64,000 nucleotides of DNA from a bacterium. GTDB taxonomy: Bacteria > Acidobacteriota > Blastocatellia > HR10. Position numbers and translations under genes: made by a program. The notes below the pieces were generated by a model. It made no database searches. It worked only from the letters and a program-made list of their open reading frames with translations, and was not told where the DNA came from. The stretch spans positions 32,001 to 96,000 of the forward strand of contig JBEPZV010000002.1 of NCBI GenBank assembly GCA_041640655.1. Reading direction: 5' to 3'. The first letter of the stretch is position 1. Each line of letters starts with the position of its first letter. Positions 1 to 64,000 of the stretch are shown piece after piece.

Positions 1-263
1 AAATCCGGCAGCCGACTCGCCACGGGAACCGGACCGATCGCCTCCCGCACATCCTCTCCGGTGAAGACCGCGATCACGCCGGGCGCCCGCCGCGCCGCCT
101 CCACGTTGATCCCCTTCAATCGGGCATGCGCATATATGCTCCGCACGATCGCCGCATAGACCATCCGCGGTCGGACAATATCATCCACATACTGCGACCG
201 CCCGGTGATCAATCGCTGATCCTCCACCCGAGGCACGCGCTCACCCACGAACTGCTTCGCCAT
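1..263 (-). CDS. Xanthine dehydrogenase/aerobic CO dehydrogenase family molybdopterin-binding large subunit, 5' part (runs off window)
   Basis: Own translation from ATG at 263: MAKQFVGERVPRVEDQRLITGRSQYVDDI...RSIYAHARLKGINVEAARRAPGVIAVFTGED, a typical CoxL/XdhA N-terminus; lies directly after coxS. Confidence 0.85.
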   Translation of the reverse strand, partial: MAKQFVGERVPRVEDQRLITGRSQYVDDIVRPRMVYAAIVRSIYAHARLKGINVEAARRAPGVIAVFTGEDVREAIGPVPVASRLPD

Positions 264-284
264 CGCTCTCCCCCTCCTTTCCGT

Positions 285-767
285 TCACGCTTTTTGGCCC
301 CGCAGCTTCTCTGCGGCGTACCGAACGGCCTCGATGATATGCTGATACCCCGTGCACCGACACAGATTCCCCTCGATCCCACGCCGAATCTGCGCCTCGG
401 TCGGATCCGGATACCGCTGGAGCAATTGATAGGCCGCCAGGATCATCCCCGGCGTACAATACCCGCACTGCAACCCATGCTTCATCCAGAACCCTTCCTG
501 AATCGGATGCAACCGCCCCGCTTCGCCCAACCCTTCGATGGTCGTGATCTCCGCCCCATCCGCCTGCACGGCGAAGAGGGTGCACGACTTCACCGCCGCC
601 CCATTGAGCAATACCGTACACGCTCCACACAAGCTCGTCTCGCATCCGATATGCGTCCCCGTCAGTCCCACCACGTCTCGAATGTAGTGGACCAACAGCA
701 ATCGAGGCTCCACCTCGTGGCGATACCGCATCCCGTTGATCGTCACCTCAATTGTCGTGCGCGTCAC
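285..767 (-). CDS. coxS: Aerobic CO dehydrogenase-type small (2Fe-2S) subunit
   Basis: [20 protein letters not shown] and GNLCRCTGY motifs. Confidence 0.88.
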
Positions 768-799
768 GCCCCACCTCCTGTAGCGAAGAATTCGGCAGT

Positions 800-827
800 A
801 TTATATCGCCTCTCCATCTCCTGTCAA
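800..827 (-). promoter_or_regulatory. sigma70 promoter for coxS-coxL
   Basis: Minus strand TTGACA-N16-TATAAT about 30 bp upstream of the coxS start. Confidence 0.7.
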
Positions 828-1016
828 GGGAACTCTCCAGGAGAGGGGGCGCGCTCATGCCCCTCGGGTCGGCACATCGGGATGAAAGAACACCCCGCCC
901 TTTTGGCCGAGTCTGTAGCCGGAACACGATCACACTACGGGTGCACTCCCGTATGGAGCTCGGCACCGTCACCGGCGATCGGAACGGTGCGCGTTCACGT
1001 GTGCGCCAGCGCCCGC

Positions 1017-1250
1017 TCAGTCCTCGAGAATCTCCAACCCCACCCGCTTCTTCTGCTTCATCCCGGCGGCGCTGAGGATCGTCCGAATCGCCTTGGCGTT
1101 CTCCCCTCCCTTACCGATGACCTTCCCCAGATCGGACTTCGCCACCCGCAATTCGTAGACGATCGTCCCCGTTCCGGCGACTTCCCGAACTCGGACCTGA
1201 TCGGGATAATCCACCATCGCTTTCACGATCTCTTCGACCAACTCTTTCAT
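1017..1250 (-). CDS. khpA: KH-domain RNA-binding protein, KhpA family
   Basis: [19 protein letters not shown]...[20 protein letters not shown], GxxG KH loop. Confidence 0.85.
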
Positions 1251-1427
1251 ACCACCCGGACCGTCCATACGCCGATCGTCTCACTGCGATAACGCGGATT
1301 TATCATACACGCTTCTCGGAGATGTTTCAATAGCTCTCTGCGCGAGGACGCCGAGGGTCTTCACCCCGTCCGCTCCCGGATGCTACACTGTAAAGGGCGA
1401 GGCGACGAACATGAGGAGAGCGATCGG

Positions 1428-2123
1428 ATGAAGAAGGCGAACGGCATCGCGCGATTGCCGATCTTTCCCCTCCCCGTTGTGTTGATCCCGGAGATGACGC
1501 TCCCGCTTCACATCTTCGAGCCGCGCTATCGACTCATGCTCCGCCGGTGCCTGGAGGGCGATCGCCTCTTCGGCTTGAGCTATCATCCGGATGCGGAGGT
1601 GGGCCGGCTCGCCATCCCTGATTTGGAGAGCGTCGGCTGCGCGGCGCGCATTCTCCACGTGCGCCCGCTCCCCGACGGTCGAGCGAACATCCTCACCATC
1701 GGGACGACGCGGTATCGAATCGCCCGCTATCTCTCCCAAGACCCCTATCTGCTCGCCGAAGTCGAATTCTTCGCGGACGATCCGATTGAGGACGAAGAGC
1801 GCGATGCCGTGACGGCACTGGTCGCTCACGCCACGGCGCGCTTTGTGCGCTTCCTGCGCGCCCTGCAACGTCTCCACGATCTGCCCGAACGCTCGGTCGC
1901 CCTGCCCGACAATGTCGAACGTCTCTCGTTCACTATCGCCGCTGCCGTATTGCATCAGCCGGAGGACTTGCGCCATGTTCTGGAACTGGTCTCCACCCGA
2001 GCGCGCCTGGAATTCCTGCTCGCCCATCTGGAGCAGCTCGCCGAGGATTACGAGCAACGCGCGCGATCGCATGTGGAGGCGAGACGCAATGGACATCGGC
2101 GGTCTCTGTCTCGCGCGCCCTGA
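1428..2123 (+). CDS. LON peptidase substrate-binding domain protein
   Basis: LPIFPLPVVLIPEMTLPLHIFEPRYRLM signature; no AAA or protease domain. Confidence 0.88.
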   Translation: MKKANGIARLPIFPLPVVLIPEMTLPLHIFEPRYRLMLRRCLEGDRLFGLSYHPDAEVGRLAIPDLESVGCAARILHVRPLPDGRANILTIGTTRYRIARYLSQDPYLLAEVEFFADDPIEDEERDAVTALVAHATARFVRFLRALQRLHDLPERSVALPDNVERLSFTIAAAVLHQPEDLRHVLELVSTRARLEFLLAHLEQLAEDYEQRARSHVEARRNGHRRSLSRAP

Positions 2124-2190
2124 CCCCCATCGGCCCTCGCGCGAAGTGGGAGGTGCGCTCGCTTCCGCGGGGCGAAAGGAGGAGGTCGCC

Positions 2191-2886
2191 ATGATCACCG
2201 TGAGCGTTCGATTCTTCGCGCATTGTCGGGAGCTGGCGGGCACGGCCGAATGCGACGTGCAGCTCCCTCCATCGGCGACCGTCACCCATGCACTTGAAGA
2301 GGTGTACGAGCGATTCCCCGCACTGCGCGAACTGCGGGGCCGCGTCCTGGTCGCCGTCAACGAGCGATATGCGGCTCCCGAGACGCCCCTGCATTCGGGC
2401 GATGTTCTGGCGCTTCTGCCTCCGGTCAGCGGGGGACAAGAGGCGGACGTCTTCGCGCTGGTCCGCGAACCGATCGAAGCGCGCGCGCTCGTCCAACGTC
2501 TGCTCCGGGGCGCGGCCGGAGCCGTCGTCACCTTCGATGGCGTCGTCCGCGAGCAGACGGGGGGTCGGCGCGTCCGCTATCTCGAATACGAAGCCTATGA
2601 GGCGATGGCCCTGCGCATGCTGCGCCAGATCGGACGAGAGATCCGCGCGCGCTGGCCCATTGACCGCATCGGCATCGTACATCGGCTCGGGCGCCTCGAG
2701 ATCGGTGAGTCGAGCGTCGTCATCGTCGTGACCTCAGCCCACCGACGTCCCGCCTTCGAAGCCTGCCAGTATGCCATTGATCGGCTGAAGAAGATCGTCC
2801 CCATCTGGAAGCGTGAATATTTCGAGGACGGGAGCGTCTGGGTGGATGGCGAATGGCCTTCGCCCGAGGAGCTGCCCTCCGAATGA
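2191..2886 (+). CDS. Fused molybdopterin synthase MoaD-MoaE (MoaX-like)
   Basis: RBS GGAGG; MoaD domain ending PPVSGG continues in frame into MoaE (GAVVTFDGVVR, HRLGRL, LKKIVPIWKREYF). Confidence 0.9.
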   Translation: MITVSVRFFAHCRELAGTAECDVQLPPSATVTHALEEVYERFPALRELRGRVLVAVNERYAAPETPLHSGDVLALLPPVSGGQEADVFALVREPIEARALVQRLLRGAAGAVVTFDGVVREQTGGRRVRYLEYEAYEAMALRMLRQIGREIRARWPIDRIGIVHRLGRLEIGESSVVIVVTSAHRRPAFEACQYAIDRLKKIVPIWKREYFEDGSVWVDGEWPSPEELPSE

Positions 2887-2887
2887 G

Positions 2888-3493
2888 CTATCGCACACGT
2901 GAGGGCGCGCGCGCCGGCCGAGAGACGAACGGATTCCCGTGGATGTAGAACCGCCAGGGCTTCTCGCTCCACGGCCCGGCATACTCCACTCCGATGCGCG
3001 GAGCGGCGACGATGTGCTCCGGCGCGATCGCCTCTCCCCGATCCTCCACATAGAGGACCGACCCGCAGAGATCGAGGCCGTTGAACGTCCGATCCACACC
3101 CAGATACCGGCAGACCTTCCCCGGCCCGTTGGGGATCAGAGGCGCGCGCGCGGCATCGGGCGCAATCGGCTCCAAGGCCCGGATGAGCACGGCCGCCGGA
3201 TACCCCTCGCGCTCGGTCACGATGTTGAGACAATGGTGCACGCCGTAGATCAGATAGACGTAGGCATATCCCGGTGGACCGAACATGACGGCCGTCCGTG
3301 GCGTGAGACCGCGCCAGGCGTGCGACGCGCGATCCTCAGGACCGACGTAGGCCTCGGTCTCGACGATTCGCCCGACGATCACCCCCCGTGCTGTGCGATG
3401 CACGAGATATTTCCCCAGCAGCTCTCGAGCGACCTCCACCGTCGGTCGCTCGTAGAATGCGCGCGCGAGCTTTCGCCCACTCGTATTTCGCAC
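2888..3493 (-). CDS. DNA-3-methyladenine glycosylase (MPG/AAG family)
   Basis: GRIVETEAY, YVYLIYGVHHCLNIV, AVLIRALEP, NGPGK, RIGV motifs; start approximate. Confidence 0.9.
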   Translation of the reverse strand: MRNTSGRKLARAFYERPTVEVARELLGKYLVHRTARGVIVGRIVETEAYVGPEDRASHAWRGLTPRTAVMFGPPGYAYVYLIYGVHHCLNIVTEREGYPAAVLIRALEPIAPDAARAPLIPNGPGKVCRYLGVDRTFNGLDLCGSVLYVEDRGEAIAPEHIVAAPRIGVEYAGPWSEKPWRFYIHGNPFVSRPARAPSRVR

Positions 3494-3531
3494 GTGGTGC
3501 GAGACCCCGATCCTCGCGAACGAGGAGCGGC

Positions 3532-3951
3532 TCACCGCTCCAGCAGTTGGAGTTGATACCGACCTCTCCCCTCTCGCCGCACGCTGTTGACGCGAACGAA
3601 GTAGCGACCCGAGCGAGGGAGCGTGCACCGAAGTTGCGCATGTCCGTGCTCGCCGCTATCGCTGAGCATCTCCACCCCGTTCTCGTCCATGAGCGTCAAG
3701 TAGGGATGAAACTCGCGTGAGCGAAGGTGGATGACAATCCGCTGCCCACGATTCCCACGGAAGACGTAGAGGTCGTAATACGACCCATCGGCCATCTTCC
3801 GATCGCCCTCTTCAAGAGCGCCCTCGACCGTCTGCCCGATATGAATCGGCGTCTGCGCCCGGACATCGGCCGCGAGAGCGACGACCGCGAATCCGAAGAC
3901 GGCGATCCACCGCCGCCGATGTGAACGATCGTCCGGCGCGACTCTCCCCAT
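3532..3951 (-). CDS. Secreted PPC (pre-peptidase C-terminal) domain protein
   Basis: Signal-like segment ending VRAQ; YDLYVFRGNRGQRIVIHLRS...LPRSGRYFVRV; start uncertain. Confidence 0.7.
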   Translation of the reverse strand: MGRVAPDDRSHRRRWIAVFGFAVVALAADVRAQTPIHIGQTVEGALEEGDRKMADGSYYDLYVFRGNRGQRIVIHLRSREFHPYLTLMDENGVEMLSDSGEHGHAQLRCTLPRSGRYFVRVNSVRREGRGRYQLQLLER

Positions 3952-3991
3952 CTCAGGATCTCTCTGACAGCGCCCCATCTTGTGGGGTCCG

Positions 3992-4720
3992 CTATGCTCC
4001 GCCCGACTTCCGCGATCCGCCCCCACCCGAACGCTGCCGTTCTCGCTCGATCCACCGGGCGAGCTTCTCGGCGCGATGACGGACCATCAGGAGCACATCC
4101 TCATCCTGCTCCAACTCGCGCAGCATGGGCAGGAGCTTCTCCGGCTCCCCGAGCCATCCGTTCTTCAGCTCGGCCTCGAGACCGCGCAGCTGCCGATCGA
4201 GATCGAGAGGACCATGCTGCCGGGCGAGGGTGATCAGGAAGACGCGATACTCCTGCATGGCGATGCCTCGGAGCAAGTGCGCCAGCTCCCGCATCTTCTC
4301 GTTGCGCGTGAACGTGAACCGCACGCACCGTTGGCGATCGCCCCGTCGAACTCCAAGGGTGACCGTGCCCAGGGACGGCATCGGGCGCTCGGACTGATAC
4401 TCCTCATCGCTCTCCAGAAAGCGCACGGCCTCCAGATATGCCCTCACGCGTTCCACGGTGCGGGCCAGCAACTGCAGAGGAAGGACGACGGGTTCCTCGC
4501 TCTCCTTGCGCCAGAAGGAGAACGTCCCCCGCCCGGTCTCATCGAAGCGAAGCTCGAAGCGCGTGGGATCGAGCTGTGGATGCTCGAACGTATAGGAGTA
4601 GTGCGTTGTCCCTTCCGAGGTCGGGCGCGGCGCGGCTTCCTGTCCGAGCGCGATGCCGGAACTCACCGTGCTCATCGCGACGAGAAGCCACAGCGCGCGC
4701 CCCCCTCTTCCCCCCCTCAT
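3992..4720 (-). CDS. Hypothetical exported protein
   Basis: Hydrophobic N-terminus ending ALGQ, natural composition, co-oriented after smc; start uncertain. Confidence 0.65.
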   Translation of the reverse strand: MRGGRGGRALWLLVAMSTVSSGIALGQEAAPRPTSEGTTHYSYTFEHPQLDPTRFELRFDETGRGTFSFWRKESEEPVVLPLQLLARTVERVRAYLEAVRFLESDEEYQSERPMPSLGTVTLGVRRGDRQRCVRFTFTRNEKMRELAHLLRGIAMQEYRVFLITLARQHGPLDLDRQLRGLEAELKNGWLGEPEKLLPMLRELEQDEDVLLMVRHRAEKLARWIERERQRSGGGGSRKSGGA

Positions 4721-4763
4721 TCGTCGGTCCCCCCTCTGCAAAGCCCCATGCGGATCATCCGCA

Positions 4764-7700
4764 CTATTGTAACCGAACGGAGACGACTTTGGAAACACCC
4801 GGCTCTTCCATCGTCACGCCGTAGAGGACATCGGCCACCTCCATCGTCTCCTTGTTATGCGTGATGAGGATGAACTGCGTCCGCTGGCTCATCGCGACGA
4901 TCTGACGCGAGAAGCGGGCGATGTTCATGTCATCCAACGGAGCGTCCACTTCGTCGAGCACGCAGAAGGGGCTCGGCCGGTAGCGAAAGATCGCCAGCAG
5001 CAGGGCGAGCGCCGTGAGCGCCTTCTCCCCCCCGGAGAGGAGTTGCAGATTCTGGAGCCGCTTACCCGGAGGTTGCGCGAGGATGTCCACGCCGCTCTCC
5101 AGCACGTTCTCCGGATCGAGCAGGAGCATCTGCCCGCGCCCACCGCCGAAGAGTTCGCGGAAGACCTCCTCGAAATGGGCGTTGATGGCCTCGAAGGCCG
5201 CCAGGAAGCGTTGACGCGCGCGCCGTCGGATCTCGCGCAGCGCCTCTTCGGTCGAGGCGATCGAACGCTCCACATCCTCGCGCTGGGCGCGAAGGAAGGC
5301 GAGTCGCTCTTCGGCCTGCTGCAACTCATCCAGAGCCATGAGATTGATGGGCCCCATCTCCTCGATCTTCCGCCGCACATCGTCCAAACGCGCGCGCACG
5401 GCCTGTGGATCCTCGCCGAAGGACGCGTCCTCGACGGAAGCCGCGAGCGCGCTCTCAAGCTCCTCCCCCAACTCGGCCCAACACCTCTCGCTCACGTGAC
5501 GCATCTCGGTCAGGAGAGCCGCGCGCTCGACCTCCTCTTGTCCCATGCGATCCCGAAGCTCCGATTCTCGCTCGCGCAGCTCGGCGAGGCGCGCGCGCAG
5601 GGAATCCGCCGCCGCGTGCGCTCCCTCCAGGTGCTCCATCGCGCGACGGAGCTCATCCTCGGCCTGCCCCCGCGCCTGCTCCAACTCGCGCTCGCGTTGG
5701 TGCCACAGGTGCTGCTGCTGCAGGCCCTGCTCCCGCTCGCGATGAAGGTGCTCGCGCTCACGGCGCAGTTCCTCCAGGCGTTGCAGGAGGTTCTGACGCT
5801 CCTGCTCCAAGCGCCGGAGTTGGGCTTGCACGGCCTGTCGCCGTTCCGCTTTCGCCGCGAGCTGGATGCGCAGCGCCGCCACCCGCTCGGCTGAAGCCTC
5901 ACATGCCCGACGTCGGTGCGAGAGCGCTTCGTGCTGAGCGCGCTGCTGCGCCTCCAGCATGCGAAGGCGCTCCTCGGCGCGCTGCTGCTCGGCGCGGGCT
6001 CGCTCGCATTCCTGCTCCAAGTGCGTTCGCTCGCGCTCGGCCTCCGATCGCTCGAACTCGACCACGGCCACATGTTGCTGCGCGCGCTCCAGATCCCGCT
6101 CGACCTCCGAGAGGCGCCCCTGCGCCTCGAAAAGGGCGCGCTCCTGTTCCCCGATGGCCGCTTCCAGGCGAGCGCTCTCCTGAAGCCATGCCTGGACGGC
6201 GCGTTCGCCTTCCTGGCACTGCTGCTGCCATTGCTGGAGCTGTTGCGTCAGCTCCTCGCGGCGAGCGCGCAGCTCACGAATCTCGCGCTTCATCCCCAGG
6301 ATCCCGACCGGTGATCCCCCCCCGCTCCCTCCGACCAGGAGCGTCCCCCCTCGAACCCATTCTCCACGTCGGGTCAGGAACACCCGCTTCGGATCCGCCA
6401 CCGATTGCCGCACGGCTGCCTCCAGATCAGAGGCGATCTCAACCCGCTCGCACTCGGGGAAGGCCCGCGCCAGCGCGCGCGCCACGGCAGAAGTCGCCCC
6501 CAGTGCGGCGAGGAATCCGTCGCGCTCGGCCTCCTCCTCCGAACGCTCTCGCCCGTCGGTCGTGCCGATGCCCTCGGCAGAAGCGCCGTCCTCGACCACC
6601 AAGAATTGCGCCCGCCCCAGCCGCGCGGACTCCAGAACGGCGAGCGCAGCCCGCGCGTCCTCCCAGGAGGGGACGAGGATCGCATGCAGCCGCTCGCCGA
6701 GAAATCCTTCGACCATACGCTCGTCCTCGGGCGCCACGTGCAGGGCATCAGCGAGTGTGCCGAGCACCCGCACATGACCATTGCGCCGACTCACCTCGAC
6801 TACATGCTGCACGGCGCGCGAGGCATAGGCCTGTCGCTCCTCCAACTCCGAGAGCGAAGCCAAGCGATTCTCGACGGCGATCATCGCCTTCTCCACCTCC
6901 GCCCGTGCGGCGCGCGCCTGCGCCGCGTGCTCTTGAGCGTGCTGCACGCGCTGCCTCACAGCCTCGCGCTCAGCACGCAAGGCGTCAAGCCGCAGGCGCA
7001 GCGCCTCCGCCTCGTGATGCCAGCGCTGGCGTTCGGCCTGAAGCTGCGCCTCCCGACCGCCAGCGCGCTCTCGCTCGGTCTCCAAACGCCGCAGCTGCGC
7101 CTCCAGACGTCGCACCCCCTCCGAGAGCTGATGCACGACATTGCGCCAATGTGCGACCTCGCCAATCGCCTCCACATACTGAGCCCGCATCTGCTCGATC
7201 TGCTGCTCGCAGGCCCTCGCCTCGGCGAGAGAGTGCTCGTGACGCCCCTCCTCGGCGCGAAGCTCCTCCTCATGTTCGGCGAGTTCGCGGAGAATCTCCT
7301 GCAGTTCGCCGGAGAGCCGCGCGATCTCGCGGACGACGAGCGTCAACCGCTCCGCCACGGTCTCCTCCTCGCGCTGCCGGGCGCGCTCGCGCTCGTCGAG
7401 CTCTTCAATGTGCGACGCGCTCCGCTGACGCTGCCCGCGCACGCGCTCCAGCTCCACTTCGATCTCGGCCAAGCGCTCGCGGGCCGAGGCGATGCGCGCT
7501 TCGCGAGCGCGCTCCTCATGAACGAGCTGCCGATGCTCGGTCTCCAGCGTCGCCATCTGCTCCATCACCTCGGCGCGCGCGCGCTCCAGCGCCGCGATCC
7601 GTTCACTCACCGCCGCGAGCGCCGATTCCAACCGCCGATATTCCAGGCGAAAGAGCCGCCGCGCCAGAGCGCGCCATTCCTCCCGAAGACGCCGATACCG

Positions 7701-8426
7701 GCGAGCCCGCGCCGCCTGCCGTCTCAACGTCCCCACCTGGCGCTCGATCTCCGCGATGATGTCGTTCAAGCGCGCCAGATTCTGACGCGCCGACTCCAAG
7801 CGGGTCTCCGCCGCGCGCTCGCGCAGCTTGAGTCGGGTGATCCCCGCCGCCTCTTCGATCACGGCTCGGCGTTCCGCAGGCTTGGCCTGAATGAGCGCCG
7901 TCACGCGATCCTGCCCGATCAGCGCGTAATGCCCCGGCCCAAGCCCCGTCCCCGCGAACAGGTCATAGATGTCGCGCAGACGAACCGATTGGCCATCAAT
8001 CCAGTACTCGCTCTCGCCCGAACGATATAATCGGCGCCCGACGGTCAGCACCGTGCCCGCCGGGATGATCTCCGCAGGCCAGGACCGCCGCGCGGATCGT
8101 TCCGCTCCCTCTTCGGGAACGCCAGCTTCATCCCCCCCTTCCTCGCGCAGCCGAATATCTTCAGTCGCCACGAGCGTGAGGATGACCTCCGCCATTCCCA
8201 GTGGGGGGCGCGCGCGCGTCCCCTGGAAGATCACATCCTCCATACGCGCCCCCCGAAGCAGCCGCGCGCTCTGTTCGCCGAGCACCCACGCGATCGCATC
8301 CGCGATGTTGCTCTTGCCGCAGCCGTTTGGACCGACGATCGCCGTGATGGCGCTGGGGAAGACCAACTCCGTCGGATCGCCGAAGGACTTGAACCCGCGC
8401 AACTCGATCTTCTCCAGCCTCAGCAT
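4764..8426 (-). CDS. smc: Chromosome segregation protein SMC
   Basis: MLRLEKIELRGFKSF, Walker A GPNGCGKSN, long coiled coils and hinge, LSGGEK, LDEVDAPLD. Confidence 0.97.
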   Translation of the reverse strand: MLRLEKIELRGFKSFGDPTELVFPSAITAIVGPNGCGKSNIADAIAWVLGEQSARLLRGARMEDVIFQGTRARPPLGMAEVILTLVATEDIRLREEGGDEAGVPEEGAERSARRSWPAEIIPAGTVLTVGRRLYRSGESEYWIDGQSVRLRDIYDLFAGTGLGPGHYALIGQDRVTALIQAKPAERRAVIEEAAGITRLKLRERAAETRLESARQNLARLNDIIAEIERQVGTLRRQAARARRYRRLREEWRALARRLFRLEYRRLESALAAVSERIAALERARAEVMEQMATLETEHRQLVHEERAREARIASARERLAEIEVELERVRGQRQRSASHIEELDERERARQREEETVAERLTLVVREIARLSGELQEILRELAEHEEELRAEEGRHEHSLAEARACEQQIEQMRAQYVEAIGEVAHWRNVVHQLSEGVRRLEAQLRRLETERERAGGREAQLQAERQRWHHEAEALRLRLDALRAEREAVRQRVQHAQEHAAQARAARAEVEKAMIAVENRLASLSELEERQAYASRAVQHVVEVSRRNGHVRVLGTLADALHVAPEDERMVEGFLGERLHAILVPSWEDARAALAVLESARLGRAQFLVVEDGASAEGIGTTDGRERSEEEAERDGFLAALGATSAVARALARAFPECERVEIASDLEAAVRQSVADPKRVFLTRRGEWVRGGTLLVGGSGGGSPVGILGMKREIRELRARREELTQQLQQWQQQCQEGERAVQAWLQESARLEAAIGEQERALFEAQGRLSEVERDLERAQQHVAVVEFERSEAERERTHLEQECERARAEQQRAEERLRMLEAQQRAQHEALSHRRRACEASAERVAALRIQLAAKAERRQAVQAQLRRLEQERQNLLQRLEELRREREHLHREREQGLQQQHLWHQRERELEQARGQAEDELRRAMEHLEGAHAAADSLRARLAELRERESELRDRMGQEEVERAALLTEMRHVSERCWAELGEELESALAASVEDASFGEDPQAVRARLDDVRRKIEEMGPINLMALDELQQAEERLAFLRAQREDVERSIASTEEALREIRRRARQRFLAAFEAINAHFEEVFRELFGGGRGQMLLLDPENVLESGVDILAQPPGKRLQNLQLLSGGEKALTALALLLAIFRYRPSPFCVLDEVDAPLDDMNIARFSRQIVAMSQRTQFILITHNKETMEVADVLYGVTMEEPGVSKVVSVRLQ

Positions 8427-8475
8427 GGCCTCCGCCGCACCCACAAGATATTCGACTTCGTGCCGAACCTGCCTC

Positions 8476-8504
8476 AATATAATGGAGTCACCAGGGGTTG
8501 TCAA
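8476..8504 (-). promoter_or_regulatory. sigma70 promoter for smc
   Basis: TTGACA-N17-TATATT on minus strand. Confidence 0.65.
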
Positions 8505-9106
8505 AGGGGCTCCCCGGAGGAGGGCGTGCCCGGACGACCGAGCGCCTTCCAGGCGAGGGGCAGAAGTCCGGCCGCGATCAGCACCTTCACCGCATCGCCC
8601 GGCAGGAAGGGCCACACGCCGAGCGCGAGCGCCCGATCCACAGGCGCGAAGCGCAACAGGCCGAACAGTCCCCCCAGGTAGATCAGGACCTGCCCGATCC
8701 CCATCGCTCCGACGGCGGTCGCCCATCGGCGATCCCATCCGCGTTCGGCCAACGCTCCGGTCACATAGGCGGCGAGAACAAATCCCCACAAGTATCCGCC
8801 CGTCGGTCCCAGCAGGTGCGCCACCCCGGCGCGCCCGCCCGCGAAGACGGGCCATCCCAAGATCCCGTATCCGAGATAGAGGAGCATCGCCAGCATCCCA
8901 CGATGAGCCCCCAGCGCGGCTCCCCCCAGCAGGACGACGAGCGTCTGCGCCGTGATCGGCACGGGCGTGAACGGTAAGGGGACGGCCACTTGCGCCGCGA
9001 GCGCGACCAGGAGGCTGACGCTCACGACGGCGAGGCCTCGAGCGATGGTCGCCTCCTCGGCCGCGAGCACATCCACCAATGTCCGTCCCGGAGCGAGCAC
9101 CGGCAT
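8501..9106 (-). CDS. bioY: Biotin transporter BioY
   Basis: PFTPVPITAQTL, LGPTGGYLWGF, PFLPGDAVK. Confidence 0.92.
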   Translation of the reverse strand: MPVLAPGRTLVDVLAAEEATIARGLAVVSVSLLVALAAQVAVPLPFTPVPITAQTLVVLLGGAALGAHRGMLAMLLYLGYGILGWPVFAGGRAGVAHLLGPTGGYLWGFVLAAYVTGALAERGWDRRWATAVGAMGIGQVLIYLGGLFGLLRFAPVDRALALGVWPFLPGDAVKVLIAAGLLPLAWKALGRPGTPSSGEPL

Positions 9107-9131
9107 CGCACCTCACCTCCTTCTGGCTTCA

Positions 9132-9893
9132 TCATTGCGCGGAGAACCGCTCGTTGAGGGCGCGCAACCGCATAATGATAAGGACAGCGATCGGCGGCAG
9201 CAAGAGCACATTGATGAGTCCATGGCTCACGAGCAATCGCCCGTTGATCCCCAGCAGCGCATAGCGCACGAGAGAACCGAACACGAGCGCCAGCAGATAC
9301 CCCCCCACGAGGAAGGCCAGCACCGCCGTGCGCGAGAAGGGCTTCCCCGCCCTCTCCTCTTCCAAGCGCAGGAGGGAAGGCGTGATGTCATCCGGATATG
9401 CGTAGTAGTCCAGGCACGCCATGACATCGCGCACCAGCTCCCACATGCCGAGACCGAACAGCCCCAGGCAGATCGCCTTCCCCATGACGCCGAGCATCTC
9501 GAAGATCGGAGGGCGGAACAGCGCCACGAGGAACGCCGAGGCGAACAGCGAGACCGTGAGCATCACGGCCATCTGGCGAATCGTCGTCTCCTCTCGCTCT
9601 CTCCGAAGCAGCTCCTCGATGATGACCTTCACGCGCTCCTGCAAGACGGCCGCTCGTTCCCGCTGCCGCACATACTCCTCGTAATCGGCGAGCAAGCCGC
9701 GATCATAGAGGGCGCGCAGTCGCCGACTGCTCAGGACCTTGTACGCCTCCGTGATCCGCGCGAAATCCTCAGCGGCCGTCGGCGACGGATTCACGTCCGG
9801 ATGATAGAGCTTGGCCAACCGACGATAGGCCGCTTTGATCTCCCGCTCGCTCGCCTGACGCGAGACGCCCAAGAGGCGATAGAAGTCGGCCAT
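9132..9893 (-). CDS. J-domain protein with C-terminal transmembrane helices
   Basis: DFYRLLGV...[13 protein letters not shown]-domain followed by about 4 hydrophobic segments. Confidence 0.85.
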
Positions 9894-10095
9894 CGCCTGA
9901 TCTCCTCAGACACTTCTCCCGCGCGTTCGCCCGATCCCGCAAAAAGAGCGAGGGGCATCCGGGGCGATTCCTCTCCATCGGTCACCCTGCTCGAGATCTC
10001 GCACATGGGGTCTCAGGCGCGTACGGAGCAGAGTCCTCGCGAAGTCTCCGACGTCATCTCCCGGCAAGGAGCCTCAAATCCCACCGCGAGAGGAT

Positions 10096-11112
10096 TCAAG
10101 CCATCGTCATCCTCCGCCACCGTTCGATCAGCTGCAGCTCCTCCGCTCGACGGGCGTAATTCTCCGGCGGCGGCCCATGATATTCCCGCTCGAACCATTC
10201 GATGCTCGCCCGCATCCACTCTCTCCAGGGCGTGGACCGCCATCCCAACTCCCGTTGCGCCTTCGAGATATCCAGGATCCACGAGCGCGGGATCGAATAC
10301 GGGGAGAACACGGGGTCAATGCGCTGAGCGCGCAGCCATTGCAGCGGGATGTCCACGGTCTCCACGTTGACCCCGAAGATCTCGGCCGAGAGTTTGACGA
10401 ACTCGCGCACCGAGATGATCTCCTCTTGCGCGATGTTATACACGTGCCCGATGCTCCGCTCCTCCTCCAGGAGCCGAATGAAGGCGCGCACGACGTCCTC
10501 CGAGTAGATGAAGCGCCAATCCACGCGCCCCCCATCGGGGAGGATCAGCGGAGCCCGATCCTTGATGCGCACCCAGTAGCTGTACGCCCGCAAGGTATGA
10601 TCGCGCGGGCCGATGACGATCGGCAACCGCAGGATCGTGACCGGGAAGCCGCGCTCCCGATACGCTCGCTGCAGGACCCGCTCGGCCTGGAGTTTCCCGA
10701 ACCCATAGGCGAGCTGCGGATCCTGACGGGCTCGCGCCCGCTCGGGAAGCCGCTCGGTGTCCTCCTCCCGATACGGATTCACAAGGTCCTCAAAACAGGC
10801 ATACACAGCCGCCGTACTCGTGAAGAGGAACCGCCCGGTCCGCCCGGCGAAGATCTCCACGGCCAGACGACCCTCCTCCGCCGTGAAGCCGATGTTGTCA
10901 ATGACGACATCCCACGTCCGCGAGCCGACGGCCTCTCGCAGCGACGCCGCCTGACGACGATCCCCCACAAGATGCTCGACCGAAGGGGGCAACTGAGCGG
11001 GCGTGAGGCCGCGCGTCAGGACCGTCACCCGATGCCCTTCCGCCGCGAGCCGATGGACGAGTTGAAAGCCGAAAAAGCGCGTTCCTCCGAGAACCAGGAT
11101 TCGCATCGGCAC
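10096..11112 (-). CDS. NAD-dependent epimerase/dehydratase family protein
   Basis: ILVLGGTRFFG Rossmann motif, YGFGK (YxxxK). Confidence 0.88.
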   Translation of the reverse strand: MPMRILVLGGTRFFGFQLVHRLAAEGHRVTVLTRGLTPAQLPPSVEHLVGDRRQAASLREAVGSRTWDVVIDNIGFTAEEGRLAVEIFAGRTGRFLFTSTAAVYACFEDLVNPYREEDTERLPERARARQDPQLAYGFGKLQAERVLQRAYRERGFPVTILRLPIVIGPRDHTLRAYSYWVRIKDRAPLILPDGGRVDWRFIYSEDVVRAFIRLLEEERSIGHVYNIAQEEIISVREFVKLSAEIFGVNVETVDIPLQWLRAQRIDPVFSPYSIPRSWILDISKAQRELGWRSTPWREWMRASIEWFEREYHGPPPENYARRAEELQLIERWRRMTMA

Positions 11113-11182
11113 GCTCCCACCGTTCTCTCGGCGCGCGAGCGCCGAATCCTCGGTGACCGAGGGGGGGAACGCCTCTGTCGAG

Positions 11183-11548
11183 TCAGCCCCGCTTGGCCGC
11201 CTTCGCGCGCTTGATGCGCTCCGCCGCCTTCGGATCCGCGTAGATCAGGATCGCGCGGAATTGGCTGTTGGTGACTGGCCCCAGGGCGTAATAGATGCCC
11301 GCCTTGCCGTACTGCTTCATGAACGCTTCGACCATCGCATGCGGGTTCTGCCCATTCCGAAAGCGCAGTCGAGCGACCAAGACCTTCCCCTCGCGTTGCT
11401 CCGGAGAGACGAGGAGACGCCCGCTCGCCAACCGCTCGCGACGGCGTTGTCGCCACCGCCGCTTCTGCTCCTGATACTTCTCCGGATTCGCCCGGATCCA
11501 CGCCTTCTTCATCTCCCGCTTCGTCTTGGCTGTCGCTGCAGTCGCCAT
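11183..11548 (-). CDS. Small highly basic hypothetical protein
   Basis: Strong RBS (GAGGGGAGGAG) before ATG, host-like codons, co-oriented after pepA. Confidence 0.7.
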   Translation of the reverse strand: MATAATAKTKREMKKAWIRANPEKYQEQKRRWRQRRRERLASGRLLVSPEQREGKVLVARLRFRNGQNPHAMVEAFMKQYGKAGIYYALGPVTNSQFRAILIYADPKAAERIKRAKAAKRG

Positions 11549-11599
11549 ACTCCTCCCCTCACTCGAGATATTCGCGCGTCGCCGAAAGGGCACCGCCTC

Positions 11600-13120
11600 T
11601 CACTGACGATCCGAGGACTCCCCTTCGGCCGATTGGCAGACGAAGTGCGCGAGCGTCCGCACGCCCATTCCCGTCGGCCCGCTCGCCACATAGGGCTTAT
11701 TCTCATCAAGCCACGCCGTCCCGGCGATGTCCAGGTGCGCCCACGGCGTCTCTTCGGCGAACTCCTTCAGGAAATAAGCGGCCGTGATCGCCCCGGCCTT
11801 GCGCCCTCCCACGTTCTTGAGATCGGCGATCTCGCTCTTGAGCTGCTCGCGATATTCGGGGTCCAGGGGCATCGGCCAGAGTTTCTCCCCGGCCTCGCGC
11901 CCGGCGGCGATCAGCTGCTCGACCAGAGCAGAATCATTGCCGAAGACGGCCGCATACACCGACCCGAGGGCGACCACGCAGGCTCCGGTGAGCGTGGCCA
12001 GGTCTACGATCTTCTGCGCGCCGAGCCGACGCGCATAGGTGATCGTATCGGCCAAGATGAGGCGTCCCTCGGCATCCGTGTTGATCACCTCGACGGTCTT
12101 GCCGCTCAGCGTGCGGACGACGTCGCCTGGCTTCTGCGCGCGTCCGCTCGGCATGTTCTCGGTCGCCGGCACGAGGCCGAGCACTTTGACGCGGGGTCGC
12201 AACTGCGCGATCGCGCGCATGGCGCCGAGCACGGCGGCTCCCCCCGCCATGTCGTACTTCATCTGCTCCATCCCCTCGGCCGGCTTGAGCGAGAGGCCTC
12301 CGGAATCGAAGGTGATCCCCTTGCCGAGCAACGCGATCGTCGGCAGACGACTCAACAGGGCCTCATCCTCCTCGGGGACATACCGCAGGATGATCAAACG
12401 GGCCGGTTCGTCGCTTCCGCGAGCCACGCCCAAGAGCGCCCCCATGCCCAGCTCCTTCATCCGATGCTCATCGAGCACCTCGATGTCCAAACCGTATCGC
12501 GCGGCCATGTCCTGCGCCCGACGCGCCAGCTCCACCGGCGTGAGCACGCTCGCAGGCTCGTTGACGAGATTACGCGCGAAGTTCGTCGCCTTGGCCAAGA
12601 TCGTGCCGCGCTCGATCCCCCACTGCATCTCCGCTTCGGATTCCCCCTCGGCGACCAGACGCACCTCTTCGATCGTCCGCTCTTCCTTCTCCTGCGTCTT
12701 GTAGGTGCCCGGATCGAAGAGCGCGAGCAACACGCCCTCGACGGCCGCCTGCGCGCTCCTGCGCAGATCGAGCGAGGAACGCCGCACGAGGGCCATCGAG
12801 CGGATCCCCCGCTGCCGCAGGAATCGCGCCGCCGTGCCCGCCACGCGACGGATGGTCTCCGTGGTGAAGTCGGACCGCTTCCCCGCTCCCACAATGAGGA
12901 CGCGCGAGGCCGCCAACGCGCCCATCGTGGGCACGTAGAACGTCTCGCCGAACTTCCCCTTCACCTCACCGGACGCGAGCGCCGACGCGAGCACGCCGCG
13001 CAAGCGCTGATCCAGCTCGCGCAGCATCCCATCCTCAAGCGTGTCCTCTTCGAAGAGGCTGACGCAGAGGGCTTCGACATCAACCTCGAAGAATCTCCGA
13101 AAGTCCGGCTTGATGCGCAT
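11600..13120 (-). CDS. pepA: Leucyl aminopeptidase (M17)
   Basis: GKGITFDSGGLSLKP, MKYDMAG, NTDAEGRL, DLATLTGA. Confidence 0.96.
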   Translation of the reverse strand: MRIKPDFRRFFEVDVEALCVSLFEEDTLEDGMLRELDQRLRGVLASALASGEVKGKFGETFYVPTMGALAASRVLIVGAGKRSDFTTETIRRVAGTAARFLRQRGIRSMALVRRSSLDLRRSAQAAVEGVLLALFDPGTYKTQEKEERTIEEVRLVAEGESEAEMQWGIERGTILAKATNFARNLVNEPASVLTPVELARRAQDMAARYGLDIEVLDEHRMKELGMGALLGVARGSDEPARLIILRYVPEEDEALLSRLPTIALLGKGITFDSGGLSLKPAEGMEQMKYDMAGGAAVLGAMRAIAQLRPRVKVLGLVPATENMPSGRAQKPGDVVRTLSGKTVEVINTDAEGRLILADTITYARRLGAQKIVDLATLTGACVVALGSVYAAVFGNDSALVEQLIAAGREAGEKLWPMPLDPEYREQLKSEIADLKNVGGRKAGAITAAYFLKEFAEETPWAHLDIAGTAWLDENKPYVASGPTGMGVRTLAHFVCQSAEGESSDRQ

Positions 13121-13121
13121 A

Positions 13122-13580
13122 TCACCTCCGGTACTCCTTCAAAATGGCCTGCGTCTCCCGTTCGATCGCCTTGCGGCGCGCGGCCTCCCGCTTATCGTGA
13201 AGCTTGCGCCCGCGCGCCAACGCGATCTCGAATTTCACCCGCCCGTTCTTCAGATAGCATCGGGTCGGAACGAGGGTGAGCCCTTTCTCCTGCACCTTGC
13301 CCATCAAGCGCATGATCTCCGATTTGTGCAAGAGCAGCTTCCGCGTGCGCGTCGGATCATGATTCAACCGCCCCCCGTGCGGATACGGACTGATGTGCGC
13401 ATTGACCAACCACGCTTCGCCATTCCGAATTATAGCATAGGCGTCCTTGAGCTGAATTCGCCCCTGGCGAATGGACTTCACCTCTGTGCCCGTGAGCACG
13501 GCACCGCACTCGTAGGTCTCCAGGAGATCGTAGTTGTGGTACGCCTGCCGATTTGTGGCGATGATCTTCTCCGTCGCCAT
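13122..13580 (-). CDS. smpB: SsrA-binding protein
   Basis: NRQAYHNY, LTGTEVKSIR, RTRKLLLHK, HDKRE. Confidence 0.97.
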   Translation of the reverse strand: MATEKIIATNRQAYHNYDLLETYECGAVLTGTEVKSIRQGRIQLKDAYAIIRNGEAWLVNAHISPYPHGGRLNHDPTRTRKLLLHKSEIMRLMGKVQEKGLTLVPTRCYLKNGRVKFEIALARGRKLHDKREAARRKAIERETQAILKEYRR

Positions 13581-13592
13581 GGTGAGCCTCGC

Positions 13593-14606
13593 TCAGATCT
13601 CCCGCTTGAGCGGCCGCTCCATCAAAGCGGCGGCGACCTCGCGCGGGTCCCGTCCCTCGTACAAGAGGGCATGTACGCCCGCCGTGATCGGCATCTCCAC
13701 GCCGAGCCGCCGACTGAGACGGTAGACGGCGCGCGTCGTCCGCACGCCTTCGGCCACCTGACGCATGCCGGCGAGGATCTCCGGCAATTTCCGCCCTCGC
13801 CCCAGCTCGATCCCCACGCGCCGATTGCGCGAGAGCTGCCCCGTGCACGTGAGCACCAGATCGCCGAGGCCGGCCAATCCGGCCATCGTCTCGGCCCGCC
13901 CGCCGAGGGCGACGACCAGACGCGTCATCTCCGCCAAGCCACGCGTGATGAGCGCCGCGACGCTGTTGCTCCCCCAGCCCAATCCCGTGACCACCCCCGC
14001 ACCAATGGCGATGACGTTCTTCACCGCTCCCCCGAGCTCCACCCCCACGACATCCGGACTCGTGTAGATCCGAAACGATGGCCCCGAGAGCAGCCGTTGA
14101 ACCCACTGGCTGTACTCGAGCGGATACGAGGCGGCGACGACGGCCGTCGGATCGCCGCGCGCGACTTCCCGTGCGAAGCTCGGACCGGAGAGCACGACAA
14201 TTCGGGGCTCGAACTGATCGCGCAAGACCTCGCGCAAGACTTCGGACATCCGCATCTGCGTCTCCACCTCGATCCCCTTGGTCGCGCTGACAAAGAGCAT
14301 GCGCGGATGAAGGAGCGGGCGCAGGCGTTCGTACACCGCGCGACACACATGCGAGGGGAGGGCACCGATGACCACCTCCGCACCCTCCAGCGCCTCCTCA
14401 AGCGACATCGTCGCGCGCACACTCGGAGGGATCGAAAAGCCCGGCAGATAAACAGCGTTCTCGCGATGCTCGCCGATCGCCCGCGCGATCTCCGCATCAT
14501 GACTCCACAGCCGGACGGTATGTCCGCGCTGGGCCGCCAAGATCGCGAGCGCCGTCCCCCAACTGCCGGCGCCGATGATCGCGATGCGATGCGAGCCCTC
14601 GTTCAT
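13593..14606 (-). CDS. gpsA: NAD(P)H-dependent glycerol-3-phosphate dehydrogenase
   Basis: GAGSWGTALA, LSGPSFAREV, GGAVKNVIAI, GDLVLTCTGQLSRNR. Confidence 0.96.
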   Translation of the reverse strand: MNEGSHRIAIIGAGSWGTALAILAAQRGHTVRLWSHDAEIARAIGEHRENAVYLPGFSIPPSVRATMSLEEALEGAEVVIGALPSHVCRAVYERLRPLLHPRMLFVSATKGIEVETQMRMSEVLREVLRDQFEPRIVVLSGPSFAREVARGDPTAVVAASYPLEYSQWVQRLLSGPSFRIYTSPDVVGVELGGAVKNVIAIGAGVVTGLGWGSNSVAALITRGLAEMTRLVVALGGRAETMAGLAGLGDLVLTCTGQLSRNRRVGIELGRGRKLPEILAGMRQVAEGVRTTRAVYRLSRRLGVEMPITAGVHALLYEGRDPREVAAALMERPLKREI

Positions 14607-15238
14607 GAGAGGCGAGCCCCGAGCTTGCGCTCCGTCCCCGCCAGCAGTCGCCGGATATTCTCCCGATGCCGGAAGATGATCAATCCCCCGGTCACGGCGG
14701 CCGTCACGATCAACGGTTCGATCTCCTGCGGCGGATGGCGCAAGACCCTCCCTTCCCAGAACCAGATCCAGAAGGGGATCGAAGCGGTCGCGAAGATGGA
14801 CCCGAGCGAGACATAGCGCTTCGCATACACGACGACCGCCCACAGCGCGAGTCCCGAGACGACGGCCAGGGGAGAGAGGAGCAGATACCCCCCTGCCCCC
14901 GTTGCGACCCCCTTTCCCCCACGAAACCCGATCCAGATCGGGAAGATGTGCCCGGTGACGGCGCACGCCACCGCCCATCCCATCCACCAGGGGTCGTTCG
15001 CCGTCAGCTTCCCCGCGAAGAGCACGGCCGCCATCCCTTTCCCGATGTCCAGAAGGCCCGTGAGCACCCCTCCCTTCGCCCCGGCGATCCGACTCACGTT
15101 GGTCGCCCCGATGCTGCGACTCCCGATCGTGCGCACGTCGAGGCGATCCGTGAAGACGTACTTGACCAGCAGGTATCCGAAGGGGATCGAACCGAGAAGA
15201 TACGCGCCGATCATCCCGAACATGGAACGCATGAACAT
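14603..15238 (-). CDS. plsY: Glycerol-3-phosphate acyltransferase PlsY
   Basis: YLLGSIPFG, GSRSIGATNVSR, FRGGKGVAT, RHRENIRRL. Confidence 0.94.
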   Translation of the reverse strand: MFMRSMFGMIGAYLLGSIPFGYLLVKYVFTDRLDVRTIGSRSIGATNVSRIAGAKGGVLTGLLDIGKGMAAVLFAGKLTANDPWWMGWAVACAVTGHIFPIWIGFRGGKGVATGAGGYLLLSPLAVVSGLALWAVVVYAKRYVSLGSIFATASIPFWIWFWEGRVLRHPPQEIEPLIVTAAVTGGLIIFRHRENIRRLLAGTERKLGARLS

Positions 15239-15383
15239 CGCTTCCCCCCTTTCGCGAAAGGGAAATCATATCGGATGCCTCCGACGCTGACAAGGAAGGC
15301 GCGCGCCTCCCCCTCGCGGGAGGGACGTCCTCCATCAAGCCCTTGATCGAACCGAGCGGCCTGCGCCATACTTCTGGCGGACC

Positions 15384-16205
15384 ATGGAAGGAGCGCCCTA
15401 TCTCTCCGTCATCGTTCCGGCCTTCGACGAGGCCCGTCGGATCGTGCGCTCGCTTCGAGAGATCACCGACTATCTGGAGCAACGTCCCTTCCCGAGCGAG
15501 GTGATCGTCGTGGACGATGGGTCTCGGGATGGGACGGCCCGTCTGGTCCAAGCCTTCGCCGACGCGTGGCGGAGCGAACACGTGAGCGTGCGCCTGTTGC
15601 GGAATGAGCGCAACCTCGGAAAAGGCTACAGCGTTCGCCGAGGCTTCCTGAACGCGCGCGGCGAGATCGTCCTCTTCACTGATGCCGATCTCTCCGCGCC
15701 CATCGCGGAGGTCGAGCGGCTGCTCCAGCTCATCGAGGCCGAAGGTGCGGACGTCGCCTTCGGCTCGCGCGGTCTCGATCGCCGCTTCATCCAAAAACCC
15801 CCCACGCGAGCGCGGCAGTGGGCCGGGCGGATCTTCAATCTCCTCGTGCGCCTCCTCACCGGCCTCCCGTTCAAGGACACGCAATGCGGCTTCAAGGCGT
15901 ATCGGCGCGCGCCCCTACTCCCCATCTTTCAGCACCAGCGGATTCGCGGCTTCGGATTCGACGTGGAGATCCTCTATCTGGCGCGAAAGTGCGGCTTGCG
16001 CCTTCGCGAGACGCCGGTCCTCTGGGCCCATGCGGAGGGGACGAAGGTCCGCCTCCTGCGCGATGCCTGGCGCATGGCGCTCGATCTCATACGTATTCGG
16101 GTGAACGATTGGCTGGGCCGCTATCGGCTGCCGACGGCGGCTGCTACGACCATCGCACGATGCCCGCAGGATGCGGCATTGACGCGGCCTCGCGATCTGC
16201 CGTAG
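15384..16205 (+). CDS. GT2 glycosyltransferase, dolichyl-phosphate glucosyl/mannosyltransferase-like
   Basis: VVDDGSRD, GKGYSVRRG, FTDADLS, DTQCGFK, FGFDVEIL. Confidence 0.9.
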   Translation: MEGAPYLSVIVPAFDEARRIVRSLREITDYLEQRPFPSEVIVVDDGSRDGTARLVQAFADAWRSEHVSVRLLRNERNLGKGYSVRRGFLNARGEIVLFTDADLSAPIAEVERLLQLIEAEGADVAFGSRGLDRRFIQKPPTRARQWAGRIFNLLVRLLTGLPFKDTQCGFKAYRRAPLLPIFQHQRIRGFGFDVEILYLARKCGLRLRETPVLWAHAEGTKVRLLRDAWRMALDLIRIRVNDWLGRYRLPTAAATTIARCPQDAALTRPRDLP

Positions 16206-16241
16206 CATGATCCTTTCCCCGCGGGCGAGGGGATGGGCAAC

Positions 16242-17294
16242 ATGGGTGAGACCGAACGCATTCGGTTGACACAACTGAGCCACGGTGCCGGTTGAGCGTG
16301 CAAGCTCAGCCAGAAGGACCTGGTCGAGGTCCTGAGCACATTGGCGCCGGTGGACGATCCGCATGTGCTCATCGGGGTGGCGACCTCCGATGATGTGGGC
16401 GTCTATGTCCTCAACGAGGAGATGGCGCTCGTCCTCACCACGGATTTCTTCACGCCCGTTGTGGATGACCCCTATGCGTTCGGACAGATCGCCGTCGCCA
16501 ATGCCCTCAGCGATCTCTACGCCAAAGGCGTCGAGCCGCTCGTGGCGCTGAATCTCGTGGGATTCCCGGCGAAGAAACTCCCCCTTCGCCTCTTGAGCGA
16601 GATCTTGCGCGGCGGCAGTGACAAGGCGCGCGAGGCGGGCGTCGTCATCCTCGGTGGACATACGGTGGATGACCTGGAGCCGAAATACGGCCTGGCCGTG
16701 CTCGGCCTCGCGCGCCCGACGGAGATCATCCCGAATTCGGGCGCGCGCCCGGGCGACCGCTTGGTCCTGACGAAACCGCTCGGCCTGGGGATCATCACAA
16801 CGGGCATCAAGCGCGAGCGCGTCTCGCCAGAGATCGAAGCCGAAGCCATCCACGTCATGACGACGCTCAACCGCGCGGCCGCGCGCGCCATGCGGCAGAT
16901 CGGTGTGCACGCCGCGACGGACGTCACCGGATATGGACTGCTCGGCCACTTGCGCACTCTGCTTGTCGCCAGCGGCGTGAGCGCCACGATCTGGCTCTCG
17001 CGCGTTCCGGTCCTCACGGCGACCTGGGAGCTGGTCGCCGAACGCATCGTGCCCGGCGGCACGCTCACCAACCACGCCTACCTCGCGCCGTTTGTGGACT
17101 GGGCACCGGACATCTCCGAAGACGCGCAGCTGGTCCTCTGTGATGCGCAAACGTCGGGGGGAGTTCTGATCGCCGTCGCTTCGGAGAAGACGGAGGCGCT
17201 CTGCGACGCACTGCGCGAGAACGGCGCGCTCGCGGCTTCCGTCATCGGGGAGATCACCGCCGGAGCCGCAGGGCGCGTTCGCGTCCTCCCCTGA
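16242..17294 (+). CDS. selD: Selenide, water dikinase, selenocysteine-containing (in-frame TGA at 16293-16295)
   Basis: MGETERIRLTQLSHGAG-U-ACK in frame with the track ORF 16341..17294 (TTDFFTP, GGHTVDD, TDVTGYGLLGH, DAQTSGG); alternative ATG at 16233. Confidence 0.93.
16304..16337 (+). promoter_or_regulatory. Putative bacterial SECIS element
   Basis: AGGACCT-GGTCG-AGGTCCT hairpin with G-led loop 26 nt after the UGA; possible lower GCTC/GAGC stem. Confidence 0.72.
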
Positions 17295-17295
17295 T

Positions 17296-19059
17296 TCACC
17301 CTTCCATCAGGCCCGACTTCACCAACCCCTCATCCGGCACGCGCACCAACAGGACGGGACATCTCGCGTGATCGAGGACCTTGCGACTCACGCTGCCCAT
17401 GAGGAAGCGGAAGATCCCACTGCGTCCGCGCGCCCCCATGACGATGAGATCCGCGCCCATCTGATCCGCGAGCTTCAGGATCTCCTCGGCCGGATCGCCC
17501 ATGACCATGAGCTGCCGATGCGACGTCAGACCACGTCGCGCGAGCTCGGCGTTGGCTTCGGCGAAGATGCGCTCGGCCTCCAACTGATGCGCGGCTCGCC
17601 ACTCGGCCTCTCGCTCCGGGCTGACATAGCTGCTGCGCTCGATCCGAGAAAGCGGCGCGACGTACAACAGCGTGATCTCCGCCCGCGCGGCATCCAGCAA
17701 CTGACTCACCCGCTCGACGGCCAAGCGGGCATTGGGCGATCCATCCACAGGGATGAGAATGCGACGCGCGCGCTCAGCCCGCTCCGGTTGCGCACTCTCG
17801 CTCAAGGCCGCGACCGCCGGCAGCGGCATCCCGGCCAGGACTTTCAGCGCCGATTCGCCGCCCGTGCTCAGATGGCGAATCCGCTCCACGGGGAGGCCGA
17901 AGTGACGAATGGCTTGCGTCAGGCTGTCCCCGCAGACGATGATGTCTTTCTTCTCCGCCGGAACGCGTTCGGTCACATACTGAGCCAAGGCGCGCGTCCC
18001 CTCTGCGAACGGGGCGTCCTCCCACCGCCCGAGCGGCCCGTTCCAAAAGATCGTGCGCGCCCAATCGAACAGCTCCACCAGATGATTGACCGTCATCGGC
18101 CCGATGTCCACGGCCACGGCATACGCCGGGATCTCCGACGCCACAACGACATGGCGCGGGAGCGCGGCGATCTTCTCCGGATCTCCCTGCGCCTGCTCCA
18201 AAGCCTCCGCATCCACGACGACGAAGTCCGAAGGGAAGACGAGTCCGGTCGGATAGATCTCCCCCCGGCTCCCGAGCACCTGCTCGGCCCGCGCCAGGAA
18301 ATTCTCGGCGAGCTTCAGAAACGCGGTCTCCACCGGAGAGTGCCCGACCTCATATCCTTGCGCCTTGAGGAAGGTGAAACAGAGCGCGCCGCCGATGAAC
18401 AGACGATCCACGCGGGGGAGCAGATTCTCCAAGACCGGCAATTTCTCCGACAGTCGCGCCCCGGCGACGAGCGCCAGAAATGGCTTCTGGGGACTCTTCA
18501 ACACGGCCTCCAACATCAGCAGCTCACGTTCCATCAGCAACCCGGCGGCCGCCGGGGTCACATAGCGCGTGATGCCCACGGTCGAGGCCTGCCCGCGATG
18601 CGCGAGCCCAAAGGCATCGTTGCAATAGACGTCGGCCAGATCGGCCAACTGACGGGCGAAGGCCGCATCGTCCAAATCCTCCTCCGCGTGGAAGCGAAGA
18701 TTCTCCAACATCAGGACCTCGCCCGGCTTCAGCTCATCCACGAGCCGTTCGACCTGACGCCCCACGCATTCGTTCGCTTTCCGAACGGGCCGTCCCAAGA
18801 TGTGGCTCAAGCGCTCGGCGAGAGGATCCACGCGCCAGGCTTCCACCACTTGCCCGCCCGGCTGTCCCCAATGCGTGCCGATGACGACGCGAGCCCCCGC
18901 CTCGATCAACAAGCGCAGCGTCGGCACCACCTGCTGCAGCTTGAAATCATCGGCGATCTCCCCGGTCGCTCCCCGCCGCGGCACGTCCCCATCTATGCGC
19001 ACGAAGACGCGCCGTCCCGAGAGCGTATCCCGCAGACGACCGATCGTGAGCTTCTCCAT
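17296..19059 (-). CDS. Phosphoglycerate kinase-like domain (degenerate motifs) fused to C-terminal universal stress protein domain
   Basis: LENLRF, NDAFGLAHR, DIGP, WNGP, STGG PGK motifs; then ILIPVDGS...GARGRSGIFRFLMGSVS USP domain. Confidence 0.88.
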   Translation of the reverse strand: MEKLTIGRLRDTLSGRRVFVRIDGDVPRRGATGEIADDFKLQQVVPTLRLLIEAGARVVIGTHWGQPGGQVVEAWRVDPLAERLSHILGRPVRKANECVGRQVERLVDELKPGEVLMLENLRFHAEEDLDDAAFARQLADLADVYCNDAFGLAHRGQASTVGITRYVTPAAAGLLMERELLMLEAVLKSPQKPFLALVAGARLSEKLPVLENLLPRVDRLFIGGALCFTFLKAQGYEVGHSPVETAFLKLAENFLARAEQVLGSRGEIYPTGLVFPSDFVVVDAEALEQAQGDPEKIAALPRHVVVASEIPAYAVAVDIGPMTVNHLVELFDWARTIFWNGPLGRWEDAPFAEGTRALAQYVTERVPAEKKDIIVCGDSLTQAIRHFGLPVERIRHLSTGGESALKVLAGMPLPAVAALSESAQPERAERARRILIPVDGSPNARLAVERVSQLLDAARAEITLLYVAPLSRIERSSYVSPEREAEWRAAHQLEAERIFAEANAELARRGLTSHRQLMVMGDPAEEILKLADQMGADLIVMGARGRSGIFRFLMGSVSRKVLDHARCPVLLVRVPDEGLVKSGLMEG

Positions 19060-19159
19060 AGGCCCCCCTCCCGATCACAACCCCCCCCACATGGAGCAGA
19101 ATAGGGGGACAGAGCGCATCGTGGTCCGAACCTTCGTCCGCGCGTGTCACGCCTCGGTC

Positions 19160-19438
19160 TCATGCCTGCGTCGTGGCCACCAAGCGATGGACCAGAGTCG
19201 TCAGGCGCGACTTGTACCGAGCCGCCGCATTCCGATGAATGACGCCCTTCTGAATGGACTTATCAATGATCGAGACCGTCTGCGGCAGAAGCTCTCGCGC
19301 CAACTGCGCATCGCCCGCCTCGATCGCCCGGCGCAGCTTCTTGATGTACGTGCGCAGACGCGAGAGATTGCGCCGATTGATCTCGCGCCGCTTCAGATTC
19401 TTCCGCAATTGCTTCTTCGCCGATTTCGTACGCGGCAT
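19160..19438 (-). CDS. rpsT: 30S ribosomal protein S20
   Basis: MPRTKSAKKQLR...KGVIHRNAAARYKSRL. Confidence 0.95.
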   Translation of the reverse strand: MPRTKSAKKQLRKNLKRREINRRNLSRLRTYIKKLRRAIEAGDAQLARELLPQTVSIIDKSIQKGVIHRNAAARYKSRLTTLVHRLVATTQA

Positions 19439-19506
19439 GTCCTCCCCTCCCAGGCTCATCCCTCGATCGAAGGGAGATCAAGTATACGGATGCCCTCGGA
19501 TGAGTG

Positions 19507-21406
<1,900 letters not shown>

Positions 21407-21551
21407 TCAGGCGAGCAATTGTGGCCGATCCGCGCCACAGAGTGCAAGCGCTCGCTCGCCTTCCCTCTTCGCGCGCCGGGCCATTGCTCCTGTCGAAAAA
21501 CCGGCCTAAACTCTCGCCGTCAGGAGACGAGGACGCATAAGGAGGAGAACG

Positions 21552-22730
21552 ATGGCGAGAGAGTGGGGGATCAACACCATCGCCGTTCACGCGGGTCGAG
21601 AGGTGAATCCGACGCGGTCGGTCGCGCCGCCGATCTTCCAAACGGCCGTCTTCGAGCTGGAGGACGCCGCCGCCGGAGCTCGGTTCGCTCAAGCCGTTGC
21701 CCCCACGGAGTACTACACGCGATGGGGCAATCCCACGACGCGACACGCCGAGGAGATCATCGCGGCTCTGGAAGGCGGCGAGCGCGCCCTCGTGCTCTCC
21801 TCAGGCATGGCCGCCATCGCGACGGCCGTGCTCGCCTGCGTCCGAAGCGGTGATCACATCGTGGCCGGACGCTCGCTCTACGCCGCCACGATGGAGCTGT
21901 TCCGGCACACGCTCCCGCGCCTGGGTATTGACGTCACGTTCGTCCCTCCCACCGATCCGGAGAACTTCCGTCGCGCCCTTCGCCCAAACACGACGCTCAT
22001 CTACGTGGAGACGCCCTCGAATCCCCGCCTGGATCTGACCGATCTGGAGGCCGTCGCTCACATCGCACGCGAACACGGCGTGTTCACCATCGCCGACAAC
22101 ACGTTCGCGACGCCGTACAACCAGCGCCCGTTGCGCCTCGGCATTGACGCTGTCGTGCACAGCGCGACGAAGTATCTCGGCGGACATCACGATCTGACGG
22201 CCGGGGCCATCGTCGGCTCCGCAGCGTTCATCGAACGCTGCTGGATGCAGGCCAAGCTCTTCGGCCCGACGCTCAGCCCCTTCGACGCGTGGCTGCTCAT
22301 CCGCGGGATGAAGACGTTCGGCCTGCGCCTGGAGCGGCAAAACGCCAATGCGCAGCGCATCGCGGAATTCCTCAACGCCCATCCGAAGGTCGCGCGCGTC
22401 TTCTATCCGGGACTGCCCGCTCATCCCCAGCACGATCTGGCCCGACGACAGATGCGGGGCTTCGGCGGGATGGTCGCCTTCGAGCTGAAGGGCGGACGGG
22501 AGGCCGGTCGCCAACTCGTCGAATCCCTCCGCCTGATCACGCTCGCCGTCAGTCTCGGCGGAGTCACTTCGCTCATTCAGCATCCGGCCTCCATGTCGCA
22601 CGGCCCGATCCCGGAAGAGGAGCGCCAGGCGACAGGCATCACCGAAGGCCTCATCCGCCTCTCGGTCGGGATCGAAGATGCGGAGGACTTAATCGCCGAT
22701 CTCGAACAAGCGCTCCGTCGTCTCCCCTAG
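21552..22730 (+). CDS. Trans-sulfuration PLP enzyme (methionine gamma-lyase/cystathionine gamma-synthase family)
   Basis: YTRWGNPT, SSGMAAI, DNTFATP, HSATKYLGGH, AVSLGG. Confidence 0.92.
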   Translation: MAREWGINTIAVHAGREVNPTRSVAPPIFQTAVFELEDAAAGARFAQAVAPTEYYTRWGNPTTRHAEEIIAALEGGERALVLSSGMAAIATAVLACVRSGDHIVAGRSLYAATMELFRHTLPRLGIDVTFVPPTDPENFRRALRPNTTLIYVETPSNPRLDLTDLEAVAHIAREHGVFTIADNTFATPYNQRPLRLGIDAVVHSATKYLGGHHDLTAGAIVGSAAFIERCWMQAKLFGPTLSPFDAWLLIRGMKTFGLRLERQNANAQRIAEFLNAHPKVARVFYPGLPAHPQHDLARRQMRGFGGMVAFELKGGREAGRQLVESLRLITLAVSLGGVTSLIQHPASMSHGPIPEEERQATGITEGLIRLSVGIEDAEDLIADLEQALRRLP

Positions 22731-22736
22731 GCGGAT

Positions 22737-23183
22737 TCACGCCGAAGGCTGACGCACGGTGAGCACCGGACAGCGCGCCAAGCGCACGATTTTCTCGGCG
22801 ACCGAGCCGAAGACGAGATGGCGCCATCCCGTGCGCCCATGCGTCGCGATGACGATCATGTCTACTGCCTGCTCCTCAGCCGCCCGCAGGATCTGCTCGG
22901 CCACGTCGCCATGCGCGATGATCGGATGGATGACGACGCGCGTCGCCAGCTCCTTCACAAACGCCGCCATCTGCCGCTCCGCCTCCTCATGGAGCGCTCG
23001 CTCGTATTCCGGCACATCGAAATGATAGGTCGGTCGCGGCTCCACATACGGGAGCGCGGGGATGACGTGGATCACATAGAGCTCCGCGCCGAAAGCTTCC
23101 GCCAAGGGAATCGCCAGATCGAACGCTCGTCGAGCGGCTTCGCTGAAATCCGTCGGACACAAGATGCGCTTCAGTTGCAGCAT
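22737..23183 (-). CDS. Universal stress protein
   Basis: ILCPTDFS...ATHGRTG...FGSVAEKIVRLARCPVLTV. Confidence 0.92.
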   Translation of the reverse strand: MLQLKRILCPTDFSEAARRAFDLAIPLAEAFGAELYVIHVIPALPYVEPRPTYHFDVPEYERALHEEAERQMAAFVKELATRVVIHPIIAHGDVAEQILRAAEEQAVDMIVIATHGRTGWRHLVFGSVAEKIVRLARCPVLTVRQPSA

Positions 23184-23266
23184 AGGCCCCTCCTCAAAAG
23201 GTTCCCCCACGCGATCCCTGGGATCGTGTGCGGTTCAGACACAGAACTCAGAGCGCGCGGTCGTAT

Positions 23267-24346
23267 TCAAGAACCCTCGGGGGACGTCGCGCCGGGGCGA
23301 AAGCCCACGCCCTCGACGGAGATCACACCCGGTCTCCCCACTTCTCCGTCCACCTCGAACTTCACGGGCAAGAATTGCTCGATGACCCAGACATTGGTCA
23401 CCAAGTGAGTGGTGATCTCCGAAACGGTCATGGTCGAGCGCCCCTCGGCCAGCGCCATGTAGAGCAGCAACTGATCCGCCAAATGCCGCTCCACCACTTT
23501 GCCGGAGCGATGATGCGCCATGAACGCGCGATGGACCTCATCGGCAACCGTCTCAGCGCGTTTCCCGACCTCGCCCAGAGCGCTGAATCCCGCCACCACA
23601 TCCCCATAATACGCGAAGGCGAACAACCCCGCTCCTTTTCCCGAAGCCGGCGCCTGCAACAACTCCACTTCGGCCACCAGCTCGGAGTGCGCCAACCGCT
23701 GCAGCAGGCGCCGACAGAAACGCTCGGCGATCGAAAGCGGGAGATTGGAGACGACGGCCAATCCCTCGATCTTGACCAACTCCTCCCGTCGGGTCAGCTC
23801 CACGGCCGACAGCCGCTCCACGGGCTCAATGTCGGCTTCGACGATCCCTCCGCCTTGAGGATACCATCCCCAACGAACCGTCTTCAGACTCGCGCGTCCT
23901 CCCATTCGGCGCAGGGCGGGCAAGAAAACTCGCTCCACGTACGTCGTCGGAGGGCTGAAGGGGACATGCGTGCCCCCTCTCAAGATCAAATGCGTCGGGC
24001 GCGGAGCGAAGAGCAGAGCGGGCAGGACGGTCTGGAAGATCAGGCTCACCGAGCCGGCGCTGGCCCGAATCTTGCTCACGTCAAATTCGTAGACGCCGCC
24101 ATCATACGTCCCCGGCCTGAAGATGAGCAACTCCGATCCCAATTCGTCCCCGAGCGTGCGCCCGCGCGTGATGTCTCGAATCGCGCGCACGGCCGTCAGA
24201 TGCTGCGGCTGCAAGCCAGGGACTTTGCGCCCACGACGGATGTTGACGATCTCCACCTCGCGCGAGAGCAAGGCCGCCAGCGCCAAACTCGTCCGCAGGA
24301 TTTGCCCCCCTCCCTCGCCGACCGATCCGTCTATGCGCACGACCAT
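23267..24346 (-). CDS. rtcA: RNA 3'-terminal phosphate cyclase
   Basis: IDGSVGEGGGQILR, GGTHV, GWYPQGGG, HLADQL. Confidence 0.94.
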   Translation of the reverse strand: MVVRIDGSVGEGGGQILRTSLALAALLSREVEIVNIRRGRKVPGLQPQHLTAVRAIRDITRGRTLGDELGSELLIFRPGTYDGGVYEFDVSKIRASAGSVSLIFQTVLPALLFAPRPTHLILRGGTHVPFSPPTTYVERVFLPALRRMGGRASLKTVRWGWYPQGGGIVEADIEPVERLSAVELTRREELVKIEGLAVVSNLPLSIAERFCRRLLQRLAHSELVAEVELLQAPASGKGAGLFAFAYYGDVVAGFSALGEVGKRAETVADEVHRAFMAHHRSGKVVERHLADQLLLYMALAEGRSTMTVSEITTHLVTNVWVIEQFLPVKFEVDGEVGRPGVISVEGVGFRPGATSPEGS

Positions 24347-24762
24347 AGCCCCACTCCCCCCGTGCCGATACCGCGATGCGGATGGAACCTCCCATCCGCC
24401 CTCGCCTCTGTCACACGGCGGCCGATCGGTATCAATTTTAGCCGGCGCACGACACAGTCTCCAATTGCCCGCAGAAGAGCACGGGCACGTCCACTTCGAG
24501 CGCGCGAGGGACACATCGGCCGGCATCTCGCGACTTCAGCCCCGCCCGAGCCTTCGAACCCTCCACCTCTGGGACCAAGGCCGCGTCCGCTTGCAATTCT
24601 CCATTCACAAGCAGATGGGGCGCGCGCGAATCGTCCGCACGGCCTCGTGCACTTACTCCCCCGATGGGCGCTCACCCTCGTGGGGAACAAGAGCGACGCG
24701 CGGCTCCAGCTCTGCGCGCCTTCGGCCGATGCGATGGCAATGTCCGCCCTAAAGGAGCCGTT

Positions 24763-25370
24763 TCAGAAACGGAGACCTAAGCCGAAAGAGAACTGGGGAT
24801 TGTGACCGGTGAAGCGTTCCGACCAAATCGGCCCGACCGCTGTCCAGCTCGCCCGACTCCCGAAGCGAACGATGGTGTCGCTAACTTCGAAGCACACAAA
24901 TCAGCGGTTCTTCTCCGGAGGAGAGGTCTCGACGACGCCTCCCACATCTGCGGCGGAATTTCCTTGATGCAGCCGCGCAATCGGCACAGCTCCATCCGCA
25001 CTGGTGAGGAAATCTTTAGTGAAGTTGAGGAGCCCTCTCCTAGCCTTCGTGAAGAACCCGACCTTCGTGAAGCGTCGTCCGACCTTCGCCCTCCATGACC
25101 ATTGGCTCTTCCAACCGTCGGCGATCCTCGAATCCGGGAAAAAAGTTCACGACCATCTCGAGAGCGACACGCTCGGTGACGTTGTATCCGATTCGAACTC
25201 CGATGCCCATAAAGGCCCTCCTCGGCTGGCCCTTGAAACTTCGCATATGGAGGATGGCCGGAGTTCCACCTCAACCCGAGACCATCAGTCCTGCGCGCGA
25301 GCCGCATCTCTTTTCGGAAGAAGGGCCATCGGGGCGATAACCTCCAGAAGGAGCTTCGGCTTTTCCCTAT
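24763..25370 (-). pseudogene. Decayed outer-membrane beta-barrel protein gene
   Basis: Fragments in different frames: ...AARAQD*WSRVEV; GIGVRIGYNVTERVALEMVVNFFP; KVGRRFTKVGFFTKAR...ADVGGVVE...*...DTIVRF...HNPQFSFGLGLRF-stop (terminal Phe); RBS followed by ATA. Confidence 0.65.
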
Positions 25371-25416
25371 TGGCTCCTCCCCTCTCGCCTTACTGCAGTG
25401 CATGCCGACAACGCCG

Positions 25417-26103
25417 TCATCCCGTGGCCAGGCGATCCCAGTCCTTCCGCTCAAGAAGTCGAACCATGAGGAAATGGAGACCGAGGACCAAGAGAACAGC
25501 GATCCCATGACCAACTACGATGAAGGACCACCGTTCGGAGAGCCGGGCGAGCGGCATGAGCTCATTGGGATAAAAGAACGCCAGAAACACGCCGCTGTAC
25601 CAGATCACGACGATGATGATCCCAGCGAGGCGATAATCGAGCCAGAGATATAAGAACAGCGCCAACTGCGTCAAAAGCACCATCACAATGGGAATCCACC
25701 TCGCGAGGGCAGTTCCAAATGACCCAAGCACATCCATCTCGTGATCCTCTTGCAACGAGAGCACCAGCGACCGAGCGACGACGACCACCGCCCCCAAGAG
25801 CAACAGCATGCTGAGCGCGACCACCTCCTTTGCGATAGCAAGATGATGTGCGCTCAACGGAAGGAGCCGAAGCAAGAACAATGTGCGCTTGGCCTTTTCC
25901 ATCCCGATGAGCCAGTACGCGATGAACATCGGGAAGAGGAACGCCACGGGAAGCAAAGCCAGCGAGAGCGTAGGGACGACTCCACCGGGTCCCAGGAGAA
26001 GAGGCAGAAGCTGAGATGTTGCGATCACCACCAGGAAGCCTAGCAGATGGGTCGCATGCTCTCGGAAGTCCTTCTTCACCAATGCCCAGATGGATGCCCT
26101 CAC
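25417..26103 (-). CDS. ABC-2 type transporter permease
   Basis: WALVKKDFRE start, EKAKRTLFLLRLLP motif, about 6 TM segments; overlaps the ATPase stop. Confidence 0.82.
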   Translation of the reverse strand: MRASIWALVKKDFREHATHLLGFLVVIATSQLLPLLLGPGGVVPTLSLALLPVAFLFPMFIAYWLIGMEKAKRTLFLLRLLPLSAHHLAIAKEVVALSMLLLLGAVVVVARSLVLSLQEDHEMDVLGSFGTALARWIPIVMVLLTQLALFLYLWLDYRLAGIIIVVIWYSGVFLAFFYPNELMPLARLSERWSFIVVGHGIAVLLVLGLHFLMVRLLERKDWDRLATG

Positions 26104-26969
26104 GCCAGCCCCAGGAACAGCTCATGCAAGGTCGGCGCCCGCACGTCGAGGACGGCGATCCCGCGAGCGGTCAATTCAGCGACAAGCCCTTCTGATTCCT
26201 GACGGCGACAGAGAAGGCGCACCGAACCGTCGCGCCCTCGAATCACAGGGAAAGCACTCCATTGCTGAGCGCTCGTCCAGGAGGCCACGGACAGAATCCT
26301 CCACTCCCTCTCCAGGTCACCCAAAGACGCATGTGTCACCACTTCGCCATGACGAATGATCACAATCTCGTCAGCTACAGCCACAACATCTTCAAGGATA
26401 TGCGAGCTGATTAAAACCGCTCGTCCCGCTTCGGGAGCGATCGCGTCCTCCCGCAGCCACTGCAAAAAGTCGGCCCGCGCGATCGGATCGAGCCCCGCCA
26501 TGGGCTCGTCCAGAAGGAGCAAGATAGGCCGATACGCCAACGCGGCGATCAATGCGAGTCCGACCCGCATGCCATGCGAGAGCTCGCGAATTTGCTTATG
26601 GGGATCGAGACGAAAGCGTTCAAGGAGCCGCTGACAATATGCGTCATCCCAGGTCGGATAGTGAGCAGCGATGAATCTCAGGAACTGCTCGACGCGCATC
26701 CAGTCGTACAACGGATGCGATTCGGCGACATATCCCACCGATCGTCGCCACGCCACCTCACCATACTCCCGCTCGACGCCCTGAAACCGGATGCTCCCCC
26801 GATCGCGCGGAATCACTCCAAGGGCACATTTGATCAACGTCGTCTTCCCCGCTCCGTTGCGTCCCAAAAGGGCAGTAACGGTCCCCCTTTTGAGGGTCAA
26901 GCTCACATCCCTCAGGGTGAACCCGGGATACGACTTCCACAAGTGCCGAATCTCCAATACCGGCACCAT
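26100..26969 (-). CDS. ABC transporter ATP-binding protein
   Basis: GRNGAGKTT, LSHGMR, LLLDEP, SSH. Confidence 0.93.
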   Translation of the reverse strand: MVPVLEIRHLWKSYPGFTLRDVSLTLKRGTVTALLGRNGAGKTTLIKCALGVIPRDRGSIRFQGVEREYGEVAWRRSVGYVAESHPLYDWMRVEQFLRFIAAHYPTWDDAYCQRLLERFRLDPHKQIRELSHGMRVGLALIAALAYRPILLLLDEPMAGLDPIARADFLQWLREDAIAPEAGRAVLISSHILEDVVAVADEIVIIRHGEVVTHASLGDLEREWRILSVASWTSAQQWSAFPVIRGRDGSVRLLCRRQESEGLVAELTARGIAVLDVRAPTLHELFLGLA

Positions 26970-27120
26970 CTCGCCCACCTCACCTTCACGCTCTCTCGTG
27001 CGACCCTCGGCTCGAAAGCTCACCGCGCTCGATGAGGAAGCCCCCTACACATACTCGGTGGAGCTCCTTTCTCAGGCGTCCCTCATCGTTCCTCAGTGCC
27101 ACGCATCACGCCCTCTGCCG

Positions 27121-27852
27121 CTACCGCACGGACTCCACCTCAGGCGGAGGAGCGAAGAGCGACAGAGGAAGATCACCTCCCATCGTGACTTTCGTCGTGA
27201 GGATCGTGATCTTACTCTCGCGCTCCATGGAAGGAGGCGTCGGGATCGCCGTGCTCTCGATCTTCCATGGGATCGCATCAGGAATGCCGATCCACAACCG
27301 CATGCGCACATCATACAGACTCAAGACCGCCGCCTCGAACACGTAACAGGGGATGCGCTCGCCCGTTCTCGTTTCGACATCTTCCTGCCCACGAAGCACG
27401 ATCTCGCGAACGATGGGGGCCGTGGGCGGAGTCAAAACCACGGCGCTTCCCATCGGCACAGGGATGAGGAGCCCAATCCATGAGTCGAACCATAACGGGC
27501 GTTGTGCATTCACCGGTCGTTTGTACCCCCGACTTCGCTCCGGATATTGGGTGACGTGCCACACCCACTGACCATCGGAAAGGATAAGCTTAGGGAACTC
27601 CCCTCGCAGCTCGAACCGGAAGAGATTCGGCCGTTTAAAGGCGGCCCAGAATTCTCGCTCCGTCCGCCGAATCATCCCCTCATACCGGGTCTCGCTGACG
27701 ACGAGCCCTTCCAGTTGCACTTCGGCGATCTGCTGCCGCCGCGCTTCGATCTCTTGGATCAGCCTTTCGGGAGCCCCTTGGCCCCAAGCGTGTCCCCAGA
27801 GAAATCCGAGCTGGAATATCACAACCCCTACTGCCCCACCTCTCCGCAACAT
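27121..27852 (-). CDS. Exported LolA-fold (lipoprotein carrier-like) protein
   Basis: Signal peptide ending HAWG/Q; FKRPNLFRFE...LILSDGQWVW and terminal FAPPP typical of the LolA superfamily. Confidence 0.72.
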   Translation of the reverse strand: MLRRGGAVGVVIFQLGFLWGHAWGQGAPERLIQEIEARRQQIAEVQLEGLVVSETRYEGMIRRTEREFWAAFKRPNLFRFELRGEFPKLILSDGQWVWHVTQYPERSRGYKRPVNAQRPLWFDSWIGLLIPVPMGSAVVLTPPTAPIVREIVLRGQEDVETRTGERIPCYVFEAAVLSLYDVRMRLWIGIPDAIPWKIESTAIPTPPSMERESKITILTTKVTMGGDLPLSLFAPPPEVESVR

Positions 27853-27907
27853 AGTCCCCTCCTCTCCGGTGCCAAGGCTCCTCTCACAACGAGCCTTGGA
27901 AGTCGTA

Positions 27908-27936
27908 AATATGAGCTGTTCGGCATATGCCGTCAA
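27908..27936 (-). promoter_or_regulatory. Possible internal promoter for the LolA-like/ABC genes
   Basis: TTGACG-N17-CATATT, followed by hairpin CCAAGGCTC-N10-GAGCCTTGG (27872-27899). Confidence 0.4.
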
Positions 27937-28001
27937 GAGAACGCATCCTCAGACGCTCCAGGCATGAGATGAGAAACGTCTCGGACTGCCCGTCCTCATC
28001 C

Positions 28002-28307
28002 TCATCTGTTATTATTCGGGCCCTCACACCACTCCTCAACACACTGATCCTGGCACCTCTCTAAATCGGAGCGAATACGGCTGCACTCTGCATTGAAAAA
28101 CACCGAGAAGACAGCAATGGCCGCAGCGATACATCCGGCGATCGCGAGCAGATTCCCTGCGCCGCAGCAGGCAGCGATTGCGGTGGAAAGACCTGCCCCC
28201 ACATAGTTCCTCAGGGTCGCATAGGAACTCTCAGCAAACTCGCGACAGCGACTCAAACAATCGGATCTGCCTTTCTCATTCATCAATCGCGAACTCGCAA
28301 GACACAT
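28002..28307 (-). CDS. Cys-rich bacteriocin-like peptide (possibly the C-terminal half of a frameshifted gene)
   Basis: 10 Cys in 101 aa, CxxxC motifs flanking a Gly/Ala-rich hydrophobic core. Confidence 0.6.
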   Translation of the reverse strand: MCLASSRLMNEKGRSDCLSRCREFAESSYATLRNYVGAGLSTAIAACCGAGNLLAIAGCIAAAIAVFSVFFNAECSRIRSDLERCQDQCVEEWCEGPNNNR

Positions 28308-28536
28308 ATAAGGTAGAGACGTCGCAATCGAAAAGGCCGGGATCGAGTCCTGGCTCAGAACACACTTCTTCCGAATGAACGATAATCCCGCCTTGGGCGT
28401 TCGGCGTACGCTTCAGCAGGCTCGCGACACGTTCGCTTTCGCCTCCTGCTGGAAGGGTTTTTGCCGAGGTAACGCACGCAGCTATTAGGGCGAGTCCAAC
28501 AGCCGCCCCTCTGAGAGCCCTCATTCTCCCGGTCAT
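28276..28536 (-). CDS. Small exported/lipoprotein-like ORF (possibly the N-terminal half of the same gene)
   Basis: RBS GAGGAGG before ATG 28536; basic n-region, hydrophobic h-region, lipobox-like IAAC. Confidence 0.6.
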   Translation of the reverse strand: MTGRMRALRGAAVGLALIAACVTSAKTLPAGGESERVASLLKRTPNAQGGIIVHSEEVCSEPGLDPGLFDCDVSTLYVSCEFAIDE

Positions 28537-28579
28537 GTGAGCCCTCCTCGCCTCAATATCCCACTTCATGGCGGCCTTG

Positions 28580-28612
28580 AGTATAGTGTCTGTCTGTCTG
28601 TCTGTCTGTCAA
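28580..28612 (-). promoter_or_regulatory. sigma70 promoter with microsatellite spacer (candidate phase-variable)
   Basis: TTGACA (28612-28607), 21 nt, TATACT (28585-28580). Confidence 0.75.
28587..28610. repeat. Tetranucleotide microsatellite (TGTC)6
   Basis: Six perfect TGTC units read directly. Confidence 0.97.
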
Positions 28613-28847
28613 GCCTTTTTTCGCGCGCTCGCGCGAGGGGTCGGTCGCGCGCCACATGGACCGAAAGAGCCGACGACCGGCATGGCCCTGGCGGGAATCG
28701 AGCACGTGACGACATGCGGTGGCGAGCAGGGAGGAATCGCCGCCCTGGTTTGGGAGCTGCTCACGGGGAGACGCGTCGAGTTCGACGATGGCCGTGCCAC
28801 AGGTTCGGGACGCTCCCCCCTGCGAGGTGACGCGCGGCCTTCGCCGC

Positions 28848-29513
28848 CTATGGCGCGTGGGCGTAGGCCGTGGGGTCGAGGAGACCGGCTTGCGCGAAGG
28901 CCTGCTGGCGCTCGGCGCATTTACTGCACCGACCGCAGTGGTGGTGACCGATGGGAGAGATGCAGGAGAAGGTCAAGTCCAGTGGGAGATGACGACCTCG
29001 CCGGATGATCTCATATTTCGAGAGCCCCCGATAGGGGGCCAGGATCGCGATCGGATGAGCCAGGCCTTGGCTCACCGTCTGCGCCATGAGAGCGAGAAAT
29101 GAAGGCGTCGCATCGGGAAAGGGATTCCCCTCGAGCAGTCCGATGGCGATGGTCGAGATGCCGCGCAGAGCGCAGAAGACGGCCGCCTTCGCCAAGAGGA
29201 TGAGATTGCGCCCCGGGAGATAGACCGAATCCCAGGCCGCCTCTCGCTCGGGGACACCATCTCCGGTCACGCTCCAATGTCTCCCGTAGATGTCCTCCAT
29301 CGGAAGCGTCATGATGGTGAGCGGCTCAAGTCGCGCATCGCGCAGACGATTGAGGAACTGCCGCAACCAATGGAGCTCGACTTCCTCCCATTGAAGCCCG
29401 CTCCGAACATAGACCGGGAAGACGCGCGCGTACCGCGGCAGCAGCTCGGCGACAAGGACCGCGCTATCCAGTCCCCCGCTGGTGAGGACGCACACAGCTG
29501 CGGATTCGCTCAT
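28848..29513 (-). CDS. queC: 7-cyano-7-deazaguanine synthase
   Basis: SGGLDS, YLPGRN, FPDAT, TFSC...HCGRCSKCAER. Confidence 0.88.
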   Translation of the reverse strand: MSESAAVCVLTSGGLDSAVLVAELLPRYARVFPVYVRSGLQWEEVELHWLRQFLNRLRDARLEPLTIMTLPMEDIYGRHWSVTGDGVPEREAAWDSVYLPGRNLILLAKAAVFCALRGISTIAIGLLEGNPFPDATPSFLALMAQTVSQGLAHPIAILAPYRGLSKYEIIRRGRHLPLDLTFSCISPIGHHHCGRCSKCAERQQAFAQAGLLDPTAYAHAP

Positions 29514-29599
29514 GGAAGACCTCCCACCCCAATCGTTCGATGGCGGAGACGAACATCCCCTGCCTGAATCTCTCCGCACACTGTGGATCCCCGAGCGCT

Positions 29600-32179
<2,580 letters not shown>

Positions 32180-33313
32180 TCACACTGTGCTCACGTCAGC
32201 CTCCTCGGCCTGGGGCGGAACAGAGGAGGAGAAGATGCGCCCGGCTTCAACGCGAAAGCGAGCGGCGCCGCTCGCCTCGACGATCTCCGGCTTTGAGGTC
32301 GTGAGGAAACATTGCGCGCGACCCTGCAGGTACCCCAGCACCCGCGCCATACGCCCCCGATCCAGCTCCGCATCCACGTCATCCAAGAGAAACACGGCCT
32401 GATCTTCAAAGACAGAATTATAGACGGAGACCTGCGCTAAATCAAGCACAATCAGCGCACTACGCTGCTGACCGAGGCTCCCATACTGCCGCAGGTTCTG
32501 CCCATCGAAGGTGATCTCCAGCTCATCCCGATGCGGCCCCACCAGGGCATAGCCGACGGCCAGCTCAGCTTGAAGCCGCACACGCAGTCGCTCGGCCAGG
32601 AGCGCCTCGTATTCGCTCAGATCCCCGTGAGCCGCCAGCGAGGAGACATACCGGATGGCAACCCGCTCCGACCCGAACAGTTCCACGGGCAGATGTTGCT
32701 GCAACTGTTCGACGTATCGCGTGCGCGCTCGATGGATGAGGGCTCCGTATCGGACGAGCTGTTCGTTCCAGACCTCGATCTCCTCGACAAAGCGCTGCGG
32801 CTCCTCGCTCTCGGCGGCGCGCTTCAGCAGGCGATTCTTCTGCATGAGGATGCGCCGGTACTGCTCCAGCGTGTGGGCGTATTTGGGGTCCAGACTCAGA
32901 ATCCCCGCATCCAGGAACTGGCGCCGATGTTCCGGCTCTCCGCGAATGATCTCCATCCGCTCGAGCGAACAGACGAACACGGCCAGATGACCGAGATACT
33001 CCGAGAGCGTCCGCCGCTTCCCATTCACGAAGAGCGCGCGCCCTCGCGGACTGAGGTGCACGGCCAGCTCCGTGCGCATCCCGCTCCGGCAGATGATCCC
33101 GCGCACCAGAGCCTGCGACTGCCCCCGCTGGATCACGTCCAGAAGGCGCGGCGTGCGAAACGAATGCGCGCAACCGAGTACGTAGATGGCTTCGAGCAAA
33201 CTGGTCTTCCCTTGCGCGTTCTCGCCGTAGAAGAGGTTCAGCTCAGGCCCCGGTTCGAGCTGCTCCCGCACGATGTTTCGGAAACTCGTGACCTCCAGGC
33301 GAAGGATTCGCAT
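32180..33313 (-). CDS. recF: DNA replication/repair protein RecF
   Basis: GENAQGKTS, GPHRDEL, GSLGQQR, LLDDVDAELD. Confidence 0.95.
   Translation of the reverse strand: MRILRLEVTSFRNIVREQLEPGPELNLFYGENAQGKTSLLEAIYVLGCAHSFRTPRLLDVIQRGQSQALVRGIICRSGMRTELAVHLSPRGRALFVNGKRRTLSEYLGHLAVFVCSLERMEIIRGEPEHRRQFLDAGILSLDPKYAHTLEQYRRILMQKNRLLKRAAESEEPQRFVEEIEVWNEQLVRYGALIHRARTRYVEQLQQHLPVELFGSERVAIRYVSSLAAHGDLSEYEALLAERLRVRLQAELAVGYALVGPHRDELEITFDGQNLRQYGSLGQQRSALIVLDLAQVSVYNSVFEDQAVFLLDDVDAELDRGRMARVLGYLQGRAQCFLTTSKPEIVEASGAARFRVEAGRIFSSSVPPQAEEADVSTV
32417..32445 (-). promoter_or_regulatory. Putative gyrB promoter inside the recF 3' end
   Basis: TTGATT-N17-TATAAT in a locally AT-rich codon patch. Confidence 0.6.
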
Positions 33314-33483
33314 GGTCTACGTCCGGCGATCCCTCGGCGCACCCACGCCTCTCAAGCCCGAAGCCGCTCGCACCAGGAGCGCTCGAAGGCATTCGAAGGG
33401 ACGCCTTCGGTATCGGCCTTCTGGCCGTGCCCTCGTCAAAGGCCACGCGATCGCGTTCCAGGCGCCCACTCCCGGCGATCCGC

Positions 33484-36400
33484 TCAATTGACGATCGAAA
33501 TGCGCTCGCTCAAGGCTGAGCTGGTCCGCCCGGCACGATCAATCGCCGTGACGCGGAATCGTCCGGCGCGCGTGAAGACCGTTCCCGGAACGACCCATGT
33601 GAACTGTCGGGCATCGCCCGGAATATTGTCTCCCACGATGTTCCCCTGCGCATCCCGCAAGGGTTCGAAGGTGAGGCCGTCATCGCGTGAGAACTCGATC
33701 CGATGGCGTACGATCCCGACGTCATCGGAGGCCTCCCACGCGATCGTCAACGGACGCCGCGCGACGAAGAAGCGGCCGGGGCCATTCACGTCGAAGACGA
33801 CCACCGAGCCGATGGTCGGCGGCGCACCGTCTATCGCGAAGTCCGCATCGCTCCGATCCTCCCCGATGTTCCCGGCCAGGTCGCGACACCGCACGAGGAC
33901 GCGCCCGCGCGTCGTGGAGAGCCCCTCGGGGATATTCCAGGAGAATGACCGCACGTCCGCCGGGATGCGCATCGCCAGGGGCGCGAAGGATGCCCCACCG
34001 TCTGTGGAGACGAAGAGATCGCAACTGGACAGGCCGACGTTATCGCTCGCCTCCCACGCGATCTCGAATGGCGCTCCTGCCCGAGCGACCTCGCCCCCAT
34101 TGGGACGCAGGACGCGCACGACCGGCTCCTCCCGATCGCTGCGCCCGATCTGGAAGTCCCCATCGCTGGTATCAGTCGCCGCGTTGTCGAAGAAGTCACG
34201 CACCGTGACGCAGATGCGCGCGGTGGAGGAGAGCACGCCTTCCGGAACCTCCCACGCGAACGAGCGCTTCTCGCCGCTCACGCGCCCAAGCAGGATCGAG
34301 CACGTCCGCCCACTGTCGAGCGAGAGCGCGACCTCGTGAAGCAAGATCCCCACATCATCCGAAGACTCCCACGCGATCGGCAACACCGTTCCGGCCAGGA
34401 CGAACTCGCCGCCGTTGGGGCTGATCACGCGCACGCTGGGCGGCGTCGTGTCTGCCGGAGGAGCCACCCGAGAGAACTCCGACGTATTCCCCGCCTCATC
34501 GGTCGCCACCAGCGTCACCGGATCTTGAACCGAGAGCCCAGGGAGGAAGACTTCGAACGTCCCGTCCGGGTTCGGCATGACCCCTTGAGCCACGCATCTT
34601 CGCCCCTCTCCAAAACCCGTAGGATCGGGGTCGGCCACATAAACGTCCACCCGCGCTGCCGCCGGATTGACCGTATCTATACGCCCGCGCAGGAGGACGC
34701 CGCCGGACACCTCGCGCACCTCGCGCGCGACGGGGAAATTCATGAGCGCGTTCGGCCCATCATCGGCGTCCCCCACATCGTTGGGCGTCACCCCATCACC
34801 GCCGAGGTCAATACCTAACCCCTCGTTGCCGAAAAAGGCGTTGCAGCCGATGCGATTCCCCCGGCTCGACACCTCTTCACCATCTAGGATCACGATGCCC
34901 GCCCGAGCGTTATAGGCGATCGTATTCGCTGCCGCGAGCGTCGTCCCCCCGATGGTCGTATTCCGCGCGCCGAGGATGGCGATCCCGTTCCCTTCGTTCG
35001 GCAGACGGCGCGTTCCCTCGCGATCCGCCGTCCCGATGATATTCCCCACAATCTGATTGTTGCTCGCCCCGCGCGCGAGCGTGATCCCATCGCCCGCATT
35101 TCCGGCGATGACGTTGCCACCTGAGGCCTCGAGCCCTCCGATGAGGTTATCCCGTGCGCCCGCCGTCACCAGAATTCCACCGGCGCCGTTGGGCACAGCT
35201 TGCGTCCCCATCGCATCCAGACCGATGATATTCCCCGCGATCTGATTCGAGAAGGCATCCGCCAGACGAACGCCATGTTGCGCATTGCCAGAGATCACGT
35301 TGCGCGCTGCCTCGGTGGCCCCTCCGACGAGATTCCCATGTGCTCCCCCGACGAGCGTCACCCCATCTCCCCCGTTCGGCAAGGCCCGCCTCCCGGTCCG
35401 ATCGGTGCCGATCCAATTCCCCTGGACGTGATTCCCGAAGACACCGACGATCTGAACCCCGCTTCCGGAATTCCCCGAGATCACATTCCCCGCTCCCGGC
35501 TCGCGTCCACCGATCACGTTATCTCGCGCCCCGCTGATGAAAACCCCCGCCCCACCGTTCGGCAACGCTCCCAACCCATCGGCCGTCGTCCCGATATAGT
35601 TCCCCAGAATGAGGTTCCCGAATGTGGGGAAGTCCAGCTCGATCCCGTTGCTGCGGTTCCCCGAGATGACGTTCCGATCGGCCGGCGTCGTCCCCCCGAT
35701 GAGATTGGCCTGCGTGCGGTTGCGCGTGATCAGCACACCGTAGAGACCATTGCCCACGCTGCGTTGTCCCGTGGGATCCGTGCCGATGTAGCACCCACGC
35801 ACGATGTTCCCCGTCGCCGTGCCCGACTCCGGCGGATCCACGATGATCTTCACGCCGTTCCCTTCAAACCCATTGATGACCAATCCGGCAATGACATTGA
35901 GCGAGGATGTGATCACGAGCCCATCGGCCAATCCCGCCCGCCGTCCGCTGAGCACGATGATCGGCCGACCGCTCCATCCCGGTTGCGTCGTCCCATCAAT
36001 CATCGTCCCTCCATCCACCAAGCGAGGCAGCGGGCCTAACGTGCCATCCACCTCGATCGTGAAGACACCATCCCGGCGCTCGGATTCCGGAATATTGAAG
36101 GCGATCACATCGGGGCCTCTCCGCTGTCCCGCGACATCCCGATTGGGCGGCACGCCGTTAGCGGCGAGAATCGCCTCGCGCAACGAGACGCGACCATCTT
36201 CCAGGATCGTATCGGCGGTCGTCGTCACCACAATACGCGGGGCATCCGTGACCGCCAGGAGCCATCCCCCTGGACGCCGCTCGCCAATGAGCAGATCGTC
36301 GAGCGCATCCCGATTCATCCGCGCCGACACGAGCGCCGCCACCGGATCGCGCACGTCCAGATCGAACGCCTCTCCAAATCCCCCCCCGCTCTCACCCATC

Positions 36401-37497
36401 AGCACGACGATGCGCCCACGATCGGCGAGCGCCACAGCCACGTCCCGATACCCGTCGGCATCGAAGTGGCCGGCGGCGAGCGCCGATGCCGGCCCTCCGA
36501 CGAACCATCGCCCGTGCGGAACGAATCCTCGCCTCGTCCCCTGAAAGAGCTGCACCCCTCCGACGCTCTCGCTGACGACCACGTCGGCACGCCCATCTCC
36601 ATCGAAATCCTCCAGGATGAGATCGGTCGGCATCGCCTCCAGCGGCAGGACCGTCGGTGGCGAGAATCCACCCACAGCTCCGCGCGCCCAGACGAGCCCC
36701 ACGCTTGAAGCGAGGACGACATCGGCATGTCCATCTCGATCGAGATCGGCCACGCGCAGCGTCACGGGTTCCGCACGCGCTCCCTCTCCGTCCATTTGGA
36801 GAACACCCGCGCGCTCGAAGCGTCCGTCATCACGCCCGGCAAGAAGGACCACGCGCATCGGCGAAGCGAGCGCGAGGATCAGATCATTCCGCCCATCGCC
36901 AGTGACGTCTCCGATGGCGATCGCCCGCGCCGATTCCTCCAGCGCGATCTCCCTCCGATCGGCGATCCCGCCGCGTCCATCTCCCACCAGAAGGACGAGG
37001 CGCGAGGGATCGGCAAGTGCGAGCACGACATCTGAATGCCCGTCTCCTGTGACGTCCTCAACGGCGAGCCCAATAAGCTCACCCGATCCGAGATCGAACG
37101 CCCGTCCCGGACAAAACCGCCCCTCCGTCAGCTGCAATCGCACCGTCAGAATGACCCCTTCCTCTCCTCGCCCGAGGAGGAAGAGATCGGCCACACCATC
37201 CCCGTTGAAATCCCCGAGCGCCGCTCCCTGTGGCCAGGCGCGACGTTCCTCGCCGACGCTCACACTAAGGAGCGAAACGTCTCCCGAACACCCATCCCCT
37301 TGTGCGAGGAGTTCCCCTTCCTCCACGAGGCGAAAATTCACCCGAGGCCGAGCGCGGGGATCAAGTCGAAGGAAGGACGCACGCCACACTTCCGAAGACA
37401 ATGCGCGGTGTGATCCCACCGTGCCCTCCCGCGAGATGAACGAAAGCACCACGCTGACAACGATCACCCCCATGCCGACGAGTCCCAAGCGCCGCAT
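33484..37497 (-). CDS. Large secreted protein: FG-GAP repeats, CSLREA-like motif, parallel beta-helix, Ig-like repeats
   Basis: Signal peptide; DFNGDGVAD-type repeats; VSLREAILAAN; GNYIGT/NVISGN repeats; VRVxxPNGGE domains. Confidence 0.88.
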   Translation of the reverse strand: MRRLGLVGMGVIVVSVVLSFISREGTVGSHRALSSEVWRASFLRLDPRARPRVNFRLVEEGELLAQGDGCSGDVSLLSVSVGEERRAWPQGAALGDFNGDGVADLFLLGRGEEGVILTVRLQLTEGRFCPGRAFDLGSGELIGLAVEDVTGDGHSDVVLALADPSRLVLLVGDGRGGIADRREIALEESARAIAIGDVTGDGRNDLILALASPMRVVLLAGRDDGRFERAGVLQMDGEGARAEPVTLRVADLDRDGHADVVLASSVGLVWARGAVGGFSPPTVLPLEAMPTDLILEDFDGDGRADVVVSESVGGVQLFQGTRRGFVPHGRWFVGGPASALAAGHFDADGYRDVAVALADRGRIVVLMGESGGGFGEAFDLDVRDPVAALVSARMNRDALDDLLIGERRPGGWLLAVTDAPRIVVTTTADTILEDGRVSLREAILAANGVPPNRDVAGQRRGPDVIAFNIPESERRDGVFTIEVDGTLGPLPRLVDGGTMIDGTTQPGWSGRPIIVLSGRRAGLADGLVITSSLNVIAGLVINGFEGNGVKIIVDPPESGTATGNIVRGCYIGTDPTGQRSVGNGLYGVLITRNRTQANLIGGTTPADRNVISGNRSNGIELDFPTFGNLILGNYIGTTADGLGALPNGGAGVFISGARDNVIGGREPGAGNVISGNSGSGVQIVGVFGNHVQGNWIGTDRTGRRALPNGGDGVTLVGGAHGNLVGGATEAARNVISGNAQHGVRLADAFSNQIAGNIIGLDAMGTQAVPNGAGGILVTAGARDNLIGGLEASGGNVIAGNAGDGITLARGASNNQIVGNIIGTADREGTRRLPNEGNGIAILGARNTTIGGTTLAAANTIAYNARAGIVILDGEEVSSRGNRIGCNAFFGNEGLGIDLGGDGVTPNDVGDADDGPNALMNFPVAREVREVSGGVLLRGRIDTVNPAAARVDVYVADPDPTGFGEGRRCVAQGVMPNPDGTFEVFLPGLSVQDPVTLVATDEAGNTSEFSRVAPPADTTPPSVRVISPNGGEFVLAGTVLPIAWESSDDVGILLHEVALSLDSGRTCSILLGRVSGEKRSFAWEVPEGVLSSTARICVTVRDFFDNAATDTSDGDFQIGRSDREEPVVRVLRPNGGEVARAGAPFEIAWEASDNVGLSSCDLFVSTDGGASFAPLAMRIPADVRSFSWNIPEGLSTTRGRVLVRCRDLAGNIGEDRSDADFAIDGAPPTIGSVVVFDVNGPGRFFVARRPLTIAWEASDDVGIVRHRIEFSRDDGLTFEPLRDAQGNIVGDNIPGDARQFTWVVPGTVFTRAGRFRVTAIDRAGRTSSALSERISIVN

Positions 37498-37658
37498 AGC
37501 TCCTCCTCTCCACAGCCTCCACGGAATCCTCAGGATCGCGTGGGATGCCGATTCGCTGAGATCGCCTCACCGATGTCTCCCCTCGTGCCGCGTTCCGAAT
37601 CACGCCGCTCACTCCTTCTCACTCGTCGCGCGAAGAGCCCCCTTCGCGCGACGAGGCT

Positions 37659-37687
37659 ATGGTATATCCGAGTCCCACCTCTGTCAA
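37659..37687 (-). promoter_or_regulatory. sigma70 promoter for the large secreted protein
   Basis: TTGACA-N17-TACCAT, followed by a perfect 14-bp-stem hairpin (37622-37655). Confidence 0.6.
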
Positions 37688-37923
37688 CGGCGACCGTCCG
37701 CGCGCCGCAGAGGCATCCGAATGGGAGTCCGGAGATGGACGCGGCCCTCACGCTCAGAGGGAGCGATAGCGAATCCTGGGAGAGCGAGGCCCCGCCATCA
37801 ATGAACGCCCCATTCTCACCGCCATGAGGTGGTGAATTCCTGCGCTCTCACCGCGCGGCTTCCCGTCATGCGATCGAGCTGGTAAAATTGCCCTTTTCGA
37901 CAACCGATCAAGGAGGATGAGCT

Positions 37924-38445
<522 letters not shown>

Positions 38446-38515
38446 CGCGCGCGGGCTCGAAGCCCGATGCGGCGAGCCGATCGCCTCTCGGGCTTCGCCC
38501 CCTCCCTTCGGCGAC

Positions 38516-39940
38516 ATGCGCCAGCGGGCTGCGGCTTCGGAAGAAACGCTTCTCTTCCCCACAGAACCCTCGATCTCCGTCGGCCTGCTGACCGACGTCG
38601 AACACGCGCGCTTCACACTGGAGGGGGAATTCCGAACGCCCGAAGGGAAGACCTTCCCGGCGGGCGAATATCGGGCGATCCCACGCCCTCATCCCGCCGC
38701 CCTCGAAATTCGCGATGCTCAGCAGCGCCTTGTGGAGATCACACCGACGCTCATCCTCACCCCGGTGAACCCGGCGACGGCCGCATTCACGCTCTTCGAT
38801 GTCCCCGTGGGAAAAGGGTTCCACTGGGAGCGAAGGGAAGCGCATCGGTATGCGGGGACGCTGGCGATTCGCCTCTCTCCCTCCGCATCGGGCGCTGCGC
38901 CGCGACTCGCGGTCATCAACGAGCTACCTGTCGAGATCTATCTCGCCAGCGTCGTCGCCTCGGAGATGAGCGCCCATGCTCCTTGGGAATTTCTCAAAGC
39001 GCATGCCATCATCTCGCGAAGCTGGCTCCTGGCGAATCTGACGCGCCGCACCAACGATGTGGAGTCGGCGTCCTCGCCCGAGCAGCCGCAGCCGGCGACT
39101 GGCGAGATGGAGATCCTCCGATGGACGGATCGGACGACTCATCGCGAGTTCGATGTGTGCGCCGACGATCATTGCCAACGCTATTACGGTCTGGCGCCCA
39201 TCGCGACCAGCGATGTGGTGAGGGCCGTCATGGAGACGCGTGGACAGGTCTTGTTCTTCAAGGGGCAGATCGGTGACGCGCGCTTCTCGAAATGCTGCGG
39301 CGGAGCGACGGAAGAGTACCGGAGCGTCTGGGAGGATCGCGACGTGCCCTACTTGCGGGGTGGGCGGTTCGATGGAACGGAATGGCCTCCGAACTTCCCC
39401 CGCCCCCTCACGGTCGAAGCGCACGCGGCCGCTTGGATCACGGGTGCTCCCCCTGCATACTGCCACACAACCGACGCGCGCGCGTTAGAGGCTGCGCTCC
39501 CCGAGGTGGACCGACCGACGCGCGATTTCTTCCGATGGGAGCGCACCATCGGCCAGGAGGAGCTTCAAGCGCTCCTTCAGGCGCGGCTTGGTCTGGACCT
39601 CGGCGCCATCCGACGACTGGAGCCGCTGCAGCGAGGCTCCTCGGGGCGCCTCGTGCGGCTTCGCATCGTCGGGGAGCGCGAGCGCGTGATCATCGGCAAG
39701 GAGCTTGTGATTCGACGCGCGCTCTCCGGGACGCATCTCTACAGCTCGGCCTTCATCATCTTCCCCGAGGACATACGCGCCGGCGTGCCCCGACGCTTTC
39801 GCCTCCGTGGCGCGGGATGGGGACACGGCGTCGGCCTGTGCCAGATCGGTGCTGCCGTCATGGCCCAGCAGGGACGCACCTGTCAGCAGATCCTCGCCCA
39901 CTACTATGCCCCCGCCCAGATCGCGCGCGTATATGAATGA
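38516..39940 (+). CDS. SpoIID/LytB domain protein
   Basis: EIYLASVVASEM, LKAHAIISRS, DDHCQRY, GAGWGHGVGLCQIGA...ILAHYY; start uncertain. Confidence 0.88.
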   Translation: MRQRAAASEETLLFPTEPSISVGLLTDVEHARFTLEGEFRTPEGKTFPAGEYRAIPRPHPAALEIRDAQQRLVEITPTLILTPVNPATAAFTLFDVPVGKGFHWERREAHRYAGTLAIRLSPSASGAAPRLAVINELPVEIYLASVVASEMSAHAPWEFLKAHAIISRSWLLANLTRRTNDVESASSPEQPQPATGEMEILRWTDRTTHREFDVCADDHCQRYYGLAPIATSDVVRAVMETRGQVLFFKGQIGDARFSKCCGGATEEYRSVWEDRDVPYLRGGRFDGTEWPPNFPRPLTVEAHAAAWITGAPPAYCHTTDARALEAALPEVDRPTRDFFRWERTIGQEELQALLQARLGLDLGAIRRLEPLQRGSSGRLVRLRIVGERERVIIGKELVIRRALSGTHLYSSAFIIFPEDIRAGVPRRFRLRGAGWGHGVGLCQIGAAVMAQQGRTCQQILAHYYAPAQIARVYE

Positions 39941-39952
39941 TCCGCCGCACGC

Positions 39953-40897
39953 TCAGTCCGAGCCTCCCGTCGCGGACTCGCTCGTGGCCGCTTCCTCGAT
40001 GATGAGCTTCGCTCGATCGCCATCCAGCGTCGCGCGAACGCCAAACGGGAGGACCTGATTCCGGTCATCGCTATGGCCGGAGCGCACGCCGAAGAGAATC
40101 GGGACACCCAAGTCGGCGAGACGATCCCGGATGACGTCCACGAGGGTGTAGTCTTGATGGGGATGCTGCACGCATTCGGTCATCTCGCCGAAGATGAGAC
40201 CTCGCACGGCGCGAAGTTTCCCGGAATCTCGAAGTTGCGTGAGCATGCGATCCACCTGATAGGGCTTCGCGGCGTAGTCCTCCAGGAAGAGGATCGCATC
40301 GGTCGCGTCGAACTCATAGGGCGTGCCCAGCGTGCTCACGAGCAGCGACAAGCACCCTCCGGTCAACCGGCCCGTCGCCACGCCAGGGGAGAGCACGGCG
40401 ACACCGGACGTATCAATCTCCCCGATGGGCTCGGCGCGCATGAGCGTGCGCCGGAGCAACTCCTCGTCGTAGTGCCCCGGTCCATCGGCGAACTCGCGCG
40501 CGACCATCGGGCCGTGAAAGACGACCCACCGGAATCGCTGCTGGAAATAGACGAGCAGGGTCGTGACGTCGCTGTAGCCCATGAAGATCTTCGGATGCGC
40601 CCGCAGCCTCTCCTCCTCCAGATACGGGAGGAGGCGGACCGATCCATATCCCCCTCGCGCGGCGAAGATGGCCTTCACCTCGGGATCGTTGAACATCGCC
40701 ATCAGCTCCTCGGCGCGCCGCTTGTCGGAGCCGGCCAGGTACATCTCGCGAGCGAAGATCGAGGGAGAATACGTCACGCGAAACCCCAGACGTTCCAATT
40801 CCCGGGCGCCGGCAGCGAGCCGCTCCGGTCGGACGTCGCTCGCCGGGGCGACGATGCCGATCACATCTCCCGGGCGTAAGACCGGCGGTTTGATCAT
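39953..40897 (-). CDS. LD-carboxypeptidase (S66)
   Basis: ARGGYG, GYSDVT, FHGPM, LFLED, GH. Confidence 0.92.
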   Translation of the reverse strand: MIKPPVLRPGDVIGIVAPASDVRPERLAAGARELERLGFRVTYSPSIFAREMYLAGSDKRRAEELMAMFNDPEVKAIFAARGGYGSVRLLPYLEEERLRAHPKIFMGYSDVTTLLVYFQQRFRWVVFHGPMVAREFADGPGHYDEELLRRTLMRAEPIGEIDTSGVAVLSPGVATGRLTGGCLSLLVSTLGTPYEFDATDAILFLEDYAAKPYQVDRMLTQLRDSGKLRAVRGLIFGEMTECVQHPHQDYTLVDVIRDRLADLGVPILFGVRSGHSDDRNQVLPFGVRATLDGDRAKLIIEEAATSESATGGSD

Positions 40898-42243
40898 CCT
40901 CCTTCGGGTGGAGAAAGGCCCACCTCGCGTCCGGACTGTGCGAGCCAGCGCTTGACCTCGCCGACCAGATAGAGCGAGCCGGTCACGCAGATCATTCCCG
41001 ACGACGGCGTTCGCCCCCACGCGCGGTCGAGAGCCGCCCCTACGGGCTCGATCGCCTCAATCGAGCAACGGAGCTGCTGGCGCAGCGCGGCCGTCTGCTC
41101 CAGAAGCTGTTCCAACGACGCCGCGCGCTCGTCCGGCACGCGCGTCAGGATGACGGCATCCGCCAGGGGGAATAACTCCGCGGCCATCTCGGCGATCCGC
41201 TTGTCGCGCATGGTCCCGAAGACGAGCGTGAGCGGTCGGCGCCCGAACTCCTCCAGATACGCGCGCACGACGCGCGCCCCCGCCGTATTATGCGCCCCAT
41301 CGAGCACGAGCAGGGGACTCGAAGGGCCGACGATCTCCAGTCGTCCCGGCCACGTGACCTGCTCGATCCCCTGACGCAAGGCCGAGGCGGGGATCGCATA
41401 GCCCATCTCGCGCAAGACCTCGGCGGCGCGCAGAGCGACAAGCGCGTTCTCGACCTGATGGCGCCCGCGCAGGCCGAGGCGCACGCTCAACGATTCTCCA
41501 GAAGTCGTGCGATAGACGATCGAGAACCGTCCATCAGGCTCGCATCCCGCGATCTCCACCTCCTCCTCAGCCCATCTCGGCCGGACCCCACATTCCCGAC
41601 AACGGGCGAGCAAGACCTCGCGCGCTTCCGGATGCTGCCGTGCCAGGACGGCGCGCGCCCCCGGTTTGATGATCATCGCCTTCTCGCGCGCGATGGAAGC
41701 GATCGTCGAACCCAGATACTGCTCGTGATCAATGTCTATACTGGTGATGAGCGACAGAAACGGAGGGACGACGTTCGTCGCGTCCAGGCGGCCGCCAAGC
41801 CCGACCTCCAGGACGGCGATTTCGACCTTCCGCTCGCGGAAGTATTCGAAGCCGATGGCCGTGAGGAACTCGAAATAGGTCGGGCGCGCTTCGATCTCTC
41901 CTCGACGAAGCAACGCCTCGGCGGCGTCGCGCACACGCGTGGCCAGAGCCGCCAGCTCCTCCGGAGCGATCTCCTGCCCACCAACCTGAATCCGCTCCTC
42001 GACGCGCACCAGATGGGGCGAGGTGTAGAGCCCCGCGCGCACCCCCGCCTGCCGCAGGATGGCCTCCATCATCGCCGCCGTCGAGCCCTTCCCGTTGGTT
42101 CCTGCGATGATGATCGAGGGATACGCCGTGTGCGGATCTCCGAGTTCAGCCAGAAGGCGGCGAATCTTCTCCAATCCGAATCGAGCCCGCAGCAGTTCGT
42201 GCCCGAGCCGATCCAGATAGGCGAGCGTCTCCTGGTAATTCAC
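40894..42243 (-). CDS. folC: Folylpolyglutamate/dihydrofolate synthase
   Basis: AGTNGKGST, YTSPHL, EVGLGGRLDATN, DGAHN, TGSLY. Confidence 0.95.
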   Translation of the reverse strand: MNYQETLAYLDRLGHELLRARFGLEKIRRLLAELGDPHTAYPSIIIAGTNGKGSTAAMMEAILRQAGVRAGLYTSPHLVRVEERIQVGGQEIAPEELAALATRVRDAAEALLRRGEIEARPTYFEFLTAIGFEYFRERKVEIAVLEVGLGGRLDATNVVPPFLSLITSIDIDHEQYLGSTIASIAREKAMIIKPGARAVLARQHPEAREVLLARCRECGVRPRWAEEEVEIAGCEPDGRFSIVYRTTSGESLSVRLGLRGRHQVENALVALRAAEVLREMGYAIPASALRQGIEQVTWPGRLEIVGPSSPLLVLDGAHNTAGARVVRAYLEEFGRRPLTLVFGTMRDKRIAEMAAELFPLADAVILTRVPDERAASLEQLLEQTAALRQQLRCSIEAIEPVGAALDRAWGRTPSSGMICVTGSLYLVGEVKRWLAQSGREVGLSPPEGG

Positions 42244-43136
42244 CGCGGCTCCTCTGGCCGAGTGACCGCCGAGGCGCGCCGCCGCTCGTCCGGCATCATG
42301 AAGGCGAGCGCCCGGATGAGGAAATCCCGCAAGTGGCGCCGATCCACGACGGCATCGAGCATCCCATGCTCGAGCAGGAACTCCGACCGTTGAAACCCTT
42401 CGGGCAACTTCTGCCGAATCGTCTGCTCGATCACACGCGGACCGGCGAACCCGATGAGCGCTCCCGGCTCGGCGATATTCAAATCCCCCAACATGGCGAA
42501 GCTGGCCGTCACCCCCCCCGTCGTCGGATCGGTCATCACCGAGATATAGGGCACGCCGGCCTCGTCCAACCGCGCGAGCGCCGCCGAGATCTTCGCCATC
42601 TGCATGAGACTCAAAACCCCTTCCATCATGCGCGCGCCCCCGGAACAAGAGACGATGATGAGCGCTGCGCGTTTCTCCAACGCCCGCTCGATCGCTCGCG
42701 TGACTTTCTCCCCGACGACCGAGCCCATGCTCCCTCCGATGAAGCCATATTCCATCGCCTGGATGATCGCCGGATATCCCCCGATCGTCCCCTCTCCGGT
42801 GAGGATGGCCTCCAAGACGCCCGTCGCCTTTTGCGCGGCCGCCAGACGATCTTTGTAGCTCCGCGTATCATAAAAGCCCAGCGGGTCGGTCGAAGCCAAA
42901 TGCGCGTCAACCTCGGTGTAGACCCCATCATCGAAGAGCAACGCCAGGCGCTGGCGCGCCGAGATCCGGAAGTGATACCCGCATCGAGGGCAGACCATCA
43001 GGTTCTCCTCCACATCCCGGCGATAGAGAACCTCGCGGCATCCTTCGCACTTGAGGAAGACGCCTTCGGTCTTCACCGCTCCCGTGCGCTCGACCGGCGG
43101 TTCCAACCCCCTCCGTTTTCGTCGGAATAGCGGCAT
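42240..43136 (-). CDS. accD: Acetyl-CoA carboxylase carboxyltransferase beta subunit
   Basis: Zn ribbon, GGSMGSVVGEK, SGGARM, PTTGGVTASFA. Confidence 0.96.
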   Translation of the reverse strand: MPLFRRKRRGLEPPVERTGAVKTEGVFLKCEGCREVLYRRDVEENLMVCPRCGYHFRISARQRLALLFDDGVYTEVDAHLASTDPLGFYDTRSYKDRLAAAQKATGVLEAILTGEGTIGGYPAIIQAMEYGFIGGSMGSVVGEKVTRAIERALEKRAALIIVSCSGGARMMEGVLSLMQMAKISAALARLDEAGVPYISVMTDPTTGGVTASFAMLGDLNIAEPGALIGFAGPRVIEQTIRQKLPEGFQRSEFLLEHGMLDAVVDRRHLRDFLIRALAFMMPDERRRASAVTRPEEPR

Positions 43137-43344
43137 GAGTACGCAAGATTCTAGGCCGTCCTCTTGTGAGACGTCAAACCACAACCGCGTGGCTGACGCG
43201 ATCCGAGTCGCCCACACGGGCGGTGAGGCATCTCAGGAGTGGGACGACATGTTCACCGCTCTCGCGCGCATGGCATCCCGGCGCCTCACCCGGCGAGCAG
43301 AAGCAACAGGGCCACTCCGATGAACGCGCCGGGATCGGTAAGGC

Positions 43345-43875
43345 TCAGGGACGGCGTTGAGCAAGAGCAGCCATCAGCTCAGTGTGGCGCCGATCCATCT
43401 CGCGGAGATAAGTGAGCAGCTCCTCGTGCCGCCGCTCGCCGTCTTCGTGAATGGTGCGCATCGTCTCGTGAATCGCCCGTATCGTCTCTTGAGTCGCCCA
43501 CATCGTCTCCTGAAGCGCCCGCGTGGTCTCCTGAGTCCCTCGCATCATCTCCTGAATCGCTCGCGTCGTCTCCTGACTCGCCTGCATCGTCCCCTGAAGC
43601 GCGCGTATCGTCTCCTGGGTCCCTCGCATCATCTCCTGGATCGCTCGCGTCGTCTCCTGATTCCCTTGCATTGTCACCTGAAGCGCGCGTATCGTCTCCT
43701 GGGTCCCTCGCATCATCTCCTGGATCGCCCGCGTCGTCTCGTGCGCGGCCTGAACGTCCTGGCGAATGGACTCAATGAGCGCCCGCGTGGCCCGCCCATT
43801 GTAAAACACCCCGTACAGCGTCAGTGCCAGCCCTAAAGCCGACGCCATCACCCCGGCCAGTCCGACAAGCTCCAT
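43345..43875 (-). CDS. Membrane-anchored coiled-coil tandem-repeat protein
   Basis: N-terminal TM helix, 7 x 14-aa repeats, RBS and upstream TTGACG-N18-TAGCAT. Confidence 0.78.
   Translation of the reverse strand: MELVGLAGVMASALGLALTLYGVFYNGRATRALIESIRQDVQAAHETTRAIQEMMRGTQETIRALQVTMQGNQETTRAIQEMMRGTQETIRALQGTMQASQETTRAIQEMMRGTQETTRALQETMWATQETIRAIHETMRTIHEDGERRHEELLTYLREMDRRHTELMAALAQRRP
43447..43740. repeat. Intragenic tandem repeat, about 7 x 42 bp with 84-bp higher-order period
   Basis: Alternating units encoding ETTRAIQEMMRGTQ and ETIRALQxTMQxxQ. Confidence 0.9.
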
Positions 43876-44145
43876 CGTGTCCCCCTCTGCCGCCATGCTA
43901 GAAGGGAATCGGCCTCGTCGTCAAGCGGCGTGCCTGTCGTCACAAGGCCACTGGGAGCCGGAGAAGGCTCGCGGATTCATCCGTCTTTGGGAGAACCGCT
44001 TCTGTAGAATCGTCGGGATCGCTGGGTACGAGGGGGGAGTTGGGCACCGACCAAAGAGACCACCTGTGGCGTCTCCGATGATCTGCCCGCTGGTGGTCGA
44101 GATCTCACTTCGACGTTCGAGGAGACCCCCGTCGCGCGCGGAGGA

Positions 44146-45051
44146 TCACGGCATCTCCCGCTCCCGAATTCGCGAAGGCGGGGGGGAAGCTTCGTCCAAA
44201 AGCTGCGTCGTCCCCTCGGCCACAGATATTGGGGATGGGGCTCCTTCCAGAAGTTGCGTCGTCCCCTCGGTCACGGAGAACGCGCCGGAAGGGAGAGGCG
44301 GCGCCGCGGGCTCTTCGCTCACGCGTGGCCGAAGCCCTCCCTTTGTTCTTCGGCGGCTCACCCCTTGCCGCAATCCATAAATCCCCCAAAGCAGGGGTCC
44401 CCATCCGAGCGCCCCAGCGAGAAGTCCCAGAAAGATCACGAACCTTTCGAGCTTCGCCGGGAGATCGGAGAGGAGAAGGGCGAGACAAACGGTCATGAGC
44501 GCCAAGCCTGCGCTCCCTGTAAGGAGCGCCAGATATGCTGCGCGATTTCTCGCTACAAGGTTCAGAACGTCCAGCTCGGCCGGCTCTAAGACGGCCAGCA
44601 GCGCGCCGCATCGTCGGCAAAATCGCGAACCCGCGGGATTCTCCCCACCGCATCTCGTGCAGAGCGGTGCTCGGGCGCCTTGCAGCGCGACTGCTGCGAT
44701 CGCCTCCGCCTCCTGCGCGAAAACGGGCAGATCGCCCTTCGTGATCCATCCCAATCCCGAGTGCTTGAGCGAATAACTGAACGTCACCTGTGTCGCCTGC
44801 TCCCCCGCCGGCTTGAACCCGATGTGAAGGGACAACGGATACTTCAGGACGTTCAAAGAGAAGCTGGTGCCGCCGCGTCGCGCCTGGAGCGGCTCTTCGC
44901 TCACCACGTGATACCCCACTCGCTCAAGCGCCCGCGCCAGTTGCGGTCGGAGACGCTCGACCGTCCCCGGCACCACCAGCTTCACGTCGCATTCGGCCGA
45001 ATCCAGCCCAAACCGATAACTGATCACCTCGGCCTGAAGCCTGACGCTCAT
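44146..45051 (-). CDS. Zinc-ribbon-domain membrane protein
   Basis: CTRCG...FCRRCG, two TM helices, duplicated C-terminal SVxEGTTQLL. Confidence 0.78.
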   Translation of the reverse strand: MSVRLQAEVISYRFGLDSAECDVKLVVPGTVERLRPQLARALERVGYHVVSEEPLQARRGGTSFSLNVLKYPLSLHIGFKPAGEQATQVTFSYSLKHSGLGWITKGDLPVFAQEAEAIAAVALQGARAPLCTRCGGENPAGSRFCRRCGALLAVLEPAELDVLNLVARNRAAYLALLTGSAGLALMTVCLALLLSDLPAKLERFVIFLGLLAGALGWGPLLWGIYGLRQGVSRRRTKGGLRPRVSEEPAAPPLPSGAFSVTEGTTQLLEGAPSPISVAEGTTQLLDEASPPPSRIREREMP

Positions 45052-45195
45052 CTCGTCCTCCGTGTTCTCCGGCCGGGTTTATACCACAGACACAGGCGGC
45101 GAACAAGCCAACACTCGTATTGTCCGCGCGCGTTCGGAATCCACCTTGACGCCGGCTCCGAAGACCGTTTAACGTTAAGTGTCTGCTGAGGGGTC

Positions 45196-46188
45196 ATGTC
45201 GGACGCGCTGACCGAACTGATCGAGAGCATCCGCGCCCAAGACACGCGGGCCATTGCCCGGGCGATCTCGTTGGTGGAAAATGACGGAGCCCAAGCTCTG
45301 GCTCTTCTCCAACGGCTCTTCCCCTACACGGGGCGAGCCGTAGTCCTGGGCGTGACGGGATCGCCGGGCGTCGGCAAGAGCACGCTCGTGGATCGCCTGG
45401 CGCAGTATTATCGGGTTCGCGGAGAGACCGTGGGGATCATTGCCGTAGATCCCTCGAGCCCCTTCACCGGTGGGGCGATCCTCGGCGATCGCATTCGGAT
45501 GCACGCGCTCGGGACTGATCCCGGCGTCTTCATCCGCTCGATGGCCACGCGCGGGAATTTGGGGGGCCTGGCCCGCGCGACCGGAGATGCCATCCTCATC
45601 CTCGATGCCGCCGGCTATGAGAAGGTGATCGTGGAGACCGTCGGCGTCGGCCAGGGTGAAGTGGACATCGTGAAGACGGCCGATGTGACGATCGTCGTCC
45701 TCATGCCGGGACTCGGCGATGACGTGCAGACGATCAAAGCGGGATTGATGGAGATCGGCGATGTCTTCGTCATCAACAAGGCCGATCGTGAGGGCGTCTC
45801 GCGCATCGAGAGCGAGCTGAACGCCATGCTCGCCATTGCCGAACGGCGCGATGGATGGCACCCGCCGATCGTCAAGACGATCGCGACCGAAGGCCAGGGG
45901 ATCGAAGAGCTGGGAAACGCCATCGCGCGCTTCCTGGAATTCCGCGAGCGCAGTCCACAAGCCGACCGGCGACGTCAGGAGATGGCCGAACAGCGATTGC
46001 ACGCGCTGCTGCGGGATCGGCTCTTCGACTTCGCCCTGCGCTCTCTCACGACGGCCGAAGAGATGACCCGATGGGCTGCCGAGATCGCCCGTCGTGAACG
46101 CGATCCCTACTCCATTGTGGAGGAGATCCTGAAGCGGTGTGGGAGACCGGCGTCCACGCCCCTTTCGATCCCAGAGCGAGGGGACTGA
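45196..46188 (+). CDS. meaB: Methylmalonyl-CoA mutase-associated GTPase
   Basis: GSPGVGKST, AVDPSSPFTGGAILGDRIRM, ETVGVGQ, NKAD. Confidence 0.95.
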   Translation: MSDALTELIESIRAQDTRAIARAISLVENDGAQALALLQRLFPYTGRAVVLGVTGSPGVGKSTLVDRLAQYYRVRGETVGIIAVDPSSPFTGGAILGDRIRMHALGTDPGVFIRSMATRGNLGGLARATGDAILILDAAGYEKVIVETVGVGQGEVDIVKTADVTIVVLMPGLGDDVQTIKAGLMEIGDVFVINKADREGVSRIESELNAMLAIAERRDGWHPPIVKTIATEGQGIEELGNAIARFLEFRERSPQADRRRQEMAEQRLHALLRDRLFDFALRSLTTAEEMTRWAAEIARRERDPYSIVEEILKRCGRPASTPLSIPERGD

Positions 46189-46192
46189 ACCG

Positions 46193-46606
46193 ATGCGACT
46201 GGATCACATCGCCATCGCCGTGCGTTCGCTCGATGAGGCGCTCCCGTTTTACACGGAGGCCCTCGGATTGACCTGCACCGGACAAGAGATCATCGCCGAG
46301 CAAGGCGTTCGCCTGGCTATGCTCCCGGTGGGCGAAGGGCGCCTGGAGCTACTCGAACCGCTCAGCGAGAATTCGCCCGTCGGCCGATTCCTGGCGCGAC
46401 GCGGCGAAGGCTTGCACCACATCTGCCTCCAGGTGGACGACATCGAGCGCGCTCTCGCCCATCTGCGCGCGCGGGGAATTCGCCTCGTGGATGAAGAGCC
46501 GCGCTGTGGAGCGGAGGGACGCAAGATCGCCTTCCTGCACCCGGCGAGCGCGCACGGGGTGCTCATCGAACTGGTCGAAGTTCCGAAGGAGGAGCAAGAG
46601 CCGTGA
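46193..46606 (+). CDS. mce: Methylmalonyl-CoA epimerase
   Basis: DHIAIAV, GEGLHHIC, AFLHP...GVLIELVE; adjacent to meaB. Confidence 0.92.
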   Translation: MRLDHIAIAVRSLDEALPFYTEALGLTCTGQEIIAEQGVRLAMLPVGEGRLELLEPLSENSPVGRFLARRGEGLHHICLQVDDIERALAHLRARGIRLVDEEPRCGAEGRKIAFLHPASAHGVLIELVEVPKEEQEP

Positions 46607-47721
46607 GACTCTCGACGCGAGCCGTAGGGCTCATCGCCATGGTCGTGGGGATCGCCGCCGCCGCCGTCCTCGTCCAACGCCGCCTCGCAGACCATCCCCC
46701 GCTCGCTCACCTCTCGGCTGCAGACATCGAGACGCTGCTTGAAGGCATGCCCGAATCACGGCGCGCCTTCTTCTCCACGCCGGAAGGTCGGCAGCAACTC
46801 GCCGAGCAACTCCGACAAGCGCTCGCCATGGCGCAGGAGGCCCGACGGATCGGGTTGTTAGGACGAACGGAAGTCGCCGCCCAAGTGGAGATTCAAAAGC
46901 TCACCCTCTTGGCCTCCGCGTATCGCGAGCGGCATCCCGACCTGGAGATCCCGGACGAAGAGATCGAGCGTCTCTTTCGGACGAATCCGACGGCGCTGGA
47001 TCAGGTGTTCGCAGCTAATCCCCAACTCTCCCGGAGCGCGCTCAACGAGCAGGTGCGCCGCCAGTATGGCGAGCTTCTCCTGCTGGCCGAACGCGCGCGC
47101 AAAGAGGGCCTGGATCGAGATCCGCGCGTCGCCCTTCAGCTCCGGGTCTTCCCCTCCTTCATCCTGCAGAGTTATCTTCTGCGCGAGCTGCAGCAACGCA
47201 CGTCCGTGAGCGAGGAGGAGATCCGTCGCTACTATGAGGAGCACAAGAACGAGTTCGAGCAGGTGCGCGCCCGACACATCCTCTTCAGCACGCGCCCGAT
47301 CGCGCGGGACGGGAATCCGCCGCCGGATAAGGAGACCGTGCGGCGCAAGGCGCAGGAGGTCTTGCGCCGGGCCCGCGCCGGAGAAGATTTCGCCACCCTC
47401 GCTCGAGAGTTCTCCGATGATCCGGGCTCGAAGGACAAAGGCGGAGATCTCGACTTCTTCGGGCGCGGCCGTATGGTGCGTGAGTTCGAGGATGCTGCCT
47501 TCGCCCTGCAGCCGGGACAGATCAGCGATCTCGTGGAGACGAGCTACGGCTTTCACATCATCAAAGTCGAGGCGCGACGTATCGCGCCGCTGGATGAGGA
47601 GACGCGGCTGCAGATCGAACAGACGATCCGACAGAAGAAGATTCAGGAACGGATCGCGCAGATCCTGGCGCGCTATCCCATCACGATCGAAGGCCTCTCG
47701 GCGGAGTCGCGCCATCCCTGA
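46603..47721 (+). CDS. PpiC/parvulin-type peptidyl-prolyl isomerase
   Basis: VRARHIL, SDDPGS..GGDL, MVREFE, YGFHIIKV; N-terminal anchor. Confidence 0.9.
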   Translation: MRLSTRAVGLIAMVVGIAAAAVLVQRRLADHPPLAHLSAADIETLLEGMPESRRAFFSTPEGRQQLAEQLRQALAMAQEARRIGLLGRTEVAAQVEIQKLTLLASAYRERHPDLEIPDEEIERLFRTNPTALDQVFAANPQLSRSALNEQVRRQYGELLLLAERARKEGLDRDPRVALQLRVFPSFILQSYLLRELQQRTSVSEEEIRRYYEEHKNEFEQVRARHILFSTRPIARDGNPPPDKETVRRKAQEVLRRARAGEDFATLAREFSDDPGSKDKGGDLDFFGRGRMVREFEDAAFALQPGQISDLVETSYGFHIIKVEARRIAPLDEETRLQIEQTIRQKKIQERIAQILARYPITIEGLSAESRHP

Positions 47722-47730
47722 CGGAGGCGA

Positions 47731-48591
47731 ATGCTCGTGACCGAATCCATCGTCCTGGGGAAGATGACGCTCGACGTGGTGAGCGATGGGACATGGCGGC
47801 TGGATGGGGGCATGATGTTCGGCATCGTCCCCAAAGTGCTCTGGGAACGGGTGGCTCCGGCTGATGAGAAGAACCGCATCCTCATGGGCCTGAACTGCCT
47901 GCTTGTGCGCACGGATCGGCACGTTGTCCTCGTGGACACGGGACTCGGCGACGTGTGGGATGAGAAGTTCCACCACATCTATGCTCCCCATCGTCCGCGC
48001 CCGCTGCTGGAGCAGCTCGCCGACCGAGGGCTCCGTCCCGAGGATATTGACATTGTCATCAACACGCACTTGCACTTCGATCATGCCGGGAACAACACGC
48101 GGCGTCAGGGTGAGCGGATCGTGCCGACCTTTCCGCGCGCCCGCTATGTCGTCCAGCGCGGCGAATACGAGCACGCCATGGCCCCGAACGAACGCGATCG
48201 CGCCAGCTATCGCGCCGTCACCTGGGAATCCGTCCGCGAGAGCGGACAGCTCGAATTGATCGAGGGCGATGCGGAGATCGTCCCGGGCGTCCGCGTCCTG
48301 AAGGTGCGCGGTCATAATCGCGATCTCCAGATCGTCCTCCTGCACTCGGAAGGTCAAACGGCGGTCTTCTGGAGCGACCTGATCCCCATGACACCGCATG
48401 TGCAGAGGCCGTGGATCGCCGCTCTGGACCACTATCCGCTGGAGACGCTCGAGCAGAAGCGTCGCCTGCTGCCACAGGCTGTGCGGGAGCGCTGGCTCTG
48501 CGTCTTCTATCACGATCCGCATCTCCCCGTCGGGCGCATCATCGAAGAGTCCGACGGGCGATTCCGGGTCGTCCCCATCACGGGAGGGTGA
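47731..48591 (+). CDS. MBL-fold metallo-hydrolase (YtnP-like)
   Basis: [21 protein letters not shown]. Confidence 0.9.
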
Positions 48592-48592
48592 G

Positions 48593-49471
48593 ATGTCGGA
48601 AGCCACGATCGGCATCATCGGCGGCAGCGGATTCTATGAGATGGAGGGCTTGCGCGACGTCGAGGAGATCACCGTGGACACGCCCTTCGGCAAGCCTTCG
48701 GACGCCTTCCTCCTGGGCACGCTCGAAGGCGTGCGCGTCGCGTTCCTGGCGCGGCACGGGCGCGGCCACCGGCTCATGCCGACCGAGCTGCCCTTCCGCG
48801 CGAACATCTACGCGATGAAGCTGCTCGGCGTCGAACGCATCATCTCGGTGAGCGCCGTCGGCTCCCTGCAAGAGAAATACGCGCCGCTGGACATCGTCAT
48901 TCCGGATCAATTCTTCGATCGGACGCGCCAACGACCCTCCACGTTCTTCGGCGACGGGATCGTGGCACACATCTCCTTCGCCGATCCCGTCTGTCCGGTC
49001 GTCAGCGATGCGCTCGAACGCGCGGCTCGGCAGATCGAAGGCCTGCGCGTGCATCGCGGGGGGACGTACGTGTGCATCGAAGGACCGGCCTTCTCGACTC
49101 GCGCCGAATCGCACGTCTATCGCGCCTGGGGGATGGACATCATTGGGATGACGAATCTGCAAGAGGCCAAACTCGCTCGCGAGGCGGAGATCTGCTACGC
49201 GACGCTGGCCCTGGTGACCGATTACGACTGCTGGCATCCCGATCACGATTCGGTCACCGTCGAGATGGTGCTCGAGTATCTCAACCGCAATACGGCCAAC
49301 GCCAAACGCATCGTCCGAACGGCCGTCGCGCTGCTCGCGGAGGCGAGCGGCGCCTGCCGCTGTCAATCGGCACTACGACACGCCATTCAAACGGATCGCG
49401 CCGCGATCCCTCCGGAGACCTTGCGGCGACTCTCGGCGATCCTGCGCAAATATTTCCCCATCGAGGAGTGA
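48593..49471 (+). CDS. mtnP: S-methyl-5'-thioadenosine phosphorylase
   Basis: [31 protein letters not shown]. Confidence 0.94.
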
Positions 49472-49475
49472 GCCT

Positions 49476-49976
49476 ATGCGAGATCGGGAGCACCGGCGAA
49501 GGGGGCGATCCTCCCCCCACGTTCTGATGGCGATCGGCGCTGGCGCGCGCCGGGGATTCCCCTTCACCGGCATGGCGCGCGCGCTCAGCTTGGGACTCAC
49601 CCTCGTGCTCCTTCCGCCCCTGGCGCTCGCCGCGCGCCAAGGAAGCGTCTCGCGTGGTCCCTTGCTCGATCCCCGCAACCCGGAACTCGAACGCGCGGCG
49701 CAGCACGATCTGGAAGTCGCACGCTTCTACATCAAACGGAAGAAGTGGAAAGCCGCCGAAGGCCGCTTGCAAGCCATTGTGCGCGATCATCCGGCCTTCT
49801 CGCGCATCGTGGAGGTCTATTTCTTGCTCGGCGAAGTCTATCGGCAGACGGGACAGCGCGATCTCGCCGTGGAACTCTACTCGCGCGTCATCGAGGAATT
49901 CCCTGAACACGAACTCGCCACGCGCGCCCGCGAGCGCCTGCGCGACTTGGGCGCCTCCCCGATCAAAGGGGGATGA
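49476..49976 (+). CDS. TPR protein, BamD/YfiO-like
   Basis: LEVARFY...AAEGRLQ TPR pattern; start may be 49572. Confidence 0.72.
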   Translation: MRDREHRRRGRSSPHVLMAIGAGARRGFPFTGMARALSLGLTLVLLPPLALAARQGSVSRGPLLDPRNPELERAAQHDLEVARFYIKRKKWKAAEGRLQAIVRDHPAFSRIVEVYFLLGEVYRQTGQRDLAVELYSRVIEEFPEHELATRARERLRDLGASPIKGG

Positions 49977-50000
49977 TCGCCGGAAGCCACCTCTAGGAAC

Positions 50001-50744
50001 TCAGAGGCCGAGCACCGCCCCCAACTCGTCCAACCGCGAGATGACGTAATCGGGATCCACGACATCGTCCGGCACCTCCTCGCCCCGCCGGTTCAACCAA
50101 GCCGCGTCCATGCCGATGCTCTTCGCGCCGAGGATGTCCGCCTCGAAGGTGTCGCCGACAAACAGCGCCTCGCGCGGGGAGACGCCCAACGGCGCGAGCG
50201 CTCGAAAGAAGATCTCCCGATGGGGCTTGCGCCATGGGACCTCGGCGGAGATGACGATCGTCTCAAAGAGATCGTGAATCCCGAAATCGCGCAGGATGCG
50301 ACGCGCCGTCGGTGGATGATCGAAATTCGAGACGAGCCCGAGCCGAAAGCGCTCCCTCGCGCGGACGAGAAGCCGACGGTTCTCCTCAGGCAAGTCGGCG
50401 CCGCGCGCCCACGTCTCCATATGCGCCTGCACCAAGCGCTCGACAACATCCTCCGACAGGGAATCCAACTGCAACAGTTCGAGCAGGTGTCGGAATCGAA
50501 CCTGCGAAGGATATTCTCGCAATTCCGTCTTGCGGCGCGCCTCCATCTGGCGCCACGATTCTCGAAAGGCGTCGTAGAAGACATCGAAGGTGATATGGGG
50601 AGCGTACTCGCGCAGGACATCATAGACGACCCCACTCGTCGAGAAGAGCGTCTGCTCGCCGATGCGGACCTGCGGCAAGCGCTCGGCATGGAAATCCACG
50701 ACCGTGTCGAACAAGTCGAAGAGGATCGCGCGATACGTCTTCAT
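50001..50744 (-). CDS. HAD family hydrolase
   Basis: FDLFDT, VSN, RKP, VGDTFEADI. Confidence 0.9.
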   Translation of the reverse strand: MKTYRAILFDLFDTVVDFHAERLPQVRIGEQTLFSTSGVVYDVLREYAPHITFDVFYDAFRESWRQMEARRKTELREYPSQVRFRHLLELLQLDSLSEDVVERLVQAHMETWARGADLPEENRRLLVRARERFRLGLVSNFDHPPTARRILRDFGIHDLFETIVISAEVPWRKPHREIFFRALAPLGVSPREALFVGDTFEADILGAKSIGMDAAWLNRRGEEVPDDVVDPDYVISRLDELGAVLGL

Positions 50745-51262
50745 AGGCGCTCCGACCGATCCCCTCGCGACAGCAGCGCGAAGGCCACGGCGACGGCTTC
50801 CTCAGGTGTCTCCACCACGCGCAGGACGCCTCCGGCCTCTCCAAACGGAGACTCGAACCGCCAAGAATGAAGGAGGACAACGGGCTTCCCCACCTTCAGG
50901 GCGAGGGCGATCTCCGAGAGCGTGCCGTATCCGCCGGCGATGGCGATGATGGCGTCCGCCGCGCGCACGTTGATGACGTTGCGCGCTTCGGACAAGCCGG
51001 TGAAGATCGCGATCTGAATGTACGGATTCGGTGGCGACTCGCGCTCACTCCCTCCGGGAAGAATCCCGACGGTGATCCCGCCGGCTTCCCAGGCTCCGCG
51101 CGCAGCCGCTTCCATCACGCCCCCCAATCCCCCGCAGAGCAGAACGGCACCGCGCTCGGCGATGAGCCGACCGACGGCGCGCGCCTGCTCATAGATGGCG
51201 GGATCGCATTGCGCGCTCCCCATGACGCCGATGATCACACGTCGCACGCCTCTCGGGCTCAT
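50741..51262 (-). CDS. TIGR00725-type LOG-family protein
   Basis: CGGLGGVMEA, GILPG, GGYGTLSEIA. Confidence 0.88.
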   Translation of the reverse strand: MSPRGVRRVIIGVMGSAQCDPAIYEQARAVGRLIAERGAVLLCGGLGGVMEAAARGAWEAGGITVGILPGGSERESPPNPYIQIAIFTGLSEARNVINVRAADAIIAIAGGYGTLSEIALALKVGKPVVLLHSWRFESPFGEAGGVLRVVETPEEAVAVAFALLSRGDRSERL

Positions 51263-51425
51263 ATGCGAAGCAGCAATTGTAACCGCACGCCCACCGAACG
51301 AGCAATCACCAGCGATGACGCGCCCGCGACCTCGCGCTATTATTGAGCGGTGAGCGGAGGTCTTGCGCGAACGATCCGCACCATCGAGCGCGGGCCTTGC
51401 TCAATGTCAGTCTGAGGAGCTGCCC

Positions 51426-51731
51426 ATGCGGAAGAGAAACCGACGAGATGTGGAGCGAACATATTCGAAGGAGGCGTTCATCGCTCAGCTCCGGCGCCTG
51501 GCCGATGCCCTGGAACAGGGGAGAGCGTTCCGCATTCGCGTAGCGGGCGAGCGCGTGCGCATCCCGGCGCGCGCGACCTTCAGCATCGAGCACGAGCGCG
51601 AGCGAGGAGTGGAGGAGTTGGAGTTCCAAGTGCGATGGACGCGTTCCACTCCCGGACCATCATCGCGAAGGCAGCGCCGAGGCACGCGCCGCGCGCGTTC
51701 CTCCGCGAGAGCGGGCGAGCGCGCCACTTGA
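51426..51731 (+). CDS. Amphi-Trp domain protein
   Basis: LRRLADALE...IEHERE...ELEFQVRW. Confidence 0.8.
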   Translation: MRKRNRRDVERTYSKEAFIAQLRRLADALEQGRAFRIRVAGERVRIPARATFSIEHERERGVEELEFQVRWTRSTPGPSSRRQRRGTRRARSSARAGERAT

Positions 51732-51780
51732 ACATTCCAGCGAGCCTCGCCACAATCTTAGGGTCAAGGGGAGGGATCGC

Positions 51781-53196
51781 ATGAACCGATGGTTCTTCGG
51801 AGCGATCGTGAGCGCATGCATGCTCGGTGGAGGATCACCGGGCCTCCACGACGTCGGGGGCGTTGATGCTCCGACCGCCTCACCGTCGCTGCAACAGACG
51901 GAGGGATCGGCCTTCCTGAACGCCTACTACGATTCTCTCCTCAACGGCCTTCAGGTCATCCTCGTGCAACGCCCCGAGGCCTCTGAGGCCATCATGAGCC
52001 TCATGATCAAGAGCGGAGCGGCGTTCGATCGGGCGGGGAAATCGGGCACAGCGGCGCTGACGGCGCGCGCGATCTGGCTGGGAGCCGAAGACCTGAGCGG
52101 GGCGACGCTGAGGCAGCGACTCGCAGCGCTGGAAGCGACCGTTCACACGGACGTCACCTGGGATGCGACGACGATCACCGTCGAGGCCCCGGCGCGCAGT
52201 CTGCCGGAACTCATCCGCCTGATGGCGCGCGTCGTCTCGCGACCGACGTTCGAGGCCGAAGCGGTGGCAGCATTGAAAGCACAATTCCTCGAGGAGGTGA
52301 AGGCCAAGTCCGGCGATCTCTCCGAGGTCGCCGATCAGGATTGGTATCGCGCGCTCTATCATCCGCATCCGTACGCGCGCCCCCCCGAGGGTCTGCCGGA
52401 AGAGATCGCTGCGATCACCCCCCTGGATCTCGCGCGCCACCATGCGCGCTTTTTCATCGCCAACAATGCGACACTCGTCATCCTGAGTCCATTCGCTCCG
52501 GAGACGGTGATGCCCATCGTGCGCCCGAACTTCGGGGCCATGCTCAAGGGGAAGATCGTCCCTCCCACGTTCATCGCGCCCGCGCCGCTTCAGGGCGTGC
52601 GCATCCTCATCCGCGATCTGCCGGCAGCTCCGGTGGCGCACATTCGCCTGGGCGCTTTCGGTCTGGAGCGTTTCTCCGATGACTACGTCCCGGCCCTCGT
52701 GCTCGCCGAGGCCATCCGCCTGCGGCTGGAGCGCGCGCTCTCGGACATCGGGAATCCGGCGCCGCGCGCGCACTGTCGTTTCGACCTCCACACGCAGCGC
52801 GGCCCCTTCCTGCTCTCGCTCGCCGTCCCGAACGAACACATCGTCCCGACCCTACGGCGCGCCCTCCATGTGTTGACCGAGATACGCGCCGCAGGACCAA
52901 CTCCGGAGGAGCTAGCCGAAGCTCAACGGCGATGGAGCGAGCAGCTCGCGCCGGATGCGCTCTCTCCACGACAGTGGGTCGAGATGCTGCACCGCATCGA
53001 ACTCTACGGCCTGGGTCGAGACTACGTGCACCGCTTCCCCGCGCGGCTTCGCCGCGTGACCCGCGAAGATGTCGCGCGCGTGGCCGAGAAGTATCTCTCC
53101 CCGCAGCATCTGCTCATCGTCATCGTCGGACGGGCTCAAGGACTCTCTGATGCTCTGAAGGATCTCGGGATCGTGGAAGTGAAGGCCGGGACCTGA
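51781..53196 (+). CDS. M16 (pitrilysin) family protein lacking HxxEH
   Basis: LNGLQV, KSGAAFD..GKSGTAAL, HPY, VTREDV..VA. Confidence 0.85.
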   Translation: MNRWFFGAIVSACMLGGGSPGLHDVGGVDAPTASPSLQQTEGSAFLNAYYDSLLNGLQVILVQRPEASEAIMSLMIKSGAAFDRAGKSGTAALTARAIWLGAEDLSGATLRQRLAALEATVHTDVTWDATTITVEAPARSLPELIRLMARVVSRPTFEAEAVAALKAQFLEEVKAKSGDLSEVADQDWYRALYHPHPYARPPEGLPEEIAAITPLDLARHHARFFIANNATLVILSPFAPETVMPIVRPNFGAMLKGKIVPPTFIAPAPLQGVRILIRDLPAAPVAHIRLGAFGLERFSDDYVPALVLAEAIRLRLERALSDIGNPAPRAHCRFDLHTQRGPFLLSLAVPNEHIVPTLRRALHVLTEIRAAGPTPEELAEAQRRWSEQLAPDALSPRQWVEMLHRIELYGLGRDYVHRFPARLRRVTREDVARVAEKYLSPQHLLIVIVGRAQGLSDALKDLGIVEVKAGT

Positions 53197-53213
53197 ACGT
53201 CCCCGGCTGCACC

Positions 53214-54380
53214 TCACTCGCCATACGCCTCCACGGCGGCGGAGACGCCGGATCCGCAGCGCATCCCCTCGCCACGCAACACGCTCTCCAGAGCGCTCAG
53301 GAAGAGCAGGACGTTGCCGCGCGTGCTGCCGGCTCCCATCAAGCCCACGCGCCAGATCTTCCCGCGCAACGGCCCCAAGCCCCCACCGATCTCGATGTTG
53401 AACTCCTCGAGCAGGCGCGCGCGCACGCGCCCATCCTCCACGCCCTCCGGGACGCGAATCGTCGTGAGCGTCCACAACCGATGCTCGCGCGGGACCAGCA
53501 GCTCCAGCCCCATCGCTTCGAGCCCCGCCCAGAGCGCTCGAGCATTCCGCTCATGCCGTCGCCACCGCGCCTCCAATCCCTCCTCCGCGACGATGCGCAG
53601 CGCTTCGCGCAAGGCATAATTCATATTGATGGGAGCCGTATGATGATAGCACCGCTCGCTCCCCCAGTAGCGCTCAATGAGCGAGACATCGAGATACCAG
53701 TTCGGCACCGAGGTCTTCCGCCGCCGCACTTTCTCCAGCGCCGATTCGGAGAACGTGATCGGAGCCAGCCCCGGAGGGCAACTGAGCGCCTTCTGCGATC
53801 CCGAGTAACAGACGCCGATACCATGCCGATCCACGCCCACCGGATGCCCGCCGAGGCTCGTCACGGCATCCACGATGAGAATCCCCTCCCGTTCGGCGAC
53901 CCATCGCGCGATGGGTTCGATCGGCTGCAGCACGCCCGTCGAAGTCTCCGCATGCACCACGCAAACAACGCGCGCGCGCGAGCGATCGAGCGCCGCCTTC
54001 ATCGCTCGCTCATCAAGCGGACGCCCCCACTCCCCCTCCACGCGGATCGGGCGCGCGCCCAAGCGCGTGGCCATCTCGTACATCCGCTCCCCGAAGAATC
54101 CATGAATGCCGATGATGACTTCCTCATCCGGTTCCAGGAGGTTCGCCAACGCGGCCTCCATCCCGGCGCTCCCCGTCCCGGAGACCGGAAACGTGACCCG
54201 ATTCTGCGTCTCGAAGACATAGCGCAGCAGATGTTGCACATCAGTCATGCATGCGAGGAAAATCGGATCCAGATGTCCGAGAGTCGGCGCCGCCAGGGCG
54301 CGCATGACGCGATCCTCGACAGGGCTCGGCCCCGGGCCGAGCAATAGGCGACGTGGCGGATGGAATTCGGCGATCTTCAT
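53214..54380 (-). CDS. Alanine-glyoxylate/serine-pyruvate aminotransferase family (class V)
   Basis: [33 protein letters not shown]. Confidence 0.92.
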
Positions 54381-55633
54381 GACCCCTCCTTGAGCAGGTG
54401 AATGAGAAACCGCACAGGCGTTCCGAGCCCGATGGCCCGAGCGCCCGGATCAATCGGCTCCCCGCGCTCGCCCAATCGGGCTGTCAGAATACCGACGACT
54501 TTCCCCTCACGGTTGAAGATGGGGCTGCCGCTATAGCCCGGCATGACCGGTGCATCCAATTGCAGGAGCGTCGGCCCCACTTTGCTGATCGTGCTTCGGG
54601 TGAGCGTCGTCGTCGCGCGCTCCTGACCGGTCGTCTGCAGAAGCGCCGAACCGAGCGGAAATCCAATGATCACCACCTCATCCCCTTGCCGAAGGCGCGC
54701 CGGATCGGGCTCAAAGCCCGCGACGACCGGAAGCGGAATCGGCGCCTCCACCTTCAAGAGCGCCAGGTCCATCTCTCGCGACCACCGCAGCAGGCGAGCC
54801 TCCAGGGCCTCCTCGGGCGCGCGATCGGCGAAGATCACGCGCAGCGATTCGGTGACGGGCTTCTCCACCCCCTCCGAGAAGCGCGCATCGAACTCCCACG
54901 GGCGCACCAGATGATAATTGGTAGCGATCAGCCCCCGTGGATCCACGGCGAAGCCCGATCCCTCGCTCACCGCCGTGCTGAGCTCGCGCCCTCGCGCGTC
55001 GAGAATCCGGAAGTGATGCTGAATCAGCACGACGGCCGCTTGATTTCGCTCGGCGATGTGCGCGAAGGGATTCGCGTCATCCCCACGGGGCGCACGCGCG
55101 TCCCGCAAGAGGAATCCGACGAGGATCCCGATGACGGCGATCGCGCCAATGGCGAGGCCGACCATCCACCGCCGCCACACCCGCGCAGAGCGACGCACGG
55201 CACGCTCGATCATCCTCTGCACGGTCGCATGGCCCACCCGCCACACCGACGCCGAAGTCTCAATGAGCGTCGGCTCGGTCCACGTCGCTGAGACCGCCGG
55301 ATGCGCCTCCGGCATCGGAGCGAGGATCTCGATCACCACGCGCGGCCCCCGGCGACCGAACTGCACAAGATCGCCGCTGTGAATCCGCGCCCGATGCACG
55401 CGCACATCGTTCACATACGTGCCGTTGGTGCTCCCCAAATCCTCGATCACAACTCCCTCATCCGTGAGCAGGAGCGCAGCATGATGTGCCGAGGCTCGCA
55501 CATCCTGCGGACTGAGGCGCACATCGTTATCGGCAGCGCGCCCGAAGGTGATGCGCGGCTTGGACACAACCTCCTGCCGCCCCGCGTACCCCCCACTCAC
55601 ATGCGTGACGCGAATCTCCATACATCTGCTCAC
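54377..55633 (-). CDS. FHA domain-TM-trypsin-like serine protease
   Basis: [16 protein letters not shown] (FHA); TM helix; TNYH, DLALL, PGYSGSP catalytic triad motifs. Confidence 0.88.
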
Positions 55634-56598
55634 TGTCTCGGACGGGCGTCGCCGCCCCTCGGCTCGGAGGGAGCGATCGCCGCCGCCCCCGGCTCGTCCT
55701 CGATCAATTGCACCTGGATCGTCCCGAATCCTCCACGAACACGCGCCAGCACCGGCACACGGCGCGCGTCCGCGCTCAACCAGATGAACATCTCGCCCTC
55801 TCGGCGGATCAATCGTCCCGGACCGAAGACGAGCGGCTCGATCTTCAGAGCGGAGATGCGACCGCGCGGCGTCTCCACCTCCTCGACCTCATGCACGTGA
55901 ACCTCCAGATCATAGGTCTCCCCCTCGTCGCTCACGGGGAACCGCAACACACTGCCCGGCACAAGCGGCTGCGTGCGCACGTAGTAGATCCCCGAGAGCA
56001 TATCCTGCACCCAGGGACGCGCGGTATTCTCCTTCACTCTCGGCGGATCGGTCGGCCTCGTGAGATCGCGCACGATGTACGTCACCGACGCGCTCGCCCG
56101 ATCGAAGAGGGCCAGATGAAAACTTCGCTTCGCCCCTTCGGCCAGGTGTTTTCGCGTCCGCAACACGCCGAAATCCTGTGGATCCACGAACGACTCGAAG
56201 ACATCTTCCACGCGAATGCCCAGCAGGGTCATCAGCGCTCCCTCCGAGACCACCTCCCCGCGAAGGTGATAGACGCCGATCAGCGGCCGCTCCGACGAGC
56301 GCCCGAAGGTGAACGTGAGACGCCCGACGACGGCCGAGAGGATGAGCTTCGAATAGCGCGCTTGATACACGAGCCGCTCCCCTTCGCTGAAGGGGAGGGG
56401 GGACGGCCCCGCGGAGACATCTTGCGCCGCGCGCGAGAGGAGACGACCGCCACGTCCTCCCGCGCCCGCAAGGATGAGAGCGGCGATGAGCCCCCCGATG
56501 GAAATCGCGCGCCCCAGGCGCCTCCCCTCGGCCTCCGAGCGCGCCCGAGGGTTCGAATCACCTCGCTTTGACCAGGAGAAGAACGAGGACAAGGACAT
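55630..56598 (-). CDS. DUF3108-like exported protein
   Basis: PFSEGERLVY, DMLSGIYYVR, VETPRG, IWLSADARRVPV; start uncertain. Confidence 0.75.
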   Translation of the reverse strand: MSLSSFFSWSKRGDSNPRARSEAEGRRLGRAISIGGLIAALILAGAGGRGGRLLSRAAQDVSAGPSPLPFSEGERLVYQARYSKLILSAVVGRLTFTFGRSSERPLIGVYHLRGEVVSEGALMTLLGIRVEDVFESFVDPQDFGVLRTRKHLAEGAKRSFHLALFDRASASVTYIVRDLTRPTDPPRVKENTARPWVQDMLSGIYYVRTQPLVPGSVLRFPVSDEGETYDLEVHVHEVEEVETPRGRISALKIEPLVFGPGRLIRREGEMFIWLSADARRVPVLARVRGGFGTIQVQLIEDEPGAAAIAPSEPRGGDARPRQ

Positions 56599-57136
56599 AT
56601 CCGAACAGCACGCGATATTCCCGATTTCGCACGTACGCCGACCACTGCCCCGACACCCCCTTCGAAGAGACGAAACGCCGTCCCGGCCTGGGGAAGAAGA
56701 GCGGGACCTGCCGCTCATACGCCTCGAAGGCCGCGCCAAATAGCGCGCGCAGATGTTCCGCCTCCAAGATCATCGTCGGCACATACACGACTGCGAAAAA
56801 GACAAGGAAACATACCAAAAGCCACGGACTTCGACAAGCCAAAGCGAAGGCCACTCCCAGGAGAAACGAGCCCAAATAAAGGGGATTGCGCGTGTACGCA
56901 TACGGTCCGGTCGTCGTCAGGACGCGGTCCTTCCGCAGATGCCGAGACGCCCACGCTCGAAGGCCGAGTCCGGGAAGCGCCAGCACGGCTCCCCACAGGA
57001 CCGAAGCGATCGTCGGCTGCGCCTCCAGCAGAAAAACGAGGCCAAGCCCCAGGCTCACAGGGACACGCGCTCGACGCACCGCCCTGAGCCATGTCGGGCG
57101 CGCCCGAAGGGATCGCTCCCACGACGCCCACGACAC
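56558..57136 (-). CDS. Isoprenylcysteine carboxylmethyltransferase/phospholipid methyltransferase family membrane protein
   Basis: LTTTGPYAYTRNPLYLG, EAEHL..LFG...Y...VP; start approximate. Confidence 0.85.
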   Translation of the reverse strand: MSWASWERSLRARPTWLRAVRRARVPVSLGLGLVFLLEAQPTIASVLWGAVLALPGLGLRAWASRHLRKDRVLTTTGPYAYTRNPLYLGSFLLGVAFALACRSPWLLVCFLVFFAVVYVPTMILEAEHLRALFGAAFEAYERQVPLFFPRPGRRFVSSKGVSGQWSAYVRNREYRVLFGYVLVLVLLLVKAR

Positions 57137-57143
57137 GATGGGC

Positions 57144-58235
57144 TCACGGGTTTGACGATGGTTCGATGATCCCACAGGACTCCACGCGCGCGGCCTTCTC
57201 ACGCGCCCGCGCCAGTCGCCGCTCGATCGCTACGATGACGTCGCCGACGGGAATATCGAGGGTTCCGACGTCGCGCTCCCGTCGGCTGTAATAGCGATGA
57301 CCGGAAGCCGGCGTCCGCTCGACGACCTGATCATCAGGATGAAAGGGGCCATTGCGCCGCGCCGACGTCGGACCGTAGAGCGCGACGATCGGCGTGCCGC
57401 GCGCGGCGGCCAGATGCAGCGGTCCTGTATCCCCGCCGAGAAATAAACGCGCACGGTCAGCCAGCACCGCCAATTGCTTGAGCGTGCACGGAAACGGGAT
57501 GGCTTTCCCCCACCGCGCCGCGCGGGCGACCGCCTGCGCCAATGCCGCCTCACCTGGCCCGAAAGGCACCAGAGACACCCATCCGTAGCGCTCCCACAAG
57601 AAGTCCGCGATCGCCCCATACTTCTCCGGCGCCCACCGTTTGGCCGCCCATCCCCCTCCGGGATTGAGCAGAGCGAAATCTCCGACGTCCAAGGCCTCCA
57701 ACCGCTCTTCCACGACACGCCGATCGCATTCGGAGATCGCGAGGGGGAATTCGTACACCAGCGGGGGTCCGTCTTCCCCCACCACATGCCGCACGAGCGC
57801 GAGATTGCGCTCGATCACATGTCCCTCCGCAGGGACGGCGACCATTTCCGTCAGAAATATCCGACTCGCCCGCTCCTTGAGCGCCGCCGCCTCAAATCCG
57901 ATGCGCCGCTCAGCCCCGGAGAGCCACAGCACGATCCCCGACTTCATCAACCCTTGGAAATCGAAGCCGAGATCATAGCGACGCCGTCGCAGGCGCGCGA
58001 GCGCCGCTCGGATCTCCGTCCACGTCGCCGGATGGAGCCACTGCCGGCGCCACGTCCGCGTGTCCACCTCGAGGATTTCGTCCAACATCGGATTTTCGCG
58101 CAACAGATCGGCCATCGCGCGCTCGACGACCCAACCGATGTGCGCTTCGGGAAACGCCCGCCGAAGCTGCGCCAGCGCCGGGAGCGTGTGCACGATGTCT
58201 CCGAGAGAACTCAGCTTGACGATGAGGATATTCAT
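57144..58235 (-). CDS. waaC: LPS heptosyltransferase I (GT9)
   Basis: [30 protein letters not shown]. Confidence 0.85.
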
Positions 58236-58717
58236 GGCGCGCTCACCCGGCGGATCCGCTCGATGATCTCGCGGCTCGAATGGCGCTTCTCGTCGCCGAC
58301 AATGGCCACCACGCCGCCATATCGCGCGACGATCTCCCGCTCCGGGACCGTCTCCGGCGTGTAATCGGTCCCCTTCGCATGCACGTCGGGACGCAACGCC
58401 TCCAGAAGCGGCGCCACCGTCAGCCCCTCGAAGATGACGACGTACTCCACACACGCCAAGGCGGCGATGATCTCCGCGCGCTCCTCGGCCGGCATGAGGG
58501 GACGTCCCACGCCCTTCAAGGCGCGAACCGACGCATCCGCATTCACGCCGACGATCAAGAGATCACCCAATTGCCGCGCAGCTTGCAGGTACCGGACGTG
58601 TCCGACATGAAGAGGATCGAAGCAACCGTTGGCAAGCACGATGCGCTGATGACGCGCTCGCGCCGCCTCGACCTCGCGCCGCAGGTCATCGAGAGATCGA
58701 ATCTTCGCCACGCTCAT
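58232..58717 (-). CDS. Heptose-1-phosphate adenylyltransferase (RfaE/HldE domain II)
   Basis: [24 protein letters not shown]. Confidence 0.88.
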
Positions 58718-59729
58718 CGTGAGCGTCCCAGGAGAGGATCGAAGCGCGCAACTCCTCCGGACCGACCGTCGCCGTCCCGCGCTTCATGACGACGAGGCCT
58801 CCGGCGTGATTGGCCAGATGAGCGGCTTCCAGGAAGCTCGCCCCGGAAGCCAGAGCGAGCGTGTAGGTCGCGATCACGGTATCCCCGGCTCCGGTCACAT
58901 CCACGGGCTCTCGACTGCCCACGATCGGCAGGTGCACAACCGGATGTCCATCTTGGAAGAGCGACATGCCCTCCTTCCCACGCGTGATCAGCAGAGCCGA
59001 GAGCTTCAATCGGCGGCGCAACGCGCGCCCGACGCGCTCCAACGTCGGGAGATCGTCCAAATGCCGCCCGCACACTTCCTCGACCTCCGATTGATTCGGC
59101 GTGGCCGACGTGAATCCCTCAAATTCCAACAACCGATGTCGGGAATCCACAGTGACCAGCACGCCGCGCCGCGCCAAGGACCGAACGGTGTTCATCATGA
59201 GCGGATGCACGAGCCCATAGTGATAGTCGGAGAGGATCACCCCATCGGCCGCAGCCGCCAATGCCCGCACCCGCTCGGCGAGCGCGCGCACGACCGATTC
59301 CGAGGGAGGGGCTTCGGGCTCCCGGTCAATGCGAATCACTTGCTGACGCGTCGAATGGACCGAGCCCGCGAGGATGCGCGTCTTCGTGGGCGTGGAATAG
59401 CCAGGCACAACGAACACGGCCGAGACATCCACACCCTTCTTCCGAAGGGCTCGGAGCACAGCGCGCCCCTCGGCATCGCGTCCGACGACGCCGACGACGG
59501 CCACCCGGGCGCCCAGCGCGGCCAGATTCGCCGCCGCATTGCCACATCCTCCGGGCTGCGTCTCCTTCCGCTCGAATCGCAGGATCATCACCGGCGCCTC
59601 GCGAGAGATGCGCGCGATCTCCCCGTAGACGAACTCATCGGCGATGAGATCGCCCACGACGACGATCCGACGCCCGCGAAACCGGGCGATTACCTCAAGG
59701 AGTCGCGCCGCGCTCGGCCTCGCTCCCAT
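58686..59729 (-). CDS. Heptose-7-phosphate kinase (RfaE/HldE domain I, PfkB family)
   Basis: [23 protein letters not shown]. Confidence 0.9.
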
Positions 59730-60369
59730 GGCGCAAAATCCACCGAACGGCCTCCCAGAGATTCCCGGCGACGTGATCGGGCGGAAGCCGCCCCTCCCGT
59801 TGGGAACGCGCCCATTCCTCCCGCCCATGCCCGGTCAGGACCAAAACCCCCCGCGCGCCCACGCGATGGGCCAGTTGGATGTCGCTGTATTTATCACCCA
59901 CGAAGACGCATCGCCGAAGGTCGAGCGCGAACTCCCGCTGCGCGCGTTCCACCAGTCCGGTCGCCGGCTTCCGACACGAACACACCTGCCGATAGGCCAT
60001 GATCACCCCTTCGGGATGATGCGGACAATAGTAGATGGCGTCCCACTGAGCGCCATATCGGCGCAACTCGCTCTCGAACCGATGATGCACCTGGCGCACC
60101 AGCTCTTCAGTGAAATACCCCCGCGCCACACCTGATTGATTCGTGATGACGATCACGCGGTATCCGGCGTGCCGGAGCGCGCGAAGCGCCGGAATCGTCC
60201 AGGGGAACAGCCGGTACGCGGCGACGTCGCGCGCATAGCCGACGTCCTCGCTGAGCGTGCCATCTCGATCGAGGAAGACCGCGCGCGCCGATTCCGAACG
60301 CCCCGCGTCGTCCCCGCGAAGTGGGGCATGCTCGGTCCCCCGCTCCCCTTCCTCCACAAGCGCATTCAT
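59695..60369 (-). CDS. gmhB: D,D-heptose 1,7-bisphosphate phosphatase
   Basis: FLDRDGT, TNQSGVARG, CPHHP...CSCRKP, VGDK. Confidence 0.92.
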   Translation of the reverse strand: MNALVEEGERGTEHAPLRGDDAGRSESARAVFLDRDGTLSEDVGYARDVAAYRLFPWTIPALRALRHAGYRVIVITNQSGVARGYFTEELVRQVHHRFESELRRYGAQWDAIYYCPHHPEGVIMAYRQVCSCRKPATGLVERAQREFALDLRRCVFVGDKYSDIQLAHRVGARGVLVLTGHGREEWARSQREGRLPPDHVAGNLWEAVRWILRHGSEAERGATP

Positions 60370-61463
60370 CCCACCTGCTCCGTGCCGGAGGATACGGATC
60401 GAATCGAGGCCACTCCCTGCTCCAGAAGCTGCGAGGCCGGGCGCAAGACGTCCTCCACCTGGATGGCCGTCATGCACCGATGATCAATCGGACACTCGCG
60501 TCGCATGCAGGGGGCGCACGCCACAGGCTTCTTGATCACAACGGCACGCTCCGAGAAGGGACGTGTGGCGAAATCCTCCGTGGGGCCGAAGAGCACGATC
60601 ACCGGCGTGCCGACAGCCGGCGCCACATGCGCAGCCCCGGTGTCGTTGGAGATGACCAGATGCGCGCAACTGAGGATCGCGACCATCAGGTCCACGCTCG
60701 TCTCCCCGGTCACCACTACGGGCGTTCGACGCATGTGCCGCCGCACCACCTCCGAGACCGGGCGCTCCGCGGGCGTGCCGATGAGGACGACCGAGACATC
60801 GCCCCGCTCCAGCAACGCATCGCCGACGGCCGCAAATCGCTCGGGCAACCACTGCTTCGCCCGACTGTTCACCGCTCCAGGATTCAAGACGACGATCTTC
60901 CGGCTCACCTCCACGCCGCGCGCGGCCAGGAAGGCCAGCGCTTCTCGCCGCCGCCCTTCGGAGACCGTCAATCGCGGAACCGGATCGGCGAAGGAGACGC
61001 GCTCGGTCCCGAGCACTTGCCGCTCCAGCTCGGCGACAAGATGGAGATAGTCGTACACCTGATGCTGGCGCCTCCACCTTGGAGGGAACGGGATGCGATG
61101 CGTCAGCAACCATGCGCGTCCATCGGTCGGATAGCCGGCCCGGATCGGAATCCTCGCCGCGAAGGCCAAAAGCGCTGCTCCGAAGGCGTTCGGCAAAAGC
61201 AACGCCAGATCGTACCGACGCGAGCGCAGCGCGAACACCGCCTCCCAGTATCCTCGCGCCGAGCGAAGGTCGAGCGGCAGAATCTCATCCGCGACATCCG
61301 CCTCGCGGAAGAGCCCGGCGAGCGCCGGCCGCACCAGCATCGTCACGTGCGCGCTTGGGAAGACACGCCGCAGCTCACGCAATGCGGGGATCGCCATGAT
61401 CGCGTCGCCGACCCAATTCGTCCCCCGAATCAGAATGCGCTCGATCGAATCCGTTCGCCCCAT
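60366..61463 (-). CDS. waaF: LPS heptosyltransferase II (GT9)
   Basis: NWVGDAIM, AKQW, SNDTGAAH, CAPC..RECP..HRCM. Confidence 0.9.
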   Translation of the reverse strand: MGRTDSIERILIRGTNWVGDAIMAIPALRELRRVFPSAHVTMLVRPALAGLFREADVADEILPLDLRSARGYWEAVFALRSRRYDLALLLPNAFGAALLAFAARIPIRAGYPTDGRAWLLTHRIPFPPRWRRQHQVYDYLHLVAELERQVLGTERVSFADPVPRLTVSEGRRREALAFLAARGVEVSRKIVVLNPGAVNSRAKQWLPERFAAVGDALLERGDVSVVLIGTPAERPVSEVVRRHMRRTPVVVTGETSVDLMVAILSCAHLVISNDTGAAHVAPAVGTPVIVLFGPTEDFATRPFSERAVVIKKPVACAPCMRRECPIDHRCMTAIQVEDVLRPASQLLEQGVASIRSVSSGTEQVG

Positions 61464-61510
61464 GATGGCTCATCCGACGGTATCGCGCTACCTGCGGCGA
61501 CCCGCGCGCC

Positions 61511-62143
61511 TCATCCCGGCACGACGATGAGGCGCGATTGCGGCTCGGGATAGGGGTGAAAGAGCGCGGCCACGCGAAGATACGCCTGAGCCTCGCGCTC
61601 ATCCCTCATCACCTGCACGGATTCGGCCAGCAGCCGCAAACAGGCCAAGGCATCGCTCCGGCGAATGCGCGTCCCCCGCTTGGCCAGATCCTCCTCCACC
61701 TGCGCCAAGGCCTTCAACAGCGCCTCCGTCACCGCTTGAACGCGCGGCGATTCCGAACGGTGCTCGTAGATGATGCCCCGCTCCAGCGTCTCATACGTTC
61801 GGATGGCGTTCTCAAGCCCCGCGAGGACTTCCTCATCGGTCAAATCGCGAAAGCGCTGGCGCTGCACATCCACAACGGCTCCCTCCAGGAAGGCCAAAAG
61901 CCCGCTCATCTGAGCCAACATCTCCACCCACGACTCCTTCCCCTGCGCGGACAGATGCCCGAGCAACTGCTCCATGCGCCGTTCCCCCGTCGTGCGTCGC
62001 GCATCCTGCAGGTAGGGACAGGGCTCCGGACACGCGAGAACCAACATCCGCAACTGCGCGCAACAGCGCGAACAGATGCGCTCAAGAAGCGCCGCGCACT
62101 CGCGCCGCGCGGCTTGCTTCGAGCACTTCGCACACTTCGCCAT
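61511..62143 (-). CDS. Hypothetical protein with Cys-rich N-terminal putative Zn-binding domain
   Basis: CAKC...C...CSRCC...CPEPCPYL, then helical domain; RBS present. Confidence 0.72.
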   Translation of the reverse strand: MAKCAKCSKQAARRECAALLERICSRCCAQLRMLVLACPEPCPYLQDARRTTGERRMEQLLGHLSAQGKESWVEMLAQMSGLLAFLEGAVVDVQRQRFRDLTDEEVLAGLENAIRTYETLERGIIYEHRSESPRVQAVTEALLKALAQVEEDLAKRGTRIRRSDALACLRLLAESVQVMRDEREAQAYLRVAALFHPYPEPQSRLIVVPG

Positions 62144-62194
62144 CCTCTCCCCCCTTCTGAGAACGCGAGGAGCAATCGTCTCCCGCCCCGAGCT

Positions 62195-63343
62195 TCACGA
62201 GTGAGCGCGGCCCTCTCGCCCGCCGAGCCACTCCTTGAAGCGCTCCAGGAGGCTCTTCTCCCCGACCTCCTTCGCCTCCAATCGCGCCAGCTCTTCAAAG
62301 AGGCGCCGCATCTCGCGGCTCAACCGCGTCGGCGTGACGACGCGAACTTCCACAATGAGATCCCCTCGACCGGGCCGATCCAGGTGCGGCATCCCGCGCC
62401 CGCGCAATCGGAAGACATCTCCCGATTGCGTCCCCGGTGGGATCTGCACCGACTCCTCTCCGTCCAAGAGCGTGGGGATCTTCAGCTCCGCACCGAGCGC
62501 CGCTTGAGCGAACGTGACCGGGACCGTGCAGTAGAGATCATCCCCCTGACGCGCGAAGAACTCGTGTGGACGCACGTGGATGATGACGTAGAGATCTCCG
62601 GGAGCCCCTCCGGCGATTCCCGCCTCTCCCTCTCCGTCTAGGCGCAACCGCGTCCCTTCATCCACACCCGGAGGAATCCGCACGTCCAGCACGCGTTCGC
62701 GCCGGACGCGCCCACGCCCGCGACACTCCTGACACGGGTTTCGAATGATCGTCCCCGCTCCCTGACAATGCGCGCACGTGCGCGAGATGGTGAAGATGCC
62801 TTGCTGGTACCGTACCTGCCCACTGCCGCCACAGGTCGGGCACCGCGAGGGCGATGTGCCCGGAGCCGTTCCGGCTCCCCCACACAATGCACACACTTCA
62901 GTCCGGGGAACGCGAATCTGCTTCTCGACCCCGCGCGCCGCTTCCTCCAGCGTGATCTCCAGATCATAACGGAGATCCGCACCGCGCCGCGCCCGCGACC
63001 GTCGCCGCGTCGTCGTCCCGAACAGGTCGCTGAATCCAAAGAACTCGTCCAGCAGATCCTCGAACGTGGCGAATGGGTCGAATCCAGCGCCATAGCCGGC
63101 TGCCGCCGCCGAGGAGCTGACCCCCGCATGTCCGTACCGATCATAGAGGGCGCGCTTCTCCGGATCGGAGAGGACGCTATACGCCTCGACGATCTCCTTG
63201 AACTTCTCCTCAGCCTCCTTGTCGCCCGGATTGCGATCGGGGTGGTACTTCAAGGCGAGCTTGCGATACGCGGACTTGATCTCCTGCTCGCTCGCCGTGC
63301 GGCTGACGCCCAGGACCTCGTAATAATCCCGCTTATTCTCCAA
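62195..63343 (-). CDS. dnaJ: Chaperone DnaJ
   Basis: J-domain HPD, G/F region, four CxxCxGxG repeats. Confidence 0.97.
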
Positions 63344-63493
63344 GGTCGCGCGCTCCCCGTGTGAGAACTCACCGAGGCGCTCAACGCCTCATCTTCGCGC
63401 TCGACGGAAAACTTAATTTTGTCCCGACCCCGGAGAATTTGCAACCGTTCGCTCAGGGGGGAATCCTCTCAGCGAAGATCGCGAACGCCAGAT

Positions 63494-64000
63494 TCACGGA
63501 CACGACCCGGAGAGGGAAAGCGTGAGAAGAAACGAACGCTCGCCCATCGGCGCTCCCGCCTCGATCTCCACATGAATGGGGACGGCGGGATTCAGCTCCT
63601 CCAGGGGGATCGCGCGCACCGTGGCCCTCACTCCCTCCCCCGAGAAGCGGATCGCCTGAGCGCCGATCAATCCCACACCGAAGATGATCGCCTCGCCAGA
63701 TGAGGCGGGAGCGACTTCATCGCCCAGGATGAAGCCATCAGCCATGCTCCGCGCTGCAAGAGATCGAAACGCCCAAAGGAGACGCCCGAAGCGAACGCGC
63801 TCTAGCGACGTGATCACCCGCTGTGACCGCAAGGCCCATGGGGGGGCGAGAGCGAAAGCCGAGAGGATGCGCTCCTCCGTGCTGAGGCCGACAATGCGCG
63901 GCGTGGAGACGACGAAGACGACGGTCCCACTGGCAACCTCCCCGTGCGGAGTCCTCAGGGAGAAGGCGCGCGGGCCGATCTCCGCGCGCGGATCAACGCT
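63494..64000 (-). CDS. 3' end of a protein with Ig-like/IPT-type repeats (enters from outside window)
   Basis: Frame open to the window edge; repeated VDPRAEIGPRAFSL / IEAGAPMGERSFLL pattern. Confidence 0.55.
   Translation of the reverse strand, partial: SVDPRAEIGPRAFSLRTPHGEVASGTVVFVVSTPRIVGLSTEERILSAFALAPPWALRSQRVITSLERVRFGRLLWAFRSLAARSMADGFILGDEVAPASSGEAIIFGVGLIGAQAIRFSGEGVRATVRAIPLEELNPAVPIHVEIEAGAPMGERSFLLTLSLSGSCP

Follow-up and report, generated by a model that had tools for sequence, protein, structure and literature searches.

The window analyzed here is a stretch of 64,000 nucleotides (nt) from the Acidobacteriota genome G000 (3,125,879 bases in 128 contigs, 63.7% G+C), in which it spans positions C2:32001-96000. 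Its minus strand carries the consensus −35 hexamer TTGACA (28612..28607), a 21-nt spacer with the sequence GACAGACAGACAGACAGACAC (28606..28586) and the −10 hexamer TATACT (28585..28580). A 43-nt 5′ leader (28579..28537), which starts caaGGCCGCC after the −10 hexamer, separates these elements from an ATG start codon (28536..28534) with the Shine-Dalgarno sequence GAGGAGGG (28549..28542) ahead of it. The preliminary description of this DNA had listed both hexamers, the spacer length and the 43-nt distance to the ATG at 28536, and every one of these details proved to be exact. The spacer consists of five GACA units and a C, and the GACA of the −35 hexamer is at the same time the first unit of a perfect (GACA)6 microsatellite (28587..28610, minus strand; TGTC on the plus strand), the length-variable part of the locus. 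The removal of one unit leaves a spacer of 17 nt. Tandem Repeats Finder reported the array with a period of 4, 6.0 copies and 100% matches; among the 32 rows obtained for the window at a minimum score of 30, it was the sole perfect tetranucleotide array, in agreement with the earlier remark that no comparable simple sequence repeat occurs elsewhere in the window. A perfect short tandem repeat thus separates the −35 from the −10 hexamer ahead of a gene, which is the architecture of a phase-variable promoter.

The core elements are flanked by further features of the same strand. An A6 tract (28616..28621) and the trinucleotide GGC (28613..28615) adjoin the −35 hexamer and belong to the family signature AnAAAnGGGC described below. 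An A-tract followed by RNR ahead of a −35 hexamer resembles, and may serve as, an UP-element-like proximal subsite. The sequence GGCCGCC (28570..28576) lies 4 to 10 nt past the −10 hexamer and corresponds to the family consensus tnnGGCCGnC; we take this G+C-rich stretch, which resembles a discriminator, to represent the discriminator and start region. Because each unit ends in GACA, a −35-like hexamer, CAGACA (28603..28608), is located inside the array at a distance of 17 nt from the −10 hexamer, as it would be in any array of at least six units. CAGACA matches the −35 consensus at 4/6 positions, and the combination CAGACA-17 nt-TATACT scored 9/12 in a consensus promoter scan. The six-unit state therefore keeps a −35-like hexamer at the optimal distance, and since CAGACA sits there, “low” is a more likely reading of this state than “OFF,” both of which the preliminary description had considered. 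An Rfam search of positions 27800-29000 returned a sub-threshold chance match and nothing else.

The ATG at 28536 opens a reading frame of 86 amino acids (aa) plus stop (28276..28536, minus strand), which encodes a signal-peptide-like N terminus and four cysteines. A second open reading frame (ORF) of 101 aa in another frame (28002..28307, minus strand) encodes a hydrophobic, Cys-rich segment. The two ORFs correspond to the N-terminal and C-terminal halves of a protein (P0001) that is encoded by a single 180-aa ORF in the related genome G002. P0001 begins with a signal-like sequence, contains 12 cysteines and is hydrophobic in a segment of its C-terminal part. Alignment of the two loci (L016 and L017, respectively) showed that the window gene is split by a TGA (28276-28278) in place of TTA and by an 8-nt deletion shortly after. 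An ATG overlaps the stop codon between the two ORFs, which makes a translation restart conceivable, and the split gene may be either a pseudogene or a two-piece gene. An upstream ATG at 28569 is thrown out of frame by one extra C in relatives, which identifies 28536 as the conserved start. Directly downstream of the split gene, the minus strand (25417-27936) encodes a secreted protein with weak similarity to LolA, whose Pfam E value of 8e-4 missed the cut-off, together with an ABC ATPase and a permease of the ABC-2 type, and the promoter scan placed promoter-like sites between these genes. The three genes may constitute a module that exports the cysteine-rich protein or confers immunity to it. 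Elsewhere in the window, a coding-looking sequence at 43440-43743 contains a tandem repeat with nested periods of 21/42/84 nt (3.4 copies of 84 nt, 89% matches).

GACA arrays of the genome are confined to a promoter context

A simple-repeat census of G000 revealed four tetranucleotide arrays of at least four copies. All four consisted of GACA/TGTC units, and all four were embedded in the sequence GGC-TTGACA(GACA)n-G/C-TATACT. Arrays of (GACA)3 or longer were likewise found within a TTGACA...TATAMT context in 10 of 10 cases, and a search of the whole genome found no GACA arrays outside the promoter context. Given that all GACA arrays share one promoter context, the placement of (GACA)6 is not a matter of chance. 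According to the same census, G000 is not generally rich in simple repeats and its other repeat classes are not expanded. Since the genome also has three genes with a MutS domain and one for MutL, we rejected the loss of mismatch repair as the cause of repeat instability.

The spacing of ordinary promoters was examined by counting pairs of an exact TTGACA and a TATAAT-like hexamer with at most one mismatch. Such pairs occurred 15, 22 and 14 times in G000 at spacers of 16, 17 and 18 bp, respectively, and 0 to 5 times at each of the other spacers between 3 and 35 bp. The earlier statement that other promoters have spacers of 16-18 bp, made for the window, thus extends to the whole genome. Most of the off-peak entries at spacers of 5, 9, 13, 21 and 29 bp belonged to the GACA family. 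Judged from these sequence statistics, the spacer optimum of this organism is narrow, at 16-18 bp, and the canonical spacing of the generic promoters implies that the GACA promoters of G000 are out of register.

The GACA promoters form a family with a common signature

A genome search for TTGACA(GACA)n promoters, as suggested in the preliminary description, uncovered 12 more loci in G000. All 13 loci were defined by a relaxed pattern consisting of TTGACA(GACA)k, one base and a TAnnnT-like hexamer, and they share the architecture A-tract-GGGC-TTGACA(GACA)n-G-TATAMT. An exact TTGACA is present at 12 of the 13 loci, the remaining one being a paralogue with TGGACA and a degenerate −10 hexamer. The arrays comprise two units at three loci, three units at six, four units at two, six units at the window locus and eight units at one, with spacers of 5, 9, 13, 21 and 29 nt. 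A start codon with a Shine-Dalgarno motif follows 23 to 88 nt downstream of each locus. The paralogue with TGGACA (C66:6088-6106, minus strand; paralogous to C59:99) has TAGACT as its −10 hexamer, contains three GACA units and precedes an intact-looking 77-aa ORF; it is possibly a decaying member of the family.

To define the signature, 53 family representatives were aligned on their hexamers and compared with 51 generic TTGACA-16..18-TATAAT promoters of G000. Directly before TTGACA, the family carries the element AnAAAnGGGC, with A-rich columns at −10 to −6 and G/G/G/C at −4 to −1. The base between the array and the −10 hexamer was G in 50 of the 53 representatives and C in the others, and the −10 hexamer itself was TATACT in 27, TATAAT in 22 and another sequence in 4. 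Downstream follows tnnGGCCGnC, which often extends to GTCAAG, an inverted copy of CTTGAC. The flanking elements AnAAAnGGGC and tnnGGCCGnC were absent from the 51 generic promoters, although GGCCGTC nonetheless follows some generic promoters with a 17-bp spacer. Outside a core of approximately 55 nt, the flanks of separate loci are unrelated; what the loci retain in common are the two hexamers, the A-tract and the GGCCG element. We also considered a repressor palindrome formed by the downstream GGCCGTCAAG and the upstream CTTGAC. This idea was weakened because GGCCGTC follows generic 17-bp promoters and because the distance between the half-sites would shift with the number of units, and it is retained only within the regulator hypothesis discussed below. 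Two interrupted arrays were encountered, one in another genus of the family (L134, genome G007) and one at G005:C88:2790-2817; their impurities are a GACG in one unit and a missing G.

Beyond G000, more GACA promoters were present in its closest relatives. The exact three-unit motif was found in 5 of 61 related genomes: G000 itself and 4 of the 6 remaining members of its genus. None of the 54 genomes outside the genus had it. A gapped pattern yielded 9, 9, 8, 4, 1, 1, 0 and 1 matches in eight genomes of the family, and the sole match outside the genus was an interrupted array. A scan of 185,579 species genomes produced 66 matches, 21 of which were pure arrays with a −10 hexamer. These were contributed by records of “Bacterium HR08” (7), “Bacterium HR10” (8) and a record titled uncultured Clostridia (3), with one each from an Acidobacteriota MAG, a Blastocatellia MAG and a Candidatus Lindowbacteria MAG. 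The last of these (L045, MFPR01000020.1) contains one promoter-like site of the form A8-GCC-TTGACA(GACA)6-G-TATAGT, with seven units, in another phylum; independent origin, transfer or a binning error may account for it.

The number of GACA units varies between strains

The preliminary description had anticipated variable repeat numbers in relatives and metagenomes. In the orthologous locus of G002 (L017), which is 95% identical to the window over 1.4 kb and has TATGCT as its −10 hexamer, the array also comprises six units. A metagenome scan returned 42 loci, 37 of them with pure arrays, and recovered the window locus twice, once with six units (L102) and once with five (L104), the latter corresponding to the predicted 17-bp spacer. 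The locus therefore exists with six units (window, G002 and L102) as well as with five (L104), so that its unit number is not invariant, invariance being the outcome that had been named as speaking against a switch.

We further compared the contigs of four public runs (X1 to X4, Logan contigs) over positions 28000-29200, with the stretch 28581-28640 masked; no RNA run was among those listed for this DNA. Contigs of X2, X3 and X4, which come from three other studies, span the repeat with 917, 997 and 613 letters for 921, 1001 and 617 reference positions, respectively. Each thus has a net loss of exactly 4 letters, and no insertion or deletion was listed outside the masked stretch. X2, X3 and X4 probably carry five units, the missing 4 letters presumably falling within the repeat; at the site of the gene split, the contig of X3 is identical to the window. 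In X1, the probable source run, the repeat is where two contigs stop, one leaving 36 and the other 54 letters unaligned, with an overlap of approximately 30 letters. These ends fit a branch in the assembly graph, at which the alleles themselves are not visible in the contigs.

In total, 72 instances from all sources were pooled, using a regular expression that demands uninterrupted GACA units and therefore cannot detect impurity. Sixteen groups of loci defined by their flanks had at least two members, and in 11 of the 16 the members differed in unit number. One locus occurred with 3/4/5/6 units and 0-1 differences in 90 flanking nt, and entirely identical flanks were associated with 4 vs 5 units in one case and with 3 vs 5 units in another. 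Further groups comprised 8/8/10/10, 2/6/6, 3 vs 7, 3 vs 8, 4/7/9 and 3 vs 9 units. Sixteen cross-source pairs had no more than one difference in 90 flanking nt, and 10 of them differed in unit number. The number of units thus changes between strains while the flanks stay nearly identical, as in phase variation.

The pooled distribution comprised 2 instances with two units, 31 with three, 14 with four, 5 with five, 8 with six, 5 with seven, 3 with eight, 2 with nine and 2 with ten, the two-unit class being under-counted because such arrays were searched in G000 only. The distribution falls smoothly from its mode at three units (31/72), which corresponds to a 9-bp spacer, and shows no peak at five; selection for the 17-bp state is therefore not visible. 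The five-unit arrays were found at five different loci in four different record sets, all of them metagenome records. One record set had both the window locus and a peptide gene at five units, and each of the three other sets had a different locus in this state, so that each set would have a different locus “on.” No five-unit array was present at the 13 loci of G000 or in the seven related whole genomes searched. We entertained the idea that the 17-bp state is avoided, based on 0 of approximately 33 whole-genome instances, and rejected it, as 5 of the 37 pure metagenome arrays have five units.

Genes downstream of the GACA promoters mostly encode small cysteine-rich proteins

Behind 33 promoter instances in G000 to G007, 29 first ORFs were picked by rule, and 21 of the 29 encode at least four cysteines. 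Many of the 29 are just 66-150 aa long, and most start with a hydrophobic segment that resembles a signal peptide. Neither the window-locus protein nor 12 proteins of other family loci (the first genes, plus the next genes where the first is tiny) had a match in Pfam or NCBIfam. When 5.8 billion proteins were searched with P0001, the matches were confined to P0001 itself, whose cluster has 6 members, and a single short fragment; the ESM Atlas offered no lead on this protein.

One 70-aa peptide has exactly the same mature part in G000, where its promoter has two units, and in G005, where the promoter has three. This identity implies that genes behind short arrays are presumably expressed somehow, be it by basal −10 activity, by occasional expansion of the array or by an unseen factor. 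In two pairs of orthologous loci from G000 and G002 (C54:5578 and L157; C32:12832 and L136), conservation covers the upstream flank, the 5′ leader and the signal peptide, while the mature cysteine-rich part is unrelated or diverges abruptly. This pattern suggests either cassette-like replacement or very fast evolution of the mature parts.

A proposed model of promoter switching by slipped-strand mispairing

On the basis of the architecture and the variation described above, we consider it rather probable that the GACA promoters constitute a genus-wide set of slipped-strand promoter-spacer switches in which the copy number would affect transcription. In this model, the (GACA)6 tract would be the length-variable spacer of a sigma-70-type promoter, one of approximately 13 alike in G000. 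Replication slippage would add or remove GACA units and thereby shift the consensus −35 hexamer, together with the upstream A-tract, in 4-bp steps relative to the consensus-like −10 hexamer. Transcription is predicted to be maximal at five units, because only then are the −35 hexamer and the A-tract placed 17 bp from the −10 hexamer, as in ordinary promoters, giving a near-perfect promoter. With six or more units, the weaker internal CAGACA would stay at 17 bp and a low level of transcription is predicted; this is the state of the window. With four or fewer units, no −35-like hexamer would be correctly placed, and only basal, −10-driven activity is expected. Each locus would drift independently, and populations would consequently carry differing combinations of loci in register. 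Cells would in this way possess a repertoire of small, secreted, cysteine-rich orphan proteins that changes stochastically, is inherited and can revert; its biological role and the rate of switching are inferences. That different loci are found at five units in different record sets is the pattern that an independently switching repertoire would produce.

Several observations count against the model. The smooth distribution of unit numbers lacks an excess at five, and the five-unit arrays were confined to metagenome records. The most frequent array has three units, two steps from the 17-bp state, and the genes located there are intact. An array of three units is too short to slip fast, and the commonest state is without explanation if the promoters are switches. 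The window locus has six units in both G000 and G002 despite 5% divergence. The gene behind the window promoter is split by a stop codon and an 8-nt deletion, and the contig of X3, which probably has five units, matches the window there.

In one alternative, which we regard as unlikely, the array serves to bind a protein or has an architectural function, and its three-unit form is native and functional. The sequence GGGC-TTGACAGACAGACAG beside the −10 hexamer would be read by an activator or repressor specific to the lineage, or else by a holoenzyme of an unusual kind, longer arrays would be slippage variants that weaken or abolish control, and a distance of 17 bp would have no special meaning. 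Such a regulator would explain why three units are the mode and why five units are not in excess. It is also consistent with the conservation of three units between species at several loci (one group reads 3/3/3/3) and with the genes behind two- and three-unit promoters, which are intact and, in at least one case, under strong purifying selection. Moreover, AnAAAnGGGC and tnnGGCCGnC with its frequent extension to GTCAAG, both missing from the 51 generic promoters, look as a dedicated regulator site would. However, the conserved letters are the exact consensus −35 and −10 hexamers of the promoters of G000 itself, which the regulator hypothesis has to attribute to coincidence, and the downstream GGCCGTC also follows some generic 17-bp promoters. 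The putative site, at −27 to −13, falls inside the footprint of RNA polymerase, where no activators are known to act except for those of the MerR type, which bind palindromes in 19- to 20-bp spacers. Finally, no candidate regulator was identified.

Improbable in our view is a neutral polymorphism, in which the promoter works mainly through its −10 hexamer or through upstream read-through, TTGACA is irrelevant and the number of units drifts with no effect on expression. Mutation bias alone could generate the smooth, monotonic distribution of copy numbers, and the split of the window gene suggests relaxed selection at this locus. Yet TT and GGGC before the array and TAnnnT one base after it are kept at dozens of loci with unrelated flanks, and an exact TTGACA starts 71 of the 72 instances, the exception being the TGGACA paralogue of G000 with its degenerate −10 hexamer. 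The units are pure at dozens of loci, although the regular expression accepted uninterrupted arrays only, and GACA arrays occur nowhere else in G000. All the sequences are short-read assemblies or metagenome bins and the contigs of the source run break at the repeat, but we judge it very improbable that the differences in copy number are assembly or sequencing artifacts: the arrays measure 8-40 nt and are well within read length, three runs from three studies agree on the state lacking 4 letters, differing counts recur with identical flanks, and identical counts were repeated in independent assemblies (10 units in two records, 8 units in G000 and one record, 4 units at one locus in four sources), which makes an artifact unlikely.

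Comparison with known phase-variable promoters

Returning to slippage-driven switching of the spacer, the control of transcription by repeats in promoter spacers is established, with the poly-G tract of porA, the TA repeat of hifA/hifB and cases from Bordetella and Mycoplasma as examples (PMC3899988). The closest parallel in that account is the hifA/hifB fimbrial promoter of Haemophilus influenzae, in which (TA)n lies between the −35 and −10 hexamers (van Ham et al. 1993, summarized in PMC3899988). In both systems, a simple repeat forms the −35/−10 spacer and slippage changes the spacing, the effect on initiation being a prediction for the GACA promoters; in the same summary, one or two repeat numbers alone give good spacing at hifA/hifB. 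The hifA/hifB repeat, as outlined there, is a dinucleotide that moves in 2-bp steps at one locus with divergent genes in a host-restricted pathogen (PMC3899988), whereas the GACA family has a tetranucleotide that moves in 4-bp steps, occupies approximately a dozen loci per genome and has one unit inside the −35 hexamer. The 4-bp steps would put neighboring states far off the optimum, and because the unit is part of the −35 hexamer, longer arrays would regenerate a weak −35 hexamer at 17 bp.

Homopolymers serve as promoter spacers in Neisseria meningitidis porA (poly-G), Bordetella pertussis fimbriae and Mycoplasma hyorhinis vlp, according to PMC3899988. As in the GACA family, a slippery tract sets the length of the promoter spacer, and the result in these species is graded or on/off expression of surface proteins. 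These systems differ in that their tracts are homopolymers changing in 1-bp steps, with no tetranucleotide among them, that the repeat lies outside the −35 hexamer and that the organisms are pathogens or commensals. A tetranucleotide repeat, TAAA, in the promoter region tunes the expression of N. meningitidis nadA (PMC3899988), and a poly-T tract acts as a “rheostat” in the promoter region of Helicobacter pylori sabA (PMC4081817). Both repeats are placed upstream of the core promoter and act through the spacing of regulator sites or through DNA shape, unlike the GACA repeat, which lies between −35 and −10.

The search of the full-text literature, whose coverage lay outside subscription journals, found no description of a tetranucleotide switch in a −35/−10 spacer or of phase variation in Acidobacteria. 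What is new here would be the tetranucleotide unit, its fusion with the −35 hexamer, the presence of approximately a dozen loci per genome and the free-living thermophilic host, while spacer switching itself was already known. The multiplicity of loci has precedents. In M. hyorhinis, several vlp genes each have their own tract, and in Neisseria, about a dozen paralogous opa loci have one short repeat in common and switch independently of one another, with the result that a changing subset is expressed. The opa repeat, CTCTT, lies inside the coding region and acts by frameshift, in contrast to the GACA repeat in the promoter.

By extension, we tentatively suggest, as a proposal that could well prove wrong, that free-living hot-spring Acidobacteriota run a multilocus “promoter phasevariome.” Approximately a dozen promoters with one tetranucleotide repeat fused to the −35 hexamer would switch independently in and out of register, and populations would express different heritable and reversible subsets of fast-evolving, secreted, cysteine-rich mini-proteins, which are candidate bacteriocin-like or surface factors. 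Repeat-driven phase variation is mostly associated with pathogens that are adapted to a host and have small genomes; the same logic would here operate at approximately a dozen loci in a thermophile that is free-living and belongs to a little-studied phylum. If so, the GACA promoters would be the first contingency loci known from the phylum and from a thermophilic environmental bacterium, as well as a new design of spacer switch, with 4-bp steps and a self-regenerating weak −35 hexamer. The GACA system would mark the orphan secreted cysteine-rich proteins as a variable interface with competitors, phages or surfaces. Should the number of units control transcription, public hot-spring metagenomes would represent a natural experiment in which one strain background occurs with 3, 4, 5 or 6 units, and the family would also supply a compact series of “tuning knob” promoters from a thermostable host.

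Possible exchange of flanks and clustering of loci

A comparison of a metagenome locus (L096) with G000 (C59:3018-3034), and of several loci with the upstream flank tgcgccggccaccggcgcaaagaaacaggc, showed one and the same upstream flank joined through the array to differing downstream genes and, conversely, one gene preceded by differing upstream flanks across sources. These combinations hint that the loci have recombined in or close to their common promoter core. The promoters of the family were also found in clusters, with three of them in approximately 5 kb of one metagenome record and two in 3-5 kb on each of the G000 contigs C32 and C59.
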